Source: a bacterium (GTDB lineage Bacteria; 4484-113; JAFGCY01). Taken from it: a stretch of DNA of 64,000 nucleotides. The stretch is taken from the NCBI GenBank assembly GCA_020849855.1, contig JADZFO010000038.1:108010-172009 (forward strand), read 5' to 3'. Made by a program: the position numbers and the translations under genes. Below the pieces are notes generated by a model, which was given only the letters and a program-made list of their open reading frames with translations, made no database searches and was not told the DNA's origin. Positions 1 through 64,000 of this stretch are shown here, piece after piece. Position 1 is the first letter of the stretch. Each line of letters begins with the position of its first letter.

Positions 1-168
1 TAAGCCGCATTTGCGCTTGCGCGCAAAGGCGGGCGATGGGTCATTTTAGCAGGTCAGCCTGAAGATGGCAAATCCACCAGCTGAGACTATCGACCGGCGG
101 ACTTTGTGCCTGCAGGCGGGCGGCCGCCGCGGGCAATATTAAATGTAGGCCAGCGGGGCGAAAGACCC

Positions 169-1035
169 CTAGAAGGGGTCAAGCTGGGAGGCATGGCGCA
201 GGTTTTCGCCCATCTGCTGCAGCTCGCCGGCGGCGAAGCGGCTGACCAGGGCGCGCAGGCGGCGGCGGCTGGAGGGCCGCGTCTGGGGATCGGCGGCCTC
301 CTTCGCATGGCGCAGGACCTGCTCGACGGTCTGCAGCGGGCCGCTTAGCGTCAGGCCCGCGCCGCGCAGACGGCGCTGCTCATGGGCCAGGCTGACCTCG
401 CGCAGCAGATCGGCATGCAGGCGCAGCACGCCTTGTGGTCCCTGCAGGCGCTCCAGCCACTGGCCCTCCTCAGCGCTCAGGGGCCAGGGCGCCAGGCCGC
501 GGTCCAGCTCGTCCTCCAGCGCGGTGTTCTGGCTCAGCGGGCCGGCCAGCTGCCACTGCGGCTCCTCGGGGCGCGGCTGGTCGAGGCCGCAAAGCTCCTC
601 GATGCCGCGCTGCAGGCCGAACCACTGCTGCACCAGGCCGCTGTTGAACTCCGCCAGGCTCTGGCCGGCGGCGGCGATGCGCTGGCTGCGCCCCTGCTCC
701 GGGCTGAGACCGGCACGGGCGTCGGCGACGGCCTCGTCGAAGCTTGGCAGGTCCGGCACGATCTGGCGCGGGCGGGCGGTCACGGCGCGATTGGCCTCGC
801 TGAAGGCGCGGCTGGCCGGGTCGCCGCGGCCAAAAGTGAGGTTGAAGAAGCTGCCACTCTGGGGCGCGCCGCCCTCGCCGGCGGGGCCAAAGCCGCTGAG
901 CCCGCGGGCGCGGCTGTAGACCGCCGCTGCGCCGCCCGCCAGCAGGATCAGGATGCGCCACCAGAGGAAACCGGCGTCGCTGGTGCCCTCGTCGGCGGAG
1001 GACTGCAGCCAGATTAGCAGCAGGCTGAGGTTCAT
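169..1035 (-). CDS. hypothetical membrane-anchored protein (N-terminal TM helix, Pro/Gly-rich linker, conserved C-terminal ...L(D/R)PF domain); paralog of 1083..2108
   Basis: 288-aa ORF; hydrophobic N-terminus (LLLIWL.., ILILLAGGAAAV). C-terminal ~70 aa alignable with next gene (GPL..VL..A..RxRLRxxVxxFxxxELxxMxxNLxxAxxLDPF vs ..DRPF). No recognisable catalytic motif. Confidence 0.45.
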   Translation of the reverse strand: MNLSLLLIWLQSSADEGTSDAGFLWWRILILLAGGAAAVYSRARGLSGFGPAGEGGAPQSGSFFNLTFGRGDPASRAFSEANRAVTARPRQIVPDLPSFDEAVADARAGLSPEQGRSQRIAAAGQSLAEFNSGLVQQWFGLQRGIEELCGLDQPRPEEPQWQLAGPLSQNTALEDELDRGLAPWPLSAEEGQWLERLQGPQGVLRLHADLLREVSLAHEQRRLRGAGLTLSGPLQTVEQVLRHAKEAADPQTRPSSRRRLRALVSRFAAGELQQMGENLRHASQLDPF

Positions 1036-1082
1036 GCTGATGCAGAGGATACCGCTTTTCCGGGCCGCCGCAAGGGCCGTTT

Positions 1083-2108
1083 CTAGAAGGGCCGGTCTTG
1101 CAGCTCCTCGGCCTGCCAGAGGTTCGCGCGCATGCGGGGCAGTTCGCTGAGCAGGAAGTGCCGCACCTGCTGGCGCAGGCGCTCGCGCTCCAGCGGCGCC
1201 ACCCGCTCGTCGCAGGCGGCGAAGGCTTCCAGCAGCACTGTGCGCGCCTCCTCCAGCGGGCCCTGCAGGCGCAGCGGGAAGCCCATCAGGGTCTGGGCCT
1301 CGGCCAGCTCGCCCATCTGGCGGCGCAGCGCGGTGAGCAGCACGCCAGGCCCCTGCTCGGCCTCCAGCACCTGGCGCCAGGCGCGCTCGCTGAAGGAAAG
1401 CGGGAACCAGGGCTGGCCGCGCTGCTGCTCCAGCCGGTCGGGGACGCCGTTGTGGTTGCGGTCCTCCTGGGCATGGCGCTCAAGCTGCTGGCGGCTGATC
1501 ATCAGCGGGCCGGCAGCCGGCTGCTCAGCAGCGGCTGGATCTGCCCAGCCCTCCCCGGCCTCAGCGCCCAGCGGCTCCGCGCCCGGGGCCAGTGCATGGG
1601 GGCTGTCCCAGTTGCCGGGCTCAGCGAGCGCGGCTTTCTCAAGCATGAGCATGGAGTCCGCGAGGGCTTCCCACTGCGCGTGCATCTCCAGGGAGATGCG
1701 CGGCAGCTCGCGGCGCATGCGCAGCCGGCGGTCCCGCAGCAGCTCCAGTTCCTCGGCCTGGCTCAGGCGCCGGCCGGGCGGCAGCGCTGCTGCCGGCGCG
1801 GCGGGGAGATCCATGCCGTCAAGGTCCTGGGCGGTGATTTCGCCGGTGGAGTCATCCAGCAGCTGGCGCGGCGCGGCGCCGGCCTGGGACGGCGGCGGGC
1901 CGGCGGCTTTCGTGCGCGGCGGCCGCGGGCTGGGCTTCCAGTTGCGGGCGTCGCCAAAGCCGTCGCCGCCCTGCCAGAACCAGCCCCCCAGCAGGCTCAT
2001 GCCGCTGTTGGCGCTGAGCCAGATGCGCACGGCGGTAATGAGAATGATGGCCAGAATGGTGAGAGGTAAGTCCCAGCCAGTCCCATCGGAAGCAAAGATG
2101 ACGCTCAT
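1083..2108 (-). CDS. hypothetical membrane-anchored protein, paralog of 169..1035
   Basis: ORF track gives 1083..2180. Start trimmed to ATG at 2108 (MSVIFASDGTGWDLPLTILAIILITAV, a TM helix) because the ORF upstream of 2108 overlaps the putative nuoA promoter. Shares the C-terminal domain with 169..1035. Confidence 0.45.
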   Translation of the reverse strand: MSVIFASDGTGWDLPLTILAIILITAVRIWLSANSGMSLLGGWFWQGGDGFGDARNWKPSPRPPRTKAAGPPPSQAGAAPRQLLDDSTGEITAQDLDGMDLPAAPAAALPPGRRLSQAEELELLRDRRLRMRRELPRISLEMHAQWEALADSMLMLEKAALAEPGNWDSPHALAPGAEPLGAEAGEGWADPAAAEQPAAGPLMISRQQLERHAQEDRNHNGVPDRLEQQRGQPWFPLSFSERAWRQVLEAEQGPGVLLTALRRQMGELAEAQTLMGFPLRLQGPLEEARTVLLEAFAACDERVAPLERERLRQQVRHFLLSELPRMRANLWQAEELQDRPF

Positions 2109-2158
2109 TGTGTGGCCCGCGCAGCCTAGAGCATAACCAGCGGCCGCGCATTTGCAAG

Positions 2159-2188
2159 TTAAATCGTCCGCCTGCTGCACCTATAATC
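2159..2188 (+). promoter_or_regulatory. putative sigma70-type promoter of the complex-I-like operon (-35 TTAAAT, 18-nt spacer, -10 TATAAT)
   Basis: TATAAT at 2183-2188 and TTAAAT at 2159-2164, upstream of the nuoA-like start at 2264. AT-rich hexamers stand out in GC-rich DNA. Confidence 0.3.
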
Positions 2189-2263
2189 CATAACCTTAGC
2201 CGTATCAGGGCGTCTTAGAGCTGAGGGGCCCGGCCGCGGGCGGCTGTCGCAGGACCAGAGGGG

Positions 2264-2662
2264 ATGAACACAACAGGCGAATACAACTGGGTGGCGCTGT
2301 TCCTATTTGGCGGCGCCTGTGTGCTGGGGCTGGCCTTCGCCCTGGCCGCCCTGCTGCGCCCCAGCAACCCCGGCCTGTTCAAGCGCCTGACCTTCGAGAG
2401 CGGCGCGCGGGCCCTGGGCGACGCGCTGGTGCGCTTTAACGTGCGCTTCTATATCCTGGCCATCGTCTTCCTGATGTTCGACGTGGACGTGGTCTTCATC
2501 TTCCCCTGGGCCGCGGCCTTCCGCCTGCTGGTCTTTGGCGAGGAGAACCGCCTCTTCACCCCGATGGGCCCGGCCTGCCTGTGGGAGATGTTTGTCTTCA
2601 TCGGCATCCTGATGCTGGGCTGGGCCTATGCCTACCGCAAGGGGGCGCTGGAATGGGTCTAG
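2264..2662 (+). CDS. nuoA: NADH-quinone oxidoreductase subunit A-like (NuoA/Nqo7 family) membrane subunit
   Basis: 132 aa, 3 TM helices, diagnostic NuoA motif FDVDVVFIFPWA and a loop region ERLTFESGARALGDA. Confidence 0.85.
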   Translation: MNTTGEYNWVALFLFGGACVLGLAFALAALLRPSNPGLFKRLTFESGARALGDALVRFNVRFYILAIVFLMFDVDVVFIFPWAAAFRLLVFGEENRLFTPMGPACLWEMFVFIGILMLGWAYAYRKGALEWV

Positions 2663-2667
2663 GGAAG

Positions 2668-2878
2668 AGTGCTGATTGCGGATTGCTGATTTCTGATTCT
2701 CCGGAGCGCCTTGCCCATGGCAGGGCGCGCGGCAATCCCAGCATAGGCGAGTCGGCCGGTCGCAGCACTTGCTTCGATTTCCCCAGCTTTGGCCTGGAAT
2801 CAGCAGAGGCTTCTGCAAAGCTGACAGCTCTTAACAATCATCAATCAGCAATCATCACTCAGCAATCCGGCGGTGACT
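2668..2878. repeat. MITE-like intergenic element with terminal inverted repeats (TGCTGATTGCGGATTGCTGATT ... AATCATCAATCAGCAATCATCACTCAGCAATCC)
   Basis: The region between the nuoA-like and nuoB-like genes is flanked by ATTGCTGATTGC / GCAATCAGCAAT-type inverted repeats. A second copy of the same TIR family lies at 6340..6480. Confidence 0.5.
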
Positions 2879-2882
2879 CGGC

Positions 2883-3428
2883 ATGAGTATCGCAACTTCG
2901 CTGGAAAAGCTGATCCGCGAGTGCACCGCCCGCAGCCTCTGGCCGCTGACCCTGGGCCTGGACTATGCAACCCTCGAGATCTTCTCTGCCATCGGCCCGC
3001 AGTACGACATTGCGCGCCTGGGCAGCGAGGTGATGCGCCCCAGCCCGCGGCAGGTGGACCTGCTGATCATCGGCGGGGCGGTGACGGCCAAGATGGCGCC
3101 GGTGCTGCGCGGCCTGTATGAAAGCATGGCCGAGCCGCGCTTTGTGATGGCGCTGGGCAACGGGGCGATCAGCGGCGCGCCCTACAGCGGCAGCTACAAC
3201 GTGCTGCCGGGCATCGACGGGCTCCTGCCGGTGGACATCTTTGTGCCCGGCGACCCGCCGCGGCCGCAGCAGATCATGGAAGCGATCCTGCAGCTTGGCG
3301 AGGCCATCGCCAGCGGGAAGGCCCGCGGCGCGCAGAGCCTGGGCCGCTACCACCCCGAGCGCCTGGCCTACCTGCCGGCCGCGATGGTGGCGGGCAACAT
3401 CTGGCCGGAGGAAGACAATGCTTCCTGA
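2883..3428 (+). CDS. NuoB/Nqo6-like (NiFe-hydrogenase small-subunit fold) protein LACKING all four Fe-S cluster N2 cysteines
   Basis: 181 aa; clear NuoB backbone (WPLT.GL...RxGxEVxRxSPRQxD..I..G.VT.KMAP.L...Y..M.EP..V...G..A.SG.PY..SY.V..G.D...PVD..VPG.PPRP). The canonical CC is DY here (GLDYATLE), GACA is GNGA, and PGCPP is PGDPP. Confidence 0.85.
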   Translation: MSIATSLEKLIRECTARSLWPLTLGLDYATLEIFSAIGPQYDIARLGSEVMRPSPRQVDLLIIGGAVTAKMAPVLRGLYESMAEPRFVMALGNGAISGAPYSGSYNVLPGIDGLLPVDIFVPGDPPRPQQIMEAILQLGEAIASGKARGAQSLGRYHPERLAYLPAAMVAGNIWPEEDNAS

Positions 3429-4377
3429 GGCCGCGCTGAGTCTGCTGCGCGAGGTCAGTGAAGCCCACGGCGGCTGCCTGCTGATTGATGGCCGGCGCGG
3501 CCGCGCGCTGCTGTCGGATACCGCACGCCTGCTGGATGTGTGCAAGGGCCTGCGCCGCGGCGGCTTCACCCGCGCGATTGATTTCACAGCGATGCATGTA
3601 GGGGCGAGTCTTGACTCGCCCTCTTCAACAATGCGAGCATCAGGGAAGGCGGGTCAAGACCCGCCCCTACAGAATCAGGCGGGTCAAGACCCGCCCCTAC
3701 AGAATCAGGCGGGCCAGGACCCGCCACTACAGAATCAGGCAGGTCAGGACCCGCCACTACAGGAAGCGGCGGGCACAGAGGCCCGTTCCACCGAAGACGG
3801 GCCGAGACAAGCTCGGCCCCTACAAAACGACTTCGCCTTCTTCCTGCAGCTGCGGGCGCCGAAGTTCGGGCACAGCGGCATTCTGCTGAAATGGAAGTGG
3901 AGCCTGATTGAGCAGGCCCACCCGAGCCTGAGCCTGGTCTGGGCCTCCTGCGGCCTGGCCGAGCGCGAGATGCTGGAGATGCTGGGCGTCCCCTTCGCCG
4001 GGAATCCCGACCTGCGCCCGCTGCTGCTGGACATGCGCTTCGCCGGCCATCCCCTGCGCCGCGATTTCAAGAGCCCGCCGCCCCAGGACTACGCCAGCGC
4101 CCTGCTGGCGGACCGGCATGAGGCCGGGCTGATCTTTGGCCTGCGGCAGGCGGCGGAGAACAGGGGCACAACTCGGCCCTCAGGTTCCGCTTCCGACAAT
4201 ACAGGCGCATCGACTTCGCTCGACAGTCCCGCGTCCCGAGTCCTGAGTCCTGACGCACAAAAGCGCTCCGCCGAGGCAATGGACTACAGCGCAGAGCTGG
4301 GTATAGGCGAGAAGGGACTCAGGACCCAGGACTCAGGACAGCCCGGAAGCAGCGCGACGGAGGGCACAGCACCATGA
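3418..4377 (+). CDS. NuoC/Nqo5-like (30 kDa subunit) protein with an in-frame repeat insertion (4x GQDPPLQNQA) and a low-complexity C-terminal tail
   Basis: ORF track gives 3241..4377, but its 5' part overlaps nuoB in another frame. Start set at ATG 3418 (MLPEAALSLL), overlapping the nuoB stop. NuoC C-terminal signature W.SL...W.S..W.EREM.EM.GV.F.G.PDLR.LL......GHPLRRDF is present. An inserted segment is encoded by palindromic DNA repeats. Confidence 0.75.
   Translation: MLPEAALSLLREVSEAHGGCLLIDGRRGRALLSDTARLLDVCKGLRRGGFTRAIDFTAMHVGASLDSPSSTMRASGKAGQDPPLQNQAGQDPPLQNQAGQDPPLQNQAGQDPPLQEAAGTEARSTEDGPRQARPLQNDFAFFLQLRAPKFGHSGILLKWKWSLIEQAHPSLSLVWASCGLAEREMLEMLGVPFAGNPDLRPLLLDMRFAGHPLRRDFKSPPPQDYASALLADRHEAGLIFGLRQAAENRGTTRPSGSASDNTGASTSLDSPASRVLSPDAQKRSAEAMDYSAELGIGEKGLRTQDSGQPGSSATEGTAP
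3599..3780. repeat. in-frame palindromic repeat block: GGGGCGAGTCTTGACTCGCCC followed by 4 tandem ~30-bp units each containing the hairpin GGCGGGTC-AA-GACCCGCC
   Basis: Seen directly in the DNA. It is translated within the nuoC-like ORF as VGASLDSP...(AGQDPPLQNQ)x4. The same units recur in the nuoD-like gene, metG and aacS. Confidence 0.8.
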
Positions 4378-5606
4378 CGCTCTCCTCAATCCGCCGCGTT
4401 GAAAAGAGATACGACCCGCTGCTGACCGAGACCATCGTGGTCTCCGTCGGACCGCAGCACCCCTCCCTGGTCAGCCCGGTGCAGCTGCACATCCAGGCCG
4501 ACGGTGAGCTGATCGAGCGCGTCACCGTCGAGCAGGGATTCATGCACCGCGGCATCGAGATGCTGTGCAGCCAGCGCGACTGGGCCGGCTGCGCCGCGCT
4601 GCTTTCCCGCACTGAATGGCTGGCCGGGATGAACGGCCACTTCCTGCTGAGCAGCGCCATCGAGGAGCTTTCCGGCCTTGAAGTGCCGCAGCGCGCCCAG
4701 TTCCTGCGCAGCCTGGTGCTGGAGCTGGGGCGCCTGAGCAGCCACCTGTACTGGTTTGGCGACCTGGGCCTGGAGGTTGGCGCGGTGACGCCGGTCTTCT
4801 GGGCCATGCGCGAGCGCGAGCCGCTGCTGGAGCTGCTGGACATGCTTTCCGGCCACCGCTGGCACGGGGCCTACATCGTCCCAGGCGGGGTCAGCCATGA
4901 GCCGCCGGCGGCCTTCTATCAGCGCCTGCGCGCCTGGCTGCCCCTGATGCGCCGGCGGATCAACTCCTATGAGGAGTACTTCAGCGATAACGCCATCTGG
5001 GTCAACCGCAGCGAGCTGATCGGCGTGCTGGAAACCGACTACGCAATCAAGAACGGGGCCTCCGGCCCGGTGGCGCGGGCCAGCGCGGTGGACTGCGACC
5101 TGCGCCGCGACGCCCCTTATGCCGCCTACGGCGAGCTGAGCTTCAAGGTGCCGCTGGGCGAGTACGGCGACGCCCTCGACCGCTTCCGCGTCCGCTTTAT
5201 GGAAATGCGCGAAAGCATGAACATGGTCGAGCAGTGCCTGGATGCACTGGCCGGGGCCGAGCTTGGGTCCGCCCGGCTTGTAGGGGCGAGTCTTGACTCG
5301 CCCTCTTTAGCAGCAGGTATACAAGGGAAGGCGGGTCAAGACCCGCCACTACAGAATCAGGCGGGTCAAGACCCGCCCATACAAATCCCCGCCGGCGAGG
5401 CCTTTGTGTCGGTCGAAGGGCCGCGCGGCGAGCTGGCGCTGAGCGTCGTTTCCGACGGCGGGCACGGCCCGGCCCGTGTGCACCTGCGCGGGCCGAGCAT
5501 GTACCACCTGCACCTGCTGGACGAGCTTTGCCGCGGCTATCTGCTGGCCGACCTCTTCGTTATCTATGCCAGCCTCGACATCATGGTTGGGGAGGCGGAC
5601 CGATGA
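4374..5606 (+). CDS. NuoD/Nqo4-like (NiFe-hydrogenase large-subunit fold) protein without NiFe cysteines and without the conserved quinone-site His; carries an in-frame palindromic insertion
   Basis: 410 aa; ATGA overlap with nuoC. N-terminal GPQHPS...HRGIE (NuoD-like HRGxEK region) with no RxCGxC. C-terminal SLDIMVGEADR resembles the NuoD end SLDIVFGEVDR, not the hydrogenase DPCxxCxxH. The usual NFGPQHPAAHGVLRL is GPQHPSLVSPVQL (His absent). Insertion ...VGASLDSPSLAAGIQGKAGQDPPLQNQAGQDPPIQ.. at nt 5276-5395. Confidence 0.85.
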   Translation: MTLSSIRRVEKRYDPLLTETIVVSVGPQHPSLVSPVQLHIQADGELIERVTVEQGFMHRGIEMLCSQRDWAGCAALLSRTEWLAGMNGHFLLSSAIEELSGLEVPQRAQFLRSLVLELGRLSSHLYWFGDLGLEVGAVTPVFWAMREREPLLELLDMLSGHRWHGAYIVPGGVSHEPPAAFYQRLRAWLPLMRRRINSYEEYFSDNAIWVNRSELIGVLETDYAIKNGASGPVARASAVDCDLRRDAPYAAYGELSFKVPLGEYGDALDRFRVRFMEMRESMNMVEQCLDALAGAELGSARLVGASLDSPSLAAGIQGKAGQDPPLQNQAGQDPPIQIPAGEAFVSVEGPRGELALSVVSDGGHGPARVHLRGPSMYHLHLLDELCRGYLLADLFVIYASLDIMVGEADR

Positions 5607-5611
5607 GAGAG

Positions 5612-5782
5612 ATGGCTAATGGCAAATGGCTAATGGCTAATGGAGAAGACTGCCGACAAGATGTCGGCGCTCCGTTCGAGACCATCGACGGCGCAATTTG
5701 CCTACCTCCATTTGCCTTTTGCCTTTCCGGGCGCACTCTGTGCGCCCCTACATTAGCCATTAGCCATTCGACATTAGCCATG
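5612..5782. repeat. inverted-repeat (MITE/REP-like) element: ATGGCTAATGGCAAATGGCTAATGGCTAATGG ... CATTAGCCATTAGCCATTCGACATTAGCCAT, containing the REP-like palindrome GGGCGCACTCTGTGCGCCC
   Basis: Direct inspection of the 196-bp gap between the nuoD-like gene and the next gene. The internal palindrome recurs at 53958..54016. A related ATGGCTAATGG fragment is at 10860..10960. Confidence 0.55.
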
Positions 5783-5802
5783 GCCGCGCCGGAGGCAAGG
5801 CC

Positions 5803-6339
5803 GTGAGCATCAACCGCTTTGACAAGTACAAGAACGAGGTGCCGACCGAGGCCGAGCTGGCCGCGCCGAAGTTCCAGGCGGACTTCACACGCCCGCTGCT
5901 GCAGCGGGTCTGGGCCTATTACATGTGGCGCCTGCTGGCGCTGCTGATGTCCATTGCCTGCTTTGTCTGGTATGGCTACTGGTCCGGCAAGGCGGCGATG
6001 GTGGCGCGGGACGACTACCCGAACCTTTACGTTGAGATCAACAATTACCTGGCCAGCCCCTTCAACCACTACTTCGTGGCGCTTTGCGGGATCCTGCTGC
6101 TGGCGATGGCCTTCAGCCCCCTGGGCCTGCGCGGCATGGCCATGCTGGGCAACTGGCAGCTGCTGGTGATCGCCTACTGGGGCGCGCTGGTGGTCTTCCT
6201 GGTCCTGAAGCTGACCGAGCATGTCATCGACTTCGAGGCGCCCTCGGCGCTGAAGGCGGTCTTTTACCCTTATGTGCTGGTGGCCATCGCCCTGAGCTTC
6301 ATGGAGCTGCGCTCGCTGGAAGAAGAGGTGGCCTCATGA
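5803..6339 (+). CDS. hypothetical integral membrane protein (about 4 TM helices) encoded inside the complex-I-like operon
   Basis: 178-aa ORF with hydrophobic segments (LLALLMSIACFVWYGYW, FVALCGILLLAMAF, LLVIAYWGALVVFLVL, YVLVAIALSF). No similarity to a known Nuo subunit recognised. Confidence 0.45.
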   Translation: MSINRFDKYKNEVPTEAELAAPKFQADFTRPLLQRVWAYYMWRLLALLMSIACFVWYGYWSGKAAMVARDDYPNLYVEINNYLASPFNHYFVALCGILLLAMAFSPLGLRGMAMLGNWQLLVIAYWGALVVFLVLKLTEHVIDFEAPSALKAVFYPYVLVAIALSFMELRSLEEEVAS

Positions 6340-6480
6340 GGCGATTGCTGATTGCGGATTGCGGATTGCTGATTGCAAAGAGTGCCTCGCAGGGCAGCAG
6401 CACTGTGCTGCTGACTTCCGCGCGGCTCCGGGAAGTCATCAATCATCAATCATCAGTCAGCAATTGCAGCAAGCGAGGTG
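6340..6480. repeat. second copy of the ATTGCTGATTGC-TIR MITE-like element
   Basis: GATTGCTGATTGCGGATTGCGGATTGCTGATTGC ... TCATCAATCATCAATCATCAGTCAGCAATTGC flanks a GC-rich core. Same TIR family as 2668..2878. Confidence 0.5.
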
Positions 6481-6499
6481 CGACATCCTGAGCACACCC

Positions 6500-15682: not shown

Positions 15683-15688
15683 ATAATC
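15683..15688 (+). promoter_or_regulatory. -10 hexamer TATAAT 8 nt upstream of the purN ATG (putative leaderless transcript)
   Basis: CCCTATAATCCCTGCGCCATGG; no SD possible in 8 nt. The pattern recurs at many genes in the window. Confidence 0.4.
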
Positions 15689-15696
15689 CCTGCGCC

Positions 15697-16413
15697 ATGG
15701 ACAGCGTCCACCCCAGCCTGCGCATCGCCGCCCTGATCAGCGGCAGCGGCTCCACCCTGCTGAACATCCTGCAGCGCATCGCGGACGGCCGCCTGCGCGG
15801 CGTGGAGGTTTGCGGCGTGGCGGCCAGCCGGGACTGCCCGGGCCTGGAGCATGCCCGCGCCTTTGGCATCCCCTGGGTGATTGTGCCGCGCACAGCGCCG
15901 CCGGCCGAGGCCCTGCAGCCGGCGGAGGCCAGCGCCTTCACGGCCGCTTTTGACGCCGCCGAGTTCTCAGAGCGCCTGAGCGCCGAGCTGGACCGCTGGC
16001 AGCCGCAGCTGGTGGTCTGCGCCGGCTTCCTGAGCCTTTACCTGCCTGCGCCGCAGTACCGCCACAAAGTGCTGAACGTGCACCCCGCGCTGTTGCCGGC
16101 CTTCGGCGGGCCGGGGATGTATGGGCAGCGTGTCCACGAAGCCGTGCTGGCGAGCGGGGCAAAGGTCAGCGGCTGCACGGTGCACCTGACGGACGAGCAC
16201 TATGACTCCGGGCCGATCATCGCCCAGCGCACTGTGGCCGTCCTGCCGGATGACACGCCGGAGACGCTGTCAGCGCGGGTGCAGGCAGCGGAGAGGGAGC
16301 TGTACCCCCTGGTGCTGCAGGGCTTTGCCGACGGGCGCATCCGCATCAGTGCGGAGGGCGCGGTGGAGCTGGACCCGCGGGTGCTGACGCAGGAGCCGGG
16401 TGGCGCGGGCTGA
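15697..16413 (+). CDS. purN: phosphoribosylglycinamide formyltransferase
   Basis: 238 aa; N-terminal AALISGSGSTL (GSGSNL-type), HPALLPAFGG (NIHPSLLP-type catalytic His region), and a C-terminal D...L fold typical of PurN. Confidence 0.8.
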   Translation: MDSVHPSLRIAALISGSGSTLLNILQRIADGRLRGVEVCGVAASRDCPGLEHARAFGIPWVIVPRTAPPAEALQPAEASAFTAAFDAAEFSERLSAELDRWQPQLVVCAGFLSLYLPAPQYRHKVLNVHPALLPAFGGPGMYGQRVHEAVLASGAKVSGCTVHLTDEHYDSGPIIAQRTVAVLPDDTPETLSARVQAAERELYPLVLQGFADGRIRISAEGAVELDPRVLTQEPGGAG

Positions 16414-16417
16414 GGCC

Positions 16418-16837
16418 CTAGGCGCCGAGCAGGTGGTGCCGGGCGCTGTAGGCCCCGACGACAGCCAAGAAGGCGCCGCCGATGGCGGTGGCGGCGAGGG
16501 ACATCGCGCTGGCGCTGAGCGCCAGATCGCCCACCGTCAGGGAAAGGGTGGTATCAGCGAGCTCAAAGTTCCAGGCGGCCAGCAGGCCGTCCACGCCGGG
16601 CAGGGCCATGGCGCAGAGGCCCAGCGCGCCGATGCCAAGGGCCAGCTTCTCGCCGGTGCCAAGACGCCGCAGGGTATCCCAGAGCCCGGAGATGCCGCGG
16701 GGCTTGGCCAGCAGGACAGGGGCCGGCAGGCGGCTGATTGAATCCATCACCGAGCGCTTGAAGCCGGGGGACAGCTCATGCGGCTTCCCGGCCCGCAGCA
16801 GGCGCTCCAGCTTTTCCATTTTCCTTTCGTCACTCAT
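16418..16837 (-). CDS. putative anti-sigma factor / small membrane protein cotranscribed with the ECF sigma factor
   Basis: 139 aa immediately downstream of the ECF sigma gene on the same strand, with a C-terminal hydrophobic region. Position-based inference only. Confidence 0.35.
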   Translation of the reverse strand: MSDERKMEKLERLLRAGKPHELSPGFKRSVMDSISRLPAPVLLAKPRGISGLWDTLRRLGTGEKLALGIGALGLCAMALPGVDGLLAAWNFELADTTLSLTVGDLALSASAMSLAATAIGGAFLAVVGAYSARHHLLGA

Positions 16838-16917
16838 CTCGTCGTGTCCCTACAGCAATAGTACCCGTGTGTAACCCTTCCTGCAGTCCCGGCCTGCGGG
16901 CGGACATCCGTCCGCCC

Positions 16918-17523
16918 CTACTCATCCAGCAGGGCCGGGTCCAGGATCTCGGCCAGGCGCAGCTTGCCCCGGCGGATATGGGTCCGCACGGTGTTCAGGT
17001 TGAGCTGCATGGCCTCGGCAATCTCTTCATAGCTCAGTTCTTCAAAGTAATACAGGCACAGCGCCACCCGCTGCAGCTCCGGCAGGCGCTTCAGCGCGCG
17101 GCCCAGATCGGTGTTCTGGGCGTGGCCGGCGCTGGCCGACTGGCGCAGGTCCTGGGGCTGGACGCCCACTTCGGCCTGCTCCTCAATGCTCGCGCTGCCC
17201 GGGCGGCTGGCCTTGCGCTTGAGGTGCTGGCGGGCCACATTTATGGCAATGCGGTAGATCCAGCTAGAAAGCTTGGCCTCTCCGCGGAAGCCGCCAAGGC
17301 CCTTATAAGCATTGACAAAGGTCAGCTGGGCCAGGTCCTCGACATCGCTTGCTTCAACGCCCTGGGCGGAGATCACGCCGGCGACCAGGCTGGAGTAGCT
17401 GTCCACAATGCGGGCGAACAAATGGCTCTCGCCGGCGGCAATCCGCCGGCACAAGGCAAGCTCGTCTGTGCCCGTCTCCACTTTTGGCGCCATCCCCAGC
17501 CAGGTGTTGATCCGTGTGAGCAT
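16918..17523 (-). CDS. ECF-type RNA polymerase sigma factor (sigma-70 regions 2 and 4)
   Basis: 201 aa; LAQLTFVNAYKGLGGFRGEAKLSSWIYRIAINVARQHL (region 2) and LPELQRVALCLYYFEELSYEEIAEAMQLNLNTVRTHIRRGKLRL (region 4 HTH). Confidence 0.85.
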   Translation of the reverse strand: MLTRINTWLGMAPKVETGTDELALCRRIAAGESHLFARIVDSYSSLVAGVISAQGVEASDVEDLAQLTFVNAYKGLGGFRGEAKLSSWIYRIAINVARQHLKRKASRPGSASIEEQAEVGVQPQDLRQSASAGHAQNTDLGRALKRLPELQRVALCLYYFEELSYEEIAEAMQLNLNTVRTHIRRGKLRLAEILDPALLDE

Positions 17524-17639
17524 TGTCGCACTTTAAGAGCATTGCCGGCGCGCCTGAGTTTCAGCGCCCGGGGAAAACTTCAGGCGGCGCGGAATCCATC
17601 GTTACAATGTTGGCAGGCTGATGCATCACGGGGGATAGC

Positions 17640-18152
17640 GTGGCTACTGAGAGGGAACTGCAGGCGCTGGACTGGGCCGAAGACCTTGCCCGCGAGCTGG
17701 CGCCCGAAGAGCTGGACCTGGCCGGGCCGCTGCTGCAGGCCTATCTTGATGGCAGCGACCAGCTGCGCCCGGCCAGCCCGCACGGGAGCTTTGGCGCGGG
17801 GCAGATTGTGGCCCTGCTGCCCTTCGTCTTCAAGGGCCTGGGGGCCAGCGGCCCGCTGCTGGCCGAGCTGCTGGGCAGCGGCATGCTGCTGAAGGTGCTG
17901 GAGACCTGCGGCGCGGCCCTGACCGTGGTTGAGCTGGGGCGTCAGGCCCAGAAGCTGATGGGCGGGCACAGCACGGAGAACCGCCAGCTGCAGTCGCTGG
18001 TGCGGGTGGCCGAGGAGCTGCCAAAAGAGCTGGCTGCCAGCGGCATTTCCGCCGAGGAGGCCGAGCGCGCCAGCCTGAAGGTGCTGCGCCTCCTGCTGCG
18101 CGACCCCGCCGGGGCGAGCGAGTTTCTGCAGCTGCTGGAGCGCAGGAAGTAA
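17640..18152 (+). CDS. hypothetical protein
   Basis: 170-aa GTG-initiated ORF with extended -10-like TTACAAT upstream. No recognisable motif. Stop overlaps the start of the next gene (TAATG). Confidence 0.4.
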   Translation: MATERELQALDWAEDLARELAPEELDLAGPLLQAYLDGSDQLRPASPHGSFGAGQIVALLPFVFKGLGASGPLLAELLGSGMLLKVLETCGAALTVVELGRQAQKLMGGHSTENRQLQSLVRVAEELPKELAASGISAEEAERASLKVLRLLLRDPAGASEFLQLLERRK

Positions 18153-19840
18153 TGGACAGCCTGGCGGCCAGCCGCAGCGCGGGCAGCAAGGCTGCCGCAC
18201 CGGACTGGAAAGCCTATGCCATGGCGCCCTCGCTGCTGGCTAAAAAGATGTCCGCGGGCTGGACGCAGCTGCGCCTTGAGAACGCCGGCGCCGTGCCCTG
18301 GGTCTGGCTGATGACCTTCGGCCTGGGCCTCAACCCGCTGGCCGCGCTGGTCTCGCTGGTCCGCTTTGTTTATGACTACCTGCTGGGGATTGCGCCGCTG
18401 AATGCCTCCGGCGCGGTAATGCAGCCCTTCATGCTGCTGGCCCTGCACCTGCCGCTGATGGCGCTGTCAGGGGGGATCCCGCTGCTGGCCATCGGCTATG
18501 GCTCGCTGATGGTCTTCTTCCCCTCCGTGCGCCGGCGGCGGCTGGAGAATAGCTATGAGCTGAGGCCCTGGGAGCCGCTGGGGCCGGTGCAGATCGCCAT
18601 CTATGCCTTCGCCCGGCGCCTGATGCCGGATGTGGTCTTCACGGCCAACCTGAAGCACAGCCATCTGCTGGCCTTCGTCTATCCCGGCAGCGCCACCGAG
18701 GCCCGCCTGGCCGTCTTCGGCGGCCTGCTGCTGCTCTGGCAGCGCGACCGCGAGGCGGCGCAGTCCGTGATCGCCCATGAGCTGGCGCACTTCAGGCGCG
18801 GCGAGGCCCTGCACCTGGGGGCGGGCTCCGGCCTGGAGACCGCGCTGAAGGCCGGCATCTTCTCAATGGCCGGCGCGCTGGTCTTCTGGCTGCTGCTGGG
18901 CCTGCTGAACTGGAAGCTCACCGGCATCCTGCTCAGCTCGGCCCTGGGCGCCTTTGGGATCTATGCGGTGCTGCTGGCGGCCTTCTGGTGCAGCGAGTTT
19001 CAGGCCGACCGCCTGGCGGCCGAGGAGCTGGGCTCCAGCGATGGCCTGCTGCGGGCGCTGGAGCAGCAGCAGGAGCGCGGCAGCAGCTTAAGCCGCCTGC
19101 TGGCGCGCCTGACCCACCCGCCCCTGAGCTGGCGGCGCGCGATGCTGCAGCGGGGGGCCAGCCACGCGCTGCTGCTGAGCAACCTGATCTTCCTCGGCGG
19201 CCTGAGCCTGCGCAGCCTGCTGCTGGCCTTCAGCCTCGCCGGCGGCTATTTCTTCCTGGGGCGCGAGACAGCGCAGAGCATCGGAGCGGCGATGCCCTAT
19301 GGCAACGTGATCCGCGATATCGCCTTCTCCGGCACAGGCTTCATGGTGGCCGGGATGGGCTTCTTCATCTGGCCCCTGCTGCACTATCGCTGGGCCACCC
19401 TGTGGAGCCGCCAGCCGGTGCAGACCCGCCGCGCGCCTCTGTGGCCCTGGGGCCTCTCGATCCTGATCAGCACCGTCCTTGGCATTTTCAGCATGCTGCT
19501 GACGGCCTTCTGCTACTTCGAGCTGCTGGGCGCGCCCAGCGAGGACCCGGCGGTGAAAGCGCAGCGCGAGCGTGAGCGCGAGGAGCTGCTGCGCGGCATC
19601 ACCGAGCAGAATAACCGGATGCTGGAGTACTGGAACAGCGAGCCCGGCCAGGGCATTCTGAACTTTGACCCAGAGAGCCTGCAGGCGCCGGCCGGAACTG
19701 AGGGCGAGGCCGCCCCACAGGACTGGAACTTTAGCGATGGGCAAAGCGGCGGCGCCGACAGCACGGATCAAAGCGTCTGGGACAGCTTTGAGAACCTGGA
19801 GCCACAGAGCCAGAGCGGCGACTCATCCGGCGGCTACTGA
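18152..19840 (+). CDS. polytopic membrane protein with HExxH zinc-metallopeptidase motif (M48/M56-like)
   Basis: 562 aa; VIAHELAHFRRGEALHLG (HExxH) embedded between hydrophobic segments. Acidic Gln/Glu/Ser-rich C-terminal tail. Confidence 0.5.
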   Translation: MDSLAASRSAGSKAAAPDWKAYAMAPSLLAKKMSAGWTQLRLENAGAVPWVWLMTFGLGLNPLAALVSLVRFVYDYLLGIAPLNASGAVMQPFMLLALHLPLMALSGGIPLLAIGYGSLMVFFPSVRRRRLENSYELRPWEPLGPVQIAIYAFARRLMPDVVFTANLKHSHLLAFVYPGSATEARLAVFGGLLLLWQRDREAAQSVIAHELAHFRRGEALHLGAGSGLETALKAGIFSMAGALVFWLLLGLLNWKLTGILLSSALGAFGIYAVLLAAFWCSEFQADRLAAEELGSSDGLLRALEQQQERGSSLSRLLARLTHPPLSWRRAMLQRGASHALLLSNLIFLGGLSLRSLLLAFSLAGGYFFLGRETAQSIGAAMPYGNVIRDIAFSGTGFMVAGMGFFIWPLLHYRWATLWSRQPVQTRRAPLWPWGLSILISTVLGIFSMLLTAFCYFELLGAPSEDPAVKAQREREREELLRGITEQNNRMLEYWNSEPGQGILNFDPESLQAPAGTEGEAAPQDWNFSDGQSGGADSTDQSVWDSFENLEPQSQSGDSSGGY

Positions 19841-19855
19841 CGCAGCAGGAAGCGG

Positions 19856-20425
19856 CTACTTCTCCAGCAGCCACTCCGCCAGGGCGCTGAGCTCGTTGTC
19901 CGGGAAGCGCTGCGGCGGCATGGGCACGCTGTACTTACCCTTGTTGGCGCTCAGGCGCGGGTCGTTGGCGGCATAGCCGGCGGGGTCCTTGAAGTAGGCC
20001 ACCAACTTGGGCACGTCCCAGTTGGCCTTCAGGTCGCGCAGGGGCGGCCCCAGGGGCGTGCCGTTCTGGTCCTGGCCGTGGCACATGCCGCAGTTGCCGC
20101 TCTTGTAAAGCTCTTCCGCGGTCAGCATGGTGCGCGGCGCTTCCATTTCGTCCTTGGTGCTGTCGGGGCCGGCCTGCGGCACCTTGTCGCCGGAGGCGTC
20201 CGCAGCTTCCTGCTGCTCCATCGGCGTGTCAGGCGTTTCACCCGCAGCGGCAGGGCTGTCGGTAGCGGCGGCTCCACTGGCAGCAGTGCTGTCAGCGCTG
20301 CCCGCAGCGCCGGCCGGCGTCTGGCCCTCATCCTGCGCCTGCTGCTTGGGGCAGGCTGTGCAAAGCAGGGCGATAAACAGCAGGCCCAGGAAGGCCAGGC
20401 GGCGCTGATCTGAAGAACTGAACAT
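19856..20425 (-). CDS. c-type cytochrome (single CxxCH), lipoprotein
   Basis: Heme motif CGMCHG. Lipobox LLCTAC. Start trimmed from 20503 to ATG 20425 (MFSSSDQRRLAFLGLLFIALLCTAC) because TTATAAT lies 8 nt upstream on the coding strand. Confidence 0.7.
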   Translation of the reverse strand: MFSSSDQRRLAFLGLLFIALLCTACPKQQAQDEGQTPAGAAGSADSTAASGAAATDSPAAAGETPDTPMEQQEAADASGDKVPQAGPDSTKDEMEAPRTMLTAEELYKSGNCGMCHGQDQNGTPLGPPLRDLKANWDVPKLVAYFKDPAGYAANDPRLSANKGKYSVPMPPQRFPDNELSALAEWLLEK

Positions 20426-20509
20426 GGCTGGGATTATAACCATCGCCAGCAGGACGCGCCGGGGCCGTCCGCTCTTCAGCAGTCTCAGCTCTGGCGGCGG
20501 CATGCGGGC

Positions 20510-21715
20510 CTAGAGATCAGCGGGCAGATCTGCGGCCAGGCGCAGGGCCGCTGCGGGATACCAGGCGCCAAAGCGGCCCTTGCGGATCTTCCTGCGGGCC
20601 TGGCGCATCAGGTCGTAATAGAACTGCAGGTTGTGCAGCGTAGCGAAACGGGCGTAGCTGTGCTCCTGCAGCTTGAGCAGGTGCCGCAGGTAGGCCCGGC
20701 TGTGCCCGGCGCAGGTGGGACAGGCGCAGCGCGGATCGACGGGGCGGGCATCGTCCCTGAAGCGCGCGTTGTTCATCCGCAGCAGGCCCTGGCGGGTGTA
20801 GAGCACTCCATGGCGGGCCATGCGCGTGGGCTGCACGCAGTCGAACATGTCAAAGCCGGCGGCGATCGCATGCAGCAGGTCTGCCGGGTTGCCCACGCCC
20901 ATCAGATAACGCACTTTGTCCGCGGGCAACAGAGGGCCGCAGAAGGCCGTCAGGCGCAGGAAGTCCTCGCGCGGCTCGCCGACGGCCAGACCGCCCACAG
21001 CCAGGGCATCGAAACCCTGAGCGGCGACAAACTGGGCGCTCTCGCGCCGCAGGTCCTCTTCCAGGCCGCCCTGCACGATGCCGAACAGCGCGGGAGGATG
21101 GACGCGGGATGAGGCATGGGCTGCCTTCCTGCCGCGTTCACCCTTGCGCGCCGCCGCTTGCTGCCGCGCCAGCAGCTCCGGCCAGAGCTGGGCCTGTTCC
21201 CGGGCCCAGGAATGGGTCAGGGCCATGTCCTTCGCGGTGCGCTCGCGGGTGGCCGGCAGGCCGGTGCAGATGTCCAGGGGCATGGCGAAGTCGACGCCGA
21301 AGCAGAGCTGGGCCCGCAGCACGAATTCCGGGCTGAAGTGCCAGCGCTGGCCGCCGATATGGTCGCTGAAGCGCACCCCGTCCGGGCGGATGCTGCGCCG
21401 CGCGGCGAGGCTGTAGACCTGGTAGCCGCCTGAGTCGGTCAGCACAGAGCCGGCCCAGCCGGAAAAGGGCTTGATCCCGCCGAAGCCGGCGATGCTCTCC
21501 AGGCCGGGGCGGACCACCAGGTGGTAGGTGTTCATAAGCACATGGCGGTAGCCGATGCGCCGCAGGTCCTGCCAGTCCAGGGTTTTGAGGCTGGCGGCGG
21601 TGGCCACGGGCTGGAAGAGCGGAGTGGGCAGGCGCCGGCCGTCCATGCTGCGCAGCCAGCCGCTCCGGGCCTGGGTGGCCGGGTCGCGCGCCTGCAGTTT
21701 CCATACGCCGGGCAA
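20510..21715 (-). CDS. tgt: queuine tRNA-ribosyltransferase (tRNA-guanine transglycosylase)
   Basis: 401 aa; DSGGYQ, LFGIVQGG, YLMGVGNPADL, FDCVQPTRMARHG and the zinc site CACPTCAGH (CxCxxC...H) are all present. Confidence 0.9.
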   Translation of the reverse strand: MPGVWKLQARDPATQARSGWLRSMDGRRLPTPLFQPVATAASLKTLDWQDLRRIGYRHVLMNTYHLVVRPGLESIAGFGGIKPFSGWAGSVLTDSGGYQVYSLAARRSIRPDGVRFSDHIGGQRWHFSPEFVLRAQLCFGVDFAMPLDICTGLPATRERTAKDMALTHSWAREQAQLWPELLARQQAAARKGERGRKAAHASSRVHPPALFGIVQGGLEEDLRRESAQFVAAQGFDALAVGGLAVGEPREDFLRLTAFCGPLLPADKVRYLMGVGNPADLLHAIAAGFDMFDCVQPTRMARHGVLYTRQGLLRMNNARFRDDARPVDPRCACPTCAGHSRAYLRHLLKLQEHSYARFATLHNLQFYYDLMRQARRKIRKGRFGAWYPAAALRLAADLPADL

Positions 21716-21930
21716 GGGGCGCTATTCTAAGCTTTGCGCCGCAGACAGTGCGGGGAACTGAGCAGCCCGAAGGCTGGTCAGTTCAAGACCGGTGAAATCG
21801 CCGCCAGAGCAAAACCTTTTGCCCGGCTTTTTCGTCTGAACAGTGGGTATCAGTTATTGCCGGGCTGATGCGGCGAAGCAGTAGCCACACTGGTGTGGTA
21901 GTAAGACTGTCTCGCCGAGGGGGTTAACAG

Positions 21931-22446
21931 ATGCTCGACAAACAGAAACTGGCACAGGCGCTGGAGACCCTGCGCTCCGGAATTTTCGTGGTGACGAGCC
22001 AGGATGCCGGCAAGGCCGCCGGCTGTACGGCGGTCTGGGTCACGCGGGCTTCATTCAATCCGCCGCTGCTGTGCGTGACACTTTCGCCCACGCGGCACAC
22101 TTTCTCAGTGCTGCAGGCAGCGGGGAAGTTCTGCATCAATGTGCTGGGCGAAAGCAGCCTTGATGTGGCCCGCCGCTTCGGCTTCAACACGGGGCCGGAG
22201 AGCGGCAAATTTGACCAGGTGCCGAGCCACCTGGGCGAGAACGGCATGCCGATCCTTGACAACGCCGTGGCCTGGTTTGAATGCCGGGTCAGCCAGGTTC
22301 TGGAGGTTGGCGACCACCGCCTGGTGATCGGCGAGGTGCTGGCCTCAGCGCTGCAGAGCAATGAGGCGCCGGCGGTGTATGTGGCGGAGTCCTTCTACAG
22401 CGAAAGCCAGAATCAGGTCCGGGCCGGCGGCGGTTCCGGGGACTAG
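21931..22446 (+). CDS. flavin reductase-like (FMN-binding split-barrel) domain protein
   Basis: 171 aa; pattern FVVTS..G...G.T..W......PPLL.V.L......F.V.Q....F.INVL.......A..F typical of the HpaC/flavin reductase family. SD GAGGGGG upstream. Confidence 0.7.
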   Translation: MLDKQKLAQALETLRSGIFVVTSQDAGKAAGCTAVWVTRASFNPPLLCVTLSPTRHTFSVLQAAGKFCINVLGESSLDVARRFGFNTGPESGKFDQVPSHLGENGMPILDNAVAWFECRVSQVLEVGDHRLVIGEVLASALQSNEAPAVYVAESFYSESQNQVRAGGGSGD

Positions 22447-22552
22447 GCTGCAGGCCGTCAGGCCGCAAAAAGGGGAATAATGAAAGGCCGGGGCATGCCC
22501 CGGCCTTGTGCTTAAGCTGTCTGCTTGCCGGCCTGTGCTGCCGGCGGGCGCC

Positions 22553-23596
22553 TTACTTGTCGCCTTCCTTGCCCTTGCCGCCCTCAGACTTGTTCTCCGG
22601 GTCTGTGGCAGTGCTGCCCTCAGAACCGCTGAGCTTGCGCTTGGCTTCCTCGAACTCGGCCGCTTCGCGCTTGAGGTCTTCCTCGGTGCGCGGCTTGTTG
22701 CCTGAGCCGACCTTCTCATAGACCGTGTACTGGTAGTCCTGCATGCCCTTGACGTAGATCAGCTTCTTCTCGCTGGGGCGGTCCATGATCAGCAGCTCTT
22801 CAAAGACTGATCCGTCCGCCGTGCGCAGCTGCAGCTTTCCGGTGGCCTTGTCAAAGGTCCAGGGATAGTTGCCGTCGGAGACGATCTTGCCCTCGCGGAA
22901 CTCCTGGTAGCGGCAGATGCCGGAGTAGAAGATCTGCAGCAGCTTGTAGTACTGGTCGTTATGTTCGACGCGCACTTCGGCATCCGCATCCAGCACCTCT
23001 TTGGTGCTCTTCCACTCGCCCACCGGGTCCACGCAAAAGCGCAGGCTTTCCACGGCCATCGCCGCCGCCGGATCCACAGCCTGATTGTTCATCAGCTCGC
23101 CGGCGCCTTCGAAGTCCTTCATCACCGCCTTGGCGGCCTCTGGATCGCTCGCCTTGGCCTGGATCATGGCGATGAAGCGGGACTTGAAGGTGGTAATGGC
23201 CTTGGCGCGGATAGCGGGGTCATTCGCCCCGCCCTGGTTGATCGCCTCGCTGTAGACCAGGGGCACGATGTTGGCCACCGATACGCCGCCCTCGGGAAGG
23301 GGCGAGCCGGTGATGCTGTCCGTGTCCTTGGCATACTTGAAGCCGTCCTTCTCAAAGGCGACGATCAGCTCATCGCGGAGCTTCTTTTCGTCTTCGGGGT
23401 TCGGCAGGCCCGAGCCCACGGTCTCGTTGATCTCGATATTGCCCTGGCCGGCATCACCAGGCTTGATATCCGCCGGCTGGCGCAGCTCGGCGCTGGCGCC
23501 GTCGCGGTTCTCAGCCGCACGGTTGCCATTCTTGTTGCAGCCCAGCGCACAGATGAAGAGCATCAGTGCCAGTACCTGCAGGATAAACTTGAACAT
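22553..23596 (-). CDS. hypothetical lipoprotein
   Basis: 347 aa; signal peptide plus lipobox (LMLFICALGCNK). Lys/Glu-rich C-terminus. Confidence 0.5.
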   Translation of the reverse strand: MFKFILQVLALMLFICALGCNKNGNRAAENRDGASAELRQPADIKPGDAGQGNIEINETVGSGLPNPEDEKKLRDELIVAFEKDGFKYAKDTDSITGSPLPEGGVSVANIVPLVYSEAINQGGANDPAIRAKAITTFKSRFIAMIQAKASDPEAAKAVMKDFEGAGELMNNQAVDPAAAMAVESLRFCVDPVGEWKSTKEVLDADAEVRVEHNDQYYKLLQIFYSGICRYQEFREGKIVSDGNYPWTFDKATGKLQLRTADGSVFEELLIMDRPSEKKLIYVKGMQDYQYTVYEKVGSGNKPRTEEDLKREAAEFEEAKRKLSGSEGSTATDPENKSEGGKGKEGDK

Positions 23597-23651
23597 CCTC
23601 GTCTGCCTCCTAAGTCCCCGCCGCAGCGGGCTCAGCCAGTGCTGCTATGAC

Positions 23652-23684
23652 GCTAAAAGGACGCGCCTGCGCGCGTCCCGGTTC
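23652..23684 (-). terminator. rho-independent terminator downstream of metG
   Basis: GGGACGCGCGCAGGCGCGTCC hairpin followed by TTTTAGCG on the minus strand, just 3' of the metG stop. Confidence 0.55.
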
Positions 23685-23769
23685 ATGACCGATTAATAAT
23701 ACCCCTGGACCAGCCAGGAGATCGGCAAATCCGGCCCGGACTGAAGCTCCGCGGCCCCGCCGCCCGCGC

Positions 23770-25857
23770 CTAGCGCACCACGACGCCGGGATCCAGCGGC
23801 TGCTCAGGGGAGACCAGCGCCAGCTTGCCGCTGTCGCCGCCCGCCGCCAGCACCATGCCCTCGCTCATAAGTCCGCGCATCTTGCGCGGGGCCAGATTCG
23901 CCACGAACACGATCTGCTTGCCGACCAGGCTTTCCGGCGCGTAATACATGGCGATGCCGGCCAGGATGGTGCGCTCGCGCTCGCCGTCAAAAACGGTCAG
24001 CTTAAGCAGCTTGTCGGCGCCTTCCACCTTATCTGCGGCGCGGATTTCGCCGACCCGCAGCTGGACTTTGGCGAAGTCGTCAATCGTAATGAAGGCGTCG
24101 GGGGTTGCGGTCTCGGTGCGGCTCGGCGTGGCGGCGGGTCCTGACCCGCCTTCTCCCTGCTTGGCTTTGGGCGAGTCAAGACTCGCCCCAGCAGGAGCGG
24201 ACCCAGCCCCCGCGCCTGACTCCGCCAGCTTCTTTTCCCAGTCCACACGCATGAAGACCGGCTCGCTGGAGCCGGCCTTGTGTCCCGCGGGAATGCGCTC
24301 ATTTAGCGCGTCAGCCTGCAGGTCCTCAAGCCGGCCGCTGAGGCCCAGGATGCCCCAGAAGCGGTTGGCCGCGCCGGGGATGACCGGATAGGCCAGCAGC
24401 AGCACGGTGCGCAGCACCTGCATCAGGCGGTTGAATACCGTGCTGACCTCGTCCCGGCGCTCGGGCTTCTTCTTCAGCTCCCAGGGCTTCTTTTCGTCGA
24501 TGTACTTGTTGGCTTCGCCGATCAGCTCCCAGATGGCCTGCAGGGCTTCGCTGTACTGCAGGTTCTCAAAGTGCGCCTGGGCTTCATGGATGCTGCGCTT
24601 GCGGCGCTCTTCCAGGGCGTCGTCAAGGTCGCTGACGGCCAGCTCGTCGGGCACGACGCCCTCGAAGAGCTGGTCCAGCATGCTGACCGTGCGGTGCACC
24701 AGGTTGCCCAGGTCGTTGGCCAGGTCATAGTTGAAGCGCTTGACCAGGCGCTCGTGGCTGAAGTCGCCGTCGAGGCCCAGGGGCACCTCGCGGGCCAGGA
24801 AATAGCGCAGGCCGTCCACGCCGACCAGGGCCATGGCGTCCTGCGGGCTGACCACGTTGCCCAGGGACTTGCTCATCTTCTCGCCTTCGAAGTCCCAGTA
24901 GCCGTGGACCAGGAACTGCTTGGGCAGGGCCAGGCCGTAGCTTTCCAGCACCGCCGGGAAGATGATGCAGTGGAACCAGGGGATGTCCTTGGCCATGATG
25001 TGCAGGTCGCAGGGCCAGCGGTTCTGCGCCGGCTGGCTCTTCAGGTCCGCGCGGGTCACGCTGTAAAGGTCGCCGGGCGCCTCGCTGGAGCGGCTGGCCC
25101 AGTTGCCGGGCTCAAAGGTCTTTTCATAGGTATCTATGTCAAAGCCCGAGCCGGTGACATAAGTCAGCAGGGCGTCCATCCAGACATAGAAGACATGCTG
25201 CTCGTCCCAGGGCAGCTTGACGCCCCAGTCGGTGGAGGTGCGGCTGATGCAGATGTCCTTCAGGCCGCCGCGGATGCGGTTGAGCATCTCGTTGCGGCGC
25301 GAGTCCGGGGTGATCAGGCCGGGGTGGGTCTCATGCAGGGCCAGCAGCCAGTCCTGGTAGCGGCTGAGGCGGAAGTAATAGGCCTCTTCGGTCAGGTGCT
25401 TGAGGCGCGGGTGGCTTTCGGGGTTCTCCGGCACCTCGTCCTCGTCCAGGAAGCGGTTGTCGCTGGTGTGGTACCAGCCGCTGTAGGAGCCCTTATAGAT
25501 ATCGCCCTTCTGGTAGATGCGGTTGAAGAAGGTGCGCACCAGGTGATGGTGCCGGGGGTCGCTGGTGCGGTGGAACTCATAGCTCTGGATGTTCACCGCG
25601 GCCCAGGTGTCCCGGAAGCTCGGGACGATTTCATCGCAGAACTGCTGCGGGCTAAGGCCCCTGGCGGCGGCGAGGTCGGCGATGTTCTGGCTGTGCTCGT
25701 CGGAGCCGGTGACCAGCAGGGCCTCGCGGCCCATGAAGCGCGCATGGCGGCAGGCGATGTCCGCGATGATCGTCGTATAGCTGGTGCCGATGTGCGGCTT
25801 GCTGTTGACGTAATAGATCGGCGTCGTGACGTAAAAGCGCTTGTCGTGCTGACTCAT
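23770..25857 (-). CDS. metG: methionine--tRNA ligase with C-terminal tRNA-binding (EMAP/Trbp111-like) domain; carries an in-frame palindromic insertion
   Basis: Start at MSQHDKRFYVTTPIYYVNSKPHIGTSYTTI (HIGH motif). KMSKS motif present. C-terminal ...ITIDDFAKVQLRVGEIRAADKVEGADKLLKLTVFDG.. Insert AGASLDSPKAKQGEGGSGPAATPS is encoded by GGGCGAGTCAAGACTCGCCC and GGCGGGTCCTGACCCGCC at nt 24120-24200. ORF track extends to 25941 but the region upstream of 25857 lacks aaRS sequence. Confidence 0.9.
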   Translation of the reverse strand: MSQHDKRFYVTTPIYYVNSKPHIGTSYTTIIADIACRHARFMGREALLVTGSDEHSQNIADLAAARGLSPQQFCDEIVPSFRDTWAAVNIQSYEFHRTSDPRHHHLVRTFFNRIYQKGDIYKGSYSGWYHTSDNRFLDEDEVPENPESHPRLKHLTEEAYYFRLSRYQDWLLALHETHPGLITPDSRRNEMLNRIRGGLKDICISRTSTDWGVKLPWDEQHVFYVWMDALLTYVTGSGFDIDTYEKTFEPGNWASRSSEAPGDLYSVTRADLKSQPAQNRWPCDLHIMAKDIPWFHCIIFPAVLESYGLALPKQFLVHGYWDFEGEKMSKSLGNVVSPQDAMALVGVDGLRYFLAREVPLGLDGDFSHERLVKRFNYDLANDLGNLVHRTVSMLDQLFEGVVPDELAVSDLDDALEERRKRSIHEAQAHFENLQYSEALQAIWELIGEANKYIDEKKPWELKKKPERRDEVSTVFNRLMQVLRTVLLLAYPVIPGAANRFWGILGLSGRLEDLQADALNERIPAGHKAGSSEPVFMRVDWEKKLAESGAGAGSAPAGASLDSPKAKQGEGGSGPAATPSRTETATPDAFITIDDFAKVQLRVGEIRAADKVEGADKLLKLTVFDGERERTILAGIAMYYAPESLVGKQIVFVANLAPRKMRGLMSEGMVLAAGGDSGKLALVSPEQPLDPGVVVR

Positions 25858-25993
25858 CGAAATGCCCCTTCGCCCAAGCGCAGCGGCAGATGAGCCGCAG
25901 CCTGTGTTCGGGCGAAGGGGAAGTATAACGCGGGCGGGCATAGGCTGCCTGGATCTTTACGGCGGCCCGCCCCGCTAAGGGAGCTGCCTGGGC

Positions 25994-26350
25994 CTAGAGC
26001 CCCAGGCTCTTTCGAGAAGCCTGCACAAGTCTCTCTATCAGCTCCTCCGGAAGAGGCTTGGCAGGACTGAAGGTGATCCCGGTCTTGGTGGCCTTGAAGC
26101 CGGCGGCGGCGATCTCTTCGCTAAGTGAAGCGATGGCTTCCGGGCTGAGATAGATGCCGCACTGCTTGCTGAAGGCCGCATAGCCAGCAATGGTCTTGCC
26201 GGAGATGGCGAAGCCCGGCATGTTGTAGGCAATGATCTCCTCGGCGTCAGGCAGAAGATGGCGAAGCCGGCCGCGCAGTTCGCTTAGCGCCTGCCGCAGC
26301 GGCTCCGCCGCCTGAGCGATGTAGTCATCATGAGAGTCAACTTTGTTCAT
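25994..26350 (-). CDS. DUF1801 (YdhG-like) domain protein
   Basis: 118 aa; central ...EEIIAYNMPGFAISGKTIAGYAAFSKQCGIYL.. matches the conserved YNMPGF / I.G..A.KxHxxL core of the DUF1801 family. Confidence 0.6.
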   Translation of the reverse strand: MNKVDSHDDYIAQAAEPLRQALSELRGRLRHLLPDAEEIIAYNMPGFAISGKTIAGYAAFSKQCGIYLSPEAIASLSEEIAAAGFKATKTGITFSPAKPLPEELIERLVQASRKSLGL

Positions 26351-26439
26351 GCCGGGGCGATGGTAGCACGCCCGGCCGCATGTCTCTGTCAGGAATCAGC
26401 GGCGCGCTAGGCAGGTTGCCTGTGCCCAGCACGGAGATT

Positions 26440-26560
26440 AAACCGACTGCCTGCCCTGCCAGGCGGCTCCACGAAGGCTGCCCCGCACTGCCATGCGGGG
26501 CCACGAAAGCTGCCCGCACTGCCAGGCGGGGCCACATGCCAGAGGGTTATACTCAGCGGG
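26440..26560. repeat. about 3 imperfect tandem ~31-bp repeats (GCCAkGCGGsbCCACGAArGCTGCCCsGCACT) in the upstream region of the large lipoprotein gene
   Basis: ctgccctgccaggcggctccacgaaggctgccccgcact / gccatgcggggccacgaaagctgcccgcact / gccaggcggggccacatgcc, read directly. Confidence 0.5.
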
Positions 26561-26585
26561 CCGGTGCATCCGGCCGGGGAGAGCC

Positions 26586-29500
26586 ATGCTGCTGCTGTCT
26601 GGAAAGCCTGCCTGCCGGCAGTTGAGGTTTACTGGAGTACTGCTGATCACCCTGCTTTGCGCCGCCTGCGGCGGGCGCGGAAGCATCCAGCCCGAGGCCA
26701 TGCTGACAGAAGGCGAAGTGCTGAATAGCCGCAGCGCCAGTGTGCGGATTCTTCCCGAGACCTATCTGGCCGGCGGCAGTGCACGGGCCATCACGCTGAG
26801 CGAGCGCGAGGAAGGCGATGCGGTGCTGCTGGAACTGCGGGCGCAGGATGCGCAGCAGCTCAAGGCCCTGTACCTGCACCTGGAGTATGACCCCGCGCAG
26901 CTTTCGCCGGCCGGCGTGGAGAGCGCCTGGGCCTTTGCCGCGGAGCAGGACAGCCTGCAGCTGCTGCTTGCCGGCGAGCCCGGCGTGCTGGAGTATGGCG
27001 AGCAGTGCATCCGGCCGCAGGTAGCGGACCAGAGCGCGGCGCGCGGAGGCCTCAGCGGCGATGGCCTGCTGGCGACGATCCGCCTGGCCCGGCGGCCCTT
27101 CAGCCCTCTGCAGCGCGAAGCGGCGGCGCCGACGATCGCTGACCGCAGCCAGTCGATACTAAGCCTTGATGTGGACAGCTTCACCCTGAGCTGGGGTTAT
27201 GCCAGCAACGGCGACTACAACCAGAACGGCACGGTGGCTGTAACCGACCTGACGCCCATCGGCGCGCATTTTGGCGAGGATGTGCCGGATGAGGACCAGA
27301 GCACCATTCAGTCGGTGATTGATGGCAATGGCGACGGCAAGATCGGGGTGGCTGACCTGACCGCGATCGGACTCAACTTCCAGATCAGCGTGAACAGCTA
27401 CAACATCTACGCCGCCAACAACATTGATGCAGTGCCAACCAGCAATGCCGGGCCGAACGGCGCAGGGGCCGAACTGCGCGGAACAGTTCCCTTTGACCAG
27501 GTCCAGGGCGACCAGTTCTCAGCCCGGCGCAGCTTCAGCTTCGCGCTGCCAGTCAGCCAGATTGGCTGGTTCTACTGGGTGCGGCCGAACGACGCGGAGG
27601 ATGGCACAGGCGCGGACGGCACGCCCAGCAGTGTGGCCAGCTTCGGCGGCAAGCCCGAGAACCTCGACCCCCTGGCTGTGTTGAGCGCGGATCCTACAAG
27701 CGGCGACATCCCTCTGGAGGTGAGCTTTGACGCCAGCGGCTCCAGCGACCCGGACGGTCTAGCCGCAGACATCAGCGACATCGTGCAGTTCCAGTGGGAC
27801 TTTGACGGCAACGGTTTGATTGACGACGTGAGCTCTGAGCCGACCATCAGCCATACCTACCGGCGCGGCGGGCTTAAGCAGGCCAGGGTGCGGGTCTTCG
27901 ACAGCGGCGCTGCTTCCTCCGAGGCCGCGGTCAGTATCCTGGCCGGCGCGGCTGGCAACGAAGTCCCGGTTGCGGTTCTCAACGCATCGCTCAGCAGCGG
28001 CCAGGTACCGCTGACTGTGTTGTTCAGCACTGCAGGATCGGGCAGCGGTGATGCGGTTTCGAATGTGATCCAGACCGAGTTTGACTTTGAGGGCGATGGC
28101 ATCTTCGATGTTGCATCCGGCTTCCTCAGAAGCGAAATCTCACATACCTTCACTGAGATTGGCACTTTCAACACGACGGTGAGAATCACGGACAGTTTCC
28201 AGCTGCAGGCCACTGCCAACATTGAGATTACGGTAACACCGAATGTGGGCAACCAGGCACCTTTGATTGTGATCCAGCCGGACCCGCTGGTGTTTGACCT
28301 CGTGGACCAAGACTTCCAGGTGGTCGAGATCGACGTCAGCGGATGCAGCGACCCGGATGGAACAGTGCAGCGCATCGAGCTCGATGTCAGGTCAGATGGC
28401 TTTCCAGAAGCGTTCTACCAGAATGACGGAATCCGTCCGCCGGACCGGCTCTTCGTGCAGGTGGTCCCAATGCTCTCGACTATCACGATTTCAGTGGTTG
28501 ACGAGCTTGGCACCCAGACTCAGGAAGTACGGGACTTCAGGGTGTCGAAGAATGGCAACTTCCCGCCCCAGCTGGCATTAAGCCAGAACATTGTCGCCGG
28601 GGACAAACCCCTGCAGGTTGATTTCGACGCTTCCGCCAGCACAGACATTGACGGCAGCATCGTCAACTTCCGCTTTGAATTCAATGACAGCAGCCCGGCG
28701 TTGGATGACCCCGACGGGGTGCTGAGCCACATCTTTGAGAGCGGTGGCGACTTCTTTGTAAGCATCACGGCTGTGGATGACGATGGCCTGGAGGCCTCGG
28801 TGAACCGAGCTATCGAAGTGAACGCACCGAATAACCAGCCGCCCCAGGCGGCCTTCAGCTTGAGCGTCAGCAGCGGGGATGCCCCCCTGACCGTAACTAT
28901 TGACCCTTCCGCCAGCAGCGACCCTGACGGGAGCATCAGCGAGCTGGCCTGGGATTTCTCGGGGGACGGCTTTTTTGCGCCGCTTGATGATCCCACAACG
29001 CTTGCCCCCTTCGAGCAGACCTTCGTGCAGGATGGCAGTCGGCAGATCAGCCTCAGAGTCACCGACAACGATGGCGGGCAGGACACCTTTTCACTTCCGC
29101 TCACAGTAAGCGGCGGCATCCAGCTGGGAGTTGCTGTAGAGGACTTCTCTCAGCAGCGCTCGGATGACGACACGCTTTCTGCAGCGGTTATCCCTGCCGG
29201 GAACTCCGGGCTGGACAAGGCCGCGATAGCCTTCGTGCCAAACAGGAACGTAAACGTTTTCCCCTTCAGCGCTTTCTACACGGAGTGCCAGCCGGCTGAT
29301 CCCCTGCAGTGGTCAACGCCCGCGCCGGTCTTTGAAATGATTGACGAGAACGGTGACGGCATCGCGCAGCTCGGCTTCGTGGCCCGCAACATCAAGCTGC
29401 TGGAGGTAGGCGGCAACCCCGCGCTGGCCTTCGACGGCAATGGCAAGCGCACAGATGAGCTGACCGCCCCCAGTGAAGACGGCGTGTTCTTTGTGCGGGC

Positions 29501-30386
29501 AGAAGACAACAGCGGCTCCCTGTGGGGTGACCCGGTCAAGATCCCGCTGCTGGACGGCGACCTGGAAGGTGAGTTCAACAACACCTTTGTCTTTGAGGAC
29601 ATTGCCGCGGCAAAGATCATCAGCGGCCGGCCGGCAATGGCTTACGCCTTTACGAGGGGCGACTTCCAGAGGCGAGCCGTGCGCTATGTGCGGGCGCTGG
29701 ACAGCCTTGGCAGCCAGTGGCCACCGCCAGTGGAAGTGGATTCAGTACCGGATAACTCGATATTCTTCACTGACCTGAACTTGGAGGTTTTTGACGGGGT
29801 ACCAAGCCTGCTTTTCGCCAGGAACACGAACTCAGGCAGCCCGGCAGTCGAGCAGCCCAGCTATTCGCGGGCTGTTGATTCTGAAGGCTCGGCCTGGAGC
29901 CTGCCTGAGTCTGTTGAGGACGGAGACATTAACTCTGTCAGATCGCGCGGTTCACTGCTGCTGCGCAGTTCCGGCGGCCTGCCGGCTGCCTTTTACAACC
30001 GTCCTGACGGCCAGTCGCAGGGCGAACTTGGCAGCAGCGTGAGCGGCGGCTTTAGCGGCCCGCCAACGGTGGTGCCCTTTGATTCCGGAAGCAGGATGCA
30101 GGTAATCGACCTCTTCGAGAGCGGCGGCGACAGCTATGCGCTGCTCTTCGGCTTCCGCAGCTCGGCGCTCAACGATGGCTTTGTGAGCTCGATCTTCCTG
30201 TCCAGGGCGCTGAGCGAAGATCTGAGCAGCTGGGGCAACCCTGTCGTGGTGGCCAATTCCGGCAGCCGGATGTCTGCGCTTTCAGCCGCGGTGCTGAAGC
30301 TTAACGGGGACCTGGTGATCATCTTCGCGGACTCTGACGCCGGTAATGTGAAGGTGGCCGTCCTGCCGGACTTTGTGGGTTTCTAA
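26586..30386 (+). CDS. large surface lipoprotein: cohesin-like N-terminal domain, dockerin-type double Ca-binding repeat, four PKD-like domains, C-terminal beta-propeller-like repeats
   Basis: Start at MLLLSGKPACRQLRFTGVLLITLLCAACGG (lipobox). LKALYLHLEYDPAQL resembles the cohesin FxxxYDPxxL strand. DYNQNGTVAVTDLTPIGAHFGE...DGNGDGKIGVADLTAIGLNF is a dockerin-like tandem of 12-residue EF-hand loops. PKD-like PLEVSFDASGSSDPDG, PLTVLFSTAGSGSGD, PLQVDFDASASTDIDGSI, PLTVTIDPSASSDPDGSI. ORF track 26493..30386. Confidence 0.65.
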   Translation: MLLLSGKPACRQLRFTGVLLITLLCAACGGRGSIQPEAMLTEGEVLNSRSASVRILPETYLAGGSARAITLSEREEGDAVLLELRAQDAQQLKALYLHLEYDPAQLSPAGVESAWAFAAEQDSLQLLLAGEPGVLEYGEQCIRPQVADQSAARGGLSGDGLLATIRLARRPFSPLQREAAAPTIADRSQSILSLDVDSFTLSWGYASNGDYNQNGTVAVTDLTPIGAHFGEDVPDEDQSTIQSVIDGNGDGKIGVADLTAIGLNFQISVNSYNIYAANNIDAVPTSNAGPNGAGAELRGTVPFDQVQGDQFSARRSFSFALPVSQIGWFYWVRPNDAEDGTGADGTPSSVASFGGKPENLDPLAVLSADPTSGDIPLEVSFDASGSSDPDGLAADISDIVQFQWDFDGNGLIDDVSSEPTISHTYRRGGLKQARVRVFDSGAASSEAAVSILAGAAGNEVPVAVLNASLSSGQVPLTVLFSTAGSGSGDAVSNVIQTEFDFEGDGIFDVASGFLRSEISHTFTEIGTFNTTVRITDSFQLQATANIEITVTPNVGNQAPLIVIQPDPLVFDLVDQDFQVVEIDVSGCSDPDGTVQRIELDVRSDGFPEAFYQNDGIRPPDRLFVQVVPMLSTITISVVDELGTQTQEVRDFRVSKNGNFPPQLALSQNIVAGDKPLQVDFDASASTDIDGSIVNFRFEFNDSSPALDDPDGVLSHIFESGGDFFVSITAVDDDGLEASVNRAIEVNAPNNQPPQAAFSLSVSSGDAPLTVTIDPSASSDPDGSISELAWDFSGDGFFAPLDDPTTLAPFEQTFVQDGSRQISLRVTDNDGGQDTFSLPLTVSGGIQLGVAVEDFSQQRSDDDTLSAAVIPAGNSGLDKAAIAFVPNRNVNVFPFSAFYTECQPADPLQWSTPAPVFEMIDENGDGIAQLGFVARNIKLLEVGGNPALAFDGNGKRTDELTAPSEDGVFFVRAEDNSGSLWGDPVKIPLLDGDLEGEFNNTFVFEDIAAAKIISGRPAMAYAFTRGDFQRRAVRYVRALDSLGSQWPPPVEVDSVPDNSIFFTDLNLEVFDGVPSLLFARNTNSGSPAVEQPSYSRAVDSEGSAWSLPESVEDGDINSVRSRGSLLLRSSGGLPAAFYNRPDGQSQGELGSSVSGGFSGPPTVVPFDSGSRMQVIDLFESGGDSYALLFGFRSSALNDGFVSSIFLSRALSEDLSSWGNPVVVANSGSRMSALSAAVLKLNGDLVIIFADSDAGNVKVAVLPDFVGF

Positions 30387-30435
30387 GGCCGGGCCCAGCC
30401 ACAGCGCCTGCTGCGACGGCCTGCCTTTACTTCGC

Positions 30436-30441
30436 TATAAT
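30436..30441 (+). promoter_or_regulatory. -10 TATAAT upstream of frr (28-nt leader with AAGGATAAG Shine-Dalgarno)
   Basis: CTTCGCTATAATTTCCCTTCGAGCTTTACGAAGGATAAGTATG. Confidence 0.4.
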
Positions 30442-30469
30442 TTCCCTTCGAGCTTTACGAAGGATAAGT

Positions 30470-31033
30470 ATGAGCACGCTGAAGGATTACATCGAAAAAG
30501 CGCAGTCGCACATGGAGAGCAGCATCCACGCCTTTGAGCGTGAGATCAGCCATCTGCGGGCCGGCCGCGCCTCGACCGCGCTGGTTGAGCACATCAAGGC
30601 CGCCGTTTATGGCGCAGAGATGCCGCTGAACCAGATCTCGACGATCACCACCCCGGACGCCACCACCATTGCCATCGTGCCTTATGACAAGGCCAACCTG
30701 GGGGCGATCGACAAGGCCCTGCGCCTTTCCGAGCTGAACCTGACCCCGATGAACGACGGCACAACGGTGCGCCTGACCCTGCCGCCCCTGACCGAGGAGC
30801 GCCGCAAGGAGCTGATCAAGCTGGTGCACAAGCACGCCGAGGAGGGCCGCGTGGCCCTGCGCAACGTGCGCCGCGACGCCAACGACCACATCAAGAAGCT
30901 GCAGAAGAACAAGGAATGCAGCGAGGACGAGATGCACGACGCGCTGGCCCGCATCGATAAGTTGCTGGAAAAGGAGCTAGCCAGCCTGGAAGCGCTGCTC
31001 AAGGCGAAAGACAAGGAGATCACCGAGTTCTAG
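30470..31033 (+). CDS. frr: ribosome-recycling factor
   Basis: 187 aa, full-length RRF (…LRAGRASTALVEHIKAAVYG...NDGTTVRLTLPPLTEERRKELIKLVHKHAEEGRVALRNVRRDAN...). Confidence 0.9.
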   Translation: MSTLKDYIEKAQSHMESSIHAFEREISHLRAGRASTALVEHIKAAVYGAEMPLNQISTITTPDATTIAIVPYDKANLGAIDKALRLSELNLTPMNDGTTVRLTLPPLTEERRKELIKLVHKHAEEGRVALRNVRRDANDHIKKLQKNKECSEDEMHDALARIDKLLEKELASLEALLKAKDKEITEF

Positions 31034-31798
31034 ATGGCCACGGTGCTGCAAGCCTGCGCCCCCGAGAAGGCCGAGGAGATCCTCGCCTCGCTTGACCTGC
31101 AGGCGCTGCCCCGGCATGTGGCGATCATCATGGACGGCAACGGCCGCTGGGCCGAGGGCCGCGGGCTGTCGCGCTGCGAGGGCCACAGCGCCGGGGTGGA
31201 GGCGATCCGCCGCGCGGTGAACTCGGCCGACGACCTGGGTATCCGCTATCTGTCCATCTACAGCTTCAGCACCGAGAACTCCGAGCGGCCGGTGGAAGAG
31301 GTGGCTTACCTGTATGACCTCTTCACCCGCGTGCCGATGGCCGAGGCGCCCGAGCTGAACGCCAAGAACGTGCGCATGGTGGTCACGGGCCTGCTGGACT
31401 GGCTGCCCGAGGCGCCGGCGGCTAAGTTCCGCGAGGCGATTGAGCTGACTGCCGGCAACACCGGCCTGACCCTGAACATCTGCGTCATGTACGGCGGCCG
31501 CACGGAGATCCTTGACGCCGCGCGCTCGATGGCCGACGCAGCCATGCGCGGCGACTTCGACCTGACGCGCCTGACGGAGAACTCCTTCCGGCGCTTCCTG
31601 TACCACCCGGATATCCCCGACCCCGACATGGTGATCCGCACCTCCGGCGAGCAGCGTATCTCTAACTTCCTGCTCTGGCAGATCGCCTACAGCGAGCTGA
31701 TCTTCACCGAGGTGCTGTGGCCTGACTTCAGCAACGCTGACTTCCTGGCTGCGGTGCAGGAATATCAGGTGCGGCACCGCCGCTTTGGCAGGCTCTGA
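31034..31798 (+). CDS. uppS: ditrans,polycis-undecaprenyl-diphosphate synthase
   Basis: [13 protein letters not shown] catalytic motif; [11 protein letters not shown]; C-terminal RFGRL. Conserved frr-uppS-cdsA order. Confidence 0.9.
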
Positions 31799-32667
31799 TG
31801 CTGCAGCGCACCCTGACGGCGCTGCTGGGCGGGGCGCTATTCCTGTTTCTGTGCCTGCAGGGTTTCTGGTGGGCCCTGGGCGCGATGCTGCTGGCCAACC
31901 TGCTGGCGCAGATTGAGTACTTCCGCCTGATCCCCGGCCTCAGCCTGGCCCTGCGCCTGAGCTTCATCGGCCTGGGCGGCCTGCTGACGACGGCTACCGC
32001 GCTGGCCCTGATCAAGTGGACTTCCCTGCCGCTGCTGCCGGTGCTGCTCTTCATCATCTTTGGCGTCTGCTGCGCTGTGGCCCTGGCCGACTATGAGAAG
32101 GGCGGCGGGGGCGAGCGCGCCTGGCAGCTCTTGCGCGGCGCGCTGCTGATCAGCCTGCCGCTGGGCATCGCGGCGGCCATCGCCAGCTGGCCCGGGGACT
32201 ACCCCTATCTGCTGCTGCTGATCGGCGCTTCCTGGGGCGCGGACACGGGCAGCATCTGGGCCGGCAAGCTGGCGGGCAAAACACAGCTTTGCCGCGTCAG
32301 CCCCAAGAAGACTGTCGAGGGCCTGCTGGGCGGCGCGCTGGCCGCCGGGATGTGCTGGCTGGCCACGGCCGCCTTCTTCGGCCGCGAGCTGCAGTTCCTG
32401 GGCCACCGTCTGGACAGCCTGCGCATCGCCGCTGCGCCGGCGGATGGGCCCCTGGCGCTGCTCGGCCCGCTGGGCCTGATGTTCGTCTGCGGCGGCGTGG
32501 TCTCGCTGGCCGGGGTGCTGGGTGACCTGAGCTTCAGCCTGCTCAAGCGCCAGGCTGGGGTGAAGGACTATGGCGGCCTGCTGCCGGGACACGGCGGCAT
32601 CCTGGACCGCTTCGACAGCCTGATCTTCGTCGCCCCGCTGCTGTACCTTCTGCTGCTGGCGGTGTAA
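31798..32667 (+). CDS. cdsA: phosphatidate cytidylyltransferase
   Basis: 289 aa polytopic; [14 protein letters not shown] (SPxKTxEG CdsA signature) and C-terminal [10 protein letters not shown]. Confidence 0.85.
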
Positions 32668-32688
32668 AACTGCGCAGCCGGCGCGCCA

Positions 32689-32790
32689 GGGGTCTGAGTT
32701 TCACTTGCACATACAATGAAGCATGGATACAGGCCCGGCGCAGGGGACACATGAACAGGCCGCGCGCCAGCTTGAGCAGCTGCTGCTGGC
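32689..32790. repeat. direct repeat copy A (~100 bp, near-identical to 35569..35668), containing a truncated copy of the TPR-gene promoter and first 21 codons
   Basis: GAGTTTCACTTGCACATACAATGAAGCATGGATACAGGCCCGGCGCAGGGGACACATGAACAGGCCGCGC is identical at both sites. Copy A ORF MDTGPAQGTHEQAARQLEQLLLAV* terminates after 25 codons. Confidence 0.8.
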
Positions 32791-32805
32791 CGTGTGAAGC
32801 GGAGC

Positions 32806-35457
32806 TTATTGCGGCCTGAGCAGCACATTGTTCAATTCTTCGTCATAACCCGAGCTGAGGGGCAGGCCCGTGCCATCGATCAGACTCCAGAGCGAAAGCG
32901 GCTGCATGCACTCACTGACCCAGTCGTCACTCTCAGCCGGCTCCTCGACCAGGGCCGCGCAGTGGATGTTAACGCTGTTGTTGTAGTTATTGAGCCAAAT
33001 GCTGTACTGCACAACCAGCTTGCCGCCTACCAATGCTGTGGCATTCAGGCCAACGTCACCGCCAAGTGGCTTTGCAATCGTATAGTCTGCCCAGTCGCTG
33101 CTGTCGTCTGGCTCGGACTGCGCGGATTCCCAGTGAAACAGGTCAGCGTTGCTCTCGGCAATGAAGTGTGGATGACCATTAATGACATGCAGGGTATCGG
33201 TCACCCATTTCTCGCCTTCGACGGCCTGGGCCACCAGATGCTCCAGCCAATCGTCGCCGCTGTCTGGGTTACTCTGGACCGCGCGGATGTAGTGAAGCTC
33301 TTGCCCGCCGCCTGCAATGAAGGCTGGCCGCCCGGAAATGTCAACTATCGTTGTGTAGTCATCAAAGTAGAACGCCGCCGGCAGGCTCAGGGCGGTACTA
33401 AACTGCCAGTCCGATTGATCCTGCGGCTGAGAGCTGAGCGCGGCGGCGTAGCTAAGCGCGCCGGAGCCTGTCTGGTTATGCTTGAACATGAGTGCAGGAG
33501 TGCCGTTGACTACTGATAGCCGCAGTCCGCTGTAACTCTCACCTGGGGGCAGCGACTGAACTTCATGGCTTGTCCAGTCCTGCGGGCTGTCAGGCTGGGC
33601 TGAGCCGGCCAGCAACAGGTTGATGGAGTCCTGGGTCTGCCAGGCGATCGCGGGCCTGCCCTCATGCTCGGCGAGATAAAGCCAAGAACTGCCCAGGGCC
33701 ACATTGCCCGGATCGTGGGCCAGAGTGGTGATCCAGTCGTCCGGGCTGTCCGGCGTGGGCTCGACCGCCTGCACCAGGTAGATGGAATCGAAGGCTTCGC
33801 TCTTGCCCTCCATGGGGCCAACTGCCGCGAAAGCCGGGCGGCCGCCGACGGAGACCAGACGGGTGAAGGACAGATCATCGAGCATGTCAATCATTGTCCA
33901 ACGCGAGCGGTAACCAAGTTTCAGCGCGGTCGGCACGCTTTCATCAAGCCCTGCAGCCGACACTACATAGTAGTTGTGTGGCAGCAGATCCTGGGTTTGC
34001 AGGTCGGTGTAGTCGGCATCGCTGCTGACTCCAAGGAGAGTGTCATCGCTGCTATCACCACTGTCGATGTAGACTTTGTAGGCCACCGCGCCAGCTACAG
34101 GATTCCAGTTGAGCTCCACGCGGTCGGGGAGACCTTGTGAAACCTGCAGGCCGATTGGCGGGCTCAGCTCGCGGCGGCCGGTGTCCACCGGACTCCAGTG
34201 CGGGCTCGTGTCAGCGCCAAGCACGGCCCTGACCCGATACTCATAGCGGGTACGGTGCAGACTTTCCTTGCCCGGTGGAGAATTGAAGAAGTGGCTGAAT
34301 TTAGGCGAGGCATCGACGGTCTCGGCAAGCGGCACCCATAGCACCGGCTCACCACCATCGGCGTTTCGATACTCAATCTGATAGGCCTCGGCCTCTGGCA
34401 CAGCGGTCCAGACCAGGTCAATTCGGTCACCCAGCGTCGCAGGTTGCCATGGGTCGCTGTTGTCGTACTCGTCATAGGTGGCCGCAAGGAAGTCGACATC
34501 CCCGAGTGTTCGCAGACCGGCGACGCCAAATCCTGCCTCGCCGGTCAGCCCAACCCGCTGCAGGCGTAGACGGTAATAGACATTAACACCATAGGGCAGC
34601 AGGTTGGCCGCGCCGACTGCTTCCGAGTGCACATCGCTGTAGCTGTTCACGCCGGGCGGCAGGGTGGCCAGAGGCTCAAAGATGTAGGGCGGCTGCTGGG
34701 AGACGCTGCGCTCCAGTACGACGGCGTCGTACTGCAGGCCAGGATAACTGGCCGCCGGGTCATCCCAGCTCAGCTCAATGCGCCCGGGGTAGTCTCCGTA
34801 GCTCGCTGTCAGCCCCTGCGGGACCGGAAGCGCCGCATCCAGTTCCAGGCTGAGCCGCGAGACGCTGGCCTGCTGGGCGCCGTCGATCAGCACAATGCAG
34901 AACAGCGAGCCGTCAGGGCTGAGGGGCTCAAGCCCGGCAGCCAGGCTGAGCGTGTTTTCCGGCAGAGGCAGCGCCAGCCGGTACCAGCGCCAGCTCTGGC
35001 TGGCATAATCGCTGACAGCCAGCCAGGCCCTTTGCGGAAGTGGCTGGGCCAGCTCCAGCTTCAGGCTGAAGGTGGCGTCCTGCGGGCTGAGACCGCTGAA
35101 CTCGAACAAGGCCCAGCCAGGCTGGCCAGGGCTGGAGCTGAGCAGGGCAGTCTTACTGAAGGGGTTCACCATGGTGCTGGGGGCGGCTACGCTGAACTGC
35201 GATCCCGGCAGCACTATGGACCCCATGGCAAGCGCGGTGTGGGGCAGGCCGGAGCCGCCAGCTGGCAGCGCCGGAAGGCCGGACTGCTGCGGCAGGGCTG
35301 GAAGCTCAAGCCGCGGCGCGGCAGGGTCGACAAGTGGGGCCGCGGAATCAGTCGATGTTGTGACCGGCGCAGTCAAGGCGCCCGCGCCGCAGGATGACAG
35401 CATTAACGCGCAGAAGAGCAAAGCCAGACGCTGTGCGCCGTATCCCCACCTGACCAT
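32806..35457 (-). CDS. large surface lipoprotein (signal/lipobox, unknown conserved N-terminal module, FN3-like middle, beta-propeller-like C-terminal repeats)
   Basis: 883 aa; MVRWGYGAQRLALLFCALMLSSCGAGA lipobox. N-terminal module motif AWLAVSDYASQSWRWYRL is shared with the 43555..44997 and 58303..60210 proteins. Repeated P.DS.DDW / SxxDW blades in the C-terminal half. Gene is bracketed by the direct repeats. Confidence 0.55.
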   Translation of the reverse strand: MVRWGYGAQRLALLFCALMLSSCGAGALTAPVTTSTDSAAPLVDPAAPRLELPALPQQSGLPALPAGGSGLPHTALAMGSIVLPGSQFSVAAPSTMVNPFSKTALLSSSPGQPGWALFEFSGLSPQDATFSLKLELAQPLPQRAWLAVSDYASQSWRWYRLALPLPENTLSLAAGLEPLSPDGSLFCIVLIDGAQQASVSRLSLELDAALPVPQGLTASYGDYPGRIELSWDDPAASYPGLQYDAVVLERSVSQQPPYIFEPLATLPPGVNSYSDVHSEAVGAANLLPYGVNVYYRLRLQRVGLTGEAGFGVAGLRTLGDVDFLAATYDEYDNSDPWQPATLGDRIDLVWTAVPEAEAYQIEYRNADGGEPVLWVPLAETVDASPKFSHFFNSPPGKESLHRTRYEYRVRAVLGADTSPHWSPVDTGRRELSPPIGLQVSQGLPDRVELNWNPVAGAVAYKVYIDSGDSSDDTLLGVSSDADYTDLQTQDLLPHNYYVVSAAGLDESVPTALKLGYRSRWTMIDMLDDLSFTRLVSVGGRPAFAAVGPMEGKSEAFDSIYLVQAVEPTPDSPDDWITTLAHDPGNVALGSSWLYLAEHEGRPAIAWQTQDSINLLLAGSAQPDSPQDWTSHEVQSLPPGESYSGLRLSVVNGTPALMFKHNQTGSGALSYAAALSSQPQDQSDWQFSTALSLPAAFYFDDYTTIVDISGRPAFIAGGGQELHYIRAVQSNPDSGDDWLEHLVAQAVEGEKWVTDTLHVINGHPHFIAESNADLFHWESAQSEPDDSSDWADYTIAKPLGGDVGLNATALVGGKLVVQYSIWLNNYNNSVNIHCAALVEEPAESDDWVSECMQPLSLWSLIDGTGLPLSSGYDEELNNVLLRPQ

Positions 35458-35568
35458 TTCCTACCGTCCTGAATGCAGTTGCATCAAACAAGCTGCCCAA
35501 GCTTGCCCGCTCTCAGAACAGTTATACCCGCAAGCGCGTTCAGCGCGCCAGTCAGCGCCGGCGCGGCG

Positions 35569-35668
35569 GGGTTATGAGCTTCACTTGCACATACAATGAA
35601 GCATGGATACAGGCCCGGCGCAGGGGACACATGAACAGGCCGCGCAGCAGCTTGAGCAGCTGCTGGCC
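35569..35668. repeat. direct repeat copy B (intact promoter and 5' end of the TPR gene)
   Basis: See copy A. Contains TACAAT 5 nt upstream of the ATG at 35603. Confidence 0.8.
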
Positions 35669-36229
35669 GACGAGCAGCAGCGGCGCAGCCAGGGCCTGCA
35701 GCTTGACCCCGACCAGGTCCTGCGGCGCGGCAACCTGCTGGCCTTCCTTGGCCGCTTCGAGGATGCCCTGATGGCCTACAGCGAGGCCGCCGCCCTGCGC
35801 ACAGCGCTTGGCCTGGGGCCTGACCCCGACATTGAGATGAACCGCGGCAACTGCTATGACAGCATGGGCCGCAGCGCCGACGCCGCGGCCTGCTATACCC
35901 GCGCCGAGCAGCAGCAGGCCATCGGCCCGCCGGACTGGCGCCTGGCGGCCAACCGCGGCTCCAGCCACTACGGGGCGCGGCGCTTCATGGAGGCCCGGCG
36001 CGAGTTTGAGCTGGCCCAGAGCATCCGCGCGCAGCAGGGCCAGCAGCCCGATCCGGAGCTGTGCATCTTTCAGGCCATCGTGGACATGGAACTGGGCGAC
36101 AAGGCCGCCGCCTGCCGCCATGCCCGCCTGGCCCGCGACATCTACAGCGCCTCACAGCCCGCCGGCGAGCTGATCGAGGTGCCGCAGGTACTGGTGGCCC
36201 TGCTGCAGGAATGCAGCGATAAGTTCTAA
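35603..36229 (+). CDS. TPR-repeat protein
   Basis: 208 aa; three or four 34-residue helical repeats with small/large residue periodicity (e.g. GNLLAFLGRFEDALMAYSEAAAL, RGNCYDSMGRSADAAACYTRAE, RGSSHYGARRFMEARREFELAQ). Confidence 0.55.
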   Translation: MDTGPAQGTHEQAAQQLEQLLADEQQRRSQGLQLDPDQVLRRGNLLAFLGRFEDALMAYSEAAALRTALGLGPDPDIEMNRGNCYDSMGRSADAAACYTRAEQQQAIGPPDWRLAANRGSSHYGARRFMEARREFELAQSIRAQQGQQPDPELCIFQAIVDMELGDKAAACRHARLARDIYSASQPAGELIEVPQVLVALLQECSDKF

Positions 36230-36277
36230 GCCCGCAGCCCTGCGGCCGCAGCCAGACGCACTCTGCCCTGCCGGGAG

Positions 36278-38047
36278 CTAATGCGCCTGAACATGCGCAT
36301 GCTCTTCTTCCTGCGCGTGCTCGTCTTCGTGCCCATGCTCTTCTTCATGCCCATGCTCGTCTTCATGCTCGTGCCCATGCCCATGAGCGTGATCATGCTC
36401 GTGCTCTTCCTCGCTGTGGCCCGGCACCTCAAAGCTGGCGTCACCGGCGGGATGGTGGTGGCCGCCGATGCTCCAGTCGATGCCCAGCCAGAGGCTGCCA
36501 ACCCTGCGGCCCAGGTGCTGGGCGTCGTCGTGGTTGTACTGCAGGCGCACCCGCGTCGCCTCGCTGGGGTACCAGGCCAGCAGCGGGCTGATGCGGCTGC
36601 GCTCGTCGCGCAGGGGGTCGTGCTCGCTGCCGCCCACGCTTTCGCCGCTGCTGCCGGCAAACTCATAGCGCAGGCCGGCGGCCCACTGCGGGCGGAAGCC
36701 GTAGAGCAGCTGGCTGTAGGCCGCGCTGTCACGCAGGCTCAGAGCCGGCAGGTCTATCGGGTTTGCCAGGTCGCTGTCATCCTGCAGGGCCGCAGCATCA
36801 TAGCTGCGCAGGGCGTACTCGCTTTCCCAGAGCACAAAGGGCCATTCGCCCGGACAGGGCTGGTAGAGATAGCTCAGGTCCGCGCCATAGATGCTGGTTC
36901 GGCTGCCGGCACCGCTGCCATTGGGCCCCCACATGCCAGACAGGCCCAGGCGCCAGCGCGAGCTCTCCGACTGCCAGGTGTTCTCCCAGCGCAGTGTGGC
37001 GAGCAGGGCGGCTGAATCGTCCAGCTGCGGGCGCAGGCCCGGGCCGAGGCTTTCATAGCGCTCTTCCAGCAGCAGCAGCAGCGGGTCTTCCTCCTCTTCC
37101 TCCCCGCCGTGCTCCTCTTCCTCGCCATGGCTGTGGCCGGCGCCGCGGAAGCTGACCATGCTCTCGTCGGCGGCATTCTGCACACCGATGACCAGGCGGC
37201 TTTGCCAGTCTTCGTCCTCGTCCCAGTCCTCGCCGCTGTTCTTGTTCCAGGCCAGGGCCACACCACCGGCGCGGCCGCCTTCGGAGCCGAAGAAGCGGCT
37301 GACCAGCAGCTGCTGGTCCATCCAGCTCCAGCTGTGCGGGTGGCGCGCATTGTGCAGGCCGAAATCTGTATAGAACTGGCCGGCCTTCAGCTCGAAGCCG
37401 CGCCCGAGCTGGCTGAGCAGGTAGGCCTCCTCCAGCTCGGCGCCTTCCTCCCCAAAGCTGATGTTCAGCTGGCCGCGGGCGCGCGCTGTGACCCAGCCGC
37501 CGAGGCTGAGCTCGGCAATCGGCGTGCTGAAACCCTGGGCGCGCGGGTCATGGTGGCCGGCCTGCAGAGCTTCCAGCTCGGCGTCCTCCGCATCGCTGAA
37601 GCCCAGGTAGGACATCACGTTCAGGCCCAGCTCCAGCGGCAGGTCGTGGAAGTGCTCATGCCATGTGGCCGGCGGCTCGCAGTGCGTGGCCTCTGCCTGC
37701 TGCGGTGCCAGGGCGACCTCGACGCTGTCGCCGGCATGCGCCTCATGCGCCGCATGCCCTTCATGCCCGGCACCTTCAGCATGCTCATGCTCAGCATGTC
37801 CTGCTTGCTCTGCATGCCCGGCATTCTCGGCATGGGCCTGACCCGCTTCATGCTGGTGCCCGGCCTCATGCTCATCCTCAGCCGCAGCCGCGGTGAAGAG
37901 AGCGCTGCCCGGTACCACGCCCAGGGTCAGAACTAGGATCAGGCCCAGGAGCAGGCACAGCAGTCCATAGGCCCTGCTTGCCTTGACAAGGCCCGGAAAA
38001 CTACGCGGCTGGCAGCGCGGGCGAAAGGTGATGCACGGATTGCTCAT
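36278..38047 (-). CDS. His-rich metal-binding protein, probable outer-membrane/porin-like, predicted Zur/Fur-regulated
   Basis: 589 aa; signal peptide; N-terminal (HEAGHQHEAGQAHAENAGHAEQAGHAEHEHAEGAGHEGHAAHEAH) and C-terminal (HSEEEHEHDHAHGHGHEHEDEHGHEEEHGHEDEH) His/Glu-rich blocks. Middle region has alternating-polarity beta-strand-like stretches. Start codon abuts a Fur-box palindrome. Divergent from a Fur-family gene. Confidence 0.5.
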   Translation of the reverse strand: MSNPCITFRPRCQPRSFPGLVKASRAYGLLCLLLGLILVLTLGVVPGSALFTAAAAEDEHEAGHQHEAGQAHAENAGHAEQAGHAEHEHAEGAGHEGHAAHEAHAGDSVEVALAPQQAEATHCEPPATWHEHFHDLPLELGLNVMSYLGFSDAEDAELEALQAGHHDPRAQGFSTPIAELSLGGWVTARARGQLNISFGEEGAELEEAYLLSQLGRGFELKAGQFYTDFGLHNARHPHSWSWMDQQLLVSRFFGSEGGRAGGVALAWNKNSGEDWDEDEDWQSRLVIGVQNAADESMVSFRGAGHSHGEEEEHGGEEEEEDPLLLLLEERYESLGPGLRPQLDDSAALLATLRWENTWQSESSRWRLGLSGMWGPNGSGAGSRTSIYGADLSYLYQPCPGEWPFVLWESEYALRSYDAAALQDDSDLANPIDLPALSLRDSAAYSQLLYGFRPQWAAGLRYEFAGSSGESVGGSEHDPLRDERSRISPLLAWYPSEATRVRLQYNHDDAQHLGRRVGSLWLGIDWSIGGHHHPAGDASFEVPGHSEEEHEHDHAHGHGHEHEDEHGHEEEHGHEDEHAQEEEHAHVQAH

Positions 38048-38077
38048 GATAATGATAATAGCTTCTCATTATCATGA
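38044..38077. promoter_or_regulatory. Fur/Zur-box-like operator: perfect 12-bp inverted repeat TCATGATAATGA-N10-TCATTATCATGA (contains GATAATGATAAT)
   Basis: AT-rich palindrome in GC-rich DNA, at the 5' end of the His-rich protein gene and 250 bp upstream of the fur-family gene. Matches the classic Fur-box GATAATGATAATCATTATC. Confidence 0.6.
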
Positions 38078-38331
38078 TCGTCAAGCGATCTTAAGCGTGC
38101 AGACATATCAAACTGTTTGAGACAAAGGAACCTGCCGGCAGCGTCTTCAGGGCGTCTCACGGGCAGCACTGACACGGAACGGATCCTGCAGGGCCGCTGC
38201 CCTGCGGGTCCTTTTTTGAATTCATCCAGCACAGTAGAGACTGCAATCATGCTGGCGGCCCTGACCTGCTGGCTTAGTAAGCGGCTCTGCTGTCTGCAAG
38301 CCGCGCGGCGCAGCCCCGGTATAATCGGCCT

Positions 38332-38712
38332 GTGATGCAGCGCAACACCCGCCAGCGCGAGGTGATCCGCCGCGCCTTCGAGCGCGCGGCGCGGCCCCTG
38401 TCGCCGCAGCAGCTTCTGGCCCTGGCGCAGCAGGAGATGCCCAGCCTGGGCCTGGCGACGGTCTACCGCAGCCTCAAGGCCCTGAGCGAGGAAGGCTGGC
38501 TCACCACCGTGGAGCTGCCCGGCTCGATCCAGCACTATGAGATCGCCGGCCAGGCGCACCACCACCACTTCCACTGCCGGGCCTGCGACGGCGTGTTCGA
38601 GGTCCATGGCTGCCCGCCGCGGATCGACCAGCTCACCCCGCGGGGCTTCAAGCTGGAACAGCATGAGATCGTGCTCTACGGCCTCTGCGCCGACTGCAGC
38701 CGGGCCGCCTGA
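38332..38712 (+). CDS. zur: Fur-family metalloregulator (Zur-like)
   Basis: 126 aa; DNA-binding helix region LATVYRSLKAL (TVYRTL motif); metal sites HHHHFHC..CG and C-terminal C..C. TATAAT at 38320-38325 lies 6 nt upstream of the GTG at 38332 (9 nt from the in-frame ATG at 38335). Confidence 0.8.
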   Translation: MMQRNTRQREVIRRAFERAARPLSPQQLLALAQQEMPSLGLATVYRSLKALSEEGWLTTVELPGSIQHYEIAGQAHHHHFHCRACDGVFEVHGCPPRIDQLTPRGFKLEQHEIVLYGLCADCSRAA

Positions 38713-38821
38713 GCACTGCTGCAGCCACCATCGGCGGGCTTAACCTGAATTTCCCAACTCCATGCGCTGTGCGCCTGTGTGCCCGACGGGCTGTGGTGTT
38801 ACACTTGGCCCGGGAGGAACT

Positions 38822-39295
38822 ATGGCAATCTTCCGCGGCATCCTGGGCATCCTGGTCGGCGTGGGTCTGGCTTATCTGGCCGGCATTCTGCTGGACTATT
38901 TCAACCTCTACAAAGGGGCGGATTACACCCGGGTCTATCCCTTCCTGACCTCCCTGGGCGGCGCGGTGGCGGCCTTTGTCGCCATGCTGATCCGCGGCAC
39001 CGGCGGCAGCGCGCGGGTCGTGGTGGAGCGCGCCTCGAAGGTGCAGGCCAAGGATGACGCCATGAGCCGTCTGGCCCAGACCATGAGCACGCCAGCGGCC
39101 GGCGGCGGCAAGGCCACGCCGGGCGAAGGGCCCGGGCGCGTGACCACCCTGGGCGGCGCCTTCGGCTCCGGCAGCCCGGGCGATGGCCGCGTGAGCGTGG
39201 GCGAGAGCCGCGATGTGCCGGGGATGCCCAGCTTTGACGTGAAGCCCGCCAAGCCCGCCGAGGGTGGCGGCTCGCGGCCGAAGGTGCAGCAGTGA
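38822..39295 (+). CDS. hypothetical membrane protein with Gly-rich C-terminal tail
   Basis: Start taken at ATG 38822 (MAIFRGILGILVGVGLAYLAGILL, TM). ORF track 38762..39295. No motif recognised. Confidence 0.4.
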   Translation: MAIFRGILGILVGVGLAYLAGILLDYFNLYKGADYTRVYPFLTSLGGAVAAFVAMLIRGTGGSARVVVERASKVQAKDDAMSRLAQTMSTPAAGGGKATPGEGPGRVTTLGGAFGSGSPGDGRVSVGESRDVPGMPSFDVKPAKPAEGGGSRPKVQQ

Positions 39296-39870
39296 TGCAG
39301 GATGAAACGCAGCAGAAGGCGGCGCAGAGCGCAGAGCCCGGCGCGCCGGCCAGCCCCTGGTTTGACCGCCTGAAGCTGGTACAGGGCGATATCGCCCAGG
39401 CCAATACCGAGGCCATCGTCAACGCCGCGAACCACGAGCTGTGGATGGGCAGCGGGGTCGCCGGGGCGCTGAAGAAGGCCGGCGGCGCCAGCATAGAAGA
39501 AGAAGCCCTGCGCCAGGCGCCGATAGACGTGGGCGGCGCGATCATTACCGGCGCCGGCAGGCTGCAGGCCCTGCACGTGATCCACGCCGCGGCCCAGGCC
39601 GCCGGCCGGCCGACCACCCCCGAGGCGGTCTATGAGGCCACCCGCGCGGCCCTGCGCCTGGCCGCGGAGAACCGCATCGAGTCCATCGCCTTCCCGGCCC
39701 TGGGCACCGGGGCAGCCGGCCTGGGCTTTGGCGACTGCGCCAACAGCATGTTCCTGGCCTTCCGCGAGCACTGCCAGCACCACGCCCTGCCCGAGCGCAT
39801 TGAGCTGTGGCTCTGGGGCGACAACGCTCTGGCGGTCTTTGACGAGGCGCTGCAGAGCTTCATGAGCTGA
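39292..39870 (+). CDS. macro-domain (ADP-ribose-binding / O-acetyl-ADP-ribose deacetylase-like) protein
   Basis: 192 aa; LVQGDIAQANTEAIVNAANHELWMGSGVAGAL (macro N-terminal signature NAAN..L..GGGV.GA) and SIAFPALGTGAAGL (P-loop-like G.G..G of macro domains). Confidence 0.75.
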   Translation: MMQDETQQKAAQSAEPGAPASPWFDRLKLVQGDIAQANTEAIVNAANHELWMGSGVAGALKKAGGASIEEEALRQAPIDVGGAIITGAGRLQALHVIHAAAQAAGRPTTPEAVYEATRAALRLAAENRIESIAFPALGTGAAGLGFGDCANSMFLAFREHCQHHALPERIELWLWGDNALAVFDEALQSFMS

Positions 39871-39976
39871 CAGGCGCGCCAAAGCACCTGTCATGCGTGT
39901 AGTTTTCCCCGCTTAGCCGCCGCCCGGCGGAAATTTTCCAGGCTTTTCGTTACCGCTGCACTGGTAAACTGTCTGC

Positions 39977-40633
39977 ATGGGCGTGGGTTCATCCAGCCAG
40001 TACCGCCACGAGGGCCGCGAGGAGCAGGCAATGCCTGCTGGCGCGCCTCTGGATGCGCGGGCTGAGGATGGGCGGCGGCAGCAGTTCCTTGACCTGCTGA
40101 TGCCGTTTTATCCACAGGCGCTGGCCTACGCCCAGTCCATTACGGGCAGCCTGATGGACGGCGAAGACCTGGTCAGCGACGCAGTGCTGCGGGCCTATGA
40201 AGGGCTTGACACCCTCAAGGACCGCGGAAAGTTCAAGGAATGGTTCTTTTCGATCCTCCTGAACCGTTTCCGAAACCTGCGCAGCAGATCCCTGCTGCGG
40301 CCACTGACGCTGGTAGCCGATTTTGCCGGACCATCAGTTCTAAGGGAAGCCACGACCCGTGTAAGCGGTGATCCTGCAGAACTCGGCTACCAGCTCACCC
40401 TGGTCAAGGAACTCCTGGCCAGGCTCCAGCCTCGGGAACGCGACATCCTGCTTCTGCTCGGCCCCGCCGGCTTTTCCGTTGACGAAGTTGCTTCCATCCA
40501 GCGCGTCTCCAAGCGCGCAGTGATCCAGTGCGCCTACCGCGCCCGCCGCAAGCTGGCCCGCGCGCTGCCTGCCGACGCCCTGCCCTTTGCCTTTGGCGCT
40601 GAGGCCGCGGAGATTGAAGGAGGGCAGCAGTAA
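39977..40633 (+). CDS. ECF-type sigma factor
   Basis: 218 aa; region-2-like DLVSDAVLRAYEGLDTLKDRGKFKEWFFSILLNRFRNL and region-4 HTH LQPRERDILLLLGPAGFSVDEVASIQRVSKRAVIQCAYRARRKL. Confidence 0.7.
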   Translation: MGVGSSSQYRHEGREEQAMPAGAPLDARAEDGRRQQFLDLLMPFYPQALAYAQSITGSLMDGEDLVSDAVLRAYEGLDTLKDRGKFKEWFFSILLNRFRNLRSRSLLRPLTLVADFAGPSVLREATTRVSGDPAELGYQLTLVKELLARLQPRERDILLLLGPAGFSVDEVASIQRVSKRAVIQCAYRARRKLARALPADALPFAFGAEAAEIEGGQQ

Positions 40634-41349
40634 TGCCTGAGAACTTCAATCCGCGTCCTGATTCCTCTGCTGAGAAGCTGATCCATGAGGTCTTCGGCAC
40701 CCTGGAGCGCGAGGCCGACCCCACCATTGCCCGCCAGCGCCTGGCCAACCAGCTGCGCCGCGGCCGCGAGGACAACAGCGCGGCGGCGGTGGCCGCCCGG
40801 CCGCTGATGCGCCCCGTGTTCAAGGTGGCGGCCTTCCTCTGCGGCCTGATCCTGATGGCCTCCTTCGCCGGCAATATCCAGATCCCGGGCTGGGATGACG
40901 GCCAGCAGGTCACCCTGCTGCTGCCCCAGAGCTTCGAGGCCGACGACTACAACCACTGGGTGGCGCTGTTCGCCAACCGCGCCGACAACCTGGCGGCGGA
41001 CGGCGGGCACAGCCTGGTGGTGGACTACTACGAGGACGAGGGCCGCTGCTACCTCAAGCTCAACATCCTGGGCGTGAGCTACAGCGAGGCCAACGAATGG
41101 GTCCGCGGCGTGATGGCCACCATCCCCGACCTGGACCACACGCCCTACAGCATCCAGCAGCCCCTGGTGCCCTACTCCGTCACGGTGCGCGACATGCTGG
41201 CCTTCCAGCTTGGCAATACCGACGGCGTGGAGCGCAGTGTGATGCGCGCCTGGTATGCCGAGGGCCAGCGCCCCAGCCGCAACTGCTACATGTTCCTGGT
41301 GGCGCGTCCCAAGGACGCCCCGCGCCCGATCTTCGGCGAGAGCTTCTAG
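40633..41349 (+). CDS. putative cognate anti-sigma factor / membrane-anchored hypothetical protein
   Basis: ATGA overlap with the sigma gene; one TM helix (VFKVAAFLCGLILMASFAG) followed by a ~150-aa extracytoplasmic domain. Assignment is by context only. Confidence 0.35.
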   Translation: MPENFNPRPDSSAEKLIHEVFGTLEREADPTIARQRLANQLRRGREDNSAAAVAARPLMRPVFKVAAFLCGLILMASFAGNIQIPGWDDGQQVTLLLPQSFEADDYNHWVALFANRADNLAADGGHSLVVDYYEDEGRCYLKLNILGVSYSEANEWVRGVMATIPDLDHTPYSIQQPLVPYSVTVRDMLAFQLGNTDGVERSVMRAWYAEGQRPSRNCYMFLVARPKDAPRPIFGESF

Positions 41350-41397
41350 GCTGTCGCTTTCCGAACCACAGGCCAAACCTATAATGCAGGCGGACGG

Positions 41398-41886
41398 ATG
41401 TGGTTCCATTCAAGATATAGCCTGACTAAGCCTCGAGCAATCATTCAGAGTCTGCTGGCCCTTGCCTTAATTGGGACTGTCGCCGCAGCCATTCTGTGGC
41501 ACTACAACACTTTACTAAAACGTGACTATCCGATTCGGAATCTGGAGACCCTTGGCTCAATCTTGGAGTTTACCTACGAGGGGCCTTTCCCACTGAAGTC
41601 CATTCACCTGGTTCGACTTGATCAGGACCTGGGACCAGGCTTCAGCAATAAAATCAGTACGATTGATGACAACGTTGAGTTCGAAGGACTGGATGGGTGT
41701 GAGATTGTCTTCTCAGTGTTGGATCCGGAGCCAGTTGGAAAACGTGTTCCGTTTCCCCGAATCCTGTCGAACTCAATGGAATACGATTACAGAATTCCCG
41801 CAGCACCCTCAAGCCCTGCCGGGTTCACGTACCTGTTCATTCAACGGAACTCGTGGCAGGTCAACTGCTTCAAACTTACAGATTGA
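41398..41886 (+). CDS. hypothetical protein in a low-GC islet
   Basis: 162 aa; local G+C visibly lower (about 48%) than flanks. N-terminal TM helix. TATAAT 12 nt upstream of the ATG. Confidence 0.4.
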   Translation: MWFHSRYSLTKPRAIIQSLLALALIGTVAAAILWHYNTLLKRDYPIRNLETLGSILEFTYEGPFPLKSIHLVRLDQDLGPGFSNKISTIDDNVEFEGLDGCEIVFSVLDPEPVGKRVPFPRILSNSMEYDYRIPAAPSSPAGFTYLFIQRNSWQVNCFKLTD

Positions 41887-42068
41887 CTGACAACACAGCG
41901 CACATTGCAGCAAAACACAGCGCACCTTTTGCAAACCGAACTCGCATGCGAAAGCCGATTTCTACTTGAGGCGAGCTGCTCTATCTTGAGCTCTGCGGCT
42001 CCTTGGCTCCGGTGAACCGTGAGAAGGGCGGCGACTGCGCGCCGCCCCAACAGGGATAATGCATCTGC

Positions 42069-43382
42069 GTGCTACTCGCCGTTTACAACGCGCTGATCAG
42101 CGTGCTCTGGCCGCTGCTCTACCTTTACCCGCCCTTTCGGGGCACGATCCGCGCGCGCCTGGGGCACTTTGAGCTGGGCAGCTATGACCCCGCCGCGCCG
42201 GGGCTCAAAGTGCTGGTCAACGCAGTATCCGCCGGCGAGGTTGTCGCGATCAGCTCCTTTATCCGCGAGCTGAAGCGCCGGCGGCCGGACTGCCAGGTGG
42301 TCCTGCTGACCACCACCGACAGCGGGCAGGAGATGGCGCGGCAGAAGCTGGCCGATGCTGTGTCCCTGGCCTGTTATTTCCCCCTCGCCGACCTGCCCTT
42401 TGTGGTCAAGCGCTACCTGGATAAGCTGCGGCCGGAGCTTTACATCTCCTGCGAGTCCGAGCTGTGGCCCAACATCCAGAGCCAGTGCCGGCGGCGCGGG
42501 ATACCGGTGGCCCTGGTCAACGCGCGCCTGTACCTGCATAACAAGACCGGCCTGCGCGGCGCTGTCGTGCGCGGCCTGTATCAGCTTTGCGACCTGATTG
42601 TCTGCCAGGACGAAGACCAGCGCGGGAACTTCCTGAAGTTCGGCCTGCCGGATCAGGTGCTTGCCGTGAGCGGCAACACCAAGTTCGACTTCGAGGTTGA
42701 GGCCTGGGACGAGTGGCGCCTGGCCCAGTGGCGCGAGCTTTTCGCACTGGACCCGCAGCAGCCGGTGCTGGTGGCCGGCTCGACCCACCCCGGGGAGGAA
42801 GCGCTGATCTTCAGCGCCGTGCAGGAGCTGCGCGGCCGCGGAATGCATCTGCAGCTTGTCCTGGCGCCGCGGCACATTGAGCGCATCAGCGAGGTGCAGC
42901 AGAGCGCGCTGCAGGCCGGCTTCCGCCCGCGCCTGCTGAGCCAGCTGCAGGCGCCGGAGGAACACCACGCCAGCCTTGGGGCGCACCACCGCCACGACCT
43001 GGTGCTGGTGGACAGATACGGCGTGCTGCTGGACTGCTACCGCCTGGCGGATCTGGTGCTCATGGGCGGCACCTTCCATCCGAAGGTGGGCGGGCACAAC
43101 ATCCTGGAGGCGACGATCCTGGGCAAGCCGGTGCTGGCCGGGCCGCATGTCTACAGCATCCTGGCCCAGACAGCGATGCTGGAGCGCGCCGAGGCCCTGC
43201 TGCGCGCGGACTGCGACATCTCCAGCGCCGACGGCCCGGCCGCGCTGGCTTCCGCGCTGCAGACCCCGCTGCAGCATCCGGCCCGCAGCGCGGAGCTAGG
43301 GGAGCGCGCGCGCAAGCTGACCCTGGCCAACCAGGGCTCGGCAAAGCGCGCGGTGGACGCAGTGCTGAAGCTGATCCGCTAG
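42069..43382 (+). CDS. waaA: 3-deoxy-D-manno-octulosonic acid (Kdo) transferase
   Basis: 437 aa; LKVLVNAVSAGEVVAISSFIREL (WIHAVSVGE-type motif), CESELWPNI (ETELWPN motif), C-terminal GGTFHPKVGGHNILEATILGKPVLAGPHVYS (glycosyltransferase GT30 C-domain). GTG start with GATAAT 8 nt upstream. Confidence 0.85.
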   Translation: MLLAVYNALISVLWPLLYLYPPFRGTIRARLGHFELGSYDPAAPGLKVLVNAVSAGEVVAISSFIRELKRRRPDCQVVLLTTTDSGQEMARQKLADAVSLACYFPLADLPFVVKRYLDKLRPELYISCESELWPNIQSQCRRRGIPVALVNARLYLHNKTGLRGAVVRGLYQLCDLIVCQDEDQRGNFLKFGLPDQVLAVSGNTKFDFEVEAWDEWRLAQWRELFALDPQQPVLVAGSTHPGEEALIFSAVQELRGRGMHLQLVLAPRHIERISEVQQSALQAGFRPRLLSQLQAPEEHHASLGAHHRHDLVLVDRYGVLLDCYRLADLVLMGGTFHPKVGGHNILEATILGKPVLAGPHVYSILAQTAMLERAEALLRADCDISSADGPAALASALQTPLQHPARSAELGERARKLTLANQGSAKRAVDAVLKLIR

Positions 43383-43554
43383 AGCCTGTACTTGCAAGGG
43401 TGCAGGCCTGCCTGCACTTGTAGGGTGCAGGCCTGCCTGCACCATTTCCGGAGGTGCACGCACGCCTGCACCCTACCGACCTCGATAGCAGAGCGCCCGG
43501 GCGGGATGCCCGGGCGCAATGTCACCTGACTCGCAGGTCAGCCGATAGAGATGA

Positions 43555-44997
43555 CTAAGGTTGGAAGGCCCCGTCTTCCCACTTCTGGAAGAGGGCCTTC
43601 TGGGAGTCCGTCAGGTTGATGGTCGCGTGGAAGCCGAAGGGCGGCATGGAGCCGCTCTGAGCGCGCGAGTTGCCGTGTTGCTTGAAGGTCAAGTCCGTTC
43701 CACCATATGTGTCCCAGTTAACATCCGGATGTGCGCCGTGCCGCTCAGCCCCGGTATAGGCGCTGTTATGGCAGTTCATGCAGACCGGCTCAAAGACCAG
43801 GGGCTTCATGTGCGTGGCATAGCTCACGGTGTCAGGAATCGTGTAGGCCGTCGCCGTGAAGTCCTGGGTCTGGTCATGGTCTCCGGTGAGGAAGGCTTTG
43901 GGTGGATCAAAGCTGAAGCCGCTCAGCAGGGGCACCACGCGGAAGTCCTCGATCTCATTCAGGATCTCGAAGCTGTAGTTACCCTGCGCGTCGGTCACGG
44001 TATCCAGCTGCTCAAAGGGCACCATCACGGTCACGCCGGCCAGCGGAGTATCGCCGTCCATGATCTTGCCGCTGATGGTGAAGGGCGGGCCGCCGCCCTG
44101 CAGGGTGCCGACAAAGTTCTGGCCGCTGACATCCGCGTTGCTCACCGTCACGTCCCGGTTGGGCGGGGCGAAGGTGAAGCCCGTCAGGCTGGGGGTCAGC
44201 GTGTAGTCCCCGGCTTCGATATCCTCAAAGCTGAAACTGCCGTCAATGCCGGACTGGGCCACATGGCCGCCGGGCTGCAGGCTGAGGTTGACGCCGGGCA
44301 GCGCGACGGAGCCCGCGCTGTTGGTGACGGTGCCGCTGACGGTGAAGCTGGGGGTCTGGCCGTCGTCGACGGTCAATTGGACCTGCTGCACCGAAGCGGT
44401 GGTGGAGTCATAGGCGAGGGCCAGGCCATAAACCCGGCCGCCGGGGGACTTGTAATTCCCGTTGTTGAGGTTCAGGAAGGCCTTGGCGCCGGCCAGTGTG
44501 GGATAAGGCCCCTTGAAGTCCCAGGCCAGGCGCTCATAGTTGGCGATGGCGATCCAGGCGCTGCCCGGGGAGCTGACGTCCATGGTGAAGACAAGGGCCT
44601 GCAGCGTACCGGCGGGCGGGGTGAACTCAAACATGCCGTACTCGAAGCCGCCGGCAGGCGCGACGAGGGACAGGTTGGAGCCGTCGTTGACGGCGCCGGC
44701 CGAACGCGGGCTGGCCTGGCTGCCGGTGAGGGTCAGGGTCTGCAGCACCGTGGCCCCGCGCGCGCTGTCCATCGGGATAGGCGGCAGGCCGCGCAGCATG
44801 GCAGCCAGCGGTGGCTGGGAGCCGGGACGCGCATCCGAGGGGCGTGCGTCCGTCTGGCGTGCGTCGGTCTGGCGCAGGTTCTCAAGGCTGCCGCTTTCCG
44901 GCCTGCCTGCGCAGGCGGAGAGTGCTGCTGCGAGCAGACAGACTGCGACAGTCTGAACAGCCCGGATAAACAAGGGGACACTGGTCTTTATGCTCAT
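43555..44997 (-). CDS. secreted lipoprotein with shared N-terminal module, two carboxypeptidase-regulatory-like (Cna-B/CarbopepD_reg) domains and a C-terminal CxxCH heme-binding domain
   Basis: 480 aa; lipobox LLAAALSACAG. AWIAIANYERLAWDFKGP N-module motif. Two ~80-aa segments with G.V...G.P..G..V.L......T...G.Y.F pattern. C-terminal VCMNCHNSAYTGAERHGAHPD. Confidence 0.55.
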   Translation of the reverse strand: MSIKTSVPLFIRAVQTVAVCLLAAALSACAGRPESGSLENLRQTDARQTDARPSDARPGSQPPLAAMLRGLPPIPMDSARGATVLQTLTLTGSQASPRSAGAVNDGSNLSLVAPAGGFEYGMFEFTPPAGTLQALVFTMDVSSPGSAWIAIANYERLAWDFKGPYPTLAGAKAFLNLNNGNYKSPGGRVYGLALAYDSTTASVQQVQLTVDDGQTPSFTVSGTVTNSAGSVALPGVNLSLQPGGHVAQSGIDGSFSFEDIEAGDYTLTPSLTGFTFAPPNRDVTVSNADVSGQNFVGTLQGGGPPFTISGKIMDGDTPLAGVTVMVPFEQLDTVTDAQGNYSFEILNEIEDFRVVPLLSGFSFDPPKAFLTGDHDQTQDFTATAYTIPDTVSYATHMKPLVFEPVCMNCHNSAYTGAERHGAHPDVNWDTYGGTDLTFKQHGNSRAQSGSMPPFGFHATINLTDSQKALFQKWEDGAFQP

Positions 44998-45217
44998 TCC
45001 TTACCTCCCGTATCAGCCGTGAAGAAAGAAAGCCCGGAGGCTGTCTGTGCGGAAGAACCAGCCCACCCGGGCAGTGAGTCAGACCCGTGTGCGAGCAGCC
45101 GGTTCCCGCATTATTAGGATACCCTTGAATCAGGCCGAGTCAGTTAAGGCTGGGTTTAGTCCGCAGACAAGCATGTGGATCATTCCAGCTTTGACAGGGT
45201 GCTGGCGCTGGCCGCGA

Positions 45218-45843
45218 CTAGCGGATCTCCGGCTCGCCGTCGATCTCGACCCAGACATTGATCTGGCCGAAGTCCTGCTTGAGGGTGTCGACGGCATAGT
45301 CCAGCAGCGCGTCGATGCCGCTTTCCGGCAGGCCGAGCATGTAGCGCCGCATGGGCTCGTGGTAGAGCTGGCCTTCATAAACCCAGGCGCCCTGCGCATC
45401 AGAGCGGGTGAAGCCGCCGGCCAGTTCGCACAGGCGCTTCTCCAGGGCATCCAGCTGGGCGGCCGGGATCGGCTCGCCGCTGTTGAAGTTCACGGGGCAG
45501 TGGAAGACGAAAGTGTGCAGCTCCGGGCTGCTGTCAGCCGGCAGCGGCTGCGCCTGTGTTGTCTCGACCACCAGGGCCGCGCCCTCGGCCTCGATCGCAG
45601 CGCTGCTGCTGGCGCCAATGGCGATGCCGCCGCCGCCGGCCTCGATCATGTCGGCATAGGGGCCGAGATAGAAGCCGTACTGGGCCAGCACCTTGAGCAC
45701 GGCATCAGCATCGATGGAGGCGCTGGCCGCCGCCGCGGTGTTGTCGCAGCACTCATCACAGCAGCATTCGTGGGCGCGCGCCAGCACAGGCGCGCTGAGC
45801 ATCAGGGTCGCAAAGACAGCCAGCAGGCTGATGGTGATACGCA
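45218..45843 (-). CDS. secreted hypothetical protein with N-terminal HECCCDECCD cysteine cluster
   Basis: Start at ATG 45843 (MRITISLLAVFATLMLSAPVLA signal peptide), then HECCCDECCDNT. ORF track 45218..45955. CTACCAT -10-like hexamer just upstream of the ATG. Confidence 0.45.
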
Positions 45844-45891
45844 TGCGGGGATGGTAGCACGGTAGGCTGCACGCGTGCCTGCACCTCTGGG

Positions 45892-46341
45892 ATGGGAACC
45901 CGATCCAACGCAGAGGCGCAGAGAACGCAGAGTTTCGCTGAGGAAGACCATGCACTTGAGGCTATACTCGCATTGGTGCGACCCGGCAACCAGCCGTGCG
46001 GTTGCGCGACGCTATTGGCAGTTTACTCATATGACGAACTCGTCAAGATAGTGATGGAGCATCCTTCTCACAGAGTACTCTGGGACAAGGATGTTAAGGC
46101 CGACGACATCCTAAACATAAGTTTTGGAAGCAGCACCATTCACTTTGGATCGTTTCAAGCCTACCTGCACGGGCATCGCGGCGAAGTGCTTCTTTACTTC
46201 GACGCGAATGGTGACTTGTTAGACATCGAGATTTGCTCTTTCCCAAAATCTTCCTGGTCTGCCACAGGCCGTAAGCAGCCCACCATAGCCATCCGCTGGC
46301 TCAACTTCGTTGACAGACTTCGCTGGGCTCTCAGGATCTAG
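45892..46341 (+). CDS. hypothetical protein in a low-GC islet
   Basis: 149 aa; G+C of 45990-46330 visibly about 47%. No motif recognised. Confidence 0.35.
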   Translation: MGTRSNAEAQRTQSFAEEDHALEAILALVRPGNQPCGCATLLAVYSYDELVKIVMEHPSHRVLWDKDVKADDILNISFGSSTIHFGSFQAYLHGHRGEVLLYFDANGDLLDIEICSFPKSSWSATGRKQPTIAIRWLNFVDRLRWALRI

Positions 46342-46505
46342 GTCAGTTTATTCGGCTCTGCGTAACTCTGCGCCCTCTGCGTCTCTGCGTTTGGATCGGA
46401 ACGCAGCATTCGTGCGAGCTGTAACGGATAGAAGAATGCCGGCTAAAGCCGGCGCTCCGACAGGAAGGGGAAGGTGCAGGCACGCATGCATCCTACAATA
46501 ATGCG

Positions 46506-48836
<2,331 letters not shown>

Positions 48837-48867
48837 GAGGCTCTTAAAGGGAGCCAGCCTGGGGGTA

Positions 48868-49335
48868 GTGATGGAGCGAGCAGTACAGCTGGCTTTGTTG
48901 TGTCTTGCAGTTGCGTGGATGTCGTCGGCCTGCACGCCGGAAGCCGGCGGCAGGACCACTGAATGGATATCGAGATACTCCTCTCCTTTCTTCTTTACCA
49001 GTCTGGAGCCTTATACGCAGCTTGAGTCCAATACTGTAGTTACTACGGAGACAGTTCTGTACGCCTATGTTTATACATACGGCCACACCGGCGAGCGCTA
49101 CGACTCCTGGGTCAAGGTCGAGATAGACCTGGGTGATGGAACTGGCTGGATCGATATCACCGACAAGACGCGCAGCTATTACAAGAAGGGGGCCAGGGAG
49201 TTTAATGCGCTGGCGGTTACTTATGGACGCCCAGGCACCTATCATGTGCGGTCGCGAACAACTTTCAGAGGTGGCGAAATTGTCTACTCCAATAGCTTTG
49301 GAGAATCAACAGGCCTGGTCGTAAGCGCTCCCTAA
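48868..49335 (+). CDS. hypothetical lipoprotein (lower-GC)
   Basis: 155 aa; LLCLAVAWMSSACT lipobox. Thr/Tyr-rich beta-type composition. G+C about 50%. Confidence 0.4.
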   Translation: MMERAVQLALLCLAVAWMSSACTPEAGGRTTEWISRYSSPFFFTSLEPYTQLESNTVVTTETVLYAYVYTYGHTGERYDSWVKVEIDLGDGTGWIDITDKTRSYYKKGAREFNALAVTYGRPGTYHVRSRTTFRGGEIVYSNSFGESTGLVVSAP

Positions 49336-49383
49336 TGTACTGACCTGACGGATCCACCAGTCGGCTCAGGACTGCTACACTGA

Positions 49384-50289
49384 TTGCAGATGCAACAGGA
49401 GCGCAGAGCCGGGCAATTGCAGGCCGATGGACTACTTCCAGAGCTGGAGTCAGTCGCGCTTAACACCTCTACCGACTCGCAGCCGGCTGAAGGCGGCCTG
49501 GGCGACGACTTGCTGGCCAGAATTGAAGTCCGACTGGGGCGGAAGCTGGCCCCCACTGAGCGAGCAATCCTCGCGCGCCCACCTGCCAAAGAGCCCAGTC
49601 TTTCCTTCCTGGCTTACCAGATCCTCGGCGAGCTGCGCCATCGGCGCGAGAAGCTGCTGCTGCCGCTCAGCAGCGTGCTTACAAACGATCTCACGGCAAG
49701 CGGCATGGAAATGCGTTCGCGCCCCTGGGCCGAAATCCTGCTGGGTCTGTGGCCGGTGCCTTTTATTGTTTCTGATTACGCAGGCGGCGGCCAGCCCAGC
49801 CTGCTGCTGCCAGGGCTGCTGGTGCTGGGCGTCGTGCAGACGGTCCTGGTGCTGGCCAGTGAGCTGCGTCTCAAGAAGAAGGTCGATGCGGGCCTGCGGG
49901 ACATCAGCCTGATCATGCGCGCGATTGAAGCTGACCCGGGGCTGCTGGAGATCCGCGAGCACGTGCCGCCACCCTGGAGCTGGCTTTTCTTTAGCGGGAA
50001 GTACAGGAGCCTGAAGGATTATGTCGCCCTGCTAAGCGCCAACCTGGACTGGTATCTGGGCCCGCCGCGGATGCTGCTGCGCTGGAGCTGGATCACGGGC
50101 CCGCTGGGCGCGGCGGCACTGGCCAGCGCAGTGTGGTTCTGGGGCCTCGGCCCCGGCGGCGCGCCAGGCGTAAACACCATGGCAGTCGCAATGGCGGGCT
50201 TTTACCTGCTGGTATATGCCTTGCGGCATGAGTCATCGCGCCGGGCCTACTTTATCGACAAGCTGATTGAAGTGCTGCGGACCCCCTGA
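49384..50289 (+). CDS. hypothetical polytopic membrane protein
   Basis: 301 aa; several TM helices (LLGLWPVPFIVSDY, LLLPGLLVLGVVQTVLVLA, WSWITGPLGAAALASAVWFWGL, AVAMAGFYLLVYAL). Confidence 0.4.
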   Translation: MQMQQERRAGQLQADGLLPELESVALNTSTDSQPAEGGLGDDLLARIEVRLGRKLAPTERAILARPPAKEPSLSFLAYQILGELRHRREKLLLPLSSVLTNDLTASGMEMRSRPWAEILLGLWPVPFIVSDYAGGGQPSLLLPGLLVLGVVQTVLVLASELRLKKKVDAGLRDISLIMRAIEADPGLLEIREHVPPPWSWLFFSGKYRSLKDYVALLSANLDWYLGPPRMLLRWSWITGPLGAAALASAVWFWGLGPGGAPGVNTMAVAMAGFYLLVYALRHESSRRAYFIDKLIEVLRTP

Positions 50290-50308
50290 AACTTCAGGCG
50301 GTCGCGCC

Positions 50309-50956
50309 TCAGACCGGTCGCAGGCGCAGACCCGGCTGCATCTCGCGCATCAGCAGGTACATATCCAGCGCGCAATAGCGCTGTAACGTTTCCGGTGTGC
50401 CCCGCAAGCTGTGGCACAGCCGCGGAAGATCCGGTTCATTCCCGCGCAGAAGGCTGATCATCGCCAGTGCGTTGTCCTTCTCCCAGACGAACTCGTGCTC
50501 ATCCGAGGCGGCGATCCGCTCGGTGCTGGCGATCAGCAGCCGCAGGTCGCCAAGGAAATAGGCGAGGCTGGCGGCGCGCACCGCGGCAATCATGCCATGA
50601 CGCAATTGAAAGTCGAAGTACTGCTTCAGGCAGCGCGGATCGTCCAGCCGTGCTGCAACCATAATGTAGTCAAGGCAGAAGGCGTCCCAGCCGACAAGGC
50701 TTGAGCCGCCTGAAACCTGAATGCGTCCGGCGAACCGGGCGAGGTTGTCAAGGGGTCGGCGGTCGAAGGTGCGGCTGCAGGTATAGGCGGCCACGTAGGC
50801 CGTCTGCAGCGGCCAGCGCTCATCCCCGAAATCGCTGTGGGCGGACAGTTCGCAGAACCTGTTCATCGCAGTGAGCGACGACAGGAACAGCCTTGATTCT
50901 ACAAACCTGCTGTAAAGCACTCTCCCCCACCTCGCTGTAACAGCCTTGCCAGCCAC
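50309..50956 (-). CDS. uncharacterized ~220-aa all-alpha-type protein, paralog 3 of a tandem triplet
   Basis: 215 aa; shares with 51104..51778 and 51829..52497 the blocks Y(V/I)(E/D)S..F(L/I)SS...M..F, ERWP(L/I)..AY.AAYTCSRTFD, Y.MVAARLDDP..L..YF, AAVR.ASLAY.LG. No known catalytic motif recognised. Confidence 0.45.
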   Translation of the reverse strand: MAGKAVTARWGRVLYSRFVESRLFLSSLTAMNRFCELSAHSDFGDERWPLQTAYVAAYTCSRTFDRRPLDNLARFAGRIQVSGGSSLVGWDAFCLDYIMVAARLDDPRCLKQYFDFQLRHGMIAAVRAASLAYFLGDLRLLIASTERIAASDEHEFVWEKDNALAMISLLRGNEPDLPRLCHSLRGTPETLQRYCALDMYLLMREMQPGLRLRPV

Positions 50957-51103
50957 CAGATACTAACGAACAAATCAGATATGCGCTGGAGTTTGGCCCC
51001 AAGTTTGCACGGAGCGCACCAGCGCTGATGCAGGCAATAAGAAAGAGTGCGGATAAATGCACTATGCCGGACAAGCAGGGAATTGACTGACGGTCAGCTT
51101 GCG

Positions 51104-51778
51104 TCAGGCAGCTTCCGTACGCAGACCTGGATGCATCAGTCGCAGCAGGAGATTCAGGTCGAGCGTGCAGTACTGCATATGTTCCGGCTGAGCATGTTTC
51201 AGCTGTCTGCACAGTGCCGGCAGGTCCGGCGATCTGCGCCGCAGCAGGCGGTACAGCGCGGTCGCGTTCTCGGCTTCCCAGCGGAAACTCGGCTGCGGGT
51301 CAGCCTTGATGCGTTCTATGCTCTCGGCTAGCAGCTCCGGCATTCCGAGATAGTGCGCCAGGCTCGCCGTGCGGACAGCAGTTATCGTTCCGCGGTAGTC
51401 AGGGTTGGCAAAGTAGGGGCGCAGGACCTGCGGATCATCCAGTCTTGCTGCAACCATCACGTAATCGGCGCAGAAAGACTCCCACCAGCTCAGCGAACCC
51501 TGCAGAAAGCTGCTCTCCCTGGCTAAGAGCAGCGCAATCTCTTCAAGCGCAGGCGCATCGAAAGTCCGGCTGCAGGTATAAGCTGCGAGGTAGGCGGTGC
51601 GAATCGGCCAGCGCTCGTTCTGCAGGCCCAGCCGGCAGGTGTCGCGCACGAAGCTGCGCATCCCGTTGCTGGATGACAAGAAGAGCCCCGACTCGACATA
51701 CTTGCTGCAGAGCATCGCCTTTAGAATCCGAAGCCGCCTTCGGGTCTCGAATTCTAACATGCCAGGTCGCATGTACAT
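51104..51778 (-). CDS. uncharacterized ~220-aa protein, paralog 2 of tandem triplet
   Basis: 224 aa; see paralog block description (CSKYVESGLFLSSSNGMRSF...NERWPIRTAYLAAYTCSRTFD...YVMVAARLDDPQVLRPYF). Confidence 0.45.
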   Translation of the reverse strand: MYMRPGMLEFETRRRLRILKAMLCSKYVESGLFLSSSNGMRSFVRDTCRLGLQNERWPIRTAYLAAYTCSRTFDAPALEEIALLLARESSFLQGSLSWWESFCADYVMVAARLDDPQVLRPYFANPDYRGTITAVRTASLAHYLGMPELLAESIERIKADPQPSFRWEAENATALYRLLRRRSPDLPALCRQLKHAQPEHMQYCTLDLNLLLRLMHPGLRTEAA

Positions 51779-51828
51779 GCAAGTGTTCGCCGCCTGTAAC
51801 AGCGAATTCGCTTAGCAGCCAGGAGTGC

Positions 51829-52497
51829 TTAGGCGCTGCCTGTTGTGCCGCCGGGGCAGCGGGCCAGACTGCGCTGGAGGATCTGCACATCTGTTGAAAC
51901 ATAGGGCAGGTAGCTGCAGCCCTCAAGGCGGCTGGCCGTCCGGCACAGGCTGACAAGGTCCGCCCGGCCGCACTTGAGCGCGGAGTACATCGCCTCCGCG
52001 AACTCCAGCTCCCATTCCTTGTCCGGCGGCGCGATGGGACGGCGGTTAATCTCCGCGCGCTGCGCGCGCACGCTGGCGAAGAGCAGCACCTCATCGCGGA
52101 GAAAATAGGCCAGCGAGGCTATGCGCGTCGCGCAGCGGAATGCGTCGTCGCCTTCAAGCTCAAGGTAGGGCAGCAGCACTGCGCTGTCGAGCTCCCGCGC
52201 GGCAACCAGAGCATAGTTGTAGCGAAACTCGTCTTCCCAGCTCTCGATGCGCGAGGCGTAATGGTGCGCAAGCTGCGCCATGCGGGGCAATGGCCGTTCA
52301 TCCCACATCCGTGTGCAGGTAAAAACAACCACAGCGATCACGCGCAGCGGGTTGCGCTCCTTGTCGAAGTCCGCGGTCAGAGACTCTTCCAGGAAGGCCT
52401 CCATGGACACCAGCGATGAAATGAAGGCACACGAATCGATGTAGCGGTCGAAGAGCGATCCTTCAATCTTCTTTACTTCTGTTGTTAGAGTATTCAC
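51829..52497 (-). CDS. uncharacterized ~220-aa protein, paralog 1 of tandem triplet (most divergent)
   Basis: 222 aa; FDRYIDSCAFISSLVSMEAF...KERNPLRVIAVVVFTCTRMWD...YALVAARELDSAVLLPYL. GTG start overlaps the stop of the small ORF (GTGA). Confidence 0.45.
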   Translation of the reverse strand: MNTLTTEVKKIEGSLFDRYIDSCAFISSLVSMEAFLEESLTADFDKERNPLRVIAVVVFTCTRMWDERPLPRMAQLAHHYASRIESWEDEFRYNYALVAARELDSAVLLPYLELEGDDAFRCATRIASLAYFLRDEVLLFASVRAQRAEINRRPIAPPDKEWELEFAEAMYSALKCGRADLVSLCRTASRLEGCSYLPYVSTDVQILQRSLARCPGGTTGSA

Positions 52498-52718
52498 GAA
52501 TCACCTGGGCAGTCTTTCAGACAGTAACAGCGGTACAGGGCATTGGCGACTTGCGGCAGGCTCATGGCGTTGATTGTGGCTGGTGCCAAGGGCGGAACCC
52601 CTCCGTCTGGATAGTCATAAACTATCCACCAGGCATCCCAGCGCCATTGGTTAGTGGTACCAGAAGTCATCGACATCAACTGGCCCAGAATCTGCTGTTC
52701 TGAATACTGGCAAGCCAT
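52494..52718 (-). CDS. small Trp/Cys-rich protein (74 aa) translationally coupled to the paralog triplet; possible precursor-peptide-like gene
   Basis: MACQYSEQQILGQLMSMTSGTTNQWRWDAWWIVYDYPDGGVPPLAPATINAMSLPQVANALYRCYCLKDCPGDS. On its coding strand: TATAAT, 27 nt, GGGGGA SD 5 nt before the ATG. Stop overlaps the next gene's GTG. Confidence 0.4.
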   Translation of the reverse strand: MACQYSEQQILGQLMSMTSGTTNQWRWDAWWIVYDYPDGGVPPLAPATINAMSLPQVANALYRCYCLKDCPGDS

Positions 52719-52877
52719 AACGTCCCCCGAAACTCGGAGACATTATATCTGCGCAGACTTTGGCCCTGCGGCAGCGGCATAGTGATTTAACCTGATTTTA
52801 GGCCTGCCAGAACCGCCGTCAGCACACATCAATTCAGTGCTCGCCCTGATGCCGCAGCAGCAGTGCTATAACGGGAA

Positions 52878-53930
52878 ATGCGCTACGGAATACGTCCTGA
52901 CAACCTGCCTGAGCATTTGGCGCTTCTCGCAAAGCAGGTGCCGCTGCCAGTCGTGGACACGCTGCTGGCACTGCTGCAGGCGCGTGGAATCATGGCCGCG
53001 GTGAAGCTGGGACTCTTTGAAGCCATGCGCGAGGAGCGCAGCCACAGCGCCGCCGAGCTGGCCGGCCGGATGGGCTGCGACGCGCCCTGCCTGGAATTGC
53101 TTCTGCGCCAGCTTGTGTCCTCTGGGTACATGGAGCGCCGCCCGGGCGGCTTCAGCCTCAGCGCGGCGGCGCGGCGCTGGCTGCTTCGCGGCAGCCAGTT
53201 TGACCTCAGCGCATCCGTGCTGTTCTGCTTCCACGAACTGCGCATGCTGGACTCGCTGGAAGAGCTGATCCGCAGCGGCCGCGGCCTGGACTTCCATTCC
53301 AGTCTTGAGGACCCCGAAGTCTGGCAGGTCTACCAGCGCAGCATGTTTGAGCTGGCGCGCGGGGAAGCCCCGCATCTGGCCGGCCTGGTGCAGCTGGCGC
53401 CGGGTGCCCGGCTGCTGCTGGACATCGCCGGCAGCCACGGCTATCTGGGGGCGGAGCTGTGCCGGCGCAACCCGCCCCTGAAGAGCATCGTGCTGGACCT
53501 GCCGGCGGCGCTGCCGCATGCGCGGGCGCTGGCGCAGGAGGCCGGGATCACGGATGTCGTGGAGCACCGCGAAGGCAATATGCTGGCGGGCGAGTTCCCC
53601 GGCCCGGCAGACGCAGTGCTGCTGAGCAACATCCTGCATCACTTCAGCGAGGCGCAGATCATCGACATCCTGAAACGCGGCCTGCGCGCCCTGAACCCCG
53701 GCGGCAGCCTGCTGATCTGGGATGCCGAGCGGCGCGCCGACAACGCCCGGCCGGACATCGCCGGCGATGCCCTGGCGCTGTGGTTCCGCCTGACCAGCGA
53801 GAGCCAGGTCTATGAAGACAAGGACTACGTGCGCTTCATGAAAGCGGCAGGCTTCAGCAGGGTCAAGGTCAAGCGCAGTATTCTGTCGCCAGTGATGGTC
53901 TGCGTCCAGGGGCAGAAGGCTCAGGGTTGA
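52878..53930 (+). CDS. class I SAM-dependent O-methyltransferase (N-terminal dimerisation/winged-helix domain plus Methyltransf_2-type catalytic domain)
   Basis: 350 aa; LLDIAGSHGYLGAEL (SAM motif I, VDVGGG.G-like), IVLDLP...(DLP motif), NILHHFSE (motif typical of plant/bacterial OMTs, NxLH.W.D-like). TATAAC 7 nt upstream of the ATG. Confidence 0.75.
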   Translation: MRYGIRPDNLPEHLALLAKQVPLPVVDTLLALLQARGIMAAVKLGLFEAMREERSHSAAELAGRMGCDAPCLELLLRQLVSSGYMERRPGGFSLSAAARRWLLRGSQFDLSASVLFCFHELRMLDSLEELIRSGRGLDFHSSLEDPEVWQVYQRSMFELARGEAPHLAGLVQLAPGARLLLDIAGSHGYLGAELCRRNPPLKSIVLDLPAALPHARALAQEAGITDVVEHREGNMLAGEFPGPADAVLLSNILHHFSEAQIIDILKRGLRALNPGGSLLIWDAERRADNARPDIAGDALALWFRLTSESQVYEDKDYVRFMKAAGFSRVKVKRSILSPVMVCVQGQKAQG

Positions 53931-53957
53931 GGGCTGAGCGTACAGGCTCAAAGTATC

Positions 53958-54016
53958 GCGCCGGGCGCAGGCTGTGCGCCCCCACATATCGGATCCGGGC
54001 GCACTCTGTGCGCCCC
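53958..54016. repeat. two REP-like palindromes (GGGCGCAGGCTGTGCGCCC and GGGCGCACTCTGTGCGCCCCTAC) in the convergent gap between the methyltransferase and kinase-like genes
   Basis: Same palindromic unit as at 5718-5740. Could double as a bidirectional terminator. Confidence 0.5.
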
Positions 54017-54061
54017 TACCCTTCAGCAACACTGCCTTGTGCCTTGCGACTTTTGTCCTGA

Positions 54062-57000
54062 TTAGCCCAGGTCCTCTTCGCTGACGTCGATCTCCGGGTT
54101 GTCGTGGATCCTCGTGCGGCCGTCGTCGGACAGGCGGGCGCGCGGCGGGACGAGCATCTTCAGCAGCTTGGTATCCAGCGCGCCGCGGCGCTTCACCGCC
54201 AGCATGCGGTCGCGGAAGGCCGTCCCATGCTGCGGGTTCAGCTCCAGGGCGTGGCTGCAGTAGAGGATTGCCTCGTCATAGTTGCGCACCGCCAGCAGCT
54301 CGCGGCCCAGCAGGGCATAGAGGTCGGCGTCGCGGCAGCCCTCGGCCACCGCCTTGCGCAGCAGGGGCAACACTTCGCGCTGGCGCTTGAGCTGGCGCAG
54401 GATGTCCACAATCTCGATGTAGCTCGCCGCCAGCTTGGAGTTCAGCTCCAGGGCGCGGTCAAAGCAGCTCTGGCTGTAACTGAACAGGCCCTTACGCTTG
54501 TAGGCCACGCCAAGCTGGTGGTGCAGGATGGCGAAGTTCGGGTTGATCTGCAGGGCCTGGTTGTACTGCTCGATGGCCTCGTCAATGCGGCTGTCGTTCA
54601 GGAAGGTGTCGCCCTGGGCCAGGAAGTTGCGGGCCAGCAGGCCCTTCTTGGAGTGGCTGACGCCCTCCTCAGCGAATACCGCCGTGTTACCGACACCCAG
54701 CAGCACGCAGGAGATGGTGCCCTCGAGGCGGCGGCGGATGGCGTCGCCCTTGATCAGCTCCATGGCCTGGGCCGGCTCGCTGGTACTGGTGATCAGCTCC
54801 TTGATCTCGGAGATCGACAGCGCGCTGGAAAGGTTGCGGCTGAGCAGCAGCAGCTGGTCGCCATCCTTCAGGCGGCGCTTCAGACGGTGCACGCGGGCCA
54901 GCTCGCCAAAGCCCAGACGGTCGTGGATCGTGTTTGACAAGGCTTTCTCACCGTCGCCGATGACGACCTCGTCGTTGATGGTCCACTTGTCGTCCGAATG
55001 GTCCAGCAGGTGTCCCTGGGCCAGGATGGTGAAATCAGCCTCGCCGCAGCTGTGCAGATAAAGCGTGTTCTCCTGCACCATGCCGACGATGGCGGACAGG
55101 CCATAGTGCCCGGTCTTGCCAAGGCCAAAGGCCTCGCGGTAGAGGCGCTGGTTCAGCAGGTCAAGCACCTGGTCCAGGAACTTCTCGGGGTCGGTCTTCT
55201 GCATCTTGGCCAGCTCAGGGCTGACCGCGCCGGCGCTGAAAAGCAGCTCACGCATGCTCTTGAGGGCGCTGGTGGCCGCGCGGCTGGAATCGCCCAGTTC
55301 ATTGCCGTGGCCGACCAGCAGGGCAATCGCGCCGCGGGCACGGTTGTTTACCGCAGGCAGGCGGATGGCCAGGGTTTCCTCACCCTTCTCGCGGGTGTTC
55401 TTGCCCACCATCGACAGCTCGGCGAAATCAAAGCGCAGGTTTGGCACCTGGACCTGCTGCTTCTTGTCGTAGCCCAGCAGGTGGCTGAGTTCCTCGCCCA
55501 GCTCGCCGGCCGCCGCATAGCGCCCGGTGGGGTTCTTCTCCAGCATCCGGATCAGCATGTCCTTGATCTCGGGATGCAGCAGCGAGGCCTCAACACGGGT
55601 GGCCGCGTTCAGGTGCAGGTGTTCGTCGCGGATCTCCTGCTCCACCTTGAAGCAGAAGGGCGGGTGGCCCACCATCATCTCGAAGAGCAGGATGCCCAGC
55701 TGGTAGATATCGCTGCGCTGGTCCTGGCTCTGCTGGCGGATGAACTCCGGGGTGTAATACTCGGCGCCGATGAAGTTCAGGTTGCCATTCTGCAGGAAGG
55801 CATCCGCCACCAGCGGGTCGGCGATCTTGACCGAGCGCAGGTCCGTGGTCAGGAAGATATTGCTCGGGCGCAGGGCGCCGTGATAAGGCAGGTGGTGGAA
55901 GTAGAGGCCCTCAAGGCCCTTGCAGATCTGGAAAACGATGCGGCCGGCATCAGGCATCGGCAGGGTGCCGCGCTTGATCAGCAGCTGCTCGAGGCTCTGC
56001 AGGCCGGACTCCATGGCGATATAGCCGTTCTCGAAGTGGATGCCGACGTCATAGACCTGCAGGACATTCTCGTGATGGATGTTCGGCAAGGCCTTGAAGC
56101 GGGTCTGGAACAGACCCTGCAGCTCGGGATGGCTGCGCAGGTCGACCAGCTTGACCACGCAGCGCTGCTGGCCGTCCTCGGAGCGGGTGTCGATCGCGGA
56201 ATAGATGCGGCTGACGCGGCCCGAGCCGATCTCGGAGACCAGCTTGAAGCGGCCGTTGATCAGGGTATCGAGGATGAAGGTCTGGAAGCGCAGGCCGGAC
56301 TGTTCTTCGCCGCAGAGCTTCTGGACATCATCCAGGGCCTGCTTGAAACCGCCGTAGCGCTGCTCCAGGACCGGAGAAAGCAATTTGTATAGCAGCTCCT
56401 GCACCGGCAGGGGCAGCTTGGTTTCGTCACTGAGCACCTGGCGCAGGCGGTCGGGACGCAGGCGCTCGGCCGGCGGGAAGATGGCGCTGGCCGGGGTGGC
56501 CGTGGCCAGCTCCAGCGCGATCAGGCCGAGGCCGTAAAGGTCGCACTGCTGCGCGGAGAAGAGGCCGCTGGGCGCGCCGTCGAAACCCTCGGGCAATGCG
56601 CCCGCCTCGCCGGCGGCGCCGTTATCCTGGCCCGCCTCAAAGCCGTGGCCGCTCTCCAGGGCCGGCAGTCCGGCCAGCAGCTCGCGTGGCGGCAGATAGG
56701 CCAGCAGGTTGGCGGCTTCAGAAGTCAGCGCCAGATCGTCATGGATCGTGACCGTCGGATAGCCAAAGAAGCCCAGCTTGACCTGGCCCTGTTCCAGGCT
56801 GATGCGGATGTTGTCCGGGTGAACACTCTGGTGCGAAAGCACTTCCTTGCTCTCGGCAAAGAGCAGCGCGCGCAGCACACCGCGCATCAGCACCAGCAGC
56901 TCAGCCGGCGGCAGGGCCTTGAGGTTCTCGAACTGGCTCAGGGGCCGGCCGAAATCGGGATAGACAAGGTAGGGACGCCCTTCCTTGCCGCCGAAGGCCA

Positions 57001-57352
57001 GCGGCCGCAGCACGTTCTCGTGCTCTTTCTGGGCCAGGATGATGTTGACGCGCTTGAGCTCCTCGAGCTGCTCGACGGAAATCAGCGGATCGTTGATCAG
57101 CAGACAGACCACTGGCTGCTGGTCCTCAAGGCTGAAACCTGAGTAGCGGTCGCCCAGAACGCCCTGCGATTGCAGGTTATTAATGTGAAATCTGTCTACC
57201 TGGAAGGGTATCTGCATGCCTCGCCCCAATCGTTCCTGATTATATCGGGCTGGCAGCGTCTGCCCTGCACTCTCCATGCCCCCATTGATTCCCCCGAACT
57301 CGATGGTGTCATGCGCACCGTTGACTGATGTCTCCGGCAGTCCTAGACCCAT
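54062..57352 (-). CDS. multidomain signalling protein: two degenerate Ser/Thr-kinase-like (pseudokinase) domains, PP2C/SpoIIE-like phosphatase domain, C-terminal TPR repeats
   Basis: 1096 aa. Kinase-like 2: IGSGRVSRIY (Gly loop), CVVKL (VAIK), HHENVL, YHGALRPSNIF in place of HRDLKPxN (catalytic Asp absent), YYTPEF (APE). Kinase-like 1 similarly degenerate (SHQSVHPDNI). LLVGHGNELGDSSRAATSAL and following region are PP2C-like. C-terminal TPRs (AILHHQLGVAYKRKGLFSYSQSCFDRALELN.., ADLYALLGRELLAVRNYDEAILYCSHALELNP). Confidence 0.65.
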   Translation of the reverse strand: MGLGLPETSVNGAHDTIEFGGINGGMESAGQTLPARYNQERLGRGMQIPFQVDRFHINNLQSQGVLGDRYSGFSLEDQQPVVCLLINDPLISVEQLEELKRVNIILAQKEHENVLRPLAFGGKEGRPYLVYPDFGRPLSQFENLKALPPAELLVLMRGVLRALLFAESKEVLSHQSVHPDNIRISLEQGQVKLGFFGYPTVTIHDDLALTSEAANLLAYLPPRELLAGLPALESGHGFEAGQDNGAAGEAGALPEGFDGAPSGLFSAQQCDLYGLGLIALELATATPASAIFPPAERLRPDRLRQVLSDETKLPLPVQELLYKLLSPVLEQRYGGFKQALDDVQKLCGEEQSGLRFQTFILDTLINGRFKLVSEIGSGRVSRIYSAIDTRSEDGQQRCVVKLVDLRSHPELQGLFQTRFKALPNIHHENVLQVYDVGIHFENGYIAMESGLQSLEQLLIKRGTLPMPDAGRIVFQICKGLEGLYFHHLPYHGALRPSNIFLTTDLRSVKIADPLVADAFLQNGNLNFIGAEYYTPEFIRQQSQDQRSDIYQLGILLFEMMVGHPPFCFKVEQEIRDEHLHLNAATRVEASLLHPEIKDMLIRMLEKNPTGRYAAAGELGEELSHLLGYDKKQQVQVPNLRFDFAELSMVGKNTREKGEETLAIRLPAVNNRARGAIALLVGHGNELGDSSRAATSALKSMRELLFSAGAVSPELAKMQKTDPEKFLDQVLDLLNQRLYREAFGLGKTGHYGLSAIVGMVQENTLYLHSCGEADFTILAQGHLLDHSDDKWTINDEVVIGDGEKALSNTIHDRLGFGELARVHRLKRRLKDGDQLLLLSRNLSSALSISEIKELITSTSEPAQAMELIKGDAIRRRLEGTISCVLLGVGNTAVFAEEGVSHSKKGLLARNFLAQGDTFLNDSRIDEAIEQYNQALQINPNFAILHHQLGVAYKRKGLFSYSQSCFDRALELNSKLAASYIEIVDILRQLKRQREVLPLLRKAVAEGCRDADLYALLGRELLAVRNYDEAILYCSHALELNPQHGTAFRDRMLAVKRRGALDTKLLKMLVPPRARLSDDGRTRIHDNPEIDVSEEDLG

Positions 57353-57451
57353 TTCGTCACCACCCCATGGTTTGTCACTTATATAGAGTATGTCTTACCC
57401 GCTTAGGTTGCGTTAGAAGAAGGACAAAGTTTGGATAAGTCAGGCAACAAG

Positions 57452-57476
57452 CAATCAAAAGCCGGGTCGAATGCAG
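57452..57476 (-). terminator. putative rho-independent terminator after the lipoate-ligase-like gene
   Basis: GAATGCAGGCC-T-GGCCTGCATTC hairpin followed (minus strand) by CTTTTG. Confidence 0.4.
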
Positions 57477-57489
57477 GCCTGGCCTGCAT

Positions 57490-58179
57490 TCAGGCCGCTC
57501 CGGCCGCAGCTGTAAATTCTGCTTCCAGGGCTGCCATCACGTCCTCCGCGCTGCAGTCGAGCCCCTGCTCCTCCAGGCTGGTGACGAAATCGCTGTGCCG
57601 TACCCCGGGGCGGTTGGGCGGAATAGGAAGGTAGCGCTCAATGGCGGCAATGTCGCAGCGCAGCATCAGGGTGGCGTGGTGCAGCACAAGGCCGCTGGAC
57701 AGGCGCATGGCAGAGCCGCTGACCTTGCGGCCGCTCAGTGCTATGTCAGACAGGCCGCTGGCGCTGAAGCCCGGGCCGAGGCGGGCAAAGGCGCGCAGGG
57801 CCAGGCCGCGGAAGTACTCGATGAAATGCGTGGTCGCCGGCCCGCCGGGCTGTCCGGTCTGCGCCGCCTCCACGCTGGCCCGCGAGAGTATGAAGCTAAA
57901 GTTCAGGTTATGCAGGTCGTGATAGACCGTGCCGCCGCCGGAGAAGCGCCGCAGCACCGGGATGCCGTCCGCCGCGCAGGCCTGCTGGTCGACCCACTCC
58001 TCATCCCTGTTGCTGCGGCCCAGGACCACGCAGGGCGAATTGACATAGAACAGCAGGGTCGGCCGGACTGCTGCGCTGTTTTGCGGCCGCAGGCTGTCAT
58101 ATAGCGCTTCTTCATGGGCGAGGTTGGCGGCGGGATCGTGCCCCGCCCGGCGGAGTACCTGGATCTGCACACTTCGCAT
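57490..58179 (-). CDS. lipoate-protein ligase / octanoyltransferase family (BPL_LplA_LipB catalytic domain) protein
   Basis: 229 aa; RRFSGGGTVYHDLHNLNFSFI (RRxSGGGAVxHD LplA/LipB signature) and a downstream conserved Lys region (SGRKVSGSA). Confidence 0.65.
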   Translation of the reverse strand: MRSVQIQVLRRAGHDPAANLAHEEALYDSLRPQNSAAVRPTLLFYVNSPCVVLGRSNRDEEWVDQQACAADGIPVLRRFSGGGTVYHDLHNLNFSFILSRASVEAAQTGQPGGPATTHFIEYFRGLALRAFARLGPGFSASGLSDIALSGRKVSGSAMRLSSGLVLHHATLMLRCDIAAIERYLPIPPNRPGVRHSDFVTSLEEQGLDCSAEDVMAALEAEFTAAAGAA

Positions 58180-58302
58180 TCTAGGCTCTGCCTTCGCTCG
58201 TCAGATCCTGGCCCGGACGCTCCATCAAAAGCTGCATAAAGGTGAAACTATGAACGCTGGCCGCTGCTCTTAGCCCGGTTTGCCCAAGCCATGGAGGTTG
58301 AA

Positions 58303-60210
58303 ATGCAAACGGCAAGAAGCAATTGGAAGCGCGTCCCCGGCACATTGTGTGTGCTGCTGATCCTCTCCGCACTGGGCTGCGGCGGCGGCCATGAGGGCGC
58401 CTTCGGCAACACCCTGGAGAACAGCACCGCCCCGGCAAGCCTGCCGGGCAGCACGCTTAGTCCCGCGCCGCCGGCTTTGGCTGCGCCCGCTGCCCGGGTC
58501 AGTTCCGGCATCTTCGAGCCGGGCGAGCTGTACCAGAGCAGCGCCTCCGGCGCAAGCTGGAGCGGCAGCACTGTGAGCCTTGACGCCGGCGGACTGGACC
58601 TGGCCTACAGCGTGGTGGGCCTCAATGCAGACGCCGGACTGCTGGAGCAGGTCAGCCTGCAGGGCAGCGGCAGCGCGGTCTGGCTGGGCGTCAGCAACTA
58701 TGCCAGCTCTGCCTGGGACTGGGTCGCCGGCCCGCTGGACGCTGAAACTGAAACGACCCTGCATGTACTGGACAGCAGCAGCCCGGACTGCTATTCGCCG
58801 GACGGCAGCATCTATCTGGCGCTGGTGACGACCGCGCAGGCCAGCCTGAGGCTGGAATGCAGCTTCAGCGACGCTCAGCTCAGCGTGGCGCTGAGCGGGC
58901 CGGACATCGGCAATGAGTGCCTGCCCCTGCTGGGCGTCAACGCCGGCCCCTACCCTTCTGGCGAGCCAGGCAACCCGGACCTGATTGAGCAGTACCACGC
59001 CGTCGGGGTGAACTATGTCCGCACCCACGACTTCTATGGCCCGCTGGACCTGGCACAGATGTATCCCGACCGCGATGCGAACCCGACACTGGAGTCCAGC
59101 TTCGACTTCACAGAGAGCGATCTGCGCTGGCAGGCGATCCTGGACAGCGGCGCGCGGCCTTATCTGCGCCTGGGCGACAGCTTTAACAACCCGACACCTC
59201 CGGAGAACCCGATGCAGCGGGCGCGGATGGCTGAGGCCTGCGTGCAGATCATCAAGCACTACATGGAGGGGCAGTGGGGCGGCTTCAACACACCCATCGA
59301 CTACGTTGAGATCTGGAACGAGCCGGACGGCCAGTTCTGGCCCGGCCACAGCCAGGCTGAGTTCTTCCAGTTCTTCGCCGCCGTAGAGAACGCGATCCAC
59401 GCCCAGTGGCCGGTGCTCAAGGTTGGCGGTCCGGGCTTCACCCCGGCCGGCTATCTGACCCCTTCAGGCCAGGCTTATGTCATTGACTTCCTGGACTATA
59501 TGTCGGTCTATGCCACGCGCCTCGACTTCATCTCCTGGCACATGTACTCCAACAACCCGCAGGATTTCGCTGAGGCCGCAGCCTGGTACCGCGTGCAGCT
59601 TGACGACAACGGCTTCGCCGCCGCCGAGAACCACATCACGGAGTGGAACACCTCCATCAGCAATGACGGAACGCAGACGGATGAAGAGATCGAGCTGCGC
59701 AGCGGGCCGACGGGCGCGGCCCTGCTGAGCGCGAGCTGGATCGAGCTGCAGCAGAGCGATGTGGCGGTGTCCTGCTTCTATCGCGGGCCGGACCCGAACA
59801 TTGAAGTCCCCAGCTTCTATGGGATGTGGTACGCCGATGGAACGCCGAAGAAGATCGGCGAGGCCTTTGCCCTCTGGCGCGAGTTCTGCCACAGCGGCAG
59901 CTTCCAGAGCCTTGAGCTGAGCGGAGAGGGCGCGGAGCAGCTCTATGCCCTCGTCGGCCGCGACAGCGAAAGTGACTATCTGCTGCTGCTGGCGAACACC
60001 TCAGACAACGCGGTGACCTACAGCCTGGACTTCCAGGACATCATCAGCGGCGAGCTCAGCCCGGTGCAGGAACTGTACCGCTGCACCCTTCGCGAGGTCA
60101 GCGCCGATGACGACGGCCGCGCGATACATGACCTGCCGCTGAGCACCGTCTCCATCCCGGCACACGCTGTGCAGCTGCTGAAGGTGGACTGGTACGACAG
60201 CGACGACTAA
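58303..60210 (+). CDS. clan GH-A glycoside hydrolase lipoprotein (GH39/GH5-like) with shared N-terminal module
   Basis: Start at ATG 58303 (SD GGAGG 5 nt upstream; MQTARSNWKRVPGTLCVLLILSALGCGGG lipobox). ORF track 58291. N-module motif VWLGVSNYASSAWDWVAGP. Catalytic core with acid/base EIWNEPD (NEP) and nucleophile ITEWN, separated by ~110 aa as in (beta/alpha)8 GH-A enzymes. Confidence 0.65.
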   Translation: MQTARSNWKRVPGTLCVLLILSALGCGGGHEGAFGNTLENSTAPASLPGSTLSPAPPALAAPAARVSSGIFEPGELYQSSASGASWSGSTVSLDAGGLDLAYSVVGLNADAGLLEQVSLQGSGSAVWLGVSNYASSAWDWVAGPLDAETETTLHVLDSSSPDCYSPDGSIYLALVTTAQASLRLECSFSDAQLSVALSGPDIGNECLPLLGVNAGPYPSGEPGNPDLIEQYHAVGVNYVRTHDFYGPLDLAQMYPDRDANPTLESSFDFTESDLRWQAILDSGARPYLRLGDSFNNPTPPENPMQRARMAEACVQIIKHYMEGQWGGFNTPIDYVEIWNEPDGQFWPGHSQAEFFQFFAAVENAIHAQWPVLKVGGPGFTPAGYLTPSGQAYVIDFLDYMSVYATRLDFISWHMYSNNPQDFAEAAAWYRVQLDDNGFAAAENHITEWNTSISNDGTQTDEEIELRSGPTGAALLSASWIELQQSDVAVSCFYRGPDPNIEVPSFYGMWYADGTPKKIGEAFALWREFCHSGSFQSLELSGEGAEQLYALVGRDSESDYLLLLANTSDNAVTYSLDFQDIISGELSPVQELYRCTLREVSADDDGRAIHDLPLSTVSIPAHAVQLLKVDWYDSDD

Positions 60211-60307
60211 GGCGTGAAGCTGCGCAGCAGCAGGCTTCGCCAGCGATGGCACCAGCCCAGGCGGCCCGTGTAATGCGGGCCGCCGCTGCGCTGTATCATC
60301 CCCTGCT

Positions 60308-61213
60308 GTGATCTGGATCTACATTGTCGCCGGGCTCCTGATCGCGCTGCTCGGGGCGCGGCTGCTTGGCCGTCTGCGCTGGCGCAGCGCCTCGGCCCGG
60401 CTGGTGGAAAACCTGCGCAGCCACAAGCTGGCAGACGGCCCCGCGCCCCTGTCCGCTGCTGCACTTGAGGGCCTGCCGGCACCGGTAGCGCGCTATCTGA
60501 AGCTGGCACTGGGCGATGCGCTCTCGGCCGGCTCGACACTGCCCGGCTGGGTCAGCCTGCAGCAGCGCGGCGAGATGCGTCTTGGCGAGGGGCCGCAGGC
60601 CTGGAAGCCCTTCACGGCGACGCAGAACATCTGCGCCCGGCGGCCAGGCTTCGTCTGGGAGGCGGTATTCAACATGGGCCCCGCGATGAGCGTGCTGGTG
60701 CGGGACAGCTACTGCGCCGGCGAGGGGGCGATGCAGGCCTCCATGCTGGGCCTGCTTGGCATCGTCAACCAGCATGGCACAGCCCAGATCGGCGCCGCAT
60801 CGCTCCAGCGCTGGCTGGCCGAGGCGCCCTGGCTGCCGACGGCCCTGCTGCCCGAGAGCATCGAGGCCCGGGCCCTGCATGCCGCAGGCGCGGGAGCAGA
60901 AGGCGGCGGCGCATCGCTGCGCTGGGAGGGCATCGACGAGCGGCGGGCGCTCGCGCTGCTGCGCGACGGCGCGCTGGAAGTCAGCGTGGAATTCCGCTTC
61001 AACGCCGCCGGCGAAGTGGAGAGCATCTACTGCCCGGCGCGCTTCAGGGATGTGAAGGGCACGCCGGTGGCCACACCCTGGGAAGGCCGTTTCAGCGAGT
61101 ACCGCGCCTTCGATGGCCTGCGCATCCCGACGCGCGCCGAGGTCGGCTGGCACATCGACGGCGAGTACCAGCCCTACTGGCGCGGGGAGATTGAGAGCGC
61201 GAGTGTCAGTTGA
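60308..61213 (+). CDS. hypothetical protein with N-terminal TM helix
   Basis: 301-aa GTG-initiated ORF (IWIYIVAGLLIALLGARLLG). TATCAT 8 nt upstream. No motif recognised. Confidence 0.4.
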   Translation: MIWIYIVAGLLIALLGARLLGRLRWRSASARLVENLRSHKLADGPAPLSAAALEGLPAPVARYLKLALGDALSAGSTLPGWVSLQQRGEMRLGEGPQAWKPFTATQNICARRPGFVWEAVFNMGPAMSVLVRDSYCAGEGAMQASMLGLLGIVNQHGTAQIGAASLQRWLAEAPWLPTALLPESIEARALHAAGAGAEGGGASLRWEGIDERRALALLRDGALEVSVEFRFNAAGEVESIYCPARFRDVKGTPVATPWEGRFSEYRAFDGLRIPTRAEVGWHIDGEYQPYWRGEIESASVS

Positions 61214-61285
61214 CGGCATGCTGAGGAACGAGCCTGGTCCTGCCGTCCGGCACACTGTCAGCAGCCACGAGGGTATACTCCAGGC

Positions 61286-61507
61286 ATGAAAGCAGTGGTT
61301 GCCATGCACCAGGACGAGGATGGCATGTGGATCGCCGAGTGCCTCAGCATGCCGGGCTGTGTTTCGGAAGGCGCAAGCCGGGCCGAAGCACTGAAGATGC
61401 TGCAGGACGCAATGCAAGGCTGGCTGGCGGTGATGCGAGAAGATCACCCCGGCATTGATCTTCCACTACTTGCAGTTGAAGTCAGCGAGATTGAGGTGGC
61501 CGCTTAG
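61286..61507 (+). CDS. hicB: HicB-family antitoxin (UPF0150 / RNase-H-like fold)
   Basis: 73 aa; MKAVVAMHQDEDGMWIAECLSMPGCVSEGASRAEALKMLQDAMQGWL matches the HicB N-domain consensus (Y......EDGGY.A.VP.LPGC.S.G.T.EEA..N..EA...). TATACT 6 nt upstream of the ATG. Confidence 0.7.
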   Translation: MKAVVAMHQDEDGMWIAECLSMPGCVSEGASRAEALKMLQDAMQGWLAVMREDHPGIDLPLLAVEVSEIEVAA

Positions 61508-61534
61508 TTGCCACCCCTTCCTTCCGCCTCAGGC

Positions 61535-61741
61535 ATGGAAGTTCTGGCTGCATTCGAGCGCCTTGGCTGGATCTACCGGCGCCGTGAATCGAGCCACATG
61601 ATTTTGACCAGGCCAGGCGTCTTTGGCGCTCTAGCCATTCCGAATAAGCCGGCAGTTGCAAGAGGAACGCTACGCGCACTGCTTAGAGTTGTCGGGGTCA
61701 GTGTAGAAGAGTTCACAGCGGCGCTCCGGAGCAAGTCTTAA
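61535..61741 (+). CDS. hicA: HicA-family mRNA-interferase toxin (YcfA-like)
   Basis: Start placed at ATG 61535 (MEVLAAFERLGWIYRRRESSHMILTRPG....IPNKPAVARGTLRALLRVVGVS), matching HicA (M...L.K.L...GW...R..GSH........G...IP.H....I..GTL..ILKQAG) including the catalytic His in SSH. ORF track starts at TTG 61508. Confidence 0.65.
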   Translation: MEVLAAFERLGWIYRRRESSHMILTRPGVFGALAIPNKPAVARGTLRALLRVVGVSVEEFTAALRSKS

Positions 61742-61756
61742 CACTTCAAAAGTCGA

Positions 61757-61790
61757 AACAAAAAGGCCGCCCATTCGGGCGGCCTTCTTC
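61757..61790. terminator. bidirectional rho-independent terminator between hicA(+) and pilT(-)
   Basis: AAAAAGGCCGCCC-ATTC-GGGCGGCCTTCTTCG: 8-bp GC stem with A-run upstream and T-rich run downstream, so it reads as a terminator in both orientations. Confidence 0.6.
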
Positions 61791-61828
61791 GTACGCTTTG
61801 TAATACCCGCGCGCGGCGGGTCTGAAAA

Positions 61829-62992
61829 CTAGACGCCGATGCTGGCGCCTTCGAGGGTCGGGCCGCGGTCGGAGCCGCCGCGCCCGCCGGGGCGGCTGCC
61901 CTTGCCCGGGCCGCCCTGCTCGCCGGCCACTGCCGAGGAGATCAGGCGCTGCAGGTTGCCGACGTTGCCGGCGTGGGCCATCGCCACCTCGAGGCTGATC
62001 AGGCGGTCCAGATAGCGGTCCCTCAGGCACTGGTCCATCGTCATCATACCCAGCTTGGAGTGGGTCATCATGACCGAGTGGATCTGGAACTCCTTCTTTT
62101 CGCGGATGAGGTTGCGGATCGCCGGGATGTTGAGCATGACCTCAAAGGTCGCCACGCGGCCGCCGCCTTCCGCCAGCGGCAGGAGCTGCTGGGACATGAT
62201 GCACTGCAGGGAGTTGGCCAGCTGGGCGCGGATCTGGTCCTGCTGCTCTGAGGGGAACACGTCGACGATACGGTCGATGGTCAGGGGCGCGTTGTTGGTG
62301 TGCAGGGTGGCGAAGACCAGGTGGCCGGTTTCCGCCGCGGTGATCGCGGTGGAGATGGTTTCCAGGTCGCGCATCTCGCCCACCAGGATCACGTCCGGGT
62401 CCTGACGCAGCACGCGCTTCAGCGCGCCGGCGAAGGACAGGGTGTCGGAGCCGATCTCGCGCTGGTTGACGTTGCAGCGCTTGTGCTGGTGCACGTACTC
62501 GATCGGGTCCTCCATCGTGACGATGTGGATGTCCTTGGTTTCGTTGATCACGTTGAGCATCGCGGCCAGCGATGTCGACTTACCCGAACCGGTCGGGCCG
62601 GTCACGAGACACAGGCCGCGGGGCAGCATGATCACTTCCTTCATGATGGGCGGAAGGATCAGCTCCTCCATGGTCGGGATCTTCTCGGAGATCGCTCGCA
62701 TGACCATGTACACGCTTTCGCGCTGGAAGGCCATGTTGCAGCGGAAGCGGCCGATACCCTTCTGGCTGTAGCCGAAGTCCAGCTCGCGCTCCATTTCCAG
62801 CTTCTTACGCTGGTCTTCACGGATCATCGAGAAGGCCAGGGCGCGCACGTCGTCCGGCGTCAGCGGCTTGTAGTCCAGACGGACCAGCTTGCCGTGGACG
62901 CGCAGCGTGGGGGGCACGCCAGCCGTCAGGTGCAGATCGGAAGCGCCATGCTCCACCAGCTGCACGAGGAGGTCGAGAATCGTATAGTCCAT
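61829..62992 (-). CDS. pilT: twitching-motility ATPase PilT (type IV pilus retraction) with Gly/Arg-rich C-terminal extension
   Basis: 387 aa; Walker A GPTGSGKST, Asp box/Walker B DVILVGEMRDLETI, His box LVFATLHTNNA; PilT-type N-terminus MDYTILDLLVQLVEHGASDLHLTAG. Extra C-terminal ~40 aa GEQGGPGKGSRPGGRGGSDRGP. Confidence 0.9.
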   Translation of the reverse strand: MDYTILDLLVQLVEHGASDLHLTAGVPPTLRVHGKLVRLDYKPLTPDDVRALAFSMIREDQRKKLEMERELDFGYSQKGIGRFRCNMAFQRESVYMVMRAISEKIPTMEELILPPIMKEVIMLPRGLCLVTGPTGSGKSTSLAAMLNVINETKDIHIVTMEDPIEYVHQHKRCNVNQREIGSDTLSFAGALKRVLRQDPDVILVGEMRDLETISTAITAAETGHLVFATLHTNNAPLTIDRIVDVFPSEQQDQIRAQLANSLQCIMSQQLLPLAEGGGRVATFEVMLNIPAIRNLIREKKEFQIHSVMMTHSKLGMMTMDQCLRDRYLDRLISLEVAMAHAGNVGNLQRLISSAVAGEQGGPGKGSRPGGRGGSDRGPTLEGASIGV

Positions 62993-63051
62993 ATGCCGTC
63001 CCTGCTCCGGCGGGCGCCGGAGTAACCATTAATTTTAACATGCAGGGCGGC

Positions 63052-63852
63052 TCAGGTGGCCCTCAGCCCGGCTGAATCTGGCTGCGCGGGGCTTTCGGGC
63101 TCCAGATCCGCGCCGTCAGGGGCCGGCTGCGCCCCCTTGGCCGCGCTGCTGTCTGCCTTCGCGGCTGCTCCGGCCGCCGCCACCTGCGCCGCCTGCATGG
63201 CAGCCAGGCCTTCCGCGGGCTCATTGCGGTAGCTGTCCAGCAGGTACAGGAACAGCTCCTCGCTGCGCAGGTTGTAGTCCCGGCCGAGCCCCACGCGGCG
63301 GATCGCGCTGCTTAGCACCATTTGCAGCAGAAAGGGCTGGGTGATCAGGCCCCACCAGCCATGGATGTTCTGCCGCGAGGCGTACATGCCGACAAAGAAC
63401 GCGACCCACAGCGCCTGGGCCGTCCAGTAGAAGCGCGGGCTGAGCATGGCGGCGCAGATCGTCCGGCCGGCACTGATTGGCTTGTCGGGGTCGAGGTACC
63501 AGTCGAGGAAGGTGCAGACATGCAGAGCCAGCTCACTGTTGCTGCGCGGACGCAGGAAGGGCGCGCACCAGCGCATCCAGGGGCTGCTTTCGAATATGTC
63601 CGGCAGCATGTCAAGACCGGCGGGCAGGACTGCCGCCAGGCCGCTCTGCCGCAGCCGCAGGCGCAGTTCCCGCCGCGGCCCCTCGCTGAACTCAACTGGC
63701 AGCTTGCGCTCCCGCAAGCGCTGGTAGAAGCCGCCGCTGCCGCCGTAGTTGTCGTCCTCACTGAGCGCAATCAGCATGTCCAGCGCCGGGCGGCTGGCAA
63801 GCAGCTCGCCCAGAAACTCACGCGCTGGACTGGTTTTGAGCTTCGGCGCCAC
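63052..63852 (-). CDS. hypothetical protein (helical, one or two hydrophobic segments, Ala-rich C-terminal tail)
   Basis: 266-aa ORF. No motif recognised. Confidence 0.35.
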   Translation of the reverse strand: MAPKLKTSPAREFLGELLASRPALDMLIALSEDDNYGGSGGFYQRLRERKLPVEFSEGPRRELRLRLRQSGLAAVLPAGLDMLPDIFESSPWMRWCAPFLRPRSNSELALHVCTFLDWYLDPDKPISAGRTICAAMLSPRFYWTAQALWVAFFVGMYASRQNIHGWWGLITQPFLLQMVLSSAIRRVGLGRDYNLRSEELFLYLLDSYRNEPAEGLAAMQAAQVAAAGAAAKADSSAAKGAQPAPDGADLEPESPAQPDSAGLRAT

Positions 63853-64000
63853 GGGCAGAGTATAGGGTTCTCCTGCTTAGCCGGCTGTGCGAATCCATGC
63901 TGCGCAGGGCTGAGGTGCTTACCGGCTTGCTACACTTGACCTGCAAATGCCGGAGCCGCATTACAGCCCGCACATTGGCACCAGCCGCAGCATCTGGCCG

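What the first reader, a model, noticed from the sequence alone, without database searches (positions are those of the whole stretch)
54062..57352. 1096-aa signalling protein with two catalytically degenerate Ser/Thr-kinase-like domains, a PP2C-like domain and TPRs
Both kinase-like domains lack the HRD catalytic Asp (YHGALRPSN, SHQSVHPDN) and have degenerate DFG, so they are predicted pseudokinases that still may bind ATP or partners. Fusion to a PP2C-type phosphatase and a TPR platform suggests a scaffold/partner-switching regulator. It sits next to the candidate novel operon and may regulate it.
Basis: seen in the sequence. Interest (0 to 1): 0.5.

Follow-up and report, generated by a model that had tools for sequence, protein, structure and literature searches.

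The report
Triple dead-enzyme signalling scaffold protein
This is a real, strongly conserved gene from an uncultured Planctomycetes-like lineage (some related genomes are labelled UBP7) whose product strings together two kinase-like domains, a phosphatase-like domain and a TPR platform, and all three "enzyme" domains have lost residues needed for catalysis, so it most likely works as a non-catalytic signalling scaffold.

Summary
The ORF is real. It lies on the minus strand at 54062-57352; the maximal ORF is 1096 aa, and the start is probably M46.

- **KD1 (46-348):** it lacks the beta3 Lys, the HRD Asp and the DFG Asp in all 34 orthologs.
- **KD2 (362-628):** it lacks the HRD Asp (H-G-[A/G/V], 34/34) and the alphaC Glu. 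It keeps the beta3 Lys, the catalytic-loop Asn and the DFG Asp (34/34), so nucleotide/metal binding is plausible.
- **PP2C-like domain (640-893):** It is a confident PPM fold (pLDDT 88.8; Foldseek E 6e-12 to PppA/Stp1/PstP), but the equivalents of PPM1A D60, D239 and D282 are V/I, variable and an invariant Gly.
- **TPR domain:** about 900-1067.

All domains are under strong purifying selection (dN/dS 0.005-0.045). The family is tiny: about 6 clusters at 50% identity among 1.84 billion proteins, and at least 12 species, in MAGs labelled Planctomycetales/Planctomycetia, 'UBP7' or just 'bacterium'. Gene neighbourhood is not conserved, so a link to the adjacent operon is unsupported, and there are no partner-switching components.

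Best reading: a cytoplasmic pseudokinase/pseudophosphatase scaffold, possibly nucleotide-gated. It is a new variant of a known kind, of moderate interest.

The parts
54062..57352 (-). Maximal ORF, 1096 codons plus stop (stop codon at 54062-54064)
   Evidence: GC3 0.86; 100% identical NCBI protein P0001 and 34 orthologs
57218..57352 (-). Residues 1-45: doubtful N-terminal extension or 5' leader. The likely start is ATG of M46 at 57215-57217; NCBI starts at TTG of L42.
   Evidence: Nearly all orthologs begin at the M46 equivalent. dN/dS is 0.38 versus 0.056 for the gene, on only about 10 substitutions. pLDDT <50 for residues 1-31, with a predicted helix at 33-43. Sequence read.
56309..57217 (-). 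KD1, residues 46-348: kinase-fold domain lacking all three catalytic-triad residues. It has a disordered, variable insert at about 205-270.
   Evidence: PDB phmmer to StkP/ULK3/MST4. The KD1 profile hits canonical STKs at E 1e-13 to 1e-18 in a 50-sequence set. Column counts: L84, S176, F195. AF2 pLDDT about 90 outside the insert. dN/dS of the core is 0.005.
56810..56836 (-). KD1 catalytic-loop remnant S173-N181 (SHQSVHPDN): HRD -> H-[Q/G]-x
55469..56269 (-). KD2, residues 362-628: Hanks-type kinase domain. K401, N498 and D512 are retained; the HRD Asp and alphaC Glu are lost.
   Evidence: Pfam Pkinase E 5e-35. PDB StkP/PknB E 1e-18 to 1e-24. Foldseek of the full-length model gives PknB and Stk1 as top hits. 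Columns. dN/dS 0.039.
55859..55885 (-). KD2 catalytic-loop remnant Y490-N498 (YHGALRPSN): HRD -> H-G-[A/G/V] in 34/34
54674..55435 (-). PPM/PP2C-fold pseudophosphatase domain, residues 640-893. The D60/D239/D282 (PPM1A numbering) equivalents are lost. R654, E658 and E659 are kept, and there is an invariant RRRLEG motif at 873-878.
   Evidence: Profile versus PDB: S. aureus Stp1 at E 3e-9. AF2 pLDDT 88.8, pTM 0.87. Foldseek PDB E 6e-12, prob 1.0, to PppA/Stp1/PstP/tPphA. HMM alignment to canonical PP2Cs. Columns. dN/dS 0.045.
54152..54655 (-). TPR domain, residues 900-1067 (ten predicted helices)
   Evidence: Pfam TPR_1/2/8/11 at 910-1045. PDB consensus-TPR hits. AF2 helices 900-1067. dN/dS 0.018.
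57353..57489 (-). 137-bp intergenic region between the lipB stop and the maximal ORF start, presumed to hold the gene's own promoter. No sigma-70 consensus was found.

Best explanation
The gene encodes a soluble cytoplasmic four-module protein: pseudokinase 1, pseudokinase 2, PPM-fold pseudophosphatase and TPR. It acts non-catalytically, as a signalling scaffold or allosteric adaptor.

Shown:
- All three enzyme-derived domains keep their folds.
- All three are under strong purifying selection.
- All three lack residues that the respective enzyme families need for catalysis, and these losses predate the diversification of the family.

Inferred:
- KD1, with no Lys, no HRD Asp and no DFG Asp, is a purely structural or docking module.
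- KD2 keeps the beta3 Lys, the catalytic-loop Asn and the DFG Asp but lacks the catalytic base and the alphaC Glu. It probably still binds nucleotide and Mg and serves as a conformational switch, as in JAK2 JH2, HER3 or STRAD-type pseudokinases.
- The former PPM catalytic cleft cannot hold the binuclear metal centre but keeps the phosphate-contacting Arg (R654). It has gained invariant basic residues (RRR 873-875). It probably binds, without hydrolysing, a phosphoprotein or a kinase partner, as the PPM pseudophosphatase TAB1 does with TAK1/p38.
- The TPR array recruits further partners.

The gene looks monocistronic, and its partners are encoded elsewhere.
For: - **Kinase homology and motif mapping:**
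- **Column counts in 34 orthologs, KD1:** Lys -> L/I/F..., HRD-D -> S/F/M..., DFG-D -> F/L...
- **Column counts in 34 orthologs, KD2:** K401, N498 and D512 are 34/34. HRD is H-G-[A23 G7 V4]. The alphaC Glu position is R29/K3/Y2.
- **PPM fold:**
- **PPM active-site mapping against canonical PP2Cs and counts:** D60eq = V/I/R/H..., D239eq is variable (R7 P7 D6...), D282eq = G 34/34. R33eq, E37eq and D38eq are kept as R/E/E.
- **Criteria for PPM activity:** PPM catalysis requires a binuclear Mn centre held by aspartates, and PPM proteins lacking it (TAB1, PHLPP2) are inactive (PMC12002173).
- **Purifying selection per domain:** dN/dS 0.005-0.045 against a 96%-identical ortholog with dS about 0.5.
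- **Localisation:** no TM segment, maximum Kyte-Doolittle 19-residue mean 1.47.
- **Neighbourhood:** no conserved neighbours across the three clades.
- **Activation loop:** no conserved Ser/Thr in the KD2 activation loop.
Against: - Everything is computational. No nucleotide binding, kinase, phosphatase or interaction assay exists.
- Kinases lacking single canonical residues can retain weak or unconventional activity (established knowledge: WNK, CASK, HER3, JAK2 JH2, SelO). KD2's intact Lys/Asn/Asp would be compatible with that.
- The full-length AF2 model has pTM 0.37, so no inter-domain arrangement supports a specific scaffold geometry.
- I had no access to model coordinates. The location of the RRR motif at the former active site is inferred from motif order and secondary structure only.
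- No partner has been identified.
Confidence: 0.55

Rival explanations
1. KD2 is a weakly or unconventionally active Ser/Thr kinase, and the rest of the protein (KD1, dead PPM, TPR) regulates or targets it. Either a residual, base-independent phosphotransfer occurs, or another residue substitutes for the HRD Asp.
For: K401, N498 and D512 are invariant in 34/34. K at the HRDLK position is 32/34. The APE Glu is invariant. The Gly-rich loop is partly kept (G378 27/34). KD2 is the domain closest to active PknB/StkP. Established knowledge: HRD-Asp mutants and natural HRD-less domains (HER3, JAK2 JH2) retain low activity.
Against: There is no Asp at the HRD position in any of 34 orthologs spanning 38-100% identity, and G492 is invariant there. 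The alphaC Glu is replaced by R/K/Y. No conserved acidic residue near the catalytic loop was evident in the alignment. No conserved phospho-acceptor is in the activation loop.
Confidence: 0.2
2. KD2 uses its retained nucleotide-Mg site for a different transferase chemistry, for example AMPylation with flipped ATP as in SelO, or another nucleotidyl or glutamyl transfer as in SidJ-type pseudokinases.
For: The pattern 'Lys + Asn + DFG-Asp kept, HRD-Asp lost' is the pattern seen in repurposed pseudokinases (established knowledge of SelO). There is a family-specific invariant activation-segment motif, GNLN-x-x-G/S-AEY.
Against: KD2 is a close sequence relative of ordinary Hanks kinases (E 5e-35 to Pkinase), not of SelO or SidJ. 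No SelO-like features were tested or seen. There is no genomic link to a candidate substrate.
Confidence: 0.05
3. One reading: a partner-switching regulator that controls the adjacent operon of unknown genes.
For: Physical proximity to three tandem paralogous genes of unknown function at 50309-52497 in the window and in the 96%-identical relative L005.
Against: A convergent O-methyltransferase gene lies between them. The paralogs were not found in the roughly 10-kb flanks held for the other 11 orthologous loci, which instead show MFP-MacB upstream and an unrelated 279-aa gene downstream, or a GGDEF neighbour. No STAS, anti-sigma or GHKL components were found.
Confidence: 0.05
4. It is an anti-phage defence kinase related to PD-T4-6, Mad6 or PglW-type kinases.
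For: PADLOC and NCBIfam defence-kinase models hit KD2 (PD-T4-6 E 9e-46; mad6 E 2e-45; MADS6 112 bits).
Against: The hits cover only the generic kinase domain and are far below the curated cut-off (112 versus 460 bits). The gene is single-copy per locus set. Within the main clade it sits among ordinary-looking genes in a conserved order. It is under strong purifying selection. No defence-gene neighbours were found.
Confidence: 0.03

Closest known systems
Hanks-type bacterial Ser/Thr kinases (PknB / StkP / Stk1), including TPR-bearing ones such as PknG and the Myxo1, GN-NS1 and Strep1/2 families
   Same: KD2, and more distantly KD1, are homologous in sequence and fold. A C-terminal TPR after a kinase domain is a recurrent bacterial architecture (bioRxiv 10.1101/2025.01.12.632604).
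   Different: Neither domain has the HRD Asp or the alphaC Glu. KD1 also lacks the beta3 Lys and the DFG Asp. There is a tandem arrangement plus an inserted PPM-fold domain. There is no TM segment and no PASTA or sensor domain.
Described bacterial pseudokinase families (ActPs1-3, GLW, CP1, DYD, DLHK; O'Boyle et al. 2025, PMC12599244, and the bSTK atlas preprint)
   Same: These are conserved bacterial Hanks-derived domains with family-wide loss of catalytic residues. KD1's loss of all three triad residues resembles the ActPs1/ActPs2/GLW pattern.
   Different: [quoted passage not shown] KD2 keeps the Lys and the DFG-Asp and loses only the HRD-Asp and alphaC-Glu. None of the seven is reported with a PP2C domain or in tandem (zero mentions of PP2C, tandem or Planctomycetes). 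Those families are actinobacterial, proteobacterial, cyanobacterial or firmicute. This one is in uncultured MAGs labelled Planctomycetales or UBP7.
PPM-family pseudophosphatases TAB1 and PHLPP1/2
   Same: A PPM fold is retained while the binuclear metal site is lost, and surface or partner binding is conserved. PHLPP combines the dead PPM with a repeat scaffold (LRR), and its pre-metazoan ancestors also carried a kinase domain (PMC12002173). TAB1 binds and regulates kinases (established knowledge).
   Different: Those are eukaryotic and there is no detectable specific relationship: the best structural matches here are bacterial Stp1, PppA, PstP and tPphA. TAB1 and PHLPP2 still bind one metal at M2. 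Here the bridging Asp (D60 equivalent) is gone, so even that is doubtful.
Tandem kinase / pseudokinase proteins (JAK JH2-JH1; plant tandem kinase proteins; obscurin PK1-PK2; bacterial tandem active kinases such as P0036 and P0046 found here)
   Same: Two kinase-fold domains sit in one chain, with at least one acting as a regulatory pseudokinase. KD2's HRD -> HG[A/G/V] resembles, from memory and not checked here, the HRD-Asp loss in JAK2 JH2 (an ATP-binding pseudokinase).
   Different: Here both domains are degenerate, so there is no active kinase in cis to regulate. P0036 and P0046 have intact HRD and DFG in both domains.

Membership tests
Catalytically competent Hanks-type protein kinase (PF00069) | Bilobal protein-kinase fold / significant Pkinase profile match | tested here: met
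   KD2: Pkinase E 5e-35, PDB StkP E 3e-24, Foldseek PknB/Stk1 E 1e-13 to 4e-14. KD1: PDB E 3e-4 as a single sequence; its profile hits canonical STKs at 1e-13 to 1e-18.
Catalytically competent Hanks-type protein kinase (PF00069) | beta3 (VAIK) lysine | tested here: inconclusive
   Mixed result. KD2: K401 in 34/34 (met). KD1: L84, family L12 I8 F6 Y3... (not met).
Catalytically competent Hanks-type protein kinase (PF00069) | HRD catalytic aspartate | tested here: not met
   KD1: S176 (S19 F4 M4 A2 L2 H2 T1). KD2: A493 (A23 G7 V4), preceded by invariant G492. No Asp in any of 34 sequences.
Catalytically competent Hanks-type protein kinase (PF00069) | DFG metal-binding aspartate | tested here: inconclusive
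   Mixed result. KD2: D512 in 34/34 (met; the motif is D-[A/T/V/P]-[L/V/I]). KD1: F195 (F21 L9...) (not met).
Catalytically competent Hanks-type protein kinase (PF00069) | alphaC glutamate pairing with the beta3 Lys | tested here: not met
   The HMMER alignment to StkP puts R418 (R29 K3 Y2) at the Glu position in KD2 and V102 in KD1. Shifting by one gives F419. There is no conserved Glu in the helix. This is alignment-based; coordinates were not inspected.
Active PPM/PP2C phosphatase | PPM alpha-beta sandwich fold | tested here: met
   AF2 pLDDT 88.8 and pTM 0.87. Foldseek prob 1.0, E 6e-12 to 1e-9, to PppA, Stp1, PstP, tPphA and PPM1K. Profile versus PDB: Stp1 at E 3e-9. Pfam's own PP2C models do not reach E<=1.
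Active PPM/PP2C phosphatase | Aspartates holding the binuclear Mn/Mg centre (PPM1A D60 in DGxGG, D239 in SDG, D282 in DN) | tested here: not met
   HMM alignment to canonical PP2Cs. D60eq = V680 (V21 I6 R2 H2 M1 S1 A1). D239eq = position 839 (R7 P7 D6 S3 H3 A3...). D282eq = G878 (34/34).
Active PPM/PP2C phosphatase | Motif 1 Arg and acidic pair (PPM1A R33, E37, D38) | tested here: met
   R654 (R31 K3), E658 (34/34), E659 (E33 D1). They are retained but insufficient for catalysis without the Asp ligands.
TPR repeat domain | Significant matches to TPR profiles and a helical-hairpin array | tested here: met
   TPR_1 E 1e-15, TPR_2, TPR_8 and TPR_11. Consensus-TPR PDB hits. Ten helices at 900-1067.
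Partner-switching module (RsbU/RsbV/RsbW type) | STAS anti-anti-sigma and GHKL anti-sigma kinase partners, and an active PP2C | tested here: not met
   No STAS or HATPase_c domain is in the protein or in the flanking ORFs that were scanned, roughly 42-64 kb of the window. The PP2C is predicted inactive.
Described bacterial pseudokinase families (ActPs1-3, GLW, CP1, DYD, DLHK) | Family-specific constraint patterns. VAIK-Lys substitution occurs in all seven, in all members of five and in 34-60% of CP1 and DYD members. | not testable with these tools
   Their profiles are not available here. By the published criteria, KD2 (Lys retained) does not fit the five families that always lack the Lys. KD1 fits the 'all three lost' pattern only generically. 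Architecture and taxonomy differ.
Defence kinases (PD-T4-6, Mad6/MADS6, PglW) | Score above the curated family cut-off and a defence-system gene context | tested here: not met
   MADS6 112 bits versus cut-off 460. PglW 27.6 versus 990. PADLOC hits are confined to KD2. No defence neighbours.

The most novel reading that the evidence does not exclude
The protein is a fossilised kinase-phosphatase cycle turned into a phospho-dependent, nucleotide-gated switch. KD2 still binds ATP/Mg, or even performs a non-canonical transfer such as AMPylation. The former PPM cleft, now lined with invariant Arg/Lys instead of metal-binding Asp, acts as a non-hydrolysing phospho-Ser/Thr 'reader'. If so, it would be an undescribed kind of bacterial phospho-reader, restricted so far as found to a small group of uncultured Planctomycetes-like/UBP7-labelled bacteria.
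Probability: 0.15. Interest if true: 0.65.

Novelty: new variant of a known kind. Interest (0 to 1): 0.4.

Why it matters
Bacterial pseudokinases are only now being catalogued, and bacterial PPM pseudophosphatases are, as far as I could find, essentially uncharacterised. In this protein three enzyme-derived domains have all lost catalytic residues, yet each is kept under strong purifying selection across a deep uncultured lineage. It is a clean natural example of signalling enzymes repurposed as scaffolds.

KD2's pattern (Lys, Asn and DFG-Asp kept; HRD-Asp lost) differs from most of the seven bacterial pseudokinase families described so far; five always lack the Lys and two lack it in only part of their members. 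That makes it a good test case for nucleotide-gated, non-catalytic signalling in bacteria.

Practically, the public annotation 'protein kinase' (one JGI record even says 'phosphatase PrpC') is likely to mislead function prediction for these MAGs.

Tried and rejected
1. A single-sequence PDB search with residues 625-909 found nothing, and Pfam PP2C models do not hit. A family profile and AF2 plus Foldseek were needed.
2. I looked for a conserved operon partner. Four ortholog contexts and a tblastn synteny matrix over 13 loci show three unrelated neighbourhoods. Only lipB recurs, loosely, within 0-7 kb. The downstream 279-aa gene of the main clade has no Pfam match and no tblastn hit anywhere in the 64-kb window.
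3. Defence-system membership: only generic kinase hits.
4. I looked for kinase-PP2C fusions among the nearest PP2C relatives. None were found; they are zinc-ribbon-PP2C or plain PP2C proteins.
5. The full-length AF2 model, run to get domain packing, gave pTM 0.37, so no reliable arrangement. Foldseek of that model returned only kinase hits.
6. The promoter scan of the upstream region found no sigma-70 consensus.
7. Literature searches found no description of this architecture. 'UBP7' is not in the NCBI taxonomy dump.


Full report
**1. Is it there?**

An uninterrupted ORF runs from 57352 down to 54062 on the minus strand, 1096 codons plus stop. Its codon-position GC (0.68/0.38/0.86) is that of a genuine gene in this roughly 65% GC window, whereas overlapping ORFs on the other strand are not gene-like. 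An identical protein is deposited at NCBI as 'protein kinase [bacterium]' (P0001, 1055 aa, starting at L42). About 34 full-length orthologs at 38-68% identity were recovered from metagenomes and MAGs.

Nearly all orthologs begin at the equivalent of M46 (MQIPFQV...); a few have short, unrelated N-terminal extensions. Residues 1-45 show dN/dS 0.38 against a 96%-identical relative, versus 0.056 for the whole gene, though this rests on only about 10 substitutions. The model gives pLDDT <50 for residues 1-31, with a predicted helix at 33-43. The mature protein is therefore probably about 1051 aa, and '1096 aa' is the maximal ORF. No hydrophobic segment reaches TM level, so the protein is predicted cytoplasmic.

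**2. Domain anatomy**

pLDDT troughs in the full-length AF2 model (mean 80.3) delimit four folded modules:
- KD1, residues 46-348, with a disordered, poorly conserved insert at about 229-262.
- KD2, residues 362-628.
- A third domain, residues 640-893.
- A helical repeat domain, residues 900-1067.

pTM is only 0.37, so the relative arrangement of the modules is not predicted. Pfam sees Pkinase in two stretches (best 370-614, E 5e-35) and several TPR models at 910-1045.

**3. The two kinase-like domains**

YHGALRPSN lies on StkP HRDLKPQN and KIADPL on KVTDFG. SHQSVHPDN lies on HRDLKPQN and LGFFG on TDFG. A KD1 family profile matches canonical Hanks kinases at E 1e-13 to 1e-18 within a 50-sequence set, with the same register.

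Column counts over 34 orthologs:

| Position | KD1 | KD2 |
|---|---|---|
| beta3 Lys | L84 (L12 I8 F6 Y3...) | K401, 34/34 |
| HRD | H-[Q/G]-[S19 F4 M4...] | H/Y-G(34/34)-[A23 G7 V4] |
| Lys of HRDLK | R17 H10 T3... (H178) | K 32/34 |
| Catalytic-loop Asn | N181, 22/34 | N498, 34/34 |
| DFG Asp | F195 (F21 L9...) | D512, 34/34 |
| alphaC Glu position | V102 | R29 K3 Y2 |
| APE Glu | not counted | 34/34 |

In KD2 the Gly-rich loop is A-x-G-R-x-S. No Ser/Thr is conserved in the KD2 activation loop, which instead carries a family-specific GNLN-x-x-G/S-AEY motif.

KD1 is therefore a fully degenerate kinase fold. KD2 has lost the catalytic base and the Lys-Glu latch but keeps every side chain that contacts ATP phosphates and Mg. 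These states hold in the most divergent members as well (P0034/35; P0086-88 read directly). The losses therefore predate the family's radiation.

**4. The PP2C-like domain is also dead**

This region is among the most conserved parts of the protein. Even so, a single-sequence PDB search finds nothing, and Pfam's PP2C models miss it.

Evidence that it is a PPM fold:
- A 15-sequence family profile (A2) hits S. aureus Stp1 at E 3e-9, then S. agalactiae Stp1, tPphA, PppA and PstP.
- AF2 on that alignment gives pLDDT 88.8 and pTM 0.87.
- Foldseek against the PDB returns only PPM phosphatases: PppA 6jkv, Stp1 2pk0, PstP, tPphA and PPM1K, with prob 1.0 and E down to 6e-12.

The fold assignment is secure. 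An HMM alignment to canonical PP2Cs recovered in the big search gives the following mapping; the PPM1A residue numbers (R33, E37, D38, D60, D239, D282) are from memory rather than from a tool result:
- 'GK-RREHNED' aligns with 'GKNTREKGEE'. R33, E37 and D38 (PPM1A numbering) are kept as R654, E658 and E659.
- 'ADGVGG' aligns with 'LVGHGN'. D60 becomes V680 (V21 I6 R2 H2...).
- 'CSDGL' aligns with 'LSRNL'. D239 becomes a variable position (R7 P7 D6...).
- 'GGKDNIS' aligns with 'RLEGTIS'. D282 becomes G878 (34/34).

PPM catalysis depends on a binuclear Mn/Mg centre held by these aspartates, and PPM proteins that lack them (TAB1, PHLPP2) are inactive (PMC12002173). I therefore call this a pseudophosphatase. 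The former active-site motifs remain the conserved ones, but they are more basic (invariant R873-R874-R875, K651, R664, R673). From this I infer, without coordinates, a conserved binding cleft for an anionic or phosphorylated ligand.

**5. Selection, distribution, context**

Against the 96%-identical ortholog L005 (dS about 0.5), dN/dS is 0.005 for the KD1 core, 0.039 for KD2, 0.045 for the PPM-like domain and 0.018 for the TPR domain. It is 0.25 for the KD1 insert. None of the 'dead' domains is decaying.

A profile search of 1.84 billion representatives with the PPM-like domain finds only about six 50%-identity clusters above 289 bits, plus fragments. There is then a gap down to generic PP2Cs at 77 bits or less.

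A scan of 185,579 species genomes finds full-length members in 12. All are MAGs: six are labelled Planctomycetales or Planctomycetia, and six only 'bacterium', and three isolates carry 'UBP7' in their names. The scan depends on two peptide patterns, so 12 is a lower bound. No further full-length copy from the same assemblies appeared among the 80 loci kept.

Neighbourhoods fall into three unrelated types:
- **Window and L005:** lipB, then the gene, then a convergent O-methyltransferase.
- **Main clade:** MFP-MacB-MacB, then the gene, then a 279-aa unknown gene.
- **Deep clade:** a divergent GAF-GGDEF gene.

Only lipB recurs loosely, within 0-7 kb. The convergent methyltransferase separates them from it. 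There is thus no comparative support for a regulatory link. No STAS, GHKL or anti-sigma component was found that would make this a partner-switching module.

**6. How it most likely works**

Shown:
- Three enzyme folds are retained under selection.
- Catalytic residues are lost family-wide.
- The nucleotide/Mg ligands are retained in KD2 only.
- The protein is predicted cytoplasmic and carries a TPR platform.

Inferred: this is a non-catalytic scaffold or adaptor. KD2 acts as a nucleotide-dependent conformational switch. KD1 and the TPR array act as docking surfaces. The PPM-like cleft binds, without hydrolysing, a phosphoprotein or kinase partner. I put this at about 0.55.

The main rival, at 0.2, is that KD2 retains weak or unconventional kinase activity. 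A repurposed chemistry such as SelO-like AMPylation cannot be excluded (0.05). Defence-kinase membership is rejected: the hits are confined to the generic kinase domain and fall far below cut-offs, and the gene shows none of the usual hallmarks of defence-island genes (no defence neighbours, strong purifying selection, and a conserved gene order within the main clade).

**7. Comparison with known families**

KD2's nearest relatives are PknB, StkP and Stk1. Kinase-plus-TPR is a recurrent bacterial architecture: PknG, Myxo1, GN-NS1 and Strep1/2 (bSTK atlas preprint). The seven described bacterial pseudokinase families all show VAIK-Lys substitution, in all members of five and in 34-60% of CP1 and DYD members. 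None is reported with a PP2C domain, in tandem, or in Planctomycetes. KD2's pattern (Lys and DFG-Asp kept, HRD-Asp lost) is therefore different from most of them.

Tandem kinase architectures exist in bacteria with both domains intact (P0036 and P0046). They also exist in eukaryotes with one pseudokinase (JAK, plant tandem kinase proteins, obscurin). Here both domains are degenerate.

PPM pseudophosphatases are known in eukaryotes. TAB1 is one. PHLPP is another; it also pairs the dead PPM with a repeat scaffold, and its ancestors carried a kinase domain. I found no described bacterial counterpart in the searched literature.

**8. Verdict**

However, the phosphatase is dead too, KD2 differs from KD1, and there is no evidence for partner switching or for control of the neighbouring genes.

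This is a new variant of known kinds: a lineage-restricted tandem-pseudokinase / pseudophosphatase / TPR architecture. It is of moderate interest, and all functional statements still need biochemical testing.

Noticed in passing
window 50309-52497 (minus strand: 51829-52497, 51104-51778, 50309-50956): Three tandem paralogous genes (222, 224 and 215 aa; 30-50% pairwise identity) with no Pfam match. They are conserved in order in the 96%-related genome L005 but were not found in the flanks of the other orthologous loci.
   Followed up: partly
window 57218-57352 (residues 1-45 of the maximal ORF): The N-terminal extension is absent from nearly all orthologs, mostly low-confidence in the model (pLDDT <50 for residues 1-31, predicted helix at 33-43), and evolving at dN/dS 0.38 (on about 10 substitutions). 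NCBI starts the protein at TTG L42, and orthologs start at M46. The true start is unresolved.
   Followed up: partly
window about 57471-57492: A 10-bp perfect inverted repeat (aatgcaggcc / ggcctgcatt) overlaps the lipB stop codon, with a short T-run about 8 nt further on. It looks like a weak terminator separating lipB from the target gene, but the consensus terminator scan did not call it.
   Followed up: no
window 56542-56739 (residues about 205-270, inside KD1): A Gly/Ala/Glu-rich, disordered insert sits in the KD1 activation-segment region. It is barely alignable among orthologs and has dN/dS 0.25, in contrast to 0.005 for the KD1 core.
   Followed up: partly
loci L001/L011, L004, L006-L010, L013: In the main ortholog clade the gene is preceded, on the same strand, by a periplasmic adaptor (MFP) and two to three MacB/FtsX-type permease genes. 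It is followed within about 20-100 bp (up to about 270 bp in L004) by a conserved 279-aa gene with no Pfam match. That gene could be a co-transcribed partner in that clade, and it has no tblastn hit anywhere in the 64-kb window.
   Followed up: partly
proteins P0036 (863 aa) and P0046 (1588 aa): The best non-family hits are bacterial proteins with two intact tandem Hanks kinase domains. P0046 also carries nSTAND1 NTPase and FGE-sulfatase domains. They are possible models for the active ancestor of the tandem arrangement.
   Followed up: partly
window 58291-61213 and 61829-62992: Other neighbours are a 639-aa protein with a weak GH39-like hit, a DUF6920/DUF6544 protein (60308-61213, E 1e-57 to 1e-60), and a PilT/T2SSE-type ATPase (61829-62992). 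None is linked to the target gene in other genomes.
   Followed up: no
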